A model generated the notes under the pieces. It had not been told where the DNA came from, ran no database searches, and was given only the letters and a program-made list of their open reading frames with translations. Made by a program: the position numbers and the translations under genes. Below are positions 1 to 64,000 of a DNA stretch of 64,000 nt, piece by piece; the first letter of the stretch is position 1, and every line of letters begins with the position of its first letter. Origin of the DNA: Blastocladiella emersonii ATCC 22665 (taxonomy: Eukaryota > Fungi > Blastocladiomycota); the NCBI GenBank assembly GCA_025594325.1, contig JANHCV010000002.1:2728001-2792000 (forward strand), in the 5' to 3' direction.

Positions 1-655
1 TCGGCGCGACCGCGGCAATCATCTCGGGCAGCCATTCGGGGAACCCGGCCGGGGTGTAGTTGAGGTGTACTGGATGATTGTGTGGATACAATGAGTCTTC
101 CGCTCTGGGAATGTCATTCCTTTCGATTCCTTTGAAGCAGCGCTCGCCCTCGATGCCGTGTCTAAGCGGATCGCACGGCCCTCATCCGAAGCACGCTGAT
201 CGCCACCGCGAGCGCGTCGCTCGCGCCAAACCTGCTGAGGAAGGCCCTAGCGCGAGAGCCCCGCAGCCGCTGCATGTTCCCGTTCACGATTGCGCTGGCA
301 CGGCTCGCCCGCTCGAGGGCGGACGGACGATCGGCTCGTAGTGTCTGGCCGCGCGTCGGCGCCTTCGATGCGGCGTCGCGGTACCTCGGACCGCGCAGCG
401 CCCGCCCGTGAGCTGTCGGTGCAGGCGCAGAAAGCGCTCGCACAACCCAAAATGAGATTGCCGCGGGTCCGCTTGCGTGGACCGTCAATCGGGCGCAAGA
501 AGGCGCGAGCGCGGTACGTGCTGCGCCGTGATCAGGGAGCGCGGTCGGAGTGCTGCGGTGAGCGGAGAACCGCGGCAAACTGAACCGCAAGCGATGGGTG
601 CGATAGAGAGAGCAAAAAAAAGAGACCTTGTTGTTGAGGTAGAACGCGACGAGCA

Positions 656-1292
656 TCATGCAGGGAGAAAGTCCTGTGCCTCGAGCGGCGGCTCGCCTTT
701 GACCAGGCGGCGCAGGTCGGCACGCGAAAAGTCGAGGACCAGCGGGTTGCCGTCGTCGATGAACGACTCGGAGTCGAGGGCGGCCACGTCGCCGTCGTCG
801 CTGCCGTCGTGGGTGAGGTCTGGTGGCGGCTGGTAGTTGGGGATGGCCGAGAGGTGCGTCGCGTACGCGTGCAGCAGCTGGAGCGCCGTTGCGAGCGCGT
901 CGTTGGCCAGCAGCTTCCACGCGGACGGCGGGTACGCTATGTAGGTGTCGAGGGAACTGTTCAGTGGTGCAGCAGCCGCGTTCCAAGGGGGGAAAGCACG
1001 TACGGCTGCCGATAAAGTCGACAACGAGGGACGGCCCATGCGCCGTCGGACTGGTGGCGCCCGCGACGTGGATCAGCGCGGCGAGACCGTTGAAGACGAG
1101 GATCCACAGGAAGGCGCGGCCGACGTTGGACGTGGGCATGACAGCGCACAGGACGCCCGTCAGGAACCAGCGAACGAGCAGGAGGAGCAGCCGCGCGTCC
1201 TGGAAGTAGAGCACGACGAGCGTCGCGCGGGCGCAGAAGCTCGCGCTCGAGGCCAGATGGTGAAGCGCCATGGCGTAGGGCGGCGGTTGCAT
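656..1292 (-). CDS. DSC E3 ligase complex subunit 4-like (DUF1746) membrane protein, 2 exons
   Basis: Hydrophobic helices, then LVVDFIG; intron GTACGT(~1002)...CATAG(~939) joins it to PYPPSAWKLLANDALATALQLL, resembling the Dsc4/Vld1 'IDFIG..P.S.WKLL..D' pattern; stop at 656. Confidence 0.6.
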
Positions 1293-1414
1293 CAAGTCGC
1301 GTTACATGGCATGGTGGTGTATGACCCGAGTCGGAGAGAGCGAGCGCGCGCCGCGGCCGCCTGCTCCTGACCACGGCGGCGGCGGACGCGGGGACGGCAG
1401 CGCATACGTGTATC

Positions 1415-4173
1415 TCAGGAATGTACATTGAGCAGAGCGGCGAGGTCTCCGGCCCACGCGCGTGGCCGCGGCCGCGGTCTCGGACCAGGATCGTCGTCGT
1501 GATTGTCGTCCTCGCGGTGATGGCGGGCAGCGTCGCTTCGGCGCGGGCTCGGCTCGAGCAGCATGACGGAGGGCTCCGGTAGAACAGCTCTCAACTCGCC
1601 GTCGCCGACGGAGCGAGGGTGCCTCCACTTGTCGGCGAACGCGAGCCGCCACGCGACGGCGCGCCGGTCGAGGACGACGCGGTGCCAGCCGCGCAGCGCG
1701 TTGCGGAGGACCGTGGCCGTGTGGAACTCGCGCGGGCGCACAACCGAGAGCGCGTGGGCCGCCTTCCAGTCGGTCCGCCGTGCGCGCCACGTCGCAAAGG
1801 TGCGGACGAGCAGGCGGTACCGGTAAACAGCGTCGGCGCGGCACGCGCGAGCCCAGTCGTCGCGCTTGACCTGGGCGCGCGCTCGCCAGTCGCGGAAGAC
1901 ACGCGCGCCGTGATGGACGAGGAGGAACGCGTCGGCGCGGTCCTGCCGGTAGCGGTGGAGGACCGACGACTTGGCGAACAGCAGCCACGCGTAGAAGTGC
2001 CGTTCCAAGGCGACTACACTCGCGGGAGTAAACGGTCAGCGATGTTCTCGGGCGGTTGGGGTTAAAGAAAGCGTACGTCGACCGAGAGTCTCCTGGTGCG
2101 CCGCGACGCGCGCCTTGGCGGAATAGACCGAGTCGAGCGCGGCGAGCCAGCGGCTGAGAGTCCGTCGCTGGGTCAAGACGCGACACTGGCGGTCGCCCTC
2201 GCGGTTGAGAGCAAGCTCGGCGGCCATGAAGCGGAAGACTCGGCCGACTGCGAGCCGGCGCGCGTGTTGATCAGCAGAAGCAGTTGCCTCGCGCCGCCGC
2301 TTCTTGGTGAGCGCCCACTCCCGCCATGCGGCAAGCGCGGAGGCACCAAGGCGGGTTGTTCGGGACGAGCGGGCGTGGTCGACAAGAGCGCGTTCCCGCA
2401 CGCGGTCCATGAGCGCGAGTCGCCATCGCTGCAGCGCCGACCGCTGACGAAGCGCCACTGAAAAGGTCTGAGCACGAGCGTCGGCCTCGCGGTTCGACTG
2501 GGCAGCGCGAGCCCGAGATTGCCAGTCCAGGAGAGTAAGCGTGACGAGTCGGCTGCGTGCGTACGCGTCGGCGAGGTGCGCGTACCGGGCGCGCAGCTGC
2601 TTAAGGACAAACCACAGGCGCCACCCGCCAAGGGCTCGAGAGAGAATGCGGGCACGGTCGGCGTCGGCGGCTCGTCGCATCGCGCGTGCTGCATCACGGC
2701 GAAAGTCGAGGGAGCCCTGCCATGCCGACAAAACTGCTGCTGCGAGTCTTCGTTGGTGCCACCGATCAGCAGTCGCGACGTTGGCCCGTCGAGTGTGAAC
2801 GAGTGCCACGTTCGCGCGAAGGCCCCGCAGCACGAGGGCCATGCGACGCACGCGGTCGTGTCGGATAGCGAGGACCGCGGCGGCGCGGGCACGGACCCGT
2901 TTCGCAAAGGCGTCCTTCCAAGCGGCGAGCGCGCCGATGAGAAGCCGTCTGCGCGAGAGTGACGCGGCCTCGTCCCACCCGCCACTTCGCCGCCACCGCT
3001 GCCACAGGTGCGCGAGTCGGAGCCGGTCAGCTGTCGTGATCGCGGTCAGGTTGTGCGACCGGCGCGCGCGCCAAGCGGACATGTTTCGAACGAGAAGCGC
3101 CCGATGTCGCTGCTGAGTGAACTGGTCCGCCGTCGCGTCGAGCTCGCGGACTCGGGTGAGGCGGTTCTTCCAGACGGACCACGCGTCAGCAAGCAGGTCG
3201 AGTCTCCAATCCGGGTTACGGCGCGCGAGCAACTGCTGGTAGTAAGCGTCGGCGGCCGTGCCAGCATCCACGCGCGCTCGGGCCCGGGCCCGCCACAGGT
3301 GAAAGAGAGAGCGCTGGGTCCGTGATTGAGCTGAGGACGCAGAGTCGGCGATCAAAGCGTCCTCGCGCTGCTTCTGTTCGAGCGCGCCGCGCCACGCGGT
3401 GAGGGCGACAAGCTTGGTACATTCGGCGACGTGGGCGTCGGCGAGGCGAAGACGGGGGCGTAGGCGGCGGGTCTCGGCTGCTGCCGCCTGCCATCGAGCC
3501 AGGGCGGCGTGAAGCAGAGAAATGGTGTGGTTGCGCTCGGCGACAGCGGTGAGATACTCGATGCGGCGGCGAGAGCGCAGGCGAAGCAGCCAGGTGAAGA
3601 AGGAGACCGCGGCGAGGCTCGCGGCGTGCCATTGCTCGGCTTTCGCCGTCGTTGCATGAAGAGTTCGACGACGCGCGAGTGCTGCTGTCCACAACTGCAA
3701 AGTTGACCTGGCCACCCGCGAGTTGCCTACAGTCGAGCAACGCGGTGAGCTCCGGTGTCGTACACGTCGCTGTCGAACATACGGTGCTGGTCCGCGAGTC
3801 GCGCCCGTTGGCGCTGGCGGAGCGCGGCCGACCAAGCGGCAAGAAGGCGCGAGCAGCGGGCGTAGTGAAGCTTGACGTCGGCCTTGAGGCGCATGCGCCA
3901 GAGCGCGTGGGAACGGGCGGCGAGCACGCGCCACTGGCGGAACGCGGCGTGGATCTCGGCGCGCTGGTCGGGCGTCCACTTGGGGCGGGGCTCGGGACGG
4001 CCGAGGGCGTGGGCGCGCAGCCGCTCGGCGTCGTCGCGCTTGACGCGGATGCGCACGCGGACGGGCTCGCGGTGGGCGGGGGTCGCCGAGACATGGGTCA
4101 GGGGGACCGCGGCGCGAGGGGCGGGCAGCCGCGACGGCGGGTCGGCCTGTCTCGCCGTTGCATGAGCTTTCAT
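1415..4173 (-). CDS. SFI1: SFI1-like centrin-binding centriole/SPB protein (multi-exon; start uncertain)
   Basis: Long Arg/Ala-rich helical ORFs (3727-4284, 2036-4303, 1415-2008) with periodic Trp motifs such as AFRQWR, SFFTWLLR, LFHLWRAR, ALAAWK, VFRDWRAR, as in Sfi1 repeats; frame changes lie near 3.72 kb and 2.0-2.08 kb, where introns are inferred. Confidence 0.75.
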
Positions 4174-4469
4174 GGTGATACAGTGCGTCGTCGTGGCGGG
4201 CGAGCGGCGAGAGGGGGACCGCCGCGACGCGTCGCGTTTCGGCTCGTGCGGGCGAGCGCCACTCACGCCGCGGCGGAGCGTCACGCCATCGCCCCCGCTG
4301 CATGAATGAAGGGTTGTGGCGCAGCGCCGTGATGCTTGGCGGCGACGCGCGCGACGGTGCAGGGTGACTCGGCCGCGTCGTCGTCAGAGACCCCCCTCCC
4401 GCTCCCCTCCCACTGCCGCCGCCGCCATCCGACCCGCGACCCGCTACGCGCTACGCACCGAATGAAACC

Positions 4470-5435
4470 ATGCTCGCGCGCGCCCACGCCATCGCCGACC
4501 CGCCCGCGGCCGCAGCCGCCAAGGCCAGCGCGGCGACGCTAACGCTGCCCCTGTTCGCCGCGCAGGTCGCGGGCCGCGGCGCGCTCGCCGTGCTCGACGC
4601 GGCCGGCGGCGTGCTGGCCAAGCCGTGCCTGCCCGCCGAGCGCGACTTCTACCGCGCCGTCGCCGCCGCCGCCGACCCGCCCTCGCCGCTGCTGCGCTTC
4701 CTGCCGCCCTTCCTCGGCGAGCACGACCCGCGCCACGGCGCCGTGCGCGCTCCCGCGCCCAAGTTCTCGTGCGCCATCCGCCTCGCCAACGTCGTCGCCG
4801 GCCTGCACGCGCCCTGCATCCTCGACGTCAAGGTCGGCTCGCAGCTGCATGACCCAAACGCCTCGCCCGAGCGCCGGCTGGTCAAGCAGCGCGCCGCCCT
4901 CGCCACCACCTCGGGCACCGCCGGCCTGCGCGTCAGCGGCATGCGCCTGCACCGCAGCGACTGCGCCTGCTGCCGCGCCCGGCCGTCTCACCGCGGGTGC
5001 GCGTGCGCCGACGGCGACGGCAGCGGCGGTGACTGCGAGTACGACACGTTCGGCAAGGAGTACGGCCGCGCGCTTACGGCGGCGACCGTGCACGCGGCCT
5101 TTCTTGACTTCACGCGCGACGTGGCCCCGCCGTCCGAGCGCATCGCCGTCCTGGCCCGCATGCGCGACCTCGTCGCGGACCTCCTCGCCGTGGCCGAGCG
5201 ACTCGACGGCGCCGTCTTTGTCCGCACCTCGCTGCTCTTTGCCTACTCGGCGTCCGCACCATCGCCCGCCAGTACGGTGCAGATGCACTGGATCGACTTT
5301 GCCCACGCCGACCTCGCCACCGGGACCGCCGGGCCCGACGCGCAGTTCCTGTTCGGCCTCCGCAACACGGTCGCCGCCATCTCCGCCGCCATCTGCGAGC
5401 TGACCGGCGGGGATGCGCCCGAGACACGGATATGA
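4470..5435 (+). CDS. Inositol polyphosphate kinase (IPK/IPMK family)
   Basis: PCILDVKVG (PxxxDxKxG), GLRVSGM, TSLLFAY (SSLL motif), WIDFAH. Confidence 0.92.
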   Translation: MLARAHAIADPPAAAAAKASAATLTLPLFAAQVAGRGALAVLDAAGGVLAKPCLPAERDFYRAVAAAADPPSPLLRFLPPFLGEHDPRHGAVRAPAPKFSCAIRLANVVAGLHAPCILDVKVGSQLHDPNASPERRLVKQRAALATTSGTAGLRVSGMRLHRSDCACCRARPSHRGCACADGDGSGGDCEYDTFGKEYGRALTAATVHAAFLDFTRDVAPPSERIAVLARMRDLVADLLAVAERLDGAVFVRTSLLFAYSASAPSPASTVQMHWIDFAHADLATGTAGPDAQFLFGLRNTVAAISAAICELTGGDAPETRI

Positions 5436-5493
5436 GCTTGACGGAGCAGGGTGAAAACAATGTAAATCATATCAACCCGTCCGCCCGTCCGTC

Positions 5494-7326
5494 TCAGAGC
5501 AGCGCGCCAGCGTACTCGCCGTCGCCGACCCGACCCGTTGCTCGGCCAGACCCGAGCCGCGCCGGCGACACCGAGCCCGCGCCTCCGCTGCTGAGCCCGG
5601 CATCCGCGCCGGCCGACTTGATCAGCTCGGCCACCTCGTGCTGGAACGCAGTGCCGCGCTGCATGAGGAGCGCGACGGGTTCGCTGTGCGCCATGCGGTC
5701 GCGCACCGCCAGCTGCACGTCCGGGTTGAGCACGCGCAGCAGCTCGGCCACCGCCGTCGCCTGCGAGCACGGCACCACCGCGTCGTGGCTCCCGTGCACC
5801 ACCACGATGCGCCGCGGCAGCACCGTCTCGAGCGCCCGCACCAGCGGCGTCGGCTGGTCCTCGGCGCACATGGCCGCCGACAGCAGGACCGTGGGCGACC
5901 GCAGCAACATGTTCTCGAGCGTGTGGCCTACATTCGTTCCGTCGCCTCGTTAGCGTCTCGGGCAGGATAAACGACGACGATCAATAAACGTACCGCACGC
6001 GCGCCGCATGCCAGACAGCTCCTCGACGCCGCGCCCGCTCTCAAAGTCGTGGTGCTGCTCAATGTTGAACACGCCCGAGAGCAAGATGCACGCGCGGATC
6101 GACGGCAGCGTCACGTCCAGCGTGGGCAGCATGGGCGGATGCGATCGCGCGCGAGAAGCCGACGAAGCAAGTGCCCGGGAAGAGGGCGATCGGGTCGGGG
6201 AAGCGGAGGGCGCGTAGAATCCGGACTGGGTCAGGACCTCGAGCGGGTCGAGCGGGCGCTCCAGGCTGCTCTCGGTCACGGCGCCGGCAATCTGCGTGAG
6301 CAGGGCGAGGTGCGCGCCCGCCGAGTGGCCCACGAGCGAGATGCGGTCCGGATCCCCACCGTACCGCCTACATGCAATGACCGTGTTTGGTGTCAGTCAT
6401 ACGCATTTGCTGCCGGTAGAGTCGGTCGGCAACGGACTCGATGTGCTGGCGGACCCACAGGAGGCACGCGGCCACGTCGTGGAGCATGTCGTCGACCGAG
6501 CCCGTCGGGTAGATGCGGTAGTCGGGAATCACGGTCACGATCCCGCGGCGCGCGAGCTGGTGCCCGAGCGGCTGGTAGTAAGCTACGAACAGGGATAAGC
6601 TTCAGTTGTGGCGAGGGGAGTTGCGAGTGAGATTGCAAGCGTACCCTTGCTCCCGCTGTTCCAGCCGCCACCGTCTAGATTCGAGCGCAGCCGTGAGTTG
6701 GAGAGCCCGTTAGCTGCAACCGAGAGGGAGCGTACAGATGAAGACGGCAACGGGGCGAAGGTCCGAGAGCCGCATGCCGTTCTTTGCCTTGTGCGAGTGG
6801 TCGGCCGGCTTGGCAAGGAACACGTCGAGCTTCATGCCGGTGCGCGCGTCAAACTCGACGTTCTCGCTACATCGGGGGGTAGCATGCGTGAGAACAAGGC
6901 ATGGTACAGACATGGCAGGACGTACACGATCGAGCCCTGCACGCGGCGGTTCCACAGCTTGGCGCCGGCGAAGCGGACGAGCTGGTGCGTGATCGGGTCG
7001 ACGAGCGTACCGAAGACGGCGAGCTTGACGGCCCAGAAGACGCGCAGCACGCGGCGCGGGTGCCAGCGCAGCAGCAGCGCCGGCTGCTCGTGCTGCGCGT
7101 ACATGAGGTACGCGAGCGTCGACACGGCGTACGCGCACGCGAGCACGAGCGGGACGAGCCACGGCAGCACCGCGACGGCCAGGAGCACGATGACGGGCAG
7201 CAAGGCGACGGCGACGGCCGCCACAGACACGATCGACGCGACGAGGATCAGCGCGAAGAGCGCGGGCTGCAGCACCGGGCCGCGCAGGCCGGCGTGGACG
7301 AGTCGGTGCAAGCGCGTCGCTGGCAT
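5494..7326 (-). CDS. Membrane-anchored alpha/beta hydrolase (prenylcysteine methylesterase-like/esterase), multi-exon
   Basis: N-terminal TM helices; KLDVF, spliced (H/Y)GGGW oxyanion motif, VIPDYRIYP, GDPDRISLVGHSAGAHL nucleophile elbow, VVHGSHDAVVP and H in MAHSE completing a triad. Confidence 0.85.
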
Positions 7327-7539
7327 GGTGGCGTTACATGGAAGGGGTCTGTATGGCGGGGAAGAGAGCGGGGACGGCGCGCGGGGAGTTCTCTCACTTG
7401 AGACTCGCCGACCGCGCCACCGCTGCAGCCGAACTTCCTCTCCCTCCTCTGCTTCCCGGGCATCCAGACAGCGCCTCTCCGCCATGTAACTCAATGAAAC
7501 TACTCCATGCAGGGCACTTGTCACGCCCGGACGAGGGTC

Positions 7540-9396
7540 ACCGCTGTTTCTGCGCTCCACCCGCCAGGCCTCGTCGGTCCGGCTCACCCTGCACTTTCTC
7601 GGCGACTGTTGAACTACGTTTCCTGCTGCGGCCCTCCTTCTTCACCTCCGGCCCAGCTCTAGTCTCGTTGCCAGACCGTATTGTCGCGGGGAGCGGCGGG
7701 ATTCCTGCAGTGGGCCGAGGCGACCCTACCCAGCGCCTGCTACCCACGGTCGGCCGGCCGAGGTCATTTCTCCGAATGCCCGAGGCCACCCACGCCGACC
7801 ATGTGGCCGTAGAGTCTGGCACCGAGACTAGCCCAGCTCGGTTCTTGATGCCGTTGGCTGCGGTGCGACTTGGTGCGACTTGGGATCGTGTCGATGTCGA
7901 GTTTGAGGCGCCGGGACTGCCGAGCGACGAGCATCTCGTGGATGTCCTTGGTTTAGTTGATGCTCGACAGCTGCTGTCCAAATCTTCCCCGCCCTTCGAT
8001 TTTGCGCTGGGGACTGCCATTCGGCTCGCGCTCCGACCTGGCGTGTCGGGCCGCGGATACTACGATCCGACGCCTACTTCTGGATCGACACTGGGGTCCC
8101 TGTACACTCAGCTGCCGAGTTACGATCTACGAGCGGCTTCAGCACAGCATCCTCGATCCCGCGCCCGTGCTTGTGCGTCCTCGAGCTAACGTACCTTCCC
8201 AAGCTCGCGCGCCGGATCAACACGTTGTACAACTTGCTGTTCATATACGTGCTGCTCTGCACCGAGTTTCACGCCCTCGGCGGCCACGGTTCCGGGCGCC
8301 GCCGCCAACGTAGACGACTCGATCCTCAACTTGCTCCACGTCAAGGCCGACGGGACCGACTTTGTCGCCACGTTCCCCATGTGTCTCCACACTAGCTTCT
8401 CGCGACCGAGGGTGTCCTCTTCCTACTCATGGCCTTAACCAACCCCGAACGCGCAGGCCCGCGCGCGCCCTTGATCCTCGTGTTCGACGAGCCGCCCGAG
8501 ACCTGCCAAAGGGGGCCACGCTATGAGCCACGCCAATATCGCCAACCTCCCCGCCGAGCAGATTCTCGACGCGGCGTGCAATGGCCACTTCACCGGGGGG
8601 TTCCCGGCCCCTTCCGCGCGCTGGCGACCACGCCGCGTTTCCGCAGTTTTCTATGCTAGCGACCTCGCCACGGTCCCGCGCGGCTTCGCGAGTACCTCGC
8701 CATCGCTGTCCTCCATTAGCCATCCATCCACAGCTGAGGCTCTCGTCTCGGTGTCGGACCCCTCAAGCGCGTTTGCAAGCTGCTGGCCGACGACGTCGCC
8801 AAGCTTCATGTCGCGGGCCTCGCTTAGCCTCGTGTTCCGGTACTCGCGCGCAACACTTTGTCTGTACCCGCTGACCATCGAGAATCTCGACGGCCGTAAC
8901 GCCCGCGCCTAGGCCCTTCTCGCGGCGCGATGGTCTCCGGCGATACGCATCAGTGCAATTCGGCGCCCGCCGTCGATCGCCCGTCCCGGCTCTACAAGAT
9001 GGTCCAGAACGACGACGACGACGACGACGACGACGCCGAGCGCTTTGTCGTCCGAGGCCACGATCGCCACCCGGCTGCCAGCCGCGCCCGACTGCGGCCA
9101 TTGTCGCCGCGTCGCAAGCCGTTGTGCAACCGCTGGTCCTTTCGGGACTCGTTGATAGCGACCTGCTCAAGTTCTTCCTCCCGCCTCGGCAAACCGTCCG
9201 AGGTGCTCACTCGACTCGCTCGCCTGGCGACGCCAGAAGCACGGTCAAGATGGCGCCCAGTAGTACGACGACAAGCTCGCCGCCAGTGGGCAAGACGATG
9301 GCGCTCAAGGGCGCGTTCGTCGGCTTCAGCAACAAGGCCAAGGGCGAGTCGAGGGCGAAAGAGTCCGAAGCGGGGAAGACATTTTTATTGTGCTAG
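7540..9396 (+). pseudogene. Chain of codon-biased fragments in shifting frames; probable decayed gene
   Basis: Coding-like stretches (LFLRSTRQASSVRLTLHFLGDC*, YLPKLARRINTLYNLLFIY, GVLFLLMALTNP...LILVFDEPP, GPLKRVCKLLADDVAKLHVAGLA*) interrupted by stops and frame changes. Confidence 0.3.
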
Positions 9397-9545
9397 TGGT
9401 ATGGCGGGGATGTGCAATGGATTGGGGGAGGAGGAGAGGGACAGCAAGGAAGGACCCGCGCCGTCGCCAGCGACCTGCAGGGACCAGCCCGACGGCAGGA
9501 ACACATGGACGCCGGCGCGAAGCCGCAGCCGAGCGAGCGAGCCGG

Positions 9546-10691
9546 CTACAGGTCCGCGGCGGCCCCGCGGGCGCACTCGTCGGTGGCGCGGGCGACCAGC
9601 TTGCGGACCTGGGCGAAGCGGGCCTCGATGTTGACGTAGAGTCCGGCGAGGACCGCGTGGGTCTCGGTAAGCCGCTGCAGCTCCTCGCCGTCTGCGATGA
9701 TCTCGAGCTCGGTCTGGAGCCGAGACTGCGAGCGCTTGCCGCGCTTCATGCCGGTCTCGACGGGCCCGTTGCCCTTGGCGATGCGCGCGGCGACTGCGCG
9801 GTACACCTCGCCGGCGGTGGCGAGCGCCGCGGACCCGTTGCGAAAGACGGCGCTGATCTTGTCGGACTCGATCTGCAGCTGCTCCATGCCGGACAGCTGG
9901 GCGAGGGCGCTGCGGCTGCAGTCGTGGGCGAGGAGCATGCCCGTGGCCGTAGCCTCGATCTTGGAGAAGCCGTGGATGACAGGCATCGCGGCATCGCTGG
10001 CCGCACCGGCCGCCGTGCCCTCGGTCCGGAGCCTGTACTTGAAGTACAGGCCCACGGCGGCGACCTCCGAGTCGTCGTCGTAGTTGAGCAGGCCGCTTAT
10101 GGCGCGCGACTCGAACTGGGCGATGACGGCCGCCACCGCCACCGCGACCGCGTCGTCCTCGGCGCTGGCGGCACCCGTAATGCCCGACTCGGGGTACTGG
10201 GCCTCGGCCCCGCCGAAGACGCCGGCCGTCGTCTTGGGCACGATCTGGAGGAACACGTGGTGGTAGCCGCCCTCGGGGACGGCGTCGGCTTGCTGGCGGA
10301 ACATGGGGCTCTTGGGGACGGCCACGTCGACGGCGTCGGCTTGGTGGCGGAACACGGGGTCCTCGGGGACGGCCACGTCGACGGCGTCGGCTTGGTGGCC
10401 GAACACGGGGTCTTCGGGGACGGCCACGCCGACAGAGAGAACCGACGAGCGGGCGACGCCGCCCTTGGTGGTGGACAAGGCGAGCGCGGCGACGCAAGCA
10501 ACCGCGATCACGGCGACTGGGAGAGACAACAGCAAGCGTCAGTTACTGGGTCCGTGATCCCCATCAAACGACGAGAGGTGAAACGTACGGAGCGACGACA
10601 CGCTCAGGAGCGTCAGCTTGAACTGCACCGTCGGCCGAGTGGCCTGCACGGGCGCCGTGGACGTGGTGGCGGTAGTGGCGGCGGCGGGCAT
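9546..10691 (-). CDS. Orphan single-pass membrane/secreted protein with 3 x 17-aa repeats, 2 exons
   Basis: ATG at 10691; GTACGT...CTGAC...CCCAG intron (~10585-10520) gives SLLAVIAVACVAALALST hydrophobic segment; strong GC3 bias to stop at 9546. Confidence 0.7.
10278..10430. repeat. 51-bp tandem repeat x3 encoding VAVP(E/K)(D/S)P(V/M)F(G/R)(H/Q)QADAV(D/P)
   Basis: Three near-identical units starting at 10278, 10329 and 10380. Confidence 0.95.
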
Positions 10692-12751
10692 CTTCTTGTG
10701 CTTGGGCGGGGGGTCTTGGGGTCGCGCATGGTGGGGCGCTGTGGCGATGAAGAGGCTGTCGGGTTCTCTGTCAGACGGCCATGACACACACATGTTAGGT
10801 TGGGTGGCCGTAGGTGATGGTGATTGCAGGGCGCTCTCGGTGTGCGCAGGCAGCTCGCCCGCTCCGAGCGCGCCGTGTCCGTCCGCCCAGCGGGTGGGGC
10901 GGCGGCGGCGTTGCATCGGAGCGGACGGCGATCCGCGTGACGCGAGCGCCGCCGGCAAGCAGGTACTCGTCGAGCGAGAGCACCGGTTCAAGAGAGATTG
11001 CGTACCAGGGAGGGGAAGCGGGCAGCCGATGCGCTTGTCGTTGATCAGCCGGCCGTGGAGGAACAGCGGACTAGACGGGCGCGCACAGCATGAGTCAGTT
11101 GGGTCCTGCACGCACTTCACCACGGACAGTAGAGCGGGCACGTACCACAGCTGCGGAGCCGAACGAAGCCGGGGTGTCGAAGCACGAGCGGGTTCGCGCG
11201 AGTTGGAGAGGGACGGCGGTCGAAGCGGGCGCGGCACTTGGACTTGCGCGAGCAGGCGGCGTGGTCGGTCGTCGGTGGCCGATGCGTAGAGTTACGTTGC
11301 TATCAGAGAGAGAGCAGGGTTGAGGGGGAGAGAGAGGAGAGGCCGGCGGGCGCCGGTTTTTATACGGGCGGCGGGCGTGAGAATCGCCGGCGCGGCTCTG
11401 CCGCTCTCCCTTTCCGCCGAGCACGCACGTGTGTCGGCCAACGATTGTGTTTCGTCCTCAGGAGAACCTCGCACCAACTCAGCACTTCGTCGACTCTCGG
11501 CCAGGGCACGACGGATCGGCAGCGGTGCCCGAGCGGGGCGTTCGGAAGGGCGCTGCTGAGCAACCGCTGGAGCTGGTCGGCGCACCAGATATACTATCGG
11601 AAGGTCAATTCCACGCAGCGGTGCCGCCGAGCTTTAGTAGTATTTCCATGGTGTTGGGATACGCGTCGCGATCGGCGCGTGGTCACGCCGGAGTCGCGTG
11701 GGCCAAAATTGTCTCGCGGCAGTGTCTCGCGTTTTTTCGGCGCGTCCCTCACCCGCACGTGAACCGTTTCAGCAGAACCCCTCCCTGGTTTCAGCGGTCG
11801 GCCCCCTGCCGCTGCGACGCCACCCCCGCCCCTCCCTCCTGTCCTCACCGCCGTCCATCACGGCGTTCCATCATCGCGCCGCCACGAAACTCGATGCAAC
11901 CACATGAAGCATGCCTGGACGAGAGAATTTGCTATTTGTGAGCACCGACTGCCCGCCTACCGAGCGCCACCGGCCCAGCTCGAGCTGTGCATATGCGAAC
12001 ATGCTGAATCAGGCACACAGCCGAGTTCGGGTCTTCCGCGTGCTGCCGCAGCTATATACACAACGTCGGCGTGATACGCACGGCCACCGGCCTTGGCGAC
12101 CTGTCCGAGTCGCTGGGCTTGTCGTGCGGCAGCCTTCTTGGACTTGAACTCCAAGCCTGCCTTCCTTGCCGAGCTTGTGCAGCCGGCGCGCGTACCTTCC
12201 ACGGAGGCGACCAGACCTCCCACCTGAAGCGACGGAGTGTGTGCTGGTCTTGAGCGCCACGAATGCATGCTTGAGCAATCCGACGGCTTCAAGGTCCTCG
12301 CCGACAAAGCCGCTTGCCAACTTCCACGGGGCGCGAGCGGCGGGTATTGATTGACCGCTGGCGCGCTCGCGTTCAGGCAACTTCCCTCCGCCTCACTTGC
12401 GCCCCTGAGCGACCAGCAGCGGCCCCGCCGCCCGAGTGCCGCGAGTTTGTCGCCGTTCGAAAGCGGATTGCTTGACGCGTCCATACCATGGAGCTCGCAT
12501 CGACCGGGACGGCCAAGCGCCACATCGGCTCGCGAGACCCTCGCGGTCCGGTCGAGCGAGGACGAGGACATGGTCGATATCGCCAAGTCTTTGGTATTGT
12601 CATGAGTGAGTTGGAACAGGGAATGAGATCGATGGATGGAGATGGTTGGAGGCGGTGAATTGACGGGACAATGGTTGAGCGAGGGGAAAGGGAAGGGAAC
12701 GAACGACACACGGCTTGGCCGCAACGAACAGGCCGAGGAGGTCGCAGCGGA

Positions 12752-13540
12752 TCACGAGCGCCGGAACTCGGACCCCGCATGCGAGTTGAGCAAGTCGATG
12801 ACCTCGCGGATCTCGTACTCGAGAATGCGCGCCCTGGTACACGTCCCGCTGGTCGCGCACTTGTCCTCGAGCTCGCGCCACGTGGCACGACGCCCGCTGG
12901 GGTCGAGGTCCTCGAGGCTCGCGCCCAGCTTGAGGTCGACCTCGCGCGACGAGGCGGCGTCGGGGTCCTCGGACTGGACCGAGTCGTCTACACGTCTCTG
13001 CGGCTTGGCGAGCTCGTTGTCGATCCGGTCCAGGTGCACCTCGGCCGCGCCGAGCGTGTCGTGGATCGACTGCGCGGCGGCACCATCTTGGCCACCGTCA
13101 ACGACGTGCTGGACGGCACCACGCGCCGGGATGCACTGGAACGTGCCGAGGCCCCACTCGCCGGCGTCGCTCCACACGACGACGTGGCCGCGCTTCTCAG
13201 TGCACGTCTTGACCGTGTCGAAGAACAGGTACACCGGCCATGCGGCAGCGAGGAGGATGCCTACAAACACGCGTCGTCGTCAGTCACGGCGTCTCCGATC
13301 CAGCGAGAACTCGCAGGAAACCATACCGAGCAGGGCGAGCCACGTGAAGTTCCTCGAAGCGCGAAGGCGACGGCGACGGCGAGGGGCGGTCGGCATTGGG
13401 TCTCCGTTCGGATGGAGCGCTGCCACGGCGTTCGCGGCCTGCTCCACCCGCAGGGCGTTGGCGGCTTCGATCGCGGCCGCCTCCGCCTGCAACGCCGCGT
13501 CGGCTTCGATCGCGGCCGTCTCCGCCTGCAGATCCGCCAT
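12752..13540 (-). CDS. Hypothetical membrane protein, 2 exons (start uncertain)
   Basis: Ala/Glu helical N-terminus with a 39-bp duplication; GTATGG...CTGAC...TGTAG intron joins FTWLALLG to ILLAAAWPVYLFF (TM helix); coding bias to stop at 12752. Confidence 0.55.
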
Positions 13541-14559
13541 CTCATCATCGAGCGCCAGAAGGGTACTGAGGTCGTAACGTTCGACCGGACGTTTGACGCT
13601 TATTTCGAGGAGACGATGGGCGTGGGCGGGGGTGGCGGCGAGGGAGGGCGACCGAGAGTCGATTCGATGGCGGAGGACGTGCGGCAGGGCGCTAGATGCG
13701 AGACATGCAGACGTCAGTTGGCAGTTCAAGAGCTGCGGGGAGGAGGGAGCGTTGAGGAGCTGAATCGGTGCGATGGGGATGCTGCCTGGCTCGGTCCACC
13801 ATCGTGGTCGGCCCGCTGGGCGCGACGGGCCGAGACCGCGGAGGGCGATCCGCCGCGCGATCCACGGAGCCGAGCAAGCAGCGGGTGCAAGGTGGATCGG
13901 AGGAAAAGAGGCGTACCAGGTCTGGGCGCGCGGGGCGACTGACTTGGGCGAGAAGCGGCGCGTCGACCGGCGTGGGAACAGCGATGCTACTCGCAGCAGC
14001 GAGGCGACCGTTAGTCACACCTTCGATCGAGCACGTTGAGCAGAAGACGGCGTACCAGGCCCGCGTGGAGACCGAGCGCTCTTATGAAGAGGCGAGCAGG
14101 GCGCGCCAAGTGTCGGACGTGGTGCTGGGCCTCGGGCACGGGCAGGCGGTGCACTTGCGGGTGCTCGGTGGTGGTTGATGCGTTGCTTGAAGCCAGGTTT
14201 CGCTCGATAGCTTCACGAGGCGGCGGGTAACGAGGGGGAGGGGAGAGAGCGAGCGTGGGAACGCCGCCGCGAAGAAACTCGGCGGCCGCGAGCGTGTCGC
14301 GCCACACGTGCTGCACGCCAATCTGACCAACACGCCTCTGTCCCCTCTACCTCGTCTGCGACAAGGCCAGAACAAGAGTGTTGCGAGCAAGCAAGTGAGC
14401 GACTTCTATTATCACAACGCCGTCGACGGCCAGCGACCTGTGTAGCCGCGCCCGCGCCGGGAGTCCCGGCCACGGCCGTCCTACACCGCGCTGCCTGACG
14501 AAATCGTGTAGGGGACCGCACTCGCGCGGGCGACGCGGTCTTTTCGCGGCGCCCGACCG

Positions 14560-15171
14560 AGTGCGGTCCACGCAGCGCGGTGCACTCTTGCCGTGGCAGG
14601 CACTCGGGGGCACGGCGAGCTCGAGGAGCAACTGCCAGCGAATCCTTCTGGTCGCGCTTGGAGCGGCGAACCTCGTTCTTCTTGTCCAGCACCGCACCGG
14701 CAACCAGCTTGCCCTCCTTGTCCTTCTTGGGGAGGGACTTCTAGATGCGGGGGTGTGCGTGTGCGTCAGTACTCTGCCCCGTCACGACCAATGCAGAGTG
14801 AGAAAACGTACGTTGGTCGAGACCGCCGACTTGACCAGCTTGAGGGACGGTGAGGCGCCCTGCTTCGGCTGTTTGGCCTTCGGCTGGATACAGGAGTGCG
14901 CGCGCGTCAGTGCTCAGCCCGTCACGACCGATGCCGTTAGAGATCGTGCCTTAGTCGAGGCCGCCGACTGGACCGATTCGACGGACGTGATCACCGCCGC
15001 GACCGTCTTGAGGGGCGCAGCTGCTGTCGTGACCACGACGAGGCGCGTGGCCGCCGACGCCAGGTGCACGTCCGCGGCGATCCGCGCGCATCTGCCGCCG
15101 AGCGTCTTCTTGCCCTGTGCGACGCTGAGGGCGTTCTTGGTTATGAGCGGGGCCGACGGGGCGGTCTTCAT
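14560..15171 (-). CDS. Small Ala/Thr/Lys-rich hypothetical protein, multi-exon (3' end uncertain)
   Basis: ATG at 15171 (MKTAPSAP), GTACGT...CTGAC...TCTAG intron at ~14812-14742, codon-biased exons. Confidence 0.35.
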
Positions 15172-15899
15172 GGTAATGCGTGAGTGGTTCGTGGCGGTGG
15201 TCCATGGTATGGTGTGGAAGAGGGAGAGGAGGGATGGGCGTGCCGCCGGCCAGGGCGCCGGCGCCCTCTTTATGCGGGCGGCCGACCGCGGCGACCGAGG
15301 TCAGCGCGCGAACGCCCGAGGCAGGCTTTTGCGCCGTTTCTTTCACGCGGGGATCAAGCGCGCGCCGGTTGCCGTGTGCCCTGCAATCCGCCAGGCGCGA
15401 AGCAGCGGGTACAATGAGAATCAAGGAAATGGCGTACCGATTCGGAGAACACGGATACGCGCGACGAGGCGGACACGCCGTCGAACCACACCTGAAAGTG
15501 TCCAGCTACTCGTACCAGCATGGCGGCTCACGCTTTCGACGTCAGCCGTGGCGGGCGTCGTGGTGCGGCTGAACCGGAACGTACCACTCAGTCCGCCGCG
15601 AGCCAAACACTGCGCCGACGTGTGCCTTGCTGTCTATCCAGTCCTCACCGGCACGTTGCGGCAAGTCCCCGGCGCACTTTTCATTCATGAGCTACGTTGT
15701 GCAAGTTCGTTAAGAGCGGCGATCGGCTGTGAAGCGCTCGCTTCCTTCAGCGCGGGTGGCGCACGGCGTCGAGTCACGGCCATCAAGGCGCCGGCTCGCT
15801 TCCTCACCCACGCGCAGGACCGGGCGTGCTCGCGAAACAAGTAAACCGAGCAACCATGATCAAATCGTATACATCCACACAATCTCCTCCTTCCTCAAA

Positions 15900-16801
15900 C
15901 TACACCGAGTGCCCGGCGACGCCGAGCTCGAGCGCGCGGATCCCGTCCTCGTAGAACCGCGGGTTGTGGTCGGTGAACATGGACCGCGAGAACCGGAGTT
16001 CGCCGACGAGATCGTCCACGTCCTCGAGCCGGTCGAGCACCGCGAGGTACCGGCGTTCCTCGCGGGTCACGGTCGCGCGCGCGGCTGCGACGCCCGCGGC
16101 CGTCGCCGACTGGCCCGCGGCGGGCGGCGTCAGCGACGACGCGAACGGCCAGCTAAGCGCCATGGTCGACGGCATCCGCGTCTGCTGCTGCACCGCCGCC
16201 GAGGAACCCGAGGCGGTGGCCGAGACCTGCGTGGTGCGCTTGACGTACGCCTTGGTGCGCAGCCAGTACACGGTGCCGGGCGGGTACAGCTTCTCGGACG
16301 CCATCTCGGCGCGCAGAGTCTGCATGAGCGACCACAGCCAGTCGCCCTCGTGCGGAACCGCGCGCGGCTCGCCCGTGATCGGGTCAGCCATGTTGTGTTC
16401 TGCATCCCCGGAAACGCCGGATCCGCTGCGGTCGAGCCCGAGCGCCTTGGTGATGATCTTCTCGGCGACGCCGCGGTTGCGCGAGTCGCTGAGGGTGCGG
16501 GTCATGACCTTGAAGTCGGTGAGCATGCCGAGCGAGAGCGGCGGCACAATGTCGGCGCCGTGGACGACCGACGCGACGAGCGACCCGGACACGACCGATA
16601 GCTTGTGAGTGTCGAGGAGCGCTCTCTCGTTGACCGTCGACGGTCTCGTTCTCAGCCATGGCGCCGACGACCGACACGCTGTCCGCGGTGCTGTTGAATC
16701 GGTGCAACCACAGCAGCGCGAGGAGCGCGGCGACGCCGCCGCCGGGAAGCCGGTTCACTCGGCCGTCGAGCAAGTCGGGTTCCGCGCAGGAGGCGGCCAT
16801 G
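15900..16801 (-). pseudogene. Class 3 lipase (DAG-lipase-like) fragment, lacking an intact GHSLG elbow and frameshifted
   Basis: SVVHGADIVPPLSLG (DxVP), LYPPGTVYWL and FSRSMFTDHNPRFY (DHxP..Y) are typical of Lipase_3 C-halves; upstream GGGVAALLALLW lies in another frame and is preceded by RVNRLP rather than GHSL. Confidence 0.6.
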
Positions 16802-17084
16802 GCCGTCGAGGTGCCGATAGTGTCCGGTTCATCCGCTGCTGCATGGGCTTCGTATCGCATGAGGACGACTCGACACGAGCGCTGGGAGCAAGCTCGAGCG
16901 GCCCGCGCTGTGGCGGCGACGTCGGCGGCGGCAACGCCCCTCACGTGGATGGCGCAACGCGTTTTCAGTCCGCGTCGAGCGCTCATATACGTCAGACGAC
17001 GCCATGGCTGTGCAGAAAATGGTGTGGGTTTGTTTTTTATAGCTAGTAGTGGATGGTGGTGGTGGGCGATGGCGGACTCAGTCT

Positions 17085-17671
17085 TCACACGCCGAGCAGC
17101 GACCACATGTAGTCGCGCACGGATTCGGCGAGTCCGAGGTAGCCGTCGGCCGCGGGCGTCTCCTCCTCGTCCTCCGCCTCCGCCTCCTGCATCGTCACCT
17201 CGGCCGCCGGCGCCGCCGGCGCCGCCCGCACGGCCCGTCGACGGCACCGCTCCTTGAGGTGCTCCTTTATCGCCTCCTTGTGGCTGCGGAACTCCTCCTC
17301 GTAGATCTTTGTCAGCTTCGCCTGCTTGGCCTCGTTCAGCGCCTTCTCGGCTTCACCCAACTCCTGCTCGAGCTCGCGCAGCGCGGCGGCCTCGGCGTCT
17401 TCCCGCGCGGCACGGCGGACCTGCGCAATCTCGATCTCCACCTCGGCCTGCAGCTCCTGGTCGTACGCCGCGTCAGTGCCCTGTCCAACACCGTCGGAGC
17501 CGTTCGAGAACGTACGATTTTCGAGGCCGATGTCGGCGGCGACGTCGACGTGGGCGCGCCATCGAGCAGCAGCGGGTCGATCGGGGCCGCGGCGACAGCG
17601 GGCTCCGCCGCGGACGCCAGACTCGCGGGGTTGGGCGCGAAGAGTTCGGTCTCGGACTGCGAGTGGTTCAT
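17085..17671 (-). CDS. Hypothetical coiled-coil protein, 2 exons
   Basis: MNHSQSETE... ATG at 17671; GTACGT...CTGAC...CCAG intron (~17515-17459) joins to ELQAEVEIEIAQVRR, a Glu/Ala/Lys heptad region. Confidence 0.65.
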
Positions 17672-18583
17672 GGCGTTGATGCGTTTGGTGGAGATGTGCG
17701 GGTGGTGGCAGTCTTGCTTTGGTGTGTGCAGAAGGAGAGAGGGATGGGCGGGGCGCCGGCGCCCGCTTTATCGTGGCGGACGCAGTGACCGAGCCAGCAC
17801 GCGGACGTAGCGCTCACGCCGCTTCTCTCCCACGGGAACAAGCGCGAGTCGCGGCGCGGGCGAAGGGCGGCGAAGGGAGTGTGCCTGCCGGGACGGTGGC
17901 GCGGCGCGCGATTCGCACGGAAGCGCGCCCACCGCTTGTTTCCGTCCTTCATGTTCTCGTGTGTTCTTGTTACAGTACCGGTCCGCTGCGTTCTCCGTTC
18001 ATTGCGGTGGCCGGAGCGGCGAGGGAGAGCCGGATCGGGCAGGAAAGAAGCGCGTCGACGGGCCGTTACCGCGGATGCGTCACCCCCGATGCGAGCTCAC
18101 TCTTACGGTCCAATTCTTCGCTCACGGCCATGACGGGCTAGACAGTCGACGACGGGACGCGCGCATCGTGGGCGGCATCACTGAACGCCCCGCCTCAGCG
18201 GACGTGATGCGCCGCGGCGGGGTCGCCGAGCGGGCCGCGGGGGCGGTTAGCCAGGAGGTCAGCGGCTTTCCCGACACGGCGACGCGACGGCCATGTGGTT
18301 CTGAGCGAGAGCATTCGCGCGAACGGCGGCCGATGAAGGATCGCGGACCACAGGGCGGCTCGAACGCGGCCGGCGGCGAGGAAACGGTCCAGGAAACGGT
18401 CGGCTGCGTGGTCGGCGGCCGGCGCGTCCTTCGGCCTCGCTCACTCGCCCCCTTGGCTCCCTTCTCCGACTTCCGCCCGCTCAATGAATCGCTCGATGAA
18501 CTCCGCCGCGCCATCGGCGGGAACGCAATCTACTGCACCATGCATCGACAACGGCCGTGAACCCGGCGGCGGCGCCACTTTGA

Positions 18584-19760
18584 CGCACCTCGACACATCG
18601 TCCCCGCCCGCCCAAGGCCGCGGCGGTGGACGTGCCCGGCTTCCCCGTCCCCGGCGGCCGCAACGGGTGCAAGCGCGGGATGATGCACTGCAACTGCGAC
18701 GACGCCGACTACGGCGGCGGCCGGAGCCTCTGCCTGCCGCACAGCAAGGTCCCGTCGACCTGCCGCCGCTGCCGCGGCGACCCCGCGGGCACCAACCAGG
18801 ACCTCGGGTGCCCGTGGCTCGGTCCGGCCCGGCTTCGGCGGGTTCTGCGGCCCCTGCTTCAAGCTGTTCGACGAGGACCTCATCGAGCACGTCTGGCACG
18901 GCGCCAAGGAGCGGCTCGTCGCCGGCCTCGCCTACGACCACGTCGGCAAGCACTATTCCGGCCTCGCCGTCGTCCATGACCACCCTGTCGACCAAGGTCG
19001 GTGCGACAAGCGGCCCGACCTGCTCCTCAAGCCCGATGCGTTCCGCGTGATCGTCGGGATCGACGAGAACACGCACAACTCGTACAACCCGGCGCACGGG
19101 CTACTGCGCGTGATCCAGATCCAGGACGCCATCGGCGTGCCCGTGGTCGTGCTCTGCATCCACGTCGACGGGTACCGCGACGCCACCGGTGTCCGCGTGC
19201 CCTCGCCGTTCGTGCGCGAGGATCTCGACGACAACGGCCTCCCCATCTTCACCGCGACCGGCGAGGTCGAGTGGCGCGCTCGGGTCGCTCGTCTTCTCGC
19301 CCACCTCGACGCGCTCCTCACGGCCGGTCCCCCGTCGAGCTCGGTGTACGTCGAGTGGTTGTGCTAAAACCGCGACTCGAGCGTCGGTCGCGGCGAGGTG
19401 CTCATTATGCACGGCGACCAGTCGATCGGGATCGGCTCGCCTGGTACGGGCACGGTCGTCGACTTCAAGGTGGCCAAGGGTCGCGCCGCCGAGCTGCCGA
19501 CCGCGACGGACCCGGACTAGGCCAAGCATGCGGCGGGCGCCGCGGCCTCGGCCTCGCACACCACGTCGAGCAGCAGCTCGACCACCACCACCAGCAACAA
19601 GTCGCGCAAGGGCAAGCGCTTGGCGGCAGGCCGCAAGCCCAACGGCGACCGCGACAACTCGGACCAGTCGCCGCCGCCGGCCAAGCGCTCGCGGAAGAGC
19701 GCGGTTCGCGAGATGCTTTGTGATGCTTTGCCGGAGCCTGCCGCTTCGATGTGGAGGTGG
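18584..19760 (+). pseudogene. Giant-virus (NCLDV)-type Cys-rich PD-(D/E)XK-like endonuclease pseudogene
   Basis: HCNC...SLCLPHSKVPSTCRRC, then after a frameshift near 18822 GFCGPCFKLF...KERLV...VVHDHPVDQGRCDKRPDLLL...VIVGIDENTH..Y...RVIQIQDAIGVPVVVLCIHVDGY; matches the recalled viral pattern YC.RCF..KE..V..HDK...C...RPD...IVEVDENQH..Y; in-frame TAA (19365) and TAG (~19518). Confidence 0.7.
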
Positions 19761-20633
19761 GGCAGGCAGGTGGGTCATGTCAAAAATCTCACGAATACAA
19801 CTCACTCCCGCGAAACCCTTGTTATTTCCCCCTCCTGTGACTCGTGCCCTGCCGCTCGGTGATCGGCTGCCGCGAGTTGACTCGAGCAGCTCTTGGTCCT
19901 GGTCGCGCGCGATGCCGCCGCGCTCCCGTATGAGCGCTTCGACACCTTCCCCAATCAAAACATGATCGGCCGAATACTTCCAGTTCTCTCCGTCTGATGC
20001 AAGGCAGTGGCTACTTTGCCGGGTGAACTGCGATGTTACGCGCGATGACCAAGCATACGGGCGATGGCCATCGTGCGCGTGAGCGATCAGGTGCGGTACC
20101 GCTGTACTAGGAGCGTCCGAAGCAAGAGCTTCAACAAGTCTGAATACGGCGTCTTTGATCTTCCGCGCGGCACGCGGTCCCTTGCGCGCGCGGGTCGTCG
20201 GAGGTGAGCGGGTCGGAGACGCGCCGCGCCCGAGCCGCTGCTGCGCCACCGCGGCTGAACCACCACGGCATTTGAACGTCGCGTGTGCGAACCTTGGTTC
20301 GTCCCATCCGCCGGTGCGCAAGATGGCTCCGTGCCATTGTTCTTCACAGCTCATATCACAGTTCAAGCGCTCTCCTTCGACTTGGTGGAATCGGGCACGG
20401 GGACCTTGCCTCTCGCTGGGGACCGCGAGCCTCCGCTCGGCCGCCGCATGAGCGTAAGGCGTCGTAGCCCTTGACCATTCATTCGGCTTGCGGACCACGC
20501 GGGACACGCCGAGAGGAACCGTGAAACAGGTGGCGAAAGACTATGGATGCAATGTATGGAGGGTAGAGTAGATGGTGGTGGTTGAGATCGTGAGGAACAG
20601 GAGAAGTAGTGGTAGGAAAGGGAACAAGGGAGT

Positions 20634-23600
20634 CTAAGCGGTGTACTCGCGGCCGCTGCCGTGGACGAGCTGGTTGGGCACGCCGTAGTACTGCATCTGC
20701 GAGGGGAACTGGGACCGGCGCTGCTGCTGCTGGGCCGCGGCTTCCAGTGCTTGGGCAATCGCCCGCTGTTTGATCTGCTCCCATTCCGCGTCTACGAGGG
20801 GAGGATTCGTCAGCAGGGAGGCCTTGGAGGGGGGAAAGGAGCGGAGAAAACACGCACATCGCTTCATGATGATCTTGGTCGAGTCAAACTCGCCATCGTC
20901 GTCACCATGGCCCTTGCCATCGTCGCCGTGGATTCGTCGCGTAGCTCCCCACGTCGCGTCATCTTGGTGCCAGAACTAATCGGGAGCAAGTAGGGGTGTC
21001 GGGGAGTCGGGGGGAGTGAGTAGGGGAGCACAGGAGCGGGTGGCGCAGCCGAAAGTCGGTCGAGCGGCCATGTGACGTCACCGCGCGCTCGAGGAGGGCG
21101 ATGCGAGGCAGCTCCTCGGCCATGCAGTCGAGGTGGGAGAGGAGAAAACGTACCGCGTAGGCAGGCAGGACAAAGTTCCAGATGGGCAGCGCGACGAGGT
21201 AGACAAGCATCCAGAACACGAACTGCCACTGGCGCGTCGTGAGCAGGATGAGGATACCCGGGAGACCGAGGATGGCGGCGAGCAGGAGGAGCGGGACGAC
21301 CGGGACCGGCGTCGTGAGGAACGAGATGACGACGAGGTAGATAGTGAAGCAGATGGCCGCCGGGAGCACGACGGAGCCAATGAGGTCGAGCAGGATCACG
21401 AACTGCATCGAGAAGCACCACACGCCGCAGAGGTCCTTGACCAGGACGAGCTCCATGAGGTTGTGGATCGTCGAGTTGATCCAGCGGCGGCGCTGCGACA
21501 GGAGGACCGAGAACGAGTCGGGGACAAAGGTCCTGCACGTGGCCTGCGGGACGAAGAGCATCTTGCGCTTGGGGAAGGTTCGCAGCATGAGCGTGGTGAG
21601 GAACCGGTCCTCGCCGAGCAGCAGGAGGTTCTTCTTGTGCAGCGTGTCGACCACGTTCTCCGAGTACTCTTCGACAATGTCCGGGTTGGCGAGGATCGGG
21701 ACCCAGTGCCGGCCGAGGTCACCCTTGGGCGTCTTGATGCGGTACGCGCAGAAACAGCTACGCAGCAATAGTGTCAGTCAAGCCAAGTTACCAGCAGCAG
21801 CGGAGCCGCAAGCGTACCCAGGAAGACATGTCACGCCGCCAAACACGGACTCGAACGCCTACACGAGTGCGCGCCGAGGTCAGCACGCGCCGGGCCCAGG
21901 ACGACCAGAATGGACAAACGCACCTTGGCGAGGTGGTGCGAAATGTAGTACTCAAAGACCTGGATCATGGTGACCCAGGAGCCCCACTTGTTGTCGATCT
22001 GGGTCTCGCCGCAGCAGCCCATGACAGACGGGTCGCGGGCGAACACGGCGACGAGGCGCTCGAGCGAGTCGGGGGCGACCTTGGTGTCGGCGTCGACCAT
22101 GAGCACCATCTCGTACGCGTCGGGCGTGACGCGCGCCACCTTGTGGATCTTCTGGAACAAGTCGTACTCGAGCGGCGTCATGCGCTCGTCGAACATAACC
22201 TTCTGCAAAAACGACAGCAGCACAATCTGCGAGTCGCGCTTGCCGCGGTTGCCCGGCTTGGGCAGGTCCTTTTCCTCGGGCCCGCCGCACTTCACGACGA
22301 CGACCATGGGCACGCGGTGCCCGTTGTGGTTGTAGTAGCCCGCGTGCACCTGCGCCATGTTGTGGCGCTTGGCGCCGTCGGCAATGGCCACGTACGAGTA
22401 CGGCTTGGGCACCTCGGGGAACGTCGGGTCCTTTTCCATCATGGACACGACAATGTCGGGCGTCGACATGGTGTTGCCCGACCCGACGATGATGCCGTCG
22501 GCGATCACGAACAGCAGCTTGTGGGTGTCGAGGTAGTGCGTGCTGGCGAGCGAGTCGAGCGTGGTGCGGATCCCGGCCTCGTCCTCCGAGTAGCACGTCA
22601 CGAGCAAAATCGAGTGCATCACCTCCTCGGCCGAAATGTCGGGCTCGCGCAGCGACGCGAGCTGCATTTGATGCCTCGGGTTACCCATGCCGAGCCCGTC
22701 CATGGAGTTGGTGCGCGTGCTGCCATTGTCGAGCATCGACGAGGTGCCGAACCCGGACGACATGGTCGGGCTGCCGGGCAGGAGCTTGGGCGATGCATCG
22801 CCAGCACCGCCCGCCGACAGCGTCGAGATGGTATCCGAGAACTGGCCCGAGGCCGTGGGCTCGAACGTGGACCAGCGCGACCGGCGGGACCCCGTGGTCG
22901 GGTCAATGTACGATCCGGGCCGGCCGCCGTTCCCGCCGTTCCCACTGTGGGCGAGGAGCGCCGCGTCGCGCTCGCGCGCGTTGCGGAGCAGGAGCATGTT
23001 GCGCTTCTCGTCGGGCGAGAGCTTGCGGCCGAGTTTCGGGGCGAGGATCCAGCGGAAGATGAGGGCCATGAAGAAGCGCGACAGGACGAGCGACAGGATG
23101 ATGATGAGCGAGATCCAGAGGACCACGTCCGAGGCGATGCAGCCCATGGTGGACGAGTCGAGCGACCCGACGCGGGCGATCTTGGCCAGGCACTTGCCGG
23201 CGTCGAGGAGCTCGGGCCGCGAGTTGAAGAAGAGCGACGCGTCGCGGTTGCGGTACTTTTCGAACGCGGCGGCGAGGTCGAGCCCGCGCAGGTTGCGCCA
23301 GTTGACGGGTTTCGAGAGCCGCGCGAGCACGTCGAGGTCAATCACCTCGCTGTTGAACGCCATGAAGTTGTTGGACGAGTCCTGGAGCACCTCCCACGGC
23401 ACGTACAGCTGCTGGCGGCGCTTCTGCCGCACGAAATCGGCCACGTCGGCGAGCAGCGTGTCCGTGTTGGTGTGGCAGTACGTCTTGGGGTAGGCACCGA
23501 ACGCGGGCGCCGTGGCCTCGGACTGGCCGCCGAGCGTGCACGGGAACAGGTACTGGCCCGTGGGCAGGTAGTCGCGGCCGAACATGGACATGCACTCGGG

Positions 23601-25649
23601 GAGGCGGTCAAAGGCGTTCTGGAACAGGAACGAGGCGTCGCGCGAGCTGCGCGACCGGTTGGCGCTGTACACCTGCTCAAAGGGGAACTGGCCGTACTGC
23701 CCGAAATTGTGGTTGTACCGGGTCACGTCGAACGCGTAGCCGTTGATGGTGACGAACCCGTTGCCGAGCTTGCTGGCATCGAGGCGGAGCAGCGACGGCT
23801 GGCACAGCAGCAGGTTGAAGGCGAAGGTGAGGAACCCGAGCGCGAACATCATGAGGAGGATGATGGTGCACAGCGCCATCTTCTCGCGCCACGCCTGCTG
23901 CACGTCGGGGTCGGTCATGCCGAACATGCGGAGCATGGGCGGGAACGCGTAGAAGGTGACGATGCGCGAGAAGATGACCCACGTCTTGCGGCACGTGGTC
24001 TGCGGCCGCGAAAAGTCGGCGCCGCGCGGCAGCGTGAGCGGGCGGCGCGAGATGCTGGGCGGCACGGGCCCGCCGTTGCCGCCGGGCGGCGGGTTGGGCG
24101 GCTGGTTGGGCGGAGGCGGGGCGCCCGGCATGGCGCCGTTGCCCGACCGCAGCGCCTGGGCCGTGGCGCGGCGCGCGTCCTGGGTGCGGAACACGTCGTT
24201 GCCCTGCTGCGGGCCGGCCCCGGGTACGCCGCCGTACGGGTCGTAGGGCGAGGGCGCGCCGCGAGTGCCGGTCGCGTAGGGCGACTGCTGCTGCACCTGC
24301 TGCTGGTGCTGGATCTGGTGCTGGTGGCGGCCGTGCTGCGGGGCGCGGTCGCGGCGGACGAGCGAGCGCTTGCGCTGGGCGCCGTCGGCGCCGGCCGCAT
24401 ACTGGTGCTGGGCCTCGACGTCGCGGTAGTTGCCGTTGGCGGCGGCGTGCGGACCGGTCGACGAGGACGACGAGGCGGGCGAGTTGGCGCCGTAGCCAGG
24501 GGTCTTGGCGCGGCGGCCCGACAGCTTGCGAGTGATCTGCTGGAACGTGGACAGGTGCTGCTGCTGCTGCTGCTGTTGCTGCTGGTACTGTTGGTACTGC
24601 TGCTGGTACTGCTGCTGCTGCTGCTGCTGCTGGGCCTGCGGGGTCCCGTAGCTCATGGCGCTCTTGGCCGACTTTCCGGCCGCGCCGCCGCCCATGGGCG
24701 AGGGCGCGACGGCGGGGCGTGCGCTGTTGCCAATGGGCTGCATCTGGTACATGGGCGGGGGCGGCTGCGAGGCGTGGGCGGGGAGGGGCGCGGGCGAGGG
24801 CGGGCCAAAGACGGAGGCGCGGTTGGGCGAGGCAATGGTGCCGTCGGGCGAGAAGATGGCCGAGGCGGGGCGGCCGGCGGCGCCCAAATTGGCGGTGGGG
24901 GAGGCGAGGTCGCCAAACGAGGCGATGCTGGCGCGGTGGTCCGAGTACATGGAGCGGCGCTTCTGGGCGACGGCGGCGATGGGCATGTCCTCCTCGTCGG
25001 CGGCGCCGGGGATGGAGGCGGGGTCGAGGACCTGGGCCGAGTTGCGGCGCGAGGGCGGGAAGGCCGGGGTGCGGGGCGAGTTGGCGGGCGAGTTGCCGGC
25101 GCCGAGGCCGCCGAAGACGACGCCATTGTCGGTGGAGACGGCCGAGAGGGCGCGCGAGATGCGGCGCGATGCGATGGCGAGGGGCACGCGCTCGTCGTCC
25201 TCGCCGACCGACGATGACACGGCGTTGTTGTTGTTGTTGGTGCCGGTGCGGTGGCGCGGGGTGACGACGTTGGCCGAGGTGGCGATGGTGGTCGGGAGGG
25301 CCGAGGCCTCAGCCGCAGCGGTGGACGAGCCGGCCGAGGAGGTTTCGAGGGCGGCGGCGTTGGCGCGGCGCGAGCGGCGCTTCTCGCGGCGGGCGTCGCG
25401 CTCGGCGTCGGTGAGCTGGGCCTTGTCCTTGTCCTTTTCTTTCTTGGCCTCCTTGTCCTTGCGGCGCTGGGCCTTGTCGCGCTTGCGCTGCTCCTTGTCG
25501 GTCTCCGAGGAGGCGACGAGCTCGGTCGTAGAGGAGGCAGCGGCGGCAGCGGTGGCGGCGTCGAGGGCGTGGCCGAGGTGCGAGGGCAGCAGGCCGCCGT
25601 TGTTGGCGTCGAACATGTCGGCGTCGTCGGGGCGCGACTGGGACGCCAT
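20634..25649 (-). CDS. CHS3: Chitin synthase, division 2 / class IV (CHS3-like), 5 exons
   Basis: Cyt-b5-like [12 protein letters not shown]; [66 protein letters not shown]; introns at ~21923-21859, 21817-21758, ~21150-20980 and ~20858-20795. Confidence 0.95.
24557..24632 (-). repeat. CAG-rich polyGln/Tyr tract in the chitin synthase N-terminus
   Basis: [28 protein letters not shown]. Confidence 0.95.
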
Positions 25650-27159
25650 GGCGAGAGTCGGGCGGCGGGTGATATCAGGAGCCTGTCCGGACGGAGGCGA
25701 GGGTGAGCGGCGGCACTCGGGTGGCGGGCAGGACAGGCCGTACCGGACGCGGTCGTTGGGCAAACGATGAGCGAAGTATGCGAGAGAGAAGGAGAGGTCG
25801 GCGTGGAGCGCGCGAGGGAGGGAGAAGTCGGACGGGGTTCCCGAGGAAGCGCGAGTCGAGTTCTAGAGGGCGGCGGGGTGGAGCAAGTTAGAACACATGG
25901 TTTCCGACGAGGCGGAGGCGGAGCGCAGCGAGGCATCGAGGAAGGCCGGCAGCAGGCGAGGTGCGGGGGGCGGCCGCAGCGGGCGGGTGGCGCCACCCAC
26001 CATGTCCGGAACGGGCAGGTCGGGTCGGTGGGGTCGAGGGAGGAGGCGGCGGCGGCGCCCAGGTGCGATTGAAATGGGCGGGTAGCAGCAGGTCGGCAGG
26101 CACAGGCTGCACTCGCCGGGGTCGGTGACGGTGAAGAGGAGGAGAGGAGCGGTACCAGTGCGGGAAGCACCGAGTCGAGGGTGGGCGACGGAAACCGGCC
26201 GGCCGTGGGTTGATGGTGATGATGACGGGTACGGGGGAGAGAGAGGGAGGGGAGTTGCGAAAGGCGATGATGGGTGGCGGTGCGGGCGGGAGCGGTGGTG
26301 GTTGGTGGCGTGGCGCAGGCGCGGGCGGGCGCGATGAAGGGCGGTGGAGCCGCCGCCGATCATTCAACTCTATCCGTCCAGCGCTCCCTGCTCGCGCACG
26401 TTCGAGGACGCAGACGGAGTGGAGAATAGAGTGCGGGAGCGGGTGGGGTGGCGGCGCAGGCGCTCCAAGACACTGCCGCGTGCGCGCCGCGGGTGGCCGG
26501 CCGGCCGGCAGGGAGGGCAGGGCAGGGCCACCGTGTGATGGGTGGTGGAGGGGTGGGCGGCGGTGGGCGGGACGAGTGCCGCGCGTACCAGCAGCAAGGG
26601 AAGAGGGCGCGGGGCTGCTGCGAGGTCGGGCGCCCGGCGGGGTCGGCGCCGAGGGGGAACGGGCGCGCCGGGGAGCAGCGAGTGAGCGAGGGAGAGTGGC
26701 CCGCGCGAGAGATCTCGGGCGGGATGGGCGCGTCGAGGCGGCGGCGAGTCGTTGCAGCGAGTGGCGCGCTCCTCGCCGATGCGCTGGGTCGTGGAGGGCC
26801 GGTCCGAGCGGGAGCGGGGTGAGGTGCGACGAAGGCGGCCGGCAGCGGGGCCCCGCCTCGCGCGACACGGCGCCACGGACGGCCGCCGCTCACGTGGCGC
26901 GCGCGCCTGTCTCGCGCGTGCACGCGACGCGCCCGTTTCGCTTCCCGCGCGCCGACGCGTTCGTTCGCGTGTTCCCGTCGGCCCCCTCCTCCGCTCCACC
27001 CGCAACGCATCGTACGCCCAACTGCCACCGACACTGGCGGCACGCAATGTAAAATGTACTCCCGCGACCAACCGCGCCGTTCCAATGGATGGTAACCAAC
27101 GCTGCTCCTAGCCCGCGCGACGCCCTGCACCCTCCGAAGATCCCGAAGCCCGCACCGAC
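25650..27159. promoter_or_regulatory. Divergent intergenic region between chitin synthase and RhoGAP
   Basis: Head-to-head gene orientation; purine-skewed, GC-rich non-coding sequence. Confidence 0.5.
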
Positions 27160-29412
27160 ATGATCGCCTCCTCGACCCCCGCCGCCGGCCGGCCCCGGTC
27201 GCCGAGCGCCGCCAACCCGCTGCGCTCCGCCCTCAAGAAGAAGAACGGCGACCCGTCTCCGCCGCCCGTCGCGGGCGACCTCACCTCGGTCGCCGACCCG
27301 GACACGGCCACCATCACCTCGCTCGGCATCCCCGCCCTGCGCGCCACCCAGAGCACCGCCAGCGTCCTCGGCAACGCCTCCGTCGTCGACTCGATTGCCC
27401 CCGCCGAGGAGGACGACGACTCGCACTACGCACCGACCCAGAACCAGTACGCCTCGGCCTCGGTCGCCGCCTCCTCGACGCTTCAGGGTGGGACCTCGGC
27501 CGCCGCCCCGCCCTCGCCCGCCAAGCCCGGCGCCGCGCCCCTCGCGCTCGCGACCACCGCGACCACCACCTCCCCGACCAGCGTCCCCGTCGGCGAGGAC
27601 ACGGACCGCGTCGTCGCCCAGCTGCTCGAAATCGAGGGCGGCCTCGGCCTGCTGCTCGACCGCGTCAAGCAGAACCTCGTCTCCACCAAGGACATCATCG
27701 CCTTCCTCAAGAAGCGCGCCGCCATCGAGGAAGAGTACGGCAAGGCCCTCCAGCGCCTCTCGCACTCGCTCACCGACGGAAACGACAAGCCCGACGGCAA
27801 GGGCGGCATCTACGCCGACTGCATCCGCCAGATGGTCGCCATCCACGACACGGTCGCCTGCAGCCGCCTCGCCTTCGCCACCCACATCACCCAGGTCTGC
27901 GAGGAGCTCACCACCGTCTGCAAGGACACGGAGCGCTCGCGCCGACAGCTCAAGGACGCCGGCGAGCGCCACGAGAAGCTGCTCGTCGCCGCCGAGGTCG
28001 CCCTCGACAAGGCCAAGACCAAGCAGGAGGCCACCTGCGACGCCTGGGACCGCGCCCGCCAGGCCCTCGCCGACGCGCCCTCCCCCACCACCGCCGTCCC
28101 CGTCTCCACCAGCCAGGGCGGCTTCGGCATGGCCATCTCCTCGTCGCGCGCCGCCAGCTTCTTCGGCGTCAACAAGTCGCCCGAGCGCGACGAGGAGGCT
28201 GCGCGCCACCGCGCCGCCCGCGCCAACGACGCCTACCAGACCCAGCTCGCCGCGACCCTCGCCACCCGCGCCGAGTTCCAGTCGGTCCACCTCCCCGGCC
28301 TCCTCCGCTCGCTCAAGGAGGTCAACGACGAGTGCGACATTGCCCTCCAGTACCACCTGTCCAAGTACGCCTTCCACTACGAGCAGGCCCTCACCGCCGA
28401 CGCGTTCGCCCTGTGCCCGTCCGCCGCCCCCACCGGCGCACCCGCCGTCGCCGGTGTCACGCCCGGCATCGGCATCCGCAAGCTGTTTGAGCGCATGGAC
28501 CACGCCGGCGACCTGCAGCGCGTCATCCTCGACGCCGCCGCGGCCGCCAGCGTCACGGCCTCCTCGTCGGGCATGTCCCCGGCCTCGCCCGGCGCCGGAT
28601 CCGACGCGCGGTCCCCGGCGCGCTCGCTCGCCACCGCCTCGGCCGCCGCGGGGTCCGGCACCGGCGGCGGCAGCGCCGGCATGCACTCGCTGTCGTCCAT
28701 GTCCCTGGTCGGCCCGCCCGCGAAACCCATGTTCGGCGTGTCGCTCATGGACCTGTCGGAGCGCGACGACACCAACGTGCCGCGCCTGGTGCAGCAGCTG
28801 ACGCGGGCCATCGAGGACGCGGGCGGGCTCGACGCCGTGGGCGTGTACCGCGCGTCGGGCAGCAGCGCGCACATCCAGCGACTGCGCGCGCAGTGCGACC
28901 GCGACTTTGACGGCGTCGCGTGGCGCCCGGCGTTCCCCGCGGCCGCGTCGCCCGCGCCCTCGGACCCCGCCGCCGACCTGCACGCGCTGACGGGCCTGCT
29001 CAAGCTCTTCTTCCGGTGCCTGCCCGACTCGCTCCTCCCGCGCGCGCTCGCCCGCGAGCTCGTCCAGGTCGCGAAACTCAACGACGCGCGCGAACAGGTG
29101 CTCCGCATCCACGCCATCGTCAACCGGCTGCCCGACCCGCACTACGCGACCCTGCGCCACCTCATGTACCACCTCAACCGCGTCGCCAAGAACGCGGCCC
29201 GGAACAAGATGACCGCTGCGAACCTCAGCATCGTGTTCGGGCCCACGCTCATGCACGGCGGCGCGGGGACCGAGCTCGCGGCCGCGACCGCGGGGGTCCC
29301 GCCCGGCGCGCCTGCCGCCCAGGCCGAGTCGGTCAACGACATGCACCACCAGTGCAAGGTCGTCGAGCTGATCCTGAAAAACTGCCAGAACCTGTTCGAG
29401 GAGGAGGACTGA
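27160..29412 (+). CDS. RGD1: F-BAR (FCH) domain RhoGAP, RGD1-like
   Basis: LLDRVKQNLVSTKDIIAFLKKRAAIEEEYGKAL (FCH); MFGVSL...VPRLV...GVYRASG (arginine finger), LLKLFFRCLPDSL, NKMTAANLSIVFGPTL. Confidence 0.9.
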   Translation: MIASSTPAAGRPRSPSAANPLRSALKKKNGDPSPPPVAGDLTSVADPDTATITSLGIPALRATQSTASVLGNASVVDSIAPAEEDDDSHYAPTQNQYASASVAASSTLQGGTSAAAPPSPAKPGAAPLALATTATTTSPTSVPVGEDTDRVVAQLLEIEGGLGLLLDRVKQNLVSTKDIIAFLKKRAAIEEEYGKALQRLSHSLTDGNDKPDGKGGIYADCIRQMVAIHDTVACSRLAFATHITQVCEELTTVCKDTERSRRQLKDAGERHEKLLVAAEVALDKAKTKQEATCDAWDRARQALADAPSPTTAVPVSTSQGGFGMAISSSRAASFFGVNKSPERDEEAARHRAARANDAYQTQLAATLATRAEFQSVHLPGLLRSLKEVNDECDIALQYHLSKYAFHYEQALTADAFALCPSAAPTGAPAVAGVTPGIGIRKLFERMDHAGDLQRVILDAAAAASVTASSSGMSPASPGAGSDARSPARSLATASAAAGSGTGGGSAGMHSLSSMSLVGPPAKPMFGVSLMDLSERDDTNVPRLVQQLTRAIEDAGGLDAVGVYRASGSSAHIQRLRAQCDRDFDGVAWRPAFPAAASPAPSDPAADLHALTGLLKLFFRCLPDSLLPRALARELVQVAKLNDAREQVLRIHAIVNRLPDPHYATLRHLMYHLNRVAKNAARNKMTAANLSIVFGPTLMHGGAGTELAAATAGVPPGAPAAQAESVNDMHHQCKVVELILKNCQNLFEEED

Positions 29413-29482
29413 CGCGCCGCGTCGGGTGAGGAGCGTGTGCATAGCTTTGACTTGGAATTACATGGAATCTTTTCATCATAGA

Positions 29483-30927
29483 TCAGTCGCCGAGAAGTGG
29501 ACGGTGCGCCGACCCCCACGCCGACACGGGCCGCGGGACCCAGCCCGTGGCCGTCGCGGACCCGGGCGCCGCGTAGCAGTAGTCCTCCTGCTGCCGCTGC
29601 CACGGTTCCGGCGCCGAGTAATCCTCGTAATACGCCGGCTCCGACTCGTACACGAGCCCGTCGTCAAACTGCAACGGCGGCTCGGGCGCGTCCCAGCCGG
29701 CGGCCTCCTCGTCGCCGTACTCGGGCGGCAGCTCGATCCACGCCAACTCCGCGTCCTCGGCGAGCGGCGGCCGCGGGACGGGTTCCGGGAGGTAGCACGG
29801 CACGGCCTCGGCGAGCGACTCGAGGTGCGACAGCAGGTGGTCCGTCGACGACGCGGCCTCGAGGTTCCGGGTCCGCCGGCGGACGGGGTGAGCTGGTGGC
29901 CGCGGATCGTGGTGGCGCGGCACAGCTGCAGGAACTGGTGGTGCGGGCCGCGGCGACTCGGGTATCACCGACGCCGGGCTCGGCGATCGAGGACATGGCG
30001 CGGGCACGGCTCCAGACTGGACCGAAGATGCGCTGGGCGACCGTGGCCGCGGTGATGCGGGTGGCGCGGCCGGGCTCCGCCTGCCCGCGCGGGCGGCGAC
30101 GAGCGCCTTGCCAATGTCGTCGGTGGACAGCTTGGCAAAGTCGAGGTCCGTGGTGACGTGCGCCATCATGCTCTTCTACACTCGCGGGTGCAGGAACGGG
30201 AACGGGTCAGCGAGGAATGGCCACGACCGCACCGACGGGCAGCGTACCGACATGGTCAGACGGCGCTTCTTGCCGAGAATGTCGCGGTCGAGAATCTCCT
30301 ACACCAGACCCCGAGCGTGAGCTCCATCCGGTTCACACCTGGCCGAGGGCAACGCACCGACAGGTACTTTGGGTTGGGCGGGCGAACGGCGCGCTTGCGG
30401 CCCTCGGCGGCGTTCTCGCGCGGCTGCTTGATGGGGCGGCCGGGTCCCTTGCCCTTGGTCCGCTCCTCCTTGTTGCGGCGCTTCTTATCGACGCGCTGCG
30501 CGCACGCGGTGGCGCGGACCGCGTTCATGGCGGCGGCGTCAGGCGGGCGCACCGGCTTGGCGTCGACGTACTTCATCTTCTTGGTTTGCGGTGCCGCTTC
30601 TCGGACGTGGGGATGGACCACCGACGAGTGGCGGGGGCCCGGATTCGACGGCGCGGGGACGGCGGGCTCGCGCAGGTGCTGCTGCGACACGGAGCTGCCC
30701 GGGTAGACGAGGTCCGCGTCGCTGCGGTGATCCCAGTGATCCCGCGGGCCGGCGGGGTCGGCGCCAGGTAGATTCGGTCCGTGAAAGGCGCAGAGCGGGT
30801 CCTGGGCCGGGCTCGAGTGGCCGGCGCCCGGGGCGTGGTCCAGCAGCCCATCGGCGGCGGCGGCGAGCTCGGCCTGGTCGCCGAGGTAGCGGTCGAGGAT
30901 CGACTTGCTGGCAGTCGGCTCGTTCAT
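29483..30927 (-). CDS. Hypothetical basic/Pro-rich protein, 3 exons
   Basis: MNEPTASK start; Lys/Arg-rich segment; two GTCGGT...TGTAG introns link to EILDRDILGKKRRLT and SMMAHVTTDLDF; stop at 29483. Confidence 0.55.
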
Positions 30928-31157
30928 GGGGATACGTGGTCGTGCCGTCGTCGAGCGCTCCGTGCTGGCTCGTCGCTTCCAAGGAAGGGGATCGGCGGGG
31001 GCAGACGAGCGGGAAGCACAAGAGCAACGCGAAACCGCGACGCGCCCTAGCATCGGGCCACGTGGGCGCGACTGACCCGCGCGCCGCGATCGCCGCCACA
31101 GAGTTGCTCGCCTCGATACCGACTCGTCCCGCTCCCGACACCGCGCCGATCACACCA

Positions 31158-32711
31158 ATGGAGCAAATGGAGGGCGCCGAGACTAGCAGCAAACCGCTCG
31201 CGCGGACCCACGACGCCATGGCTGCCGCCGAGACGGCCCCCGCCGCCGCCTCCGACGCCGCCGCCGTGCCCGCTGCCGCCGCGCCGCCGCGCAAAAAGGC
31301 CAAGGCCAAGGCCGAGTTCGTCCCGCCGCCGCCGCCGTCCAAGCCGCACCAGTGCCACTTCTTCGTGAAGCGCAAGCACCGGTACTGCTCGCTGGCCGCG
31401 CGCAAGGAGAAGCAGTACTGCGGCGAGCACGCGCACCTCGAGCCCGCCGCCGCCGACGCCGCCGCCGACGCGGACCGCCGCATCCCGTGCCCGCTCGACC
31501 CAAACCACACCATCCAGGCCAGCCAGCTCGCCAAGCACCTCGAGCGGTGCAACTCGCGCGTCGTCGAGTCGCCCTTCCGCGTCCCCGACGTCAACCTGGT
31601 CCGCGCACCGCTCCCCATCCCCGTGCGCCCGCTGCAGGAGCGCTCGCGCGACGAGATTGCCGACCTCGTCGCCAAGGTCCAGCGCGCGTTCGCCGCCATG
31701 GAGGCGGCCGAGGGTGGCCCCATCCCGCTCGTCCGCCTCGACAGCAAAGCGCTCGACGAGCGCCGCACCACGAAAAAGGACCTCAAGCACGTCAACCAGC
31801 AGGCGTCGCTGATCGGCCACCTCGACCGCATCGGCGCCCTGTCGCCCGACCACGTCTTTGTCGAATTTGGCGCTGGCAAGGGCGAGCTCGGTCACTACGT
31901 GCAGCGCGCGCTTGGCGACGGCGTCAAGGCACCCTTCTACACGGTCGACCGCTCCAACTTCCGCCTCAAGTTCGACCGCTACATGGACGTGGAGCGCATC
32001 TCGCTCGATATCAAGGACCTCCTCCTCTTCCGCGTCCCGTCGCTGCTGCAGCGTCACGGCCTCGCCCCACCTCCCGCTGATTCCGAACCCTCCGCGGCTG
32101 CGACCGCGGCCCCGGCCCCGTCCGTCAAACCCGTCGTCGGCTTCTCCAAGCACCTGTGCGGCGGCGCCACGGACCTGACCCTGTCGTGCCTCCACCGGTA
32201 CACGGCCGACCTCGCCGCCCTGGCCCCGGCCGCCGCGGGCGTCGCGGGCGCCACGCCCGTGCACTCGATCCTGATCGCGCTGTGCTGCCACCACCGGTGC
32301 TCGGTCGACACGTACGTCGGCGACGCGTGGCTCGCCGAGCACGGCCTCGGCATCGCGGACCTGCCCGTCCTCGCCCAGATGAGCGGGTGGGCCATCTGCG
32401 GCGTGCGCCCGCCGAAGCGCGCCGGCGACGACGGCGAGGACGCGGAGGAGGAGGACGAGCACGAGCACGCGGCGCCCGAACCCGCTTCATCGGCCGTCGG
32501 CACCCCCGCCGACGAGCACTACTCGGGGCTCAGCCACGCCGACCGCGAGCAAGCCGGCACCATGGTCAAGCGCATCCTCGACTACGGCCGCGTCCGGTAC
32601 CTCCGCGCGCACGGGCTCGATGCGCGTCTCGTCTATTACGTCGACACGGCCGACAGTCTCGAGAACTGCGCGCTGGTCGCGACGGTCCCCGCGCCCGCGG
32701 CGCAAGGGTGA
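31158..32711 (+). CDS. TRM13: tRNA:m4X modification enzyme TRM13
   Basis: QCHFFVKRKHRYC...QYCGEH (CCCH finger), RIPCPLDPNHTI...KHLERC (CHHC finger), EFGAGKGEL, SKHLCGGATDL, IALCCHHRC. Confidence 0.95.
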   Translation: MEQMEGAETSSKPLARTHDAMAAAETAPAAASDAAAVPAAAAPPRKKAKAKAEFVPPPPPSKPHQCHFFVKRKHRYCSLAARKEKQYCGEHAHLEPAAADAAADADRRIPCPLDPNHTIQASQLAKHLERCNSRVVESPFRVPDVNLVRAPLPIPVRPLQERSRDEIADLVAKVQRAFAAMEAAEGGPIPLVRLDSKALDERRTTKKDLKHVNQQASLIGHLDRIGALSPDHVFVEFGAGKGELGHYVQRALGDGVKAPFYTVDRSNFRLKFDRYMDVERISLDIKDLLLFRVPSLLQRHGLAPPPADSEPSAAATAAPAPSVKPVVGFSKHLCGGATDLTLSCLHRYTADLAALAPAAAGVAGATPVHSILIALCCHHRCSVDTYVGDAWLAEHGLGIADLPVLAQMSGWAICGVRPPKRAGDDGEDAEEEDEHEHAAPEPASSAVGTPADEHYSGLSHADREQAGTMVKRILDYGRVRYLRAHGLDARLVYYVDTADSLENCALVATVPAPAAQG

Positions 32712-32799
32712 GTGGATGGGTGGCGTGAACGTGTAGAGATATATATCGTCGTGTAGGATTGCATGACCGTGGGACAAAACTGGGTGAAGTGAGAGGAAA

Positions 32800-35100
32800 C
32801 TACGAGTGCGGGGTTGGCGCGACTCTTCTCGCGTGCTGCTCCTCCTCGCACCGCTCGACCGCCGCTGCCGCCGCCGCGTCCGCGTCCGCAGCCACGACGT
32901 CGAAGCTCAAGGACGAGTGCGCCGTCGACAACCGCGACCGGGTGAGCGTGCCGGTGCCGCCCGACGTGGACGACCCGCTGGTACACGCGCTGTCGAGGCT
33001 GTACCGCACGTCGCGGCCGCTACTGCCGCCGCTACTGCTGCGGCTCGCGAGCGATCCAGCCGACGACGGCGGCGGGGAGACGAGCTGGCCCGGCCCGATC
33101 ACGTATGTGCGGTGCATCAGCGACGGGCGCGGCGAGCCGCAGTCGACGGTTGGGCTCGGGCAGCCGCCGAGATCCAGCGCGTCGATCCCGCGCTCCATGT
33201 CCGACAGGAACGAGGCGCGGTACATCATGTCGGGCGAGCACGACGAGAGCGCGGGCGGCGCGCCGGCGGCGTACGAGCTGGCGAGCGTTGAGGAGGAAGC
33301 GAACGAGCGCAGCGTGCCGTACGCCGAGTCGGGCGTCCCCAAAACCCGGTCGCCCCCGCTGGGCTTCCTCGACTTGTGCTTCCCGCGGGCCTGCTGCGAC
33401 CCGGCGACGACGTCGCGCAGGGCAGTCGCCGGGTCCCACGTCGACGCCTTGCGCAGCTTGCTCTCGATGAGGCGCGCGGGGACGAGCTTGAGGACGGCGT
33501 CACGGAGCAGGACCGACGGCTTCGAGTCCCACTGGCTGACCTTGGACTGGCGGAAGCTCTCGCGCTGGATGCGCGACACGTGCTTGATGCGGGCGGCGGC
33601 AAACTGGTGGAAGATGGTTGCGGGCGCGACGGTGGGCGGGTGCGAGGCGATGAGGTGGACGAGCAGGTGCGCGTCCTCGATGGCGAGGTTGGCGCCCTGG
33701 AACAGCGCTGGCGTGGCCGGGTGCGCTGCATCGCCCAGCAGGACGCACCGGTGCGAGTGCCAGGCCTCGGGTTCGGCGTCGTGCTCGCGGTCGACGATGG
33801 GCTGGAGGTAAAAGTCGGCGGGCCTCGTCAGCGCGTACATGCTGCGCAGCGGCTCGGGCCAGTCGGGCTTGTCGGCGAGCTTGCGCTGCAGGGCGCGGAA
33901 CTCGTCGCGCGACCCGGCCCACTTCTCGCGGACCCACCAGTATGCGAGCGAGCCCGTCTCGTTGAGGAAGCCGAAGGAGAAGCGGCGGTCGCGGTCGTAG
34001 TAGAGCGACATGGACGCGGGCTTGTGGAAGTCGTCCTTGAGCAGCAGCTCCTCGACGTGGCGCAGCACCGTCGCGTGCGCCGGGTGCTGCTCGTCCACGT
34101 ACGCGCGCCGCTGGAGCCCGCCGTTCTGGAAGTCGTCGGCGGGCACCGCGTCCGGGTTGAGCGCGAAGCTGCCGCGGAAGCAGATCTCGCCGACGTACCG
34201 CGGCGCCGACAGCGGCGGTGGTGGGGCGGCGGCGTCCGCCGGGTGCCGCTGCTGGCGCGCGGCCTCGATGAGCTGGCGGCACACGGACTTGACGCCGTCG
34301 GCGCCGAGGACGACGGGCACGGTGAGGGCCGAGATGGCGTTGCGGTGGGTGAAGACGAGCTCGACGTGGTTCTCGTTCTCGGTGCACTGGATGACGGACG
34401 TGTCGAAGAGGATCTTGCTGCGCGGCACCATGCGCTGCAGCGCCGTCATGAGCGAGCGGCGGTTTGTCATGCGCATGAACTGGCCGGGGCCCAGGACCTT
34501 TTCCATGTTGAGGGTCTTGAGCGGCGGCGCGCCGACCATGGCGTGGATCTGAGCTTGCGCGGCGCGCAGGGCGGCCGAGTCGAGGTGGTACGAGTTGCGG
34601 TGGTTGTGGTTGGCGTGCCTTGGCGAGCTGAGGCCGGGCTGCTGCTGCTGCTCATCGGCGCTGCGCGCGCGGCAGAGGTGGACGTGCTCGACGACGGACG
34701 AGTGCTCGTGCCAGTACGCCTCGTTGAAGCCGAGGTCGGACAGGATCCGGACCGCGGCGGGGAACAAGCCTATGGGGAGGATTCGGTCAGTGACCTCGCT
34801 CGATCCGCGTGCAACGCGAGAAACCGTACCGAGGTCGGAGCCCTCGAGGTGGGTCCCCTCCTTGCGGCGCTCGAGGATGACGTAGGGGATCCGTGCGCGC
34901 TCGAGCAGCGCGGCCGTGGTGAGCCCGGCGACGCCGGCGCCCACGATGGCGAACTCGGGCGGCGGGAAGATGTGGCTCGTGAGCTCGGCGAGCGGCGAGT
35001 GGGACACGCCGGACGCGAGCGTTGTTGATGACATGGTAGCGGTGGTGGTTCGATCCGGTGCGGTGGGCCGGGAACTAGACCTGGTGGACGCGCCGCTCAT
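32800..35100 (-). CDS. FAD-dependent monooxygenase (FAD_binding_3) with Ser-rich C-terminal tail; one 60-nt intron
   Basis: AIVGAGVAGL (GxGxxG), VLGADGVKS (DG motif), LLGDAAHPATPALFQGANLAIEDA (GD motif); intron 34829-34770. Confidence 0.9.
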   Translation of the reverse strand: MSGASTRSSSRPTAPDRTTTATMSSTTLASGVSHSPLAELTSHIFPPPEFAIVGAGVAGLTTAALLERARIPYVILERRKEGTHLEGSDLGTVSRVARGSSEVTDRILPIGLFPAAVRILSDLGFNEAYWHEHSSVVEHVHLCRARSADEQQQQPGLSSPRHANHNHRNSYHLDSAALRAAQAQIHAMVGAPPLKTLNMEKVLGPGQFMRMTNRRSLMTALQRMVPRSKILFDTSVIQCTENENHVELVFTHRNAISALTVPVVLGADGVKSVCRQLIEAARQQRHPADAAAPPPPLSAPRYVGEICFRGSFALNPDAVPADDFQNGGLQRRAYVDEQHPAHATVLRHVEELLLKDDFHKPASMSLYYDRDRRFSFGFLNETGSLAYWWVREKWAGSRDEFRALQRKLADKPDWPEPLRSMYALTRPADFYLQPIVDREHDAEPEAWHSHRCVLLGDAAHPATPALFQGANLAIEDAHLLVHLIASHPPTVAPATIFHQFAAARIKHVSRIQRESFRQSKVSQWDSKPSVLLRDAVLKLVPARLIESKLRKASTWDPATALRDVVAGSQQARGKHKSRKPSGGDRVLGTPDSAYGTLRSFASSSTLASSYAAGAPPALSSCSPDMMYRASFLSDMERGIDALDLGGCPSPTVDCGSPRPSLMHRTYVIGPGQLVSPPPSSAGSLASRSSSGGSSGRDVRYSLDSACTSGSSTSGGTGTLTRSRLSTAHSSLSFDVVAADADAAAAAAVERCEEEQHARRVAPTPHS

Positions 35101-35774
35101 GTCAGCGTGCGCGCGCGCGGAGACCGGTGCCCTGGGGAGTGGCGCACGGTCGGTTCTGGGACCAGTGTACCAGTCGATCGGGGCGCAGCGGGCACCGCTC
35201 GCGAGGGCGTTGCGGGACTGCCTGCAGCGGACGGCCCGGGTTGGTCGGCGCCGAGGCGCGAGTGGAGGTCGGCGAGGAGCGCGGCGGCGGGAGGCGAGCC
35301 GATCGACGCGATGGGGCTTCAGATCGCCGCGGCCTGCTCGGACGGGGAAGTCGCCGCGATGGCGCTGGGCAGGTAGGCGGGCGCGCGTACTTGAGGGCGA
35401 CCGGGCAGCCAACTCTCCACGAATCACTCGTGGGTCGACGAAGCGGCGGAACGTTAAGGCAGGGAGAAGAAGCGGGCGCCGAAGCAACGCGAAAGGGCAG
35501 GGCCGGATTAGAGTTGCAGTTGACGCTTGCTGCCGCCGACGTCGCGCGCAACGTTGCTCCCCGCGACGGCGATGCTGCGCCGCGTCACGCTGACTCACCG
35601 GCGGCTGGTGCAGTGGCCGCCTCGCGACGTGCGCGGGACCGCCGCCACGCGCGCCGAACAACGGCCGCCCGAGTTGGCTGGCGCGCGGACATGAAACGCG
35701 ACGCGAACACGCTCGAGGGGGCTGGCTGGACACGGAGGGGAGACGAGAAGCAGGATGGCTCGAGGCATCGTTTA

Positions 35775-38700
35775 TCATATATCAGTCGCAGGGTCGAGTG
35801 CTTCGGGATCAGCATCGGACGCGTCATCGCTCGGCAGCCGGATCGTCTCGGCAAACTTGAGCATCAGGCTGAGCACCGCGTTGCGGCCGCACTTGAAGAT
35901 CGACGCGCACCGGGCACAGCGCACGGTCCCGCGCCGAGACCGCCACGACAGGTCGAGCTTGCACTGGCCGTCGTTAGCCTCCTCGTCCGTTGCGAACGCC
36001 CAGCACACGGCGCACCGCTTGGCCGTGCCCGACGCGTTGACCGGGTACACCTCGATGTCGCGGCGCTGAAGCTGCACGGCCAGCTCGCCGGCGCGCGCAC
36101 GCTGCTCCCGGTGAGCGTGTCCGGCGCCACGCTGATGGCCGATCAGCACAATGGCACCCTCGAGGCGCGCCGCGAGCGCGTCGTAGTACCGCCGGTTCCG
36201 GTTCGGCGAGCTGGTGCAGGTACGCTGGATGCGGCGCCCATTACGGTGGTCGTGCGGGTTCGCGATGTCGTCGATCCAGCCGTCCTCGGCGACGACACGC
36301 CCGGCCTTAGGCGTCAGCGTGACGTGGACGCGATGAGGACCAAAATGCTTCTCCCACAGGGACCTACCCCGCTGCACGCGCTTGACCTGGGTGAAGCGGT
36401 ACCGCGGGCGCGTCGCGATCGTGTCGTAGCGGTGAAACCGGCCTTTGCCCGTCCGCGCGATCTCGCACATCTGCACGCAGAGCGGCGCGAGCCCCGCCTG
36501 CATCTCGGCCTCGGCCGCGTCCTGGTCGGCGTCGGGCACGTCGCGGACCCGTTCGCGCTCCACGTGCAGCGCGCGGGCCTTCTGCATCAGGCCGCGGAGG
36601 CGCTGGAACTCGCGGACCACGACCGTGAGCGCCGTCGCCTTGAAGCCACCCCCGATGTTGAGCACGACGAGGCGGCTGGCGTACGCCGGAATGTGAATGT
36701 CCTCGCCGACGCGGAACGCGCGCTTCCTGCTGGCCAGCATGCGGCGGCGGACGCGGAACGTCGGTGGGGCCACGGGCACGACGGGTACCGCGCTCAGGTC
36801 GGTGGCGGCGCCGTGCACGTCGTCGGAGCCGAGTACGTCGTGGATCGGGGCACGGCAGCCCCGCTGGAGCGGCGCGAGAAGCTGCTCGACGCGATAATCG
36901 GGCGCAACCTCGACGCCGGCGAGGACGGGCGCGTCGCTGAGCGGCAGCTCCAGCGCGAGCAGGGCGTGCTCGGATTCGGTCACCTCGCTCGGGTTGGTCA
37001 CGTACGCGGACGCCGGGTCGTCGGGCATCGGGAGGATCCCGTCGCTGTAGTTGTCGAGCGGGCCACACGCCCGTCGGTCGAGAGCGAGCCCGCGAACTTG
37101 TTGGTGGACCGCTCGTCAACATACAGGCTCCACAGCAGGTCATGACGCAGGATGCGGGCCATGTGGCGAAGCATGAAATCCCAGTGCCGCTTGCACCAGT
37201 ACGCCGAAGTGCGCTCAAACACGGCGACAAGGGTCACGTCGTCTGGGTCGGGCTCCTCGTCGTCAGAGTCGGGCTCCTCGTCGTTGTCGCGCGCGGTCTC
37301 GATCCGCGCATACGCCGCGAAAGGTCGCTCGAGCCAGCTGCTCACAACCGGCGACTGGGCCACGGCAGCACCGCCGTCGACGCGGTGGGCGAGCTGTACG
37401 AGCGTGCGGAACGGGATGTGCATCTCGCGGTCGCGGGCCGGGAGGACGGGCAGGACGGCCGGGCGCGGGAACGAGGCCGAGATCCGGCCGGCGTCGACGA
37501 GGCTGTCGCGTAACGCGCACAAGCGAAGCAGCTGGGTGATCTCGTCAGACTCGTGGCTCGGGTCGGCGACACCAATGGCGACCTGCACGTTCCACACGTG
37601 TCTAAGCTTGGCATCGTTGAGCATCGCGGGCGTCCACCGCCGATGATCCAGGACCCGGGTGGGGTACGGATCGCTGGCGGTACCGCCGGGCAGCGGCTGC
37701 GGCAAGGGCCTGCGCATGCGGACCCGGACACCGAGACGATGGCGGTCGACCTTGCGCGGCACCGAGGTGGAGCGGAAGAGAGGTTCGACACGGCGATAGC
37801 GCAACGGACGGCCGTGGCCGACTACAGCAGCTGCTGAATCAGGATTTCGCTCCCGCCATTCTTTGATAAGGTGCTTGACGATCCTGGAAGCGTCCCGGTC
37901 CGCCTCCGGCACAGCGAGGGCCAGGGCAAGCGAATCAATGTACTCAGTGACCCGCGCGCCGGCGTCGCGCAAAACGAGGCCCGCGAGACGGTGAGCAAGC
38001 GCGTCGATGATGTTCTCGAGGTACCGCGGCGGGACCGGCGGCTCGTCAGGCCGCATCTGCTGGTACTCGACAAACGTCGGGATGGGCACGCCAGGCGCGC
38101 CGGGCATCACAAGCCGGCCCACGGGCGCCCCCGTCGCGACTGAGCGAAGCATGTCGGCCAAGAAACGTTCGTCCAGCTTGACCGTCGTCCGCTCGGCAAA
38201 CCCCTCGGCCGCGCGGATGTGCTCGAGGTAGTGCTCGAAGAAGCACTCAAAGCGCTCGAGGATCACCGCGTGGCGCGCGTGCATGTCGCGGATGACGGGA
38301 ACGAGTCGCGCCGCGATTGCCGGGGTGCGAAAGATGGATCCGAGCCGCTTCGAGCTCGTGTAGTACTCGCCGGTACCGGGCCCGCGGCAGCCGCGGTAGT
38401 CGGGACCCGTTTGCAGAGCGCGCGGCAGGCCGGGGAGAGAGTCGTCTACGGGGTCTTGGCGGTCCACGCGGTCGTTGAAGTGGACAAGATCGGCACGGTG
38501 CGCTGTATCCGCGGCCTCGCGGGCGGCAAAGATGGCGGCGGCGGGCAGCGAGAGTGCCGGATCCGCAGTGGAAGTGGCATCGGGGGCGAGGTCGGTGAGC
38601 TCGGCGAGCGCGTGCTGGAAGGTGACAATGCCCGCGGTAGCAGCAAGCGGGCAAGCGTCGTCGATGGCGGCATCCATGGCATCGAGAGCGTCAAGCAGCT

Positions 38701-38776
38701 CCCGGTCGTCGTCGCCATCAACATCCATGTGGTCCTCGTCGAGGCCAAGTTCCAGACCGTAGCTCTCAAGAAGCAC
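35775..38776 (-). CDS. Fanzor1-like (eukaryotic TnpB) protein with non-catalytic RuvC; split in two frames at ~37060-37125
   Basis: Motifs in Fanzor1 order: N-terminal WED/REC-like KRLGSIF...LVPVIRDM...FECFFEHYL, VLPVLP...HIPFRTL, KFAGSLSTDG, RuvC-I-like RLVVLNIGGG, RRYYDALAARL..IVLIGH, VYPVNASGTAKRCAVC, VRCARC..FKCGRNAVLSL (Zn ribbon plus RuvC-III). Confidence 0.8.
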
Positions 38777-39538
38777 ACGAGCCTGCGAGGCCTTGAGCGG
38801 CGAGAGGCAGTCGAGCCGGAACGCCGTGCTGGGGATCGGCTACGGGCAGGGGAGGGCTCGCTAGTGAGCGGACATAGTCACGTGAGATTGCGGGCGTGCT
38901 GGGCCACGGACCGCTTTAGGCTTCATCAAGAGGTCGTTGCACTAAGGTACATGGGGTCGTTGCATGAGGGACTGAGGGTGCAGCGTCGATGCGAAAGGGG
39001 CGACCACGACGATGACCGGCGCGGTCGCTGCCGGGTCGCTGCGCCACCCGACCTCGCTCCTCGCCGAACACCTTTGTTGCCTTGAACTTTTGCATATATT
39101 CTTCGGCTTTTTCTTTTTACGAGACCGACATGTCCTTATAAAGGACACCCTGCGAACGGGCGGTCAAAGGGGCAAGGGAAGGGAGGGGAGAGGGGAGAGG
39201 AAAAAGCTCGGCCCGCCCTGACAAGGGCGCGACAGACCGGGTTCGGACCGGTCGACCGTGGGGGACGAGATAGGATTGGTGGGAGGAGGGGGTTCTTTTT
39301 CTTTTCTTGGTTAGGTTGTGTCGTGTTGTGTTGTGTTAGGTTGGGTTGAGGTGCCGCGCGACTGCACGCGGCCGAGATGCCGATCATAGAGCTACGGGAG
39401 CAGGGCAGGGACGTCAGTGACGGAGCGAGGGCGAGTACGGCAGCGAGTAGACGCGTACCCATTGGAGGAAACTCGACGAGCAGCGATACCGACACGCGCA
39501 CAGGACCGCGACACGACTCGGGGGCGTCGACGGGCCGC

Positions 39539-40591
39539 TTAGGGGCGGTTGAACGAGCTGCCGGGGAGACCCGAGGGGCGCTGGGGCGGGGTGCCGCCGG
39601 TCGGGGTGCGGTGGCCGGCGTCGCCCTGGTAGTCGCCCTGCTGCTGCTGGGCCTGCTGCTGCTGCTGGGCGGCCGCGTCGTTGGAGGCCGAGGCGGCGGC
39701 GCCGTCCTGGTTGAACTTGAGCACGGTCCAGTCGAAGACGTAGTCGTAGCTGTAGCCCTCGCGGACAAAGAGCTCGCGGAACAGGCGGCGCAGGTACGAG
39801 TAGTCGGGGCGGTCGTCAAAGCGCAGCGACCGGCAGTAGTTGAGGTAGATGGCAAACTCGTTGGGGAAGCCGCGGGCGAGGATCTCGGCGGGGGTGGTCA
39901 TCTTCTTCTCCATGATGCGGTCGTACTTCTGCTTCTTGGTCGCCGCCTTGAGCCCCTGCCACGGGAGGGAGCCGCGGCAGAAGTACATGAGCACGTAGCC
40001 GAGCGACTCGAGGTCGTCGCGGCGCGACTGCTCGACGCCGAGGTGGGTGTTGATGGAGGCGTAGCGGGCCGTGCCCGTGAGGTTCTTGTTCTCGCGGTAG
40101 GGGATGTGGAGGTGGGTGCGCGGGTCGCGGTACTTTTTGGCCAGGCCAAAGTCGATGACGTTGACGAGGTTGCCGCGGCGGCCGAGGCCCATGAGGAAGT
40201 TGTCGGGCTTGATGTCGCGGTGGATGAAGTTCTTGGAGTGGATGTACTCGATGCGCGACAGGAGCTGGTCGGCGAGCAGCAGGACCGTCTTGAGCGAGAA
40301 CTTGCGCTTGCAGAAGTTGAAGAGATCCTCGAGCGAGGGCCCGAGCAGGTCAATGACCATGCCGTTGTACTCGGACTCGGTGCCGAACCAGCGCACAAAC
40401 GGGATGCCGACGCCGCCGGCGAGGGCGCGGTAGACGCGCGCCTCGTACTCGAGCTGCGGGTGCTTGGCCTTGACGCTCTCGAGCTTGATGGCCACCTCCT
40501 CGCCGTTCATGATGTTGGTGCCGAGGTAGATGTCGCCGAACGAGCCGGACCCGATCTTGCGGCCAATGCGGTACTTTTGACCGAACAGCAT
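39539..40591 (-). CDS. HRR25: Casein kinase I (HRR25/CK1 delta-like)
   Basis: [68 protein letters not shown]. Confidence 0.98.
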
Positions 40592-41748
40592 CTTGGAGGT
40601 TGGTGGGTGGGGGTAGGTTCTGGGGGAGAGAGATGGTGGTGTGGAGTGCGAAACTAGCACAACAGTACGGGGAAAGGGGGAGGGAGGGCTCTAAGAGGCA
40701 GCGTGCGGGGGAGCGTGAGTGCATTGCGCCGGCGGCCAAGTGACGCATTCGTCGAGCGCACGGGAGCGAGCGAGATGAGGGGCGAAGATGACGATGAGTG
40801 CGAGCAGCCAGACGGACGAGGACGCGCCGTGTATGCACACGCGGGAGGGCGCGTGCACGGCGTGCCGCGGCATCGATCGCAGGCGGGCGGTGGCGAGGAC
40901 CACGGTGCGGCGTTGCAGTGACGGCGCGTGACGGCGGTGGTGACAGAGTGCGCGGGCAGAGCAAGCTTTGGGCTTGCCTGCGCCACCCGAACACGGCCTG
41001 GCCCCTCCTTCATCGTCCGCCAGCTTCGACATGGAAGCGGGGGCGATCCCCGACGAGGAGCGCCGAAGGCGGCCGCGTCACACGAGCGAAGCGAGATGGC
41101 GGCGGCGAGAGACTGCCGCTGGTGATGAGGGCGCAGGTCGGGCAGCACCGACGCATCGACGAACGACACGCATGGCCGCTCGTCATGCGGCCGGTACATG
41201 ACCGCGCGCGGGGACCGGGCGGGCGCAGTGTCCATGGCTGATCATGTCCATCCATCGAGCGGAAATCGAGCGGGGAGGGAGGGGAACGGGTGCGGGGGTC
41301 GGTCAAGCGGCGTGATCGGGTCGTACCAGGTAGCGGTGGGCGGGTGGGGGAGGGACCGGGGTCCGATGCGCGCTCGCACGCACGGCACGGAGGGGATGGG
41401 GGGCGGGCGGGCGGGCGGACAGGCGACCGGCAGCAGTGGAGTGATACGAGTGCCCGAGCGAATCGGAGGGCGAGGGCAGGAGGGCGCGCCGGCGAAGCAG
41501 CGGCGGCGGCGGCGGCGCGGTGGCGACGGCGGCGGTCGCGGTGGGGCAGCGGTGGGGGGCGCCGAAAAAGCGTATAATTCGGGCCGCGCGCGCATCAGCT
41601 GACCACCACCCGCGTGGCTTGCACGCCCACTGTCTCGCGTTCGCGACGCGTCTCGCACCGCGGGTGCTCCGATCCGCCAAAGGCTCAAGGGGAGGTTGGG
41701 ATAAAGCGCTAGCGGCCTCTTTGATGGGTACAAAAAACGATACTACTC

Positions 41749-42963
41749 CTACTCCTGCTGGTTGGTCGCGGGCGTGAACTGCACGTTACTGATCTTGACG
41801 TCGGGGAGGTCGGTCACGAAATCGGCGCCAAAGGCCATGCCCGGGGTGGCGGGGCCCTGCTTCTGGCGGACGCGGCCGTCAAAGACGCGGCGCGCGGCCT
41901 CGAGCGACGAGTAGGCCGTGAACAGGTAGCCCTCGGGGGTCACGACCGAGGCGCTGGCCTTGGCGCCCGTGGTGGCGTTGCGCACCTCGGCCCACACGTC
42001 CATGTCCCAGTCGCGGCCGGGCGCGGGCGGCGGGCCCGTGGCAAACTTGCGGGCCACGGCGAGCGTCGCCGACTTGACGAAGGGCACGTAGCGCAGGGCG
42101 AGCTTGAACAGCGGCGCGCCGTAGTAGACGACCGAGTCGAGCCCGGGCAGTGACGGCATGAACTCGTCGATGTTGGGGATGCCCGTGGTGAAGAAAGTCG
42201 CGTACGAGCTGCCGAGCGGGGCAAACGACACGTACTTATCGCCGACGGTCGGGAACAGCACGCGGCGCGACTTGTAGCTGACGCCCGTGTCCTTCATGAC
42301 ACCGTTGACGCGGGCGCCGGCGGCCACGTCCGTGACCATGCTCTCGATGGCCGAGGCCGCGGTGCCGCCGCTGATCATGCCGTTCTGGAAGGCGAGCGCG
42401 ATCTCGAGGTGGGTCGCGCCGGGCAGGGCCTCGGCCAGCTTGGCGGCGAGGCAGTCCATGGGCACAATGTCGAACCCGACGCCGCTGATGGCGAGGATGC
42501 CCGCGGAGGCGATCTCGGCAGCGTATTTCTCGAACAGGATGCGGAACACGGGTTGCTCGCCCGTGATGTCGAGGTAGTCGCACTTGTTGCGGATGCACGC
42601 GTGCAGCATGGGCTCTGCCGTGTGCAAGAACGGTCCCGCCATGTGAATCACGACGCGCACGTCCGCGAGCGCCGCATCGAGATCGGCGTCGTTGTCGAGA
42701 CCGCACGCGCGCCAGGGTAGGCCGGCGGCGTCGGCGAGCGGCTCGACGTTGGCCTGCGAGCGGCCGGCGAGCACGATGCGCGACTTGAAGAAGGCGTAGC
42801 GCTCGTCGCGCACAATCAGGTCGACCGTCTTCTTGCCCGTGAAGCTACACGGCGCGGGGGGTCGGCGTCAGGGTGTCTGCATCGTGGGCGGGTAGGGGTC
42901 ATCGGCGCGGCGAGCTTACCCGGTGGCTCCGTAGAGGAGGATCTTGCTTCCTTTGCGTGGCAT
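41749..42963 (-). CDS. Saccharopine dehydrogenase-like oxidoreductase, 2 exons
   Basis: KILLYGATG, GTAAGC...GTAG intron, then FTGK; LAGRS, AGPF, YLDITGE, GVGFDIVPMD, ISGGT, TPGMAFG. Confidence 0.9.
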
Positions 42964-43386
42964 GGTGTGTGTGGATATCGTTTGCTCCGTGATCCGTTGC
43001 AGTAGCGGGGAGAGAGAGAGTTGGAGGGGGAGGGGAGTCGCGGGGGTCGCCCGGCGATCGCTCCAGTCAGCGGCGGCCGGTCGGCCTGCCGGTCGGCCCG
43101 GCTGAGTCGAGCGTGAGCTTGCCCTGCCTATTTCACGCGTGGGCGGCGGATCCGCGCGCCCGCGTGGCGGTGGCGTGACGCGCGCGCGTCGGCGCAACGC
43201 GTCGCATCCCCCCTCTCCCCCCCGCAAATCAACGCACGCAAGCAACGCACGCCCGACCCCGACGGAAACTTCATGCAGCGCCCCGCCTCGGCTAGCCGGA
43301 AGGGCCGACCGTCGACCGCCGCCTCCGCCTCCGCCTCCGCCTCCGCCCCTCTCCTCGCCGCCCCCTCCGACCCGCACGCCACCGCC

Positions 43387-45443
43387 ATGTCGTCCTCGCT
43401 CGGCGGCGCCCGCCCCGAGGCCGCCTACGCGGCCGCCTACGCCGAGGGCCGCTCCAGCGTCACGGGCACCTCGGACCTCGGCGGCGGCGGTCCGGACGAC
43501 AGCCGCGCGTCGTCGGCCGGCGCCACGTCCGAGGACCTGAGCTACGCAAAGTCGGTCGAGCGCTCGCTCAACCGCGCCGTCTCGGCCCGCACCAAGCAGC
43601 GCATCGAGGACAAGGACGCCCGCCTCGCCCAGCGCCTCGCCGAGCACGGGTCCCGCGCGCTCCTCCGCGGGGACGCGGACGACGACGAGGACGACGAGGG
43701 GTCCAGTGCGCTCGACGCGAGCGGGTCGGCCGCCGACGACGCCAACCGGCCCATCACCGCCCGCACCAAGCAGCAGCTCGACGACGACGGTACGCTCGCC
43801 TCCTCCTCTCCGCACCCCGCACCTCCGCTGCCTCAAGTGCCGACACCATAGCCGACCAGAAACCCTCGCCCGCCAACTCCAACTAGAAATGCTCTACGAC
43901 CTGCACGGCAGCTCGGGCAAGGGCGTGTCCGGCGCCGTGGGCGGCCACGCGTCGCCGCCCGCGCTCCAGGGCTCGTCCGGGTCGCTCCTGCGCGAGGGCA
44001 CCGCCACCGACAACCTCTCGGTCACGGGCCGGAGCGCCGCGCGCGGGAACGGCGTCGGCAGCACCTCGCTCTCGGGCAACCTCGCCGGCTCGCAGCCCGT
44101 CGGCCTCGGCAACGAGTACGCCGGCTCGGGATACGTCCGGCCCAGCCTCACCACCCTCGGCGGGCCCGCCGGCGAGATGGGCCGCACCAGTCCCACGGGC
44201 ATGGGCGGCGATCCCGACGGCAACTCGCCCAGCCCGAGTCTCCCCGGCCGCCAGTCCAAGGGCGGCCTGCAGCGGTCCACCAACGCCGCCGACCTGCTCG
44301 GCGAGAACACCGAGTCCGAGTCGGTCTGGGACACGGACAAGGACCAGATGGTCTGTTGCGCTCCTCACCTGTTTCGGTTCTGCTGCTAACTAGTTCTCGC
44401 CGTGTAGACGGACCACGGCTCGCCCTCGCCCGAGTACGCACCATCTTGCACACTCTCGCCGCACCCCCGACTGACCCTTATTTTGCGGCGGTAGACCACC
44501 CGTCAGCCCGAGCGACCTCGAGGCCCTCTTCTCGTACATTGGCCAGTTCAAGCCCGAGCCCATCGAGCTCGAGCCCGTCCTCAAGCCGTTCCTGCCCGAC
44601 TACATCCCAGCCATCGGCGACCTCGAGGCCATGATCAAGATCCCGCCGCCGGGCTCGACGGCCGCCGCGAGCACCACCACCGCGGGCAAGACCCAGTCGC
44701 CCGCCGTGGCCGCCGCCGCCGAGAGCAACCTGAGCTTCTACCACGACCTCGGCATCACGGTGCTCGACGAGCCCGCCGCCAAGCAGAGCGACCCGGCCGT
44801 CCTGCACTACCAGCTCAAGGCGCTGGCCAAGACGTCGGTGCTCGCGTCCGAGGTCGAGGCGCCCGGGCTCGTGCACGCGATCCTGGCCCACGACCCGGCC
44901 AAAAAGCTCGACGACTGGATCGCCAGCACCGACGCCCCCGACTGGACCGCGTCGCGCGCCGGCGCCGCCGCCTACGCGCCCGTCCGCGGCCGGTTCCCGC
45001 CCATTGACCGCCTCATGGCCGCGTGGGACGACGAGTTTGCCAGCGGGTCGTCGGGCGCCAACGACCTCATCCACGCCGCCACCCAGGTCGTCGACCCCGC
45101 CACGGGCGCCGGCCTCCTCGGCGCGCTCGACCTCCCGCTTGCCGACGCGGTACGTCTCGCGTGCGCTATCCTGCAGATCCCCGTGTACGCGGGCGGCGGC
45201 AAGGACGGCGGCAGCAAGGGCGCGGCGGGCGCTGCGGCGGGGAACAGCAGCAACCCGCGCGCGCTCATTGACGCACTGCACTGCTTCTTCGAACTGTATG
45301 CGGGGTTCAGCGAGAGCCAGCACTTCAACAACTCGGGCAACAGCATGAACGGGCTCGACGGGATTGGGTCCGGGTCCGGGTCGGGCATCGACATGACGGG
45401 GCTCGACACGGTCGTGTACCGGTCCGACTCCATGGACGAGTGA
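43387..45443 (+). CDS. IFT46: Intraflagellar transport protein 46, 4 exons
   Basis: LFSYIGQFKP..IELEPVLKPFLPDYIPAIGDLEAMIKIP, LGITVLDEP..QSDP.VL, LIDALHCFFELYAGFSESQHF; introns at ~43790-43859, ~44353-44407 and 44434-~44494. Confidence 0.9.
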
Positions 45444-45617
45444 ACGGGTCTTGCGCACTTGAATACTATATGCATTTCTCCGGAGATCGGCTGCGAGACA
45501 GGTGAGGAGACACGCGCGCGTGACCACGCGTCGCGCCACACTTCGGCGAACCGAGGTCGCGTCGACTCCTCTCGCTGCTGCTCCTCATAGACGAAAAGCA
45601 CATGTAATACGGCCACA

Positions 45618-46706
45618 ATGCCCCATGCAACCACGAGCCAGACGACCGAGAAGCCCGCGCGCGTCGCGCGCAACTGGCACGAGCGCGACGAGTGGAGCAA
45701 GAAGAGCGGGCTGCACGCCACGGTCCACTTCATGAACGGCGACAACTACACGGGCGAGTGGCTCAACAACCTGCGCCACGGCCGCGGCACCCACGTCAGC
45801 AAGGACAAGGGCTTCGTCTACGAGGGCCAGTGGGCCGACGACAAGCGCGCGGGGTTCGGCACCCTGTCGGTGCCCGTGCGCGACGGCGCCCCCGGCGACT
45901 CGCGGCTGTCGTCGTCGTCGTCGCTCTCATCCTCGTCCAGCTCGGCCGCGCGCGAGGGCCTCATGGGTCCCGCCAAGTCGACGAAGCCGCCGGGCCTCCG
46001 CGGGCTCGTCCCGCAGGCCATGCGCAAGGTGTACGCGGGCGACTGGGTCGACGACATGCGCAGCGGCGTCGGCACCGCCTACTACACGGACGGCGGCCGG
46101 TACGAGGGCCAGTGGAGCCGCAACGTGCGCAGCGGCTGGGGCACCATGTACTACGCCGACGGGTCGCGGTACGACGGCGAGTGGCGCGACGGCAAGCGCC
46201 ACGGCCAGGGCATCCTCCTTCTCGGTGCGTCGTTCCTCGCGGTCGCCGTGTCGTGGGGGCAGCGGCTAACCCGTGAGGTGTAGAAAACCTCGACCGCTAC
46301 GAGGGCATCTTCGTCAACGACATGAAGGAGGGCCCCGGCAAGTTCTTCTTCAAGCAGCGCCGCCAGGTCTACGAGGGCGAGTGGAGCGCCGACATGCCAA
46401 AGTGCGGCGTCATCCACGACCTCGAGGCCCGCGCCATCCGCGGCGGCGCCGGACTCGTCACCGACAGCCAGGGCAAGCTCATCAAGTCGCGGATCCCTGT
46501 CGTACGTTCGCTTTCTCGGTACTGCTCATCGCGCGCACAGACTAACTGACACCCGCAACCTGATCATCTAGCTTGAGCTCGCCGACCCCGAGGGCGTGCT
46601 GGCCGCGCGGCGGCAGGAGATCATGGAAGACCGCGTCGAGCGGCTGCTGCAGCCCGGCCGCAGCGGCGCGGGCGGCAGTGACGGGGATGATGATGGCGAC
46701 CAGTAG
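45618..46706 (+). CDS. MORN3: MORN repeat protein, MORN3-like, 3 exons
   Basis: KSGLHATV..NGDNYTGEWLNNLRHGRG and repeated YxGxW...GxG MORN units; introns at ~46226-46283 and ~46502-46572. Confidence 0.85.
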
Positions 46707-46789
46707 CGAAGATGGTGTTGAGAGGAATGAGCACGTTATATAGATGGGGGAGAGTTCCACTTGCTAGAGCACACACACACAGCGTCCGC

Positions 46790-48607
46790 TTACAGGTCGA
46801 GCGTGATATGGACCTTGTGCGCCGTCTTCTTCTCGATGCCCGTAGCCGAGACGTGGAGCTTGCCCTCGGCGCTGACCGTGAATACGAGCTCGACCTTGTC
46901 GAGCGCCTGGCCAGCCGTGGCCTCGACGGCGAGCTCGCCGAGGAGCGTGCCCTTGTACAGCGGGATGGCGTCCTCCTCCTCGTCGTCGTCCTCGTTCTCC
47001 TCGTCGCTCTCCTCGGCCTCGTCGTCCGACTCGGGCAGGGGCTCGAGCTCGCGGCCCTCGGCGACCTGGACCAGCACGTTGGCGGCGTCGGCAACGGGCA
47101 CGATGACGGCGTGCTTGACGGGGATGGGCGTGTCGCGGGGGATGACCGTGACAAAGTGGCCCTTGGTGTCGAGCACGCCAATGGCGTGGGTGAGGTGGGG
47201 CGCGGCCGTCTCGCGGTCGGCGTGCTCGGCGCCGTGCGCTGTGTGGTGGGCGGCGGGCTGCAGGCCGTGGATGGCGGTGCCGAAGGCGACGGCCTCGTCG
47301 CCGTCGATCTGGGTCTCGATGGCGGCGCGGCCAAACTTGTTCTCGAACATGCGCTGGACGAAGGGGGTGAAGGCGACGCCGCCGACGAGCAGCACGTGGT
47401 CGACCTCGTCCGCGTCCACGTTCTGGGCCTCGAGGAAGTCGGTGATGCCGGCGTCGAGCTGGCGCTTCCACTTGGCAGCGAGGGTCTCGAAGCGCGTGCG
47501 GTTGACGCTGGACACGTAGTCGATGCCCTCGTAGAAGGACTCGACGTGGCAGTTGGCAATGGTGGCCTGCGACAGCACCTTGCGGGCAATCTCGCACGCC
47601 ACGAGCAGCTTCTCGGTAGCCTTGCGGTTGGTGGTGGTGTCGTGCTGCGTGCGCTTCTTGAAGTCGGCGGCAAAGTGGCCGGCGAGGGCCTGGTCGAGCG
47701 TGACACCGCCGATCGGGAGGGTGGTGTGGGCGATCGGGGTGATGAGGCCGGCAAACTGGTTCATGAGCGAGATGGTGGTGGACGAGGCGCCGACGTCGGC
47801 GACGACGGTCACGCCGTTGCAGCCCGTGTGGCCGACGGTGCGCTTGATGTGCTCGTAGGCGAGGGTGGCGGCGACGGGCTCGGGGATCAGGGAGGCGACC
47901 TCCATGCCGGCGGCCTGGGCGGCGCGGACGAGAGACTGCTGCTGCTCGGACGAGAAGTCGGTCGGGTACGACAGCACGCAGCGGGCGACGCGGGCGCCCG
48001 TGTACGACTCGGCCGACTGCTTGAGGGTGCGCAGCAGGACCGTGGTCAGGTTCTCGGGGGTGTAGCGGGTGGTCAGCTCCTCGGGCTCGTCCTCGTCCTT
48101 GGCGTTGTCGGGCAGCACGTAGTGGGTCAGGACAAACTCGGGGAAGCCGTCGGCGTTCTCCTCGACGGGCACGGGCGTAGCCTTGGCGGCGGCGTCCACC
48201 TTGGGGTCGGCGAACTTGAGGCCGACCAGCGGCACGAAGCGGCGCACGGTGCCGACCATGTTGCGGATCATCTGGGCCTTGGCGGCGGTGCCGGCAATCT
48301 CCTCGGAGCCGGCAATGGCGACGATGGCGGGGATCTGGCGCTCGCCGTCCTCGTTGGCAATGATCTCGCCGCGCTGGCCAGCCTCGGCGGGCAGCAGCGT
48401 GAAGGTCGCGTACTCGGAGCCGAGCGAGAAGGCCACCGTGATCTCGGCCTTGGCGGCCTCCTCGGCGGCAGCGGCGGCGGGCGCGGGCGACGCGGCGCCG
48501 TCCTGCGCGGGCACCTCGGCGGCGGGCGTCGCGGGGCGCGAGTCCTTCTTCTTCTGCGGCGCGGCCTGCTTCTTCTTGCCGGAGTTGTTGTTGCGCTTGG
48601 GCGGCAT
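46790..48607 (-). CDS. SSZ1: Atypical Hsp70, ribosome-associated complex subunit SSZ1/HSPA14-like
   Basis: IIANEDGERQIPA, LIPEPVAATLAY, VVADVGASS, VLLVGGVAFTP; truncated substrate-binding domain without a lid; non-canonical phosphate-1 motif (SLGSEY). Confidence 0.88.
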   Translation of the reverse strand: MPPKRNNNSGKKKQAAPQKKKDSRPATPAAEVPAQDGAASPAPAAAAAEEAAKAEITVAFSLGSEYATFTLLPAEAGQRGEIIANEDGERQIPAIVAIAGSEEIAGTAAKAQMIRNMVGTVRRFVPLVGLKFADPKVDAAAKATPVPVEENADGFPEFVLTHYVLPDNAKDEDEPEELTTRYTPENLTTVLLRTLKQSAESYTGARVARCVLSYPTDFSSEQQQSLVRAAQAAGMEVASLIPEPVAATLAYEHIKRTVGHTGCNGVTVVADVGASSTTISLMNQFAGLITPIAHTTLPIGGVTLDQALAGHFAADFKKRTQHDTTTNRKATEKLLVACEIARKVLSQATIANCHVESFYEGIDYVSSVNRTRFETLAAKWKRQLDAGITDFLEAQNVDADEVDHVLLVGGVAFTPFVQRMFENKFGRAAIETQIDGDEAVAFGTAIHGLQPAAHHTAHGAEHADRETAAPHLTHAIGVLDTKGHFVTVIPRDTPIPVKHAVIVPVADAANVLVQVAEGRELEPLPESDDEAEESDEENEDDDEEEDAIPLYKGTLLGELAVEATAGQALDKVELVFTVSAEGKLHVSATGIEKKTAHKVHITLDL

Positions 48608-48932
48608 GGTGCAGGGGATCGGCGGCGGCGAGTCGGCGGGTACGGAGCAAAGCGGGCGCGGCGAGGTCGGCGATGGCGAGGGGCCGTCCGTGGCGGCGAA
48701 GGGGCCGCACGCAGCGACCCGCGACCGAGCGAGCGACCCGGCCCCGCGAAGAACGTGTTTGCGAGGGTAGGCTGACGGCACGTGGACGGGCGCTGAGGCC
48801 TCCGCCTGCGTGCCCCCTCAGTGCCCCCTGGTGTTGTCGCGGCCGCTCTCTCGCCTCACTCTCGCTGATCCCAGCACGCCCCACGAAGCCGCTACGCATC
48901 AACGTAACCCACTTACTGCAACGGAACCGAGC

Positions 48933-49418
48933 ATGTCGCAGGCCATCGGAACCACGTCCCTCGCCTACGCGCGCGTGTGGCACGAGGTCAACCTGCGCGG
49001 CAAGGTGCTGGGCCGCGTCGCGCCCGAGATCGCCAAGCTGCTCATGGGCAAGAACAAGCCCATCTACGACCCCGCCGCCAACTGCGGCGACTTTGTCGTC
49101 GTCACCAACGCCGCCCACGTCATGGTCACCGGCAACAAGGCCCAGCAGAAGCTGTACCGCTACCACACGGGCCACCCGGGCGGCCTGCGCGAGATCCCCT
49201 TCGACAAGATGCTCGCCAGCAAGCCCGAACAGGTCATCCGCCACGCCGTCAGCGGCATGCTGCCCAAGAACAAGATCCGCAACGACCGCCTCTCGCGCCT
49301 GCTCATCTTCCCCGGCAAGGAGCACCCCTACAAGGCCAACATCAAGAAGTCCTACGTCCAGCCCGCCGCCTACGCCCCCGCATTGGACTTGGCCGCCGAC
49401 CCATCCCTGCGCGTCTAG
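48933..49418 (+). CDS. MRPL23: Mitochondrial ribosomal protein uL13m
   Basis: RVWHEV...VLGRVA..IAKLLMGKNKPIYDP..NCGDFVVVTNA, YRYHTGHPGGL, AVSGMLPKN. Confidence 0.95.
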   Translation: MSQAIGTTSLAYARVWHEVNLRGKVLGRVAPEIAKLLMGKNKPIYDPAANCGDFVVVTNAAHVMVTGNKAQQKLYRYHTGHPGGLREIPFDKMLASKPEQVIRHAVSGMLPKNKIRNDRLSRLLIFPGKEHPYKANIKKSYVQPAAYAPALDLAADPSLRV

Positions 49419-49698
49419 GTCGCCGCGTCACCCCTCACCTGTCTGTCCATACTATAGTCTGCCTGTCTGTATCCCTGTCTTCGGGCCGATCCCCGTGATT
49501 CTCAGCGCGCGAGAGTCGGTCAGGAGAAGTGGGGATTCATGCAACGTGGAACATTGACGAGCGTCACGGTACGCCTGGTGCCACGCAGGGTCTCTCGAAC
49601 GGACCGCCGCCGACTCGCGTGAGCTTTCCTGGGATCGGCGGACGCCGTCGTTTCAATGAACCACTCATACCCGCATCACCGATTCCGAAACGTCGCCC

Positions 49699-50038
49699 TT
49701 AAGCATCGTGTCGACGGCGGCCTAGCCGCGTGGCCGCCTGCAGCGCGCCGATACCCTCGGACCAAGCCGAGAGACGCGTCACCTTGATCATGTCGCCATC
49801 CACAACGGAATCCTTGGAGATGAAGGCCGTGGCGATCACCACGCCCGCCTTCTTGACCAGCGGGTCGAGCACGATGCACGGCCGGCTTGTATCGCCGGAT
49901 AAAGATGAAGGCGAGGCTATCGGTCAGTTTTGCGACGTGAGTGCAGGACAGCGCGCTACCTTGAGGGAGTAGTCGGGAGGTGAGCACGCGGGCATGCAGA
50001 AGGAGATCCTGGAACGCTGGCGTGTAATGGGAGCCCAT
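49699..50038 (-). CDS. Possible small 2-exon hypothetical protein
   Basis: GTAGCG...CTGAC..TAG intron joins MGSHY...LLPQ to a codon-biased RPCIVLDPLVKKAGVVIATAFISKD; no recognised motif. Confidence 0.3.
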
Positions 50039-52480
50039 GGAAGCTCGCGTCGCGTGGACATGGAGTTGAGAGTCGCGTACCGTCCATGATCCTGGCTCCC
50101 GTGTGCAGCATGTGCGCGCGGCAAATGAAAACCGCATTCGTGAGGGAGAGACGCGGCTACATGGCTGCGAGGACGTACAAGCCCGCGCGTCGCGGCCGGC
50201 GGCGTAGAAGACGCGGTAGAGCAGGATCTGGGAGGGTGTCCATGCGTCGCGGTACGGTTAGGCGATCATGGTAAACATGTAATTCGAGGGCGAGGAGGTT
50301 GGGACGGCATGGGCAGCATCGAGAACATTGCCGTGGCCGTGCCGAAGGTCAAGGAAGCACAATTTTCAACGCACTCCACGGAGTGGCCGATGCCGTGGTC
50401 GCGGGCGAAAGTGCGCGAGCGCTGGCGAACCTGGATAGCGTCCGGGGCCGGGCACTCGAGCAGTGCAAGCAAGGCAGGGCTGCTCGAGCGGCCCTCAGCG
50501 CAGAGCCGTGACCCGCTGCTGGTCCGTTCGTGCGGTACAAGAGGCATCAGTGACCGCGAAGGAGCGAGCTGCTCGGCAAAGTGGACGTGTTCGCGTGGCT
50601 TGATGCGAAAGCGACAGCTCGTCGAGGGGAGGAGGTTTTCGGGACGATATATAAAGTAGCATGGGACGTGACGCCTGCCACCGTGGCAAGATTCCAAAGG
50701 GTTGGAGAGGGCGAAAGGGCGCAAGGACTCGGCGGCGCGGGCAAGAGTAGGGTTCGGACAGCGAGCGGGAAAGGGGCAAGATAGAAGGTCGCCGACTTGG
50801 GGGAGCGAGTTTCGCGGGGAAGCGGTTGTGAGCGAGCGACCCGCACGTAGGTAAGCCGTTGGCGAAAGCGCATGTAGCGAGATGAAGCGAGTCGACAGCG
50901 AGAGGGCCGACCCGCCGCTCGCCAAGACCGAAAAGCAGCACCGGGCTGGCCAGACTGCGTGGGGCGGTTGCCGGAGCGCGCGGATGAGATGAGAGGGGGC
51001 CCGGCGAAAACGTCGGGCGCGGTTCGAACAGCGAGAGGAGCGTGAGCAGCGCGGGTGGCCGGTCCGCGGCCGACCACGTAGCGCGCAGTCTGCGGGCCGG
51101 TCGTTGCGTGTGAGTTCCATAGCGGGTCGATACATCCAGATTGTCGCTGAGAGCCGTCGGCAGCGCGGGGCGACGGGGGAACAAGTCGAGCCCGGCTCGG
51201 CGAAATGAACGCACGGGCTCGGCCAGCCCACGTGAAGCAGCTGTCGCAGAACTCGGACGCGTCGGCGTGGCGCGTCGCGTAGGTCACGCACGAGGCCCGC
51301 CGCGAGAAGTGTGCCGCCGACGGGTCGACGCTCGATTGCGATCGGATTCCCATGCCGCAAACGTGAATGAAGTCGCCGCGGCGCCGCACCACGGGCAACA
51401 CGACGTAAAACTGCAATGGAAAGTTCTCGCGGCATGACGGTGAGCCGCCGCGCCGTGGCGCTCCCGGGGATGACGAAGACGTTGCCGCAAGTGTCGGTCG
51501 GCGTGCTGGAGTGCGAGGAGAGTACGTCGGCGGTCGGACGGGCGACGGTCAGCGGGTGCGGGCGGTGATCAAATGGAGCGAGCGAGCGTGAGACCCGACG
51601 GGCGCCAGGCGGGCGGCGGCGCGCGCGACGCGGTTTCACACGCCGAGACATCACGCATGCGATCACCCGGCGTTTGGAACTAAGCCCGCCCACACGACCG
51701 AGGCATCGCCGCCCGCTCGGTGCATCGCTGTCGGCGCGTCGGCGGTAGCGGCGGGCGCCGCGTCAGCCCCACGGTTGCGCCGCGCGACCACCGACCCAGC
51801 CCGGCCGCGCGCACCCGGCGTCGCCCGCGGGCGTCGTTGCATCGGGTTTCCATCCGTGTTCATCGACTCTGCCGCCCGCCGCGCGCGCATTGCAGCGTGT
51901 GTCGGGGGGAAAGCGGGCGGGAATACGAGAGCGGGGCGAGCCGTGGCGCAGCGCGCGCTGCCTGCCCGCGAGCGACCGACCAGCGCCCCCGTGACCGCCG
52001 CGCACTTCCGCCTCCACCTCCCCTTCTCACCCTCGTCTCGGAACCAGACCCGCGCGCCCGCCCCGCCCGACCTGCCACCTCTCGGCCGCGCGGGCGCTCA
52101 GCCGCCGCCGCCGTCACTCCTGTCGGCGCGTGCGTGTCTCGCGCCCGCCGTGTCTCGCACGCGCCGCGACGCGTCGACCACTGTCTCCCCCTCGGCCCCA
52201 GGCCCGGCGCTGCACATCGAATATGCGCGCCGTCTAGCACGGTGCAACCGCCGCCCGCCGCCCGCGGGCCGGCTGCCCCGCTGCCCCCGCTGCCCCCGCT
52301 GCCCCTGCTGCCCCGCTGCCCGCACCCCCTCCGCCCGAGATCGCCGCGCTGCGCTGCCCCCTCGACGCTTTCCTCAAACCAAAAACCCGTGCGATCCGTT
52401 GCATACGAACCATCGAATCATCTGAATCGCGCACCCAATCCCCGTCCGACTGCGCACCCTCCGCGCCGTCAACCCCCACC

Positions 52481-55400
52481 ATGTGGTCCCGCAGCGACCC
52501 GATCCGCCAGATGCTGGCGATCGCGCTCGCCATGGGCGCATTCATGGTGCTCGCCGTCGGCTCGGCCCTCGGCCTGCCCATCGCGGCCGCCATGTCCGCC
52601 GTGAGCGCTGCCGCCTCGGCCCCGACGTCCCCCGCCCGCCACTCGGCTGCCGCCCCCGTCTCGGTTTCCTTCTATTCGTCCGCGAACGCGTCGGCGCTCG
52701 TCTCGTCCAACTCGTCGTCCACGCTCGGCATGTGCCGCATCGCGGACAGGCCCTCGCTCGGCTCGTACACGTCCCACCCGCTCGGCTCGTACACGCCGCA
52801 CGCCTCGGCGTGGCCGTGGACGTGGATCTCGGACCTCGCCGTCGTCATGCCCGAGACCCGGAACGAGAACACGCTCTGGCTCGTCGTCAAGGCGCGCGCG
52901 CTCTACCACGAGTACGCGCCGTCGGCGGCCGTCGCCCTCAACGCGACCGCTCCCGGCGAGGTCGACGACGCCAAGTCGACCGGCCCCGTCGACCACCTGC
53001 CCGAGGTCGCCGCCGACGTCACCGAGCTGGCCGAGCAGACCAAGTCCGAGACCGAGATTGAGATCCCCGTCATCGACCAGGCCGTGACCAACGACACGAC
53101 CGACGTGGTCGTCGCCACCGCAGCCGCCGCCGAGGCGTCCTCGCCCGCGGCCGTGCAGCCGCACGAGCAGCTCGACCAGCAGCAGCCCGACCAGCAGCAG
53201 CCCGACCAGCAGCTGAAACCGGCGGTCCTGACCACCTCGGACCTGCCCCGCAAACTCGACTCCGTGTCCACGCTCGACGCGGCGCGCGTCGCGCAGTTCA
53301 TGGACATGGTCGCCGCCATTCCGCACGGCGCGTGCGTCGGCCGCGAGTTCTCGCTCACGGGCATGGCCATCGCGGCCGTCATCAACCCGGTCCAGACCGA
53401 GCCCGAGCCTGAGCCCGTCATTGTCATCCAGCGCGTCCCGTCGCGCGCGTACATCGGCGGCCAATCGACCGTCAACGGTAACGCCGACGACATCTCGTTC
53501 CTCACGGTGCCGCCCCCGCCGCCCATGGGAGCCGCGCGCGACCTCGCCAAGCTGGCCATGATGCGGGCCCCCGAGGCCACCTCGGCACCCGGCTCGCCGT
53601 ACGAGGACGGCGACCGTCCCGTCGACATTGCCACCTCCAGCAACAGCGACGACTCGATGGCCGCGCCGCCGACGGCGCAGAAAAAGGAGCAGGAGCAGGA
53701 GCACCAGCAGCCGCCCGTCCTGTCGCTCGCCGCCGACCTCGTTGACTTCGTCGACCTCACCCAGATCGGCCACCTCCTCGAGCCCATCCACTCGGTCTTG
53801 TGCGCCCTGATCGCCCACGTCGCTCCGGCACGGCTTTCGGTCCCGCCCACCTTCCTCGGGATCGTTGGGATCATGGCGCTCGCCGTCGGATCCGTCGCCA
53901 AGCGCGCCGGCTGCAGCCTGCTGCCGCCCGTCATGCGCTCCGCCGCCGCCGCCCGCCTCGTCGCCGCCGGCCGTACGATCGCCGAGACGCGTTTCTGCAA
54001 GCGGTACGCTTTCTGGTCTCCCGGATTCGGGGGAACCCGTTGCTGACTCTTGGATCTCTATAGCATTCTGGCCGCGCTGTTTATCATCCCCGGCTCGGTC
54101 ATCACGATCCTCGCCGCCATGGTCGTTTGCCCTGCTCAGCTCGCGTACCTCGCGGGCAAGCGCGTCGTCGCCTCCATGTTCTCGCGCCTGATCGCCGGCA
54201 AGTACGCCGCGACCTCGCTGATGCACTTGGTTTGCTCATCGGCGCGCGAGACGCGCGCCCGCGTGGCCCTCACGGTCGTGTCCGCGAGCCCCCGCATCCA
54301 CATGGCCGTCGACATCATTGCCCCGCTCGTCTACCTCGGGTGCGGCACGCTCGCCGCCGAGCACCTGTCGCCCGTCGACCAGCTGTCCGTTTACGTGGCC
54401 ATCCTCGAGCTGATCTCCGTTTACCACGTCGCGACCGAGGACCGCGTCCAGCCCGCCGTGTCGGTGCCGGAGCTGGAGCTGGTGCCCGAGATGGAGGAGG
54501 CCAAGATGCAGGCGTCGGAGATGCAGGCGTCCATGAAGAAGAAGAAGGCGTACGAGAAGAAGAAGGCGCGCAAGGCGCGCAACGCGCTCAAGGCCCGCGA
54601 GGCCCGCGAGGCGCTCAAGGCGTCCGCCGAGACCAAGTCGTCGTCCATCCTCGCCGATGCCATCCAGGAGCAGCAGCCCGAGGCCACCCCCGACGCCGTC
54701 GACATCCAGCAGCAGCAGCAGCAGCAGCAGCCCGAGGCCACGCCCGACGCCGTCAACATCCAGCAGCAGCAGCAGCAGCAGCAGCCCGAGGCCACGCCCG
54801 ACGCCGTCAACATCCAGCAGCAGCAGCAGCAGCAGCCCGAGGCCACGCCCGCCGCCGTCAAGATCCAGCAGCAAGTCGAGCAGCCCGAGGCCGACGTGAC
54901 CGACGCCGCCGACTCGCAGTCCGAGACCCAGGTCCAGGCCGTGCTCTCCAAGGAGAAGCTGCAGGTGGCGGACGCTGCCGTGCCCGGCAAGCACCGCGTG
55001 CCGTACACCAAGTGCGAAATGCGCGAGTACACTCGCACGATCCGCCAGGCGTACCAGCTGCCCAAGTTCCCCTTCGCCGGCCGCAATGCCAGCGCGCTGG
55101 TAGGCGCGTACAAAGTGGTCCAAAAGGCCGGGACCCACCACCTGTATCCTTTGGTCCCGCCGCCGCCCGCCGTTGTGCCGCCGCCCGACACGCGCCTGCG
55201 CATGGACCACGCGTCCAAGGATCTCGAGTTCGTCGCGCGGCTCATGTCCGAGGAGCTCACGCTGTTCCGCGACAGCATCCCGAACTGCGATGAGCGCGCC
55301 ATCTACGTGCCTGTACCCAAGCCGCAGCAGCAGCAGCAGCAGCAGCCCACGACGGTCGGCGCGTCGAGCAACCCGGTGGCCGCCTCCAAGACCCCGGACT

Positions 55401-55942
55401 GGACCACGATGATGGACGACGACGACGACGACGCCGAGTCCTCGGAGCTGGTGCAAGACGCGGCGCCCTATGCGGCCGCGCCCGAGTCGACGCCCGAGTC
55501 GACGCTCGACTGCGAGCCCGTCACGCTGAACGAGTACCCGACGCTCATGACGCTCGACACGGGCAACCCCGAGCCCCTCATCATCGCGTCGCGCCGCTTC
55601 TTGCCGTGGATGACCATGTCCGCGTTCGGCATGGTCAACATCTCGCGACGCAACACGGACGTGGCCAACTCGATCTTCGCGCGCAAGGCCAACGCGTACG
55701 GCGACAAGATTCCCACGCCATGGAAGTCGTTCGATGAGTTCGGGGTGCGCAAGTTCCCGAGCTCCACCCTGTGGGACGACGCGCTGCCCGAGGACCGCGA
55801 CGACCGCGAGGACGAGGAGGAGGAGATCACGATTCCCGAGGAGGACCTCGAGGGGCCGTTCTGCTTCAAGACGAGCAAGCGCGACCGGCGCAACATGCGC
55901 AAGTTCCGCGAGTCCAACCCGGAATACGTGTACCAGTGGTAG
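52481..55942 (+). CDS. Large orphan membrane protein (~1130 aa) with polyGln repeats, 2 exons
   Basis: Hydrophobic N-terminus, several central TM-like segments; intron GTACGC(~54004)...CTGAC...TATAG(54063) fuses ORFs 52481-54046 and 54050-55942 in frame; strong GC3 bias. Confidence 0.75.
54670..54868 (+). repeat. Tandem coding repeat Q(n)PEATP(D/A)AV(D/N/K)I x4
   Basis: Four units of CAG runs followed by CCCGAGGCCAC(C/G)CCCG(A/C)CGCCGTC. Confidence 0.95.
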
Positions 55943-56638
55943 TCGGTCCTTGGTCCTCGGACCATCCTCATCATCTTCACCTCTTCATCCTCGTCTTTGC
56001 CTCCCTCCTCTCGTCTGTTTGGACTTTTTGCGTGTGTGTCGTCGTCGCGTACTCGACTCTCTTTGATCGTGTGCTCGACTCGCCATCGCGACCCTTTCCT
56101 GTTCTCGTACGTTGCCCGCTCTTGACTGCCGCGTCCCGAGGCCCCCAAGGCTCACTCACTTTTGCTCGCCGGCCGTGTAGTAAAACGACAAAATCCTCCC
56201 GATATCCTCTCTGGTGTCGGCCAAAAAACACGCACCCGTAAACCCCGAAAGTACAAAAAAAAAAGGAGACGTTCAACTAGGCGCTCGAGCGCGCCTCATC
56301 TACGGCCCGTGGATACGCGTGTACACGCGCATCCGCCGCCGTCACGGCCCCCTCGCGCTGTGTGGCCTCGCTCTCGCGGCCGCGCTGTTCGCGGTCTAGG
56401 CCGAAGGTCAAGGTCCCACAGACGGCGGGCGGCTCCGGCCAGCTCCGCACGGCTCGACCTCCCCGGCGGCAGCGGCCATGACCACGCGCAAGCTCGTCGT
56501 CGTTTCGGCGGCTCGACGTCCGGTTCCGGTTCCGGCACCGCGCGCGCGTGGTCCTGCGCGATCGCGCGCACTCGTCGCCCATCGCACGCCACCAGCGCTG
56601 GCGCAGATCGGCCCGCTCACCCGCTCATCATCGACGGC

Positions 56639-56730
56639 GCCGCTGCTACGGCCATGGCGCCCAGCGCCGCTGCTACGGCCATGGCGCCCAGCGCCGCTGC
56701 TACGGCCATGGCGCCCAGCGCCGCTACGGC
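56639..56730. repeat. 27-bp tandem repeat x3.4 (GCCGCTGCTACGGCCATGGCGCCCAGC)
   Basis: Three identical units at 56639, 56666 and 56693 plus a partial unit; reads AAATAMAPS on +. Confidence 0.95.
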
Positions 56731-58273
56731 GCCGACCACGACGGCGGCGGCCTACGACGATTACCACCTGCTCGCTGCCTCGGCAGCGTCGGCCCTTACC
56801 CGCTACACGAACGACTCGCGCGTCATCACCGCCATCATCGGACGCACGCCAAGATTGCCTCGTCCTGATCGAGTCGTCGTCGCAGCACCCTGCACCGAGC
56901 GCATCTCGCGCACACACACGCGCGCGCTCGCCGTCCTGCCCGCTCGTACGGCGACGCGCCGGCCGACCAGCCGGCCAACCTCACGTCCACGACCCACTGG
57001 TACGGACGGCATCGGTGCATTGCCCCACTCGCTCCCGCGGCCTCGACCCCCGTACATCCGTACTTTTGTGGGGTCGGGCGAGAGCGGCGGACCCGTGGAC
57101 GCCGCCAAAGCTCTCGGAGTGGCCCCGAACGTCATACGTTCATCTGCACCAATGCCGATCCAGTGGGAAGGTTGTCGTCGATCTCGCGCGCGTCATTCAG
57201 CCCCGAGCATGCCGTCGACTTTGTCGATCCTCGCCGCCACGCCCAACTACGGCGGCACGCTCGCGCTCGCGCTCTCGGCCAGGTCAACTGACAGCCGCGA
57301 CCACGAGGGATCGTCTCGCAGCTCATGTGCCGCATCGACGGCCCCCGCGCCACGCGTACGCCGGGTTCGCGCACCGCCGGTACTACCAGTACCAGCCCCT
57401 CGAGTCGCGACCCGCGCCACACCACACCAAGATCCAGCACGCGCCCGGCGCCCGTCCATCGAGCTCCATGGTCCCGCGCGCTGGCGTCTTCATCACCACC
57501 ACTGTCGTACCTTTGACCGACATTCCCGTCGTTGTCATCTGCCGGTTGCGCCCCTTTGTGCGTTCCCGATCTCGTTCAGTTCTTTGATTTTGCTCGTTCA
57601 CGGTCTCGGTACGGATCTCGGGCTGCTGCTCACCTTGATGGACACGACCACGACCACGGCCAACTGACTCGGTTCGTCGTCTTGCCCGTGTAGAGTGCAT
57701 TCCGTGCCTCGAATGCCCATGTGTTCTTCTTTGGAATTTTGGCTCGACTGCGGCCGCACCCAGCTCCTGTACGTCGTCGTACTACGGCAGCCGGGCTGAT
57801 CCGCCAGCGTCGCGGCGCGCTTTCGCGTCGTCTCATGCACTTCGGGACCACGCGCTTGCGCCACGACCAACCATTGCTTTCGGTCAACCTCCTGCTCAGC
57901 CTGACCCGGGCGAGCCCCCGCGCCGACTCGCAGCCCAGTACCGCCGCGAGTCCGGCGCTTCTCGCCAACACGACCCAAGGCCGGGATCACTCTCGTCCAC
58001 GCTTCATTGACAAGGACGGCATCGGCCCACAGCGCTCGCACCGCTCTACTACTTACTACTTCTCGATCGCCCCGCATGCTCACTTCCGCGGGACCTGATG
58101 ACGATCGCGAGGCGCAGCAGCCGTGGACGCTGACTGCCCCTCGGAGCGCGAGCACCGCCCAGATCCAGCACCTGTGCCCGATGCCAAGCCAATGGGGAGT
58201 ACTTCTTCCTGCTTTGTCGTGTATCCGCGCGCTTTTCTCAAGGCGCCGGCATCTGCTTCTTCACGTTTTCGTT

Positions 58274-58308
58274 CACGTACACGTACACGTACACGTACAC
58301 GTACACGT
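58274..58308. repeat. (CACGTA)n hexamer microsatellite
   Basis: About 5.8 perfect units. Confidence 0.95.
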
Positions 58309-61300
58309 TCATGTCGATTGCGACCGCGGGTGTCTCGCGACTCGTAGACCCGCCCATTGGTACGGCTCGCTGACTTGATGCGTCGATGGCCGCAGCTGAC
58401 CAACCGACCTCGCTTCCATGACTGTAGTTCTTTCTTTGCTGAGTGCGTCATTGACGTACTCCAGTTCTCGCTCGCTCGCTCGGCGAGACCCGCGCCCAGT
58501 ATATGCGCGCACACTACGACGACGGCCATGGCCACGGTCGCGTCTTTCTCAAGACCCGTCGTCCTGCAGCCACGACGACGACGACGACGACGACCTGTCG
58601 CCTCGCGGCCATGACCATCCACAACCTCGCCACCGCCACCGCGACCTTGCTCGCGACCTCGTCACCTGGTCCCTCGGCCAGTCGCAGTACCAGGAGCAGC
58701 TCGCGCGGCTCTCGTCCATCAAGATTCTCGCGTCGACGTCACACAGCATTACGTCACGCTCGAGATAGATCACTTCCTTCCCGCCCGCTGCAGCTGTACT
58801 CGTGCACTTCTTCTCGAGTCAGCCGGCCCACGCGGTGCGCTACCGTCGGCCTGCGAGCACGGCCTTCCTGCTCGCCGCTCCGACCGTCAAGTCAAGTCCA
58901 GTCAAGTCAAGCTGGACTCGATTGCGATTTCCAGCACCTCGAGCGCGCGCGTACACGCACGCACACACACACGTCCGGGTCCGACGGTTTCCGAGCGAGG
59001 CCACGCCCATGTCAATGGATGGCGAGAGGTGGGAAACGGCGTCGTCGGCCATGCTTGTGCTCCCAAGCCAGCACGCGACACCTGTTTCCTTCCCGCACCT
59101 CTCCGCCGTCCTGGCCTCGCACGGCTTCTCGTCTCTGCTCCTCATGACCCGCCTGTCCGCCCGCGCGCGCGCGCTGGCGTGCCCGACCAGCAGATCCGCG
59201 TGGACTGAGCGAGCCGTGCGCGCGACGCACTCGATCACTCGCGTCGCCGCCCTCGACCGCTCGCTCGGCCCCGATCCTCACGCAGCAGCTCGACCGACAA
59301 CTCGCTCCAGTTATCGAGCTCGAGTTCGTCCAGCAGCTGTACGCGGTTCAGCTCGTCACGATTAGCTACGACGCCTCCGAGATCCGCGCCCGTCGTGCCC
59401 CCGCCTCGAGCCCGCCGCGCCGCGCAACCCAAGCTCCTACCGCGCGGCGCCTGCGGGTTCCATCGCCACCACCACCGCGGCGACTACGGCGACGACGACG
59501 ACGATGATGACAGGCAATCCCCGACGAGCACGACCCCAACATGCTCGTTCGCGCGTGTTCGCCTGCTCGCTCTCGTCGCCCGGCACGACACCGGTATCCT
59601 CGGCCGTCTTTTGATTCCCGAGCAGCAGCACCCCCGCGTCCACTCAGGACCCCCCGCGCGTCCGCCGCCACCGCGGCTGCCAGACTGCAGCCGCGGGTCC
59701 ATCGGCCGCCGGCGCGCCCGCGGGTACTGCTCCTCGCTGGCTTCCACCGACCATCCCGACCCTTTCAGCCCGCCATCTGCGCGCGCGCGACCCTGCAGTC
59801 GACTGACGCCGCCGCCGCCGCCCTCGTGCTCCGACCGCGGCAGCGCGCTGCTCGGCTCGGTCCGCGCCCAAGGTAGGCGTGGCTGATAAACCTACTACGA
59901 CTACTCGATTTCTTCCGGCCTCGACCGCTGAGTCGTGTGCCGAGGACGAAGACGGAGGTGCCCTGCACGCCCATAAGGTCCGTCACGCTGTGTCTCGCTT
60001 CGCCACCCGCGGAACGAGTCGTGCACCGCTGCGTTTCGCTTCGCCATGTCTCTGCGTAGCGATTCGTCGGCCTCCCCGCGGCACATCCTGGTCGGCGCGC
60101 GCACCGGGTCGGGTCGCGCGCTGTGTACCGCCATTGTGCTGCGGGCTCTGCGGCCCCCCTTTGCAGGCGGGGGCCCAACCCAGCTGCCGCGCATCACGTA
60201 CGTTTCTCGCATCGCTTGACGGTCTCAGTCTCTCTCTCGCGTGTGTGTACTGATACTGACAGACCTCGTTCGCGTACTCTCCATCGTGTAGTCAGTGCGC
60301 GGCTCCTGGCCCGTACGGCTCGTTTTCGCGGCTCCGAGAGCCTCGAGCCGGGCGGATGCCTCGCGTCCACCACTTCAAGTCAGTTTGCGGGCGGTCTGCG
60401 CGCATCGCCACCGGTCGGGATGCGCGCTGCGATCGCCGCTGACAGGCGGGATGATGATGATGATCAACACATTGTAGTAGCCGTTCGGTATCGTTCACTT
60501 CGGCGCACGCATGCGACCCCGTTCCACGTTCCACCGTGCTGGGGGTACGCCGTCGCCGTCGACAGGTCCTCTGCGCAGAATCCGGCCACTCAGCTGAGTG
60601 TGCCAGGGCCGGCGTAGAGCCGCCTTTCACCCTGCGTGATTGGCCGCCTACGAACCGAGACCCGCGGAGAACCGGTTCGACCGGCTGGGGAGTCGGGCAG
60701 ACGCAGTCCGCGGATCGCACTGTCCCGATCGTCACCAGGAGACACCGTTTCTGCTGCAGCTGCGCAGCCGGTGTCTCGCGGCCTCGGCCCGCGTCCCCGT
60801 GAGCCCGTCGGCCGTGATCGGGTTGATGCCGCCCGAGTACTTCAGGCGCAGCGACCAAGCTCTCGACATGTACGTCTCTTTCTCGCCTCGTCGTCGCGCG
60901 ACGAATCCATGGGCTGACTTGCTCGTTTTCCGACGTGCGTGTAGGCTCGGTCGGGGTCGCCAGCAGCAGCAGCAGCAGCAGCAGCAACCAGCATCCGGTT
61001 TCGACCTCAGCTACTCGCGCGCGGTTCGTCAGCCTGGTCCCGATCCCGCGCCTCGATTCCGGTACAGCCCACCAGGTCCTTTGGCGCAACGTACGCTCCT
61101 CTTCGTTCCTCGTCGCCTCGACCATTGTACTGACTGATCGGCTCGCTCCGACGTGTAGATGTGCGCCATCATCACGATCAACTTACCGCCGTCCAGCTCC
61201 GCGTCGCCAAAGTCGCGCATCACGCTGTTCGGCATCATCGGCTCGACTCGATTCGTCAAGACGTTCCAGGAGACCTAGAGCACCTCCCGGAACCGGCCGG

Positions 61301-62034
61301 CCGACCGTCCGCTCGGCGTCCTTCAACCAAGGCCGATTCACCGACACCTCGACTCGCTGCCGCCCTTCGATCCAGCCGTCCGTCCCTCCACGACGCCGAG
61401 TCGAGTCAAGTCAAGCAGGGCATGCCGCAACTACTCCTACGCCCGGTCGCAACTTCACCGCCGAGTTCACGGCAGGAAGCGCGCGTACCGGCGGCCCAGC
61501 TCATTCCCGCGCGGGAGCACGCGCGGAGTGGTCGTTGCTCATGTCGGTCGAGCCTGTGTCAGTAGTCATTTGTATTTGTATATATTCAGTTTCGATTATC
61601 ACCAAAGTATTGTCGATGAGCGAGTTTGTGGTCGCGGTGTCTCCAACACGTGTCGAGGTCGCGTCGCGCCACTCACGTTCACCTGAAACGATACCGTCGT
61701 GACGACCGTTCTGAGTCCCGCTGCTCTGTATCACCGCCGGGCCACATCGTACGAGCTCTTTGAAGAAGGGAAGCGAGAGTGGACTAAAACGCATGTGCCA
61801 TGACACAGCGATTACTCCTACTCTCTTTAACCCGTACGCCGTCGCATCAAGGGCTTCAACGTCGCACGTGCCGGCTCGCTACCCAACGTTCCGCTGGCTT
61901 CGTCTTTAAACTTCACTAAGTCGTTCATGTGCGCCTCTACTCATCAAATAGCTGAGAGTCAACGTCATGCCATTAAAGAATTGGCGACCGGTAGCGTTAG
62001 GAACTGCTCCCCTCCGTGCTGGGCTTTCAACCCC

Positions 62035-62131
62035 GCCCATCCCCCACCCCTCCCCCACCCCCACCCCACCCACCCCTCCCCAACTCAACCTCAACTTCCC
62101 CAACTCAACCTCAACTCAACCTCAACTCAAC
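62035..62131. repeat. C-rich tract followed by (CAACT/CAACCT)-type short repeats
   Basis: cccccacccctcccccacccccacccc... then caactcaacctcaact... repeats. Confidence 0.85.
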
Positions 62132-64000
62132 TGGCACCTCGATGATATTTTCCGCTTCCGCGTGTTGAACCTCTGCGATGTGATCAGAGGAGCGAGGAGC
62201 GTCACCATGGCCATGGTCATGACCATGGTCATGAGTGATTTGACCCGTCAGCGACTATGGATCTCGCCGATCTCTATTGCAGCCCACGCGCGCGTGCACG
62301 CTGATCCATAGGACCACGAAGCTGGACGCGTTTGGCTGCTCGCCGCGACCGACGCGGCCGCCGCTCCGCGGCGACTTTTCTTCCGTTGACCGCCGCCTTC
62401 ACTGCATGAGTGAGCTACGTCGAGGCGCGCGCGACATCGAACCTGACACGAAGATCATCCCGCCGAGGGCCCAGATTACATCTCGGCGCGTCTCGAGCTG
62501 AGTCGCCAGCGCATGCGTCTCAAGCTCAGCCTGCGCCTCGTGCGGCCGCTGACCCATCAAGTTCCGAGCTGAGCAACATGTTGAAGCTATTCATTCAACC
62601 CGCTATGAGATCGCCGTCCGACTTTGAGCACCGCCGCCGTTTCTTCCGCGCCCCGCATAAACGTGAAGAGCGACGCGAGTTCGACCTGTGTGCGGTGTTC
62701 ACGGAAAAGTAAGCGTTGAGGGATCGCCATGTAGAATGCGTGGAACTCGTGTGCGTGAGAAGCACGATGATCTACCTTGGCCGTGGTCGCCGCCGCCTTG
62801 CCAGCGTTGAGCGGGTGCATGTAGTAGGCAACTTTCCTCACCAAGAGCATGACGTTGAGCAAATACACGTTGTTGGTCGCGTCGCCGCTCCCCGCGCCAT
62901 CGGTCGCACCGACATGCGTACAAACTGGCGCGCGTCGAGACCAAGGCAGTGCGCGAGCTGGTTGGTGCCCTTGATCATGGTACACAGGCGGGTCACGGGA
63001 GGGAGAACCACTGGCTGTAGTACCGCTCGACGTCAAAGGTGAGCGACGGGTTGCGCGGGGTGGCAGACGCGCTAGGCGGTTGCCGACGACGCGGCGGCGC
63101 TCAAACCCGTTGAAGGTGGAGCGGCGGGAGGATCGACGGCCACTCGCCCGTGGTCTCGGCCGTCGCGGGCACGAGCGTAATGTCGCAGTCCTCAGCAGCA
63201 CCGTTTACGCCTCGCTTGGCATCACCTAACCGTCAGGGCTCGTTGCGACATTTCCCCTCGCCTCGCTCAGTGTGAAGACGGCGTCGTGACGAGGTTCAGC
63301 GACTTTTATTTGGTCACAGAGATGCCATTGCTGCATGTTAACATGGTGGAAGCTTCATGGGTGTTTTCATGAGATGAGGAGCGAGCAAAGGGCAAAAAAG
63401 GGGTGGCTTATGTAGGTGCTTGCCGGTCAGGTGACGCGTCGCTATGTGACGGCCGCGCTCTAGGTCACGTGGGCTGCATTTTTTCGGGGAGACCACTGGG
63501 GTTGAGCCCAGCACAACTGAGTTGGTTTGGTAGCCGGCCGGGCTCTCGCGCGTCAAAGGTACAAGTCGGTCTTGCCGACGCCGCTGCCAAGCCTTCGCAC
63601 GCGTTCCGCCACCATGATGAGCACCTCCTCGCGTTTGGGCGTGGGCACGCCGACCTCGAAGCCCCACCGCACCACGGTCCCGTTGATGAACGCAAGCTTG
63701 TCGGGGCCGCACCGTTGCGCACCTCGGCTGCCGCGGTCGCGGAGTTGATGCTCCCGTTGACAGCGAGCTTGGTGAGCAGCAGGTTCTGCGTGGACGCCGC
63801 CGCGCCCTCGGTCCCACCCGGTTTCGCCGTGGTGTTGGGAAGGTCGCCAAGCACGTTGAGGAGGGCGACAGCACGCGGGGTCAGCGGATTTGAGGAAGCG
63901 TGCCCAAAAGCCACACGCCGCTACTGGCGTGGGCAGTGTGTCGCCACGCACTCGCAGTCAACGACGAGGTGTCGCGGAAGCAGCCGTGTGTCGTGGACCC

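Follow-up and report, generated by a model that had tools for sequence, protein, structure and literature searches.

To our knowledge, Fanzors are the sole RNA-guided DNA nucleases known in eukaryotes, and all of the Fanzors that we know to have been characterized are transposon-associated cutters. Bacteria have repeatedly evolved nuclease-dead RNA-guided binders from this superfamily, including TldR, Cas12k, Cas12m, and Cas12c. The three Cas12 proteins are RuvC-impaired, and their RNA-guided DNA binding is a precedent for a non-cutting role, but they occur in prokaryotes, with links to CRISPR arrays and to Tn7-like transposons or defense. TldRs (Wiegand et al. 2024; bioRxiv 10.1101/2023.11.30.569447) are bacterial and phage members of the TnpB superfamily in which the RuvC site has deteriorated and the remaining fold is kept. 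Their ORFs are intact, though often truncated at the C-terminus with loss of the zinc finger. They lie next to host genes, with no transposase or transposon ends, they have an adjacent guide RNA gene, and their association with fliC or oppF is conserved in many genomes. Within Fanzor1 itself, a natural departure from the D-E-D catalytic triad is known in GtFz1 of Guillardia theta, where the third residue alone is altered, to Asn, and the enzyme is still active; SpuFz1 with D606N is even more active (PMC11423790).

Here we describe a locus of Blastocladiella emersonii ATCC 22665, a fungal host like those of SpuFz1 and PpFz1, in which all three catalytic residues are replaced. It lies at 35775-38776 on the minus strand of the window, by which we mean the whole stretch of 64,000 nucleotides that was analyzed, and it is a single-copy, very diverged member of a Fanzor1-like family.

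Family membership and predicted fold

Direct searches with the two ORFs of the locus (ORF1 and ORF2) against PDB sequences and NCBIfam gave nothing or faint matches only, as did a word-indexed protein search with ORF2, and a protein-atlas search of ORF1 returned noise (top score 0.53). Homology emerged only with exhaustive phmmer, in which the annotated product, P0001, matches six B. emersonii paralogs with E-values from 9.5e-24 to 8.5e-5, among them 9.5e-24 (P0002) and 2.3e-18, at 29-34% identity over the matched stretches. The paralog set consists of P0002-P0009 (H9P43_003608, _006016, _004398, _004874, _003300, _000783, _001163, and _008851). In the family alignment, the locus is collinear with these paralogs from the N-terminal WED motifs through the C-terminus, at 20-27% identity, and in the family tree P0001 has the longest branch (3.3 vs 0.9-2.4). 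At the 20-34% identity seen here, synonymous sites are saturated.

The TNB zinc ribbon domain, PF07282, is found above the Pfam cut-off in every matched paralog; the locus has a faint match of its own (E 0.035, 14.7 bits vs the cut-off of 26.3). Taken together, the phmmer matches and the Pfam results on the paralogs show that the motif homology is real and exclude chance. The family profile matches Cas12f (E 7e-5) and SpuFz1 (E 1.3e-3), and it is only by way of this profile that sequence similarity to the solved Fanzors is seen. Protein-atlas features of the C-terminal half also point to this family, with a score of 0.96 to DUF8286/PF07282 clusters.

The two halves of the locus are in different reading frames and are laid out as follows (positions in the window):

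37058-38776, minus strand: N-terminal half, reading frame 1; an extension of ~250 aa, then WED/REC-type segments collinear with the paralog N-termini
37409-37456, minus strand: VLPVLP..HIPF, within the WED/REC-type segments of the N-terminal half
37058-37099, minus strand: KFAGSLSTDGRVAR, within the WED/REC-type segments of the N-terminal half
35775-37057, minus strand: C-terminal half, reading frame 2, stop codon included; disordered linker, RuvC domain, and TNB zinc ribbon

This domain order, WED/REC, RuvC, and then a CxxC...CxxC ribbon, is that of Fanzor1. Unlike Fanzor1, the protein carries the N-terminal extension of ~250 aa, for which we found no known relative. By BLASTP, the N-terminal half matches P0003 (E 1e-14 and 5e-4), P0005 (7e-7), and P0007 (7e-5), and all 4 invariant residues (N, F, G, and D) of its N.F.G...D motif are retained (alignment A4).

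A first AF2 model of 423 aa was too disordered (pLDDT 57, Foldseek E-values of 3.7e-3 or worse), a problem that was solved by refolding only the C-terminal core (pLDDT 71.5, pTM 0.70). With this core model, the top 50 Foldseek matches are all Cas12, TnpB, or Fanzor, with E-values down to 3.4e-4. In VIA-align, the closest structural matches are Fanzor1 (SpuFz1, 8GKH and 9CEU-9CEZ, Z 9.6; PpFz1, 9CF0, Z 9.5), and the match covers ~200 residues across SpuFz 362-623, a region that contains D383, E541, and D606. The model thus predicts an RNase H-like RuvC fold into which a zinc ribbon is inserted. The initial annotation of this DNA had proposed a Fanzor1-type protein on the basis of a series of motifs and codons, all of which are present where it placed them. 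Both the paralog homology and the fold uphold this identity, the latter by way of a structure search that the annotation had suggested.

RuvC active site and zinc ribbon

The positions of the catalytic and zinc-binding residues, with the corresponding residues of the paralogs, are as follows:

36657-36659, minus strand: RuvC-I position; Asn (AAC) in LNIG, where 8/8 paralogs have Asp in (v)DPG
36138-36140, minus strand: canonical RuvC-II position; Gly in VLIGH, identical across all paralogs
36033-36035, minus strand: alternative RuvC-II glutamate position; VNASGTAKRC has Ala (GCG) here, against V.E.YTSKRC in the paralogs
35907-36014, minus strand: CxxC...CxxC zinc ribbon (TNB domain); the preceding Lys-Arg and the cysteines are family-invariant and retained
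36012-14, 36003-05, 35916-18, and 35907-09, minus strand: codons of the four zinc cysteines, all kept
35886-35888, minus strand: RuvC-III position; CGRNAV has Gly (GGC) here, against (R/C/G)D.NAA in the paralogs

All eight annotated paralogs have D/E/D where this locus has N/A/G (alignments A1 and A3), so the replacement of all three RuvC catalytic residues claimed in the initial annotation stands, and it sets the locus apart both from Fanzor1 and from its own paralogs, to which it is otherwise similar in collinearity and GC3. Residues adjoining the triad are changed as well: the invariant Pro beside the RuvC-I position is replaced by Ile, and the invariant Tyr and Ser of the alternative-glutamate motif are missing too. 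Acidic residues at alternative positions had been named as evidence that would speak against loss of the site, and the stretch of 5 residues on either side of each triad position contains none. The four zinc cysteines, which had also been described as intact, are all present and family-invariant; TldRs, in contrast, have often lost the zinc finger.

The catalytic glutamate had been placed just before the first CxxC, at the alternative position. A rearranged RuvC-II site, in which the canonical glutamate position holds a non-acidic residue, is a known feature of Fanzor (PMC10530073), and Fanzor1 likewise has Gly at the canonical position and a glutamate motif just before the first CxxC. The Gly in VLIGH is common to the paralogs and to this locus; it is the Fanzor-type rearranged site and no lesion, so the choice of glutamate was correct. 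In the profile alignment, the paralog-family E aligns with SpuFz1 E541 and the third D with Cas12f D510, using the SpuFz1 catalytic residue assignment of PMC10432273.

GtFz1 shows that Fanzor1 can depart from D-E-D, but the departure here is of another kind. The third residue is Gly, the glutamate has become Ala, and the first Asp has become Asn, so that no carboxylate is left in the triad. Because the metal-binding acidic triad is replaced by Asn, Ala, and Gly, and most of the adjoining motif residues are gone, the protein is predicted from its sequence to be incapable of cutting DNA.

Frame break and genomic setting

The initial annotation had assumed a fused product of ~1000 aa. This did not survive analysis, since the two ORFs are in different frames, with a real 1-nt frameshift between them:

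37055-37060, minus strand: frame break, reading GCC CG^CTC GAC; consistent with one base lost in an Arg codon
37045-37124 (80 nt) or 37045-37097 (53 nt), minus strand: candidate introns that would remove the frame break

The 1-nt deletion, at ~37058, falls within a conserved WED strand (TDGRVAR / LDNYSDGILP), with the KFAGSLSTDG motif directly at the break, and paralog homology resumes immediately in the next frame (LDNYSDGILP vs V.MYRDG..P). The gene is thereby split into a 592-aa ORF (36998-38776) and a stand-alone 417-aa ORF (35775-37028) that opens with an ATG at 37026-37028. P0005, by contrast, is one unbroken ORF of 639 aa, and the broken frame is a further difference from both Fanzor1 and the TldRs.

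It is highly improbable that the break is a sequencing or assembly error within a single intact ORF of ~1000 aa. The break does adjoin a short C run (GGCCCGC), and all of the DNA runs come from one sample, but three Logan assemblies made separately from these runs (depths 22, 134, and 5) are concordant, with 0 differences over 3.5 kb, and one Logan contig spans the break (36832-37241). The genome assembly itself was built from PacBio HiFi reads, with Illumina data used to polish out small indels (PMC9730499).

We also considered another reading, in which the gene is alive and domesticated by its host, and its nuclease-dead Fanzor product binds DNA guided by RNA, by means of a short intron or as two separate ORFs. 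The 80-nt intron candidate runs from GTATGT to CAG and brings the two halves into one frame, and ORF2 has its own ATG at its start. However, either intron would remove the N.F.G...TDG..AR strand at the break, which is conserved in every paralog, and the candidate lacks the CTGAC branch signal found in the intron of a neighboring gene. The introns of the public gene model are ab initio predictions (PMC9730499), which also weakens the case for splicing, and one of them cuts out a segment that is in frame, free of stops, and homologous to P0003. Since the strand is found in every paralog and is still well preserved here, it cannot have been intronic for long, although a newly evolved intron may lie over the frame break. 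Intron rescue as the ancestral state was rejected, because both candidate introns would remove this family-conserved strand.

The surroundings of the locus bear on the same question from both sides. No second contig matches it at an identity of 80% or above, it is not flanked by inverted or direct repeats other than short ones at chance level, and it lies between host genes, in the interval bounded by a casein kinase I gene and an FAD monooxygenase gene, without element ends. These features speak for a domesticated gene, and the lack of a transposase or transposon ends next to host genes is shared with the TldRs. Some of the paralogs, on the other hand, occur as pairs of near-identical elements whose 3' noncoding tails, 105-255 nt long, are conserved. 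DNA similarity between the locus and its paralogs is confined to ~75 nt of the YTSKRC motif, and in being single-copy, with neither inverted repeats nor a conserved 3' RNA tail, the locus differs from Fanzor1. The flank where a guide RNA might be encoded was examined:

35530-35774, minus strand: 3' flank, tested as an omegaRNA scaffold; no support

This flank folds no better than shuffled sequence (MFE z-score +1.6 vs 200 shuffles), it has no credible Rfam match, and its DNA does not resemble the 3' tails conserved among the paralog elements. No guide RNA gene was thus found beside the locus, unlike in the TldRs. Nor was any ortholog found in 1.84 billion representatives or in JGI metagenomes, and a profile search (A2) for relatives outside the species returned B. 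emersonii proteins only; TldRs, in contrast, keep their gene associations across many genomes. Given the lack of guide-RNA-like structure and of orthologs, together with the conserved strand that splicing would remove, we consider a living binder unlikely.

Selective retention or decay

The losses at this locus are concentrated in the active site. Among the columns that are invariant in the paralogs, 1/8 of the RuvC-motif residues are retained, compared to 10/14 of the others (Fisher p 0.024); when columns conserved in at least 7/8 paralogs are used, the contrast is not significant (p 0.18). The 10/14 retention is comparable to that of the divergent paralogs with intact triads, P0007 (14/21) and P0005 (14/19). 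There are 0 stops in 999 sense codons, compared to 7-25 per frame in the other frames. In a neutral HKY simulation, the probability of no stop fell from 0.10 at d = 0.05 to 0.015 at d = 0.1, and the probability that all three catalytic codons changed was at most 0.02 at d = 0.1. The triple loss together with 999 stop-free codons has a joint probability of ~1e-4 before indels are counted. Both results agree better with the view of the initial annotation, a scaffold kept while catalysis was lost, than with uniform neutral decay, although the case for selection draws on one sequence, few invariant columns, and a simple neutral model.

Codon usage is less clear-cut. The annotation had described a host-like codon bias, and the bias is indeed kept, but it does not quite reach the level of host genes: the two ORFs have GC3 values of 0.80 and 0.88, compared to 0.94 in neighboring genes and 0.87-0.92 in the paralogs. 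The longest branch in the tree (3.3) and the lower GC3 of ORF1 (0.80) are compatible with relaxed constraint as well.

If the locus were simply the decaying remains of a mobile element that carried a Fanzor, with losses clustered in the active site by chance, this would account for the frameshift in a conserved strand, the long terminal branch, the GC3 below host level, and the lack of orthologs in the collections searched. In addition, this locus was singled out post hoc, on account of its triple loss, and with many Fanzor copies in the genome such a choice is a selection effect. However, neutral divergence sufficient to change all three catalytic codons is expected to leave 4-10 stops and many indels in 3 kb, and we see 0 stops and 1 indel. 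The WED and zinc-ribbon motifs are intact, and the invariants outside the RuvC motifs are retained as well as in triad-intact paralogs. We therefore regard a relic as somewhat unlikely.

The explanation that we prefer, with about even confidence, is that the locus encodes a Fanzor that lost its nuclease activity, persisted for a while as a protein that does not cut, and has recently been disabled. It is a single-copy, highly diverged paralog of the Blastocladiella Fanzor1-like (eukaryotic TnpB) family, in which the RuvC active site eroded and the zinc ribbon, the WED strands, the other invariants, and a stop-free frame of ~1000 codons were retained. Because the losses are concentrated in the active site and the rest is retained, selection most likely maintained the protein for some time as a non-catalytic pseudo-nuclease, and by analogy with TldR, Cas12k, and Cas12m its former role may have been RNA and/or DNA binding. 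The 1-nt deletion in the conserved WED strand that is observed in the sequenced strain now splits the gene. With the frame split in this strain, what we see today is most likely a gene that was disabled not long ago, and not a functioning regulator.

In the literature we searched, including a 2026 review of OMEGA systems, we found no case of a eukaryotic nuclease-dead RNA-guided binder. It is quite doubtful that this locus is a eukaryotic counterpart of TldR, that is, an exapted dead Fanzor1 that loads a guide RNA and binds DNA by way of a new intron or of cooperating halves; if it were, it could, for example, regulate genes or silence related elements. Triad-intact paralogs in the same genome, including P0005, can be used as matched positive controls. 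Given its eroded active site, with fold, zinc ribbon, and frame kept, the locus is a concrete candidate for testing exaptation in eukaryotes, and given its broken frame and the lack of orthologs, it may record an episode of exaptation that failed or has finished.

Gene identity and gene model

The locus consists of two ORFs on the minus strand, which the public model H9P43_002832 (protein P0001, 871 aa) joins via two predicted introns. The annotation of B. emersonii was made ab initio with funannotate, and RNA-seq is not mentioned in the genome paper (PMC9730499).

Features of the Fanzor1-like locus
36998-38776, minus strand: N-terminal ORF, 592 aa
35775-37028, minus strand: C-terminal ORF, 417 aa, in a different frame from the N-terminal ORF
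37045-37097, minus strand: predicted intron of the public model that would restore the frame, 53 nt
37045-37124, minus strand: candidate frame-restoring intron, 80 nt, GTATGT...CAG

On one side of the gene lies a casein kinase I gene and on the other an FAD monooxygenase gene, each separated from it by a spacer of ~700 nt. The window is 62-73% G+C and, by an exact protein match, belongs to B. emersonii ATCC 22665. As called mechanically, the FAD monooxygenase ORF (32800-35778, minus strand) reaches upstream to abut the Fanzor stop codon; its first ~225 residues are low-complexity and probably non-coding, and the true start is likely near 35100 on the minus strand. Antisense to the Fanzor gene, we noted a 672-aa ORF (35127-37145, plus strand) without support as a gene, a long spurious ORF of the type expected opposite a gene with high GC3.

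The ORF pieces had no match among PDB sequences or in NCBIfam, and a direct search gave a faint match to PF07282 (Cas12f1-like TNB, E 0.035). Protein-language-model features of the C-terminal ORF matched Fanzor-type clusters (DUF8286/PF07282; score 0.96, 181/256 features shared) from giant viruses, green algae and Mucoromycota. When 1.84 billion representatives were searched exhaustively with phmmer, six relatives came up, all of them B. emersonii proteins (E 9.5e-24 to 8.5e-5) and each with PF07282 above the Pfam cut-off, and a profile search added two more; no relatives beyond B. emersonii were found in the protein library by either search or in JGI metagenomes. The family profile matches Cas12f (7e-5) and structure 8GKH, the Fanzor1 of Spizellomyces (1.3e-3). 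In addition to the C-terminal matches, collinearity with the paralogues extends through the N-terminal ORF to their N-termini (P0003, E 1e-14), so the locus is a full-length Fanzor1-type gene.

An earlier, longer structural model was too disordered for a decision. When the core alone was modelled with AlphaFold2 (P0001 residues 553-871; pLDDT 71.5, pTM 0.70), the best 50 Foldseek PDB matches were all Cas12, TnpB or Fanzor chains, and the top VIA-align matches were the Fanzor1 structures SpuFz (Z 9.6) and PpFz (Z 9.5), with ~200 residues aligned over SpuFz 362-623, so the predicted structure also points to a Fanzor fold.

No terminal repeats were found bracketing the locus, and among contigs assembled from the genome's own reads, none besides that of the locus itself carries a similar sequence at ≥80% identity. 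DNA similarity to the paralogue loci is limited to ~75 nt of the YTSKRC motif. The 3' flank is no more stably folded than shuffled sequence (z +1.6) and has no credible match in Rfam. Among the sequencing runs listed for the locus, none is of RNA.

Among the paralogues, P0002/P0008 and P0003/P0009 are near-identical element pairs with conserved noncoding tails of ~255 and ~105 nt after the stop, which are likely omegaRNA regions and right ends. The paired segments (L003:3791-5946 with L006:5007-7143, and L001:4189-5898 with L007:5345-7057) share 91% identity over 2.2 kb and 88% over 1.7 kb, respectively, and similarity ends sharply, marking the element boundaries. The P0008 model (H9P43_001163, L006:4001-6882) has an alpha/beta-hydrolase (PF07859) N-terminus and a Fanzor C-terminus, probably because the annotation is chimeric or because a Fanzor element has landed within or beside a host gene. 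A diverged Fanzor fragment (L007:7479-7943, 36% identity to P0003 residues 391-545) lies ~500 nt downstream of the P0009 gene. P0005 (H9P43_004874, L002:4001-5920) is an uninterrupted 639-aa ORF with a complete D-E-D triad, a zinc ribbon and a GC3 of 0.90; of the copies seen, it would be the likeliest Fanzor in this genome to have stayed active, and it lends itself to use as a positive control.

The catalytic triad

All eight paralogues have the Asp in (v)DPG (alignments A1 and A3 of the family), the Glu in V.E.YTSKRC right before the first CxxC, and the Asp in (R/C/G)D.NAA. In P0001 these motifs read LNIG, VNASGTAKRC and CGRNAV, so that the very codons for which the initial annotation had reported catalytic loss encode Asn, Ala and Gly. 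The catalytic residues of SpuFz1 are D383, E541 and D606 (PMC10432273, PMC11423790); the family Glu aligns with E541, and the last Asp aligns with Cas12f D510. All family members, P0001 among them, have Gly (VLIGH) at the canonical RuvC-II position. This is the known "rearranged" Fanzor site, whose role passes to a glutamate ~45 residues away (PMC10530073), so the initial annotation had considered the right glutamate.

An acidic residue at an alternative position would undermine this reading; in P0001, the five residues to either side of each triad position include neither Asp nor Glu. GtFz1 tolerates Asn at the third position, whereas P0001 has Gly there and no carboxylate left. Based on established RuvC chemistry, the P0001 protein would be unable to cleave DNA.

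The frame break and predicted introns

Every paralogue has a strand with the motif N.F.G...TDG(Y).AR(V).(M)YRDG..P. At the present locus, KFAGSLSTDGRVAR is found in one frame and LDNYSDGILP directly after it in the next; the DNA at the break (~37058) is GCC CG^CTC GAC, which fits the loss of one base. The 3.5 kb recur without difference in the Logan assemblies of three DNA runs, all made from one sample, and one of these assemblies has a separate contig spanning 36832-37241. Since the runs agree and the reference is a PacBio HiFi assembly polished with Illumina reads (PMC9730499), the break is genuine in the sequenced strain. The 425 codons downstream of it contain no stop, which suggests that the deletion is recent.

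Both frame-restoring intron models would remove the conserved strand, whose good state of preservation means that it can have been intronic for a short time at most. In addition, the 80-nt candidate has no CTGAC branch signal of the kind present in the neighbouring gene's intron. That 60-nt FAD monooxygenase intron (34770-34829, minus strand; 5' GTACGG, CTGAC ~20 nt before the 3' end, 3' CATAG) gives a helpful local standard against which candidate introns can be judged. The first "intron" of H9P43_002832 (37709-37942, minus strand) is in frame, stop-free and homologous to the P0003 N-terminus, so the ab initio prediction has probably spliced out coding sequence in error.

Decay or retention

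P0001 is a genuine nuclease-dead Fanzor1-type protein, which confirms what the initial annotation had observed; its interpretation, which favoured a retained dead scaffold over random decay, is supported in part. Of 22 columns invariant in the eight paralogues, 8 fall in the three RuvC motifs and 14 elsewhere; P0001 keeps 1/8 of the former vs 10/14 of the latter (Fisher p 0.024), the latter matching the divergent, triad-intact P0007 (14/21) and P0005 (14/19) in leave-one-out comparisons. The coding frames have no stops in 999 codons, vs 7-25 per frame in the five remaining frames of this DNA. In neutral simulations (HKY, equilibrium G+C 0.66, kappa 2), the probability of no stop fell from 0.10 at 0.05 substitutions per site to 0.015 at 0.1, where that of all three catalytic codons changing was ≤0.02; the joint probability peaks near 1e-4, with indels not yet counted. 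The focus of the losses on the active site, the stop-free frames and the simulation all speak against neutral decay alone.

Other observations point the opposite way. The columns are few and the contrast weakens (p 0.18) when residues shared by at least 7/8 paralogues are used, the locus was picked for its triple loss, and the P0001 branch is the longest in the family tree (3.3 vs 0.9-2.4 substitutions per site). Host-like codon bias held in part: GC3 of the C-terminal ORF (0.88) is inside the paralogue range (0.87-0.92), but that of the N-terminal ORF is 0.80, and nearby host genes are at 0.94. Weighing both sides, we consider it rather unlikely that the gene is a plain relic.

The pattern of change resembles the RuvC deterioration of bacterial TldRs (nuclease-dead TnpB-like regulators), and we found no eukaryotic precedent in the literature searched. 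The sequenced strain carries the gene with its frame broken, and we think it improbable that the locus encodes a working RNA-guided regulator. The changes look more like those of a pseudo-nuclease retained for a while than random rot, and on balance we infer a past period in which catalysis was dispensable while the protein and its frame were still maintained.
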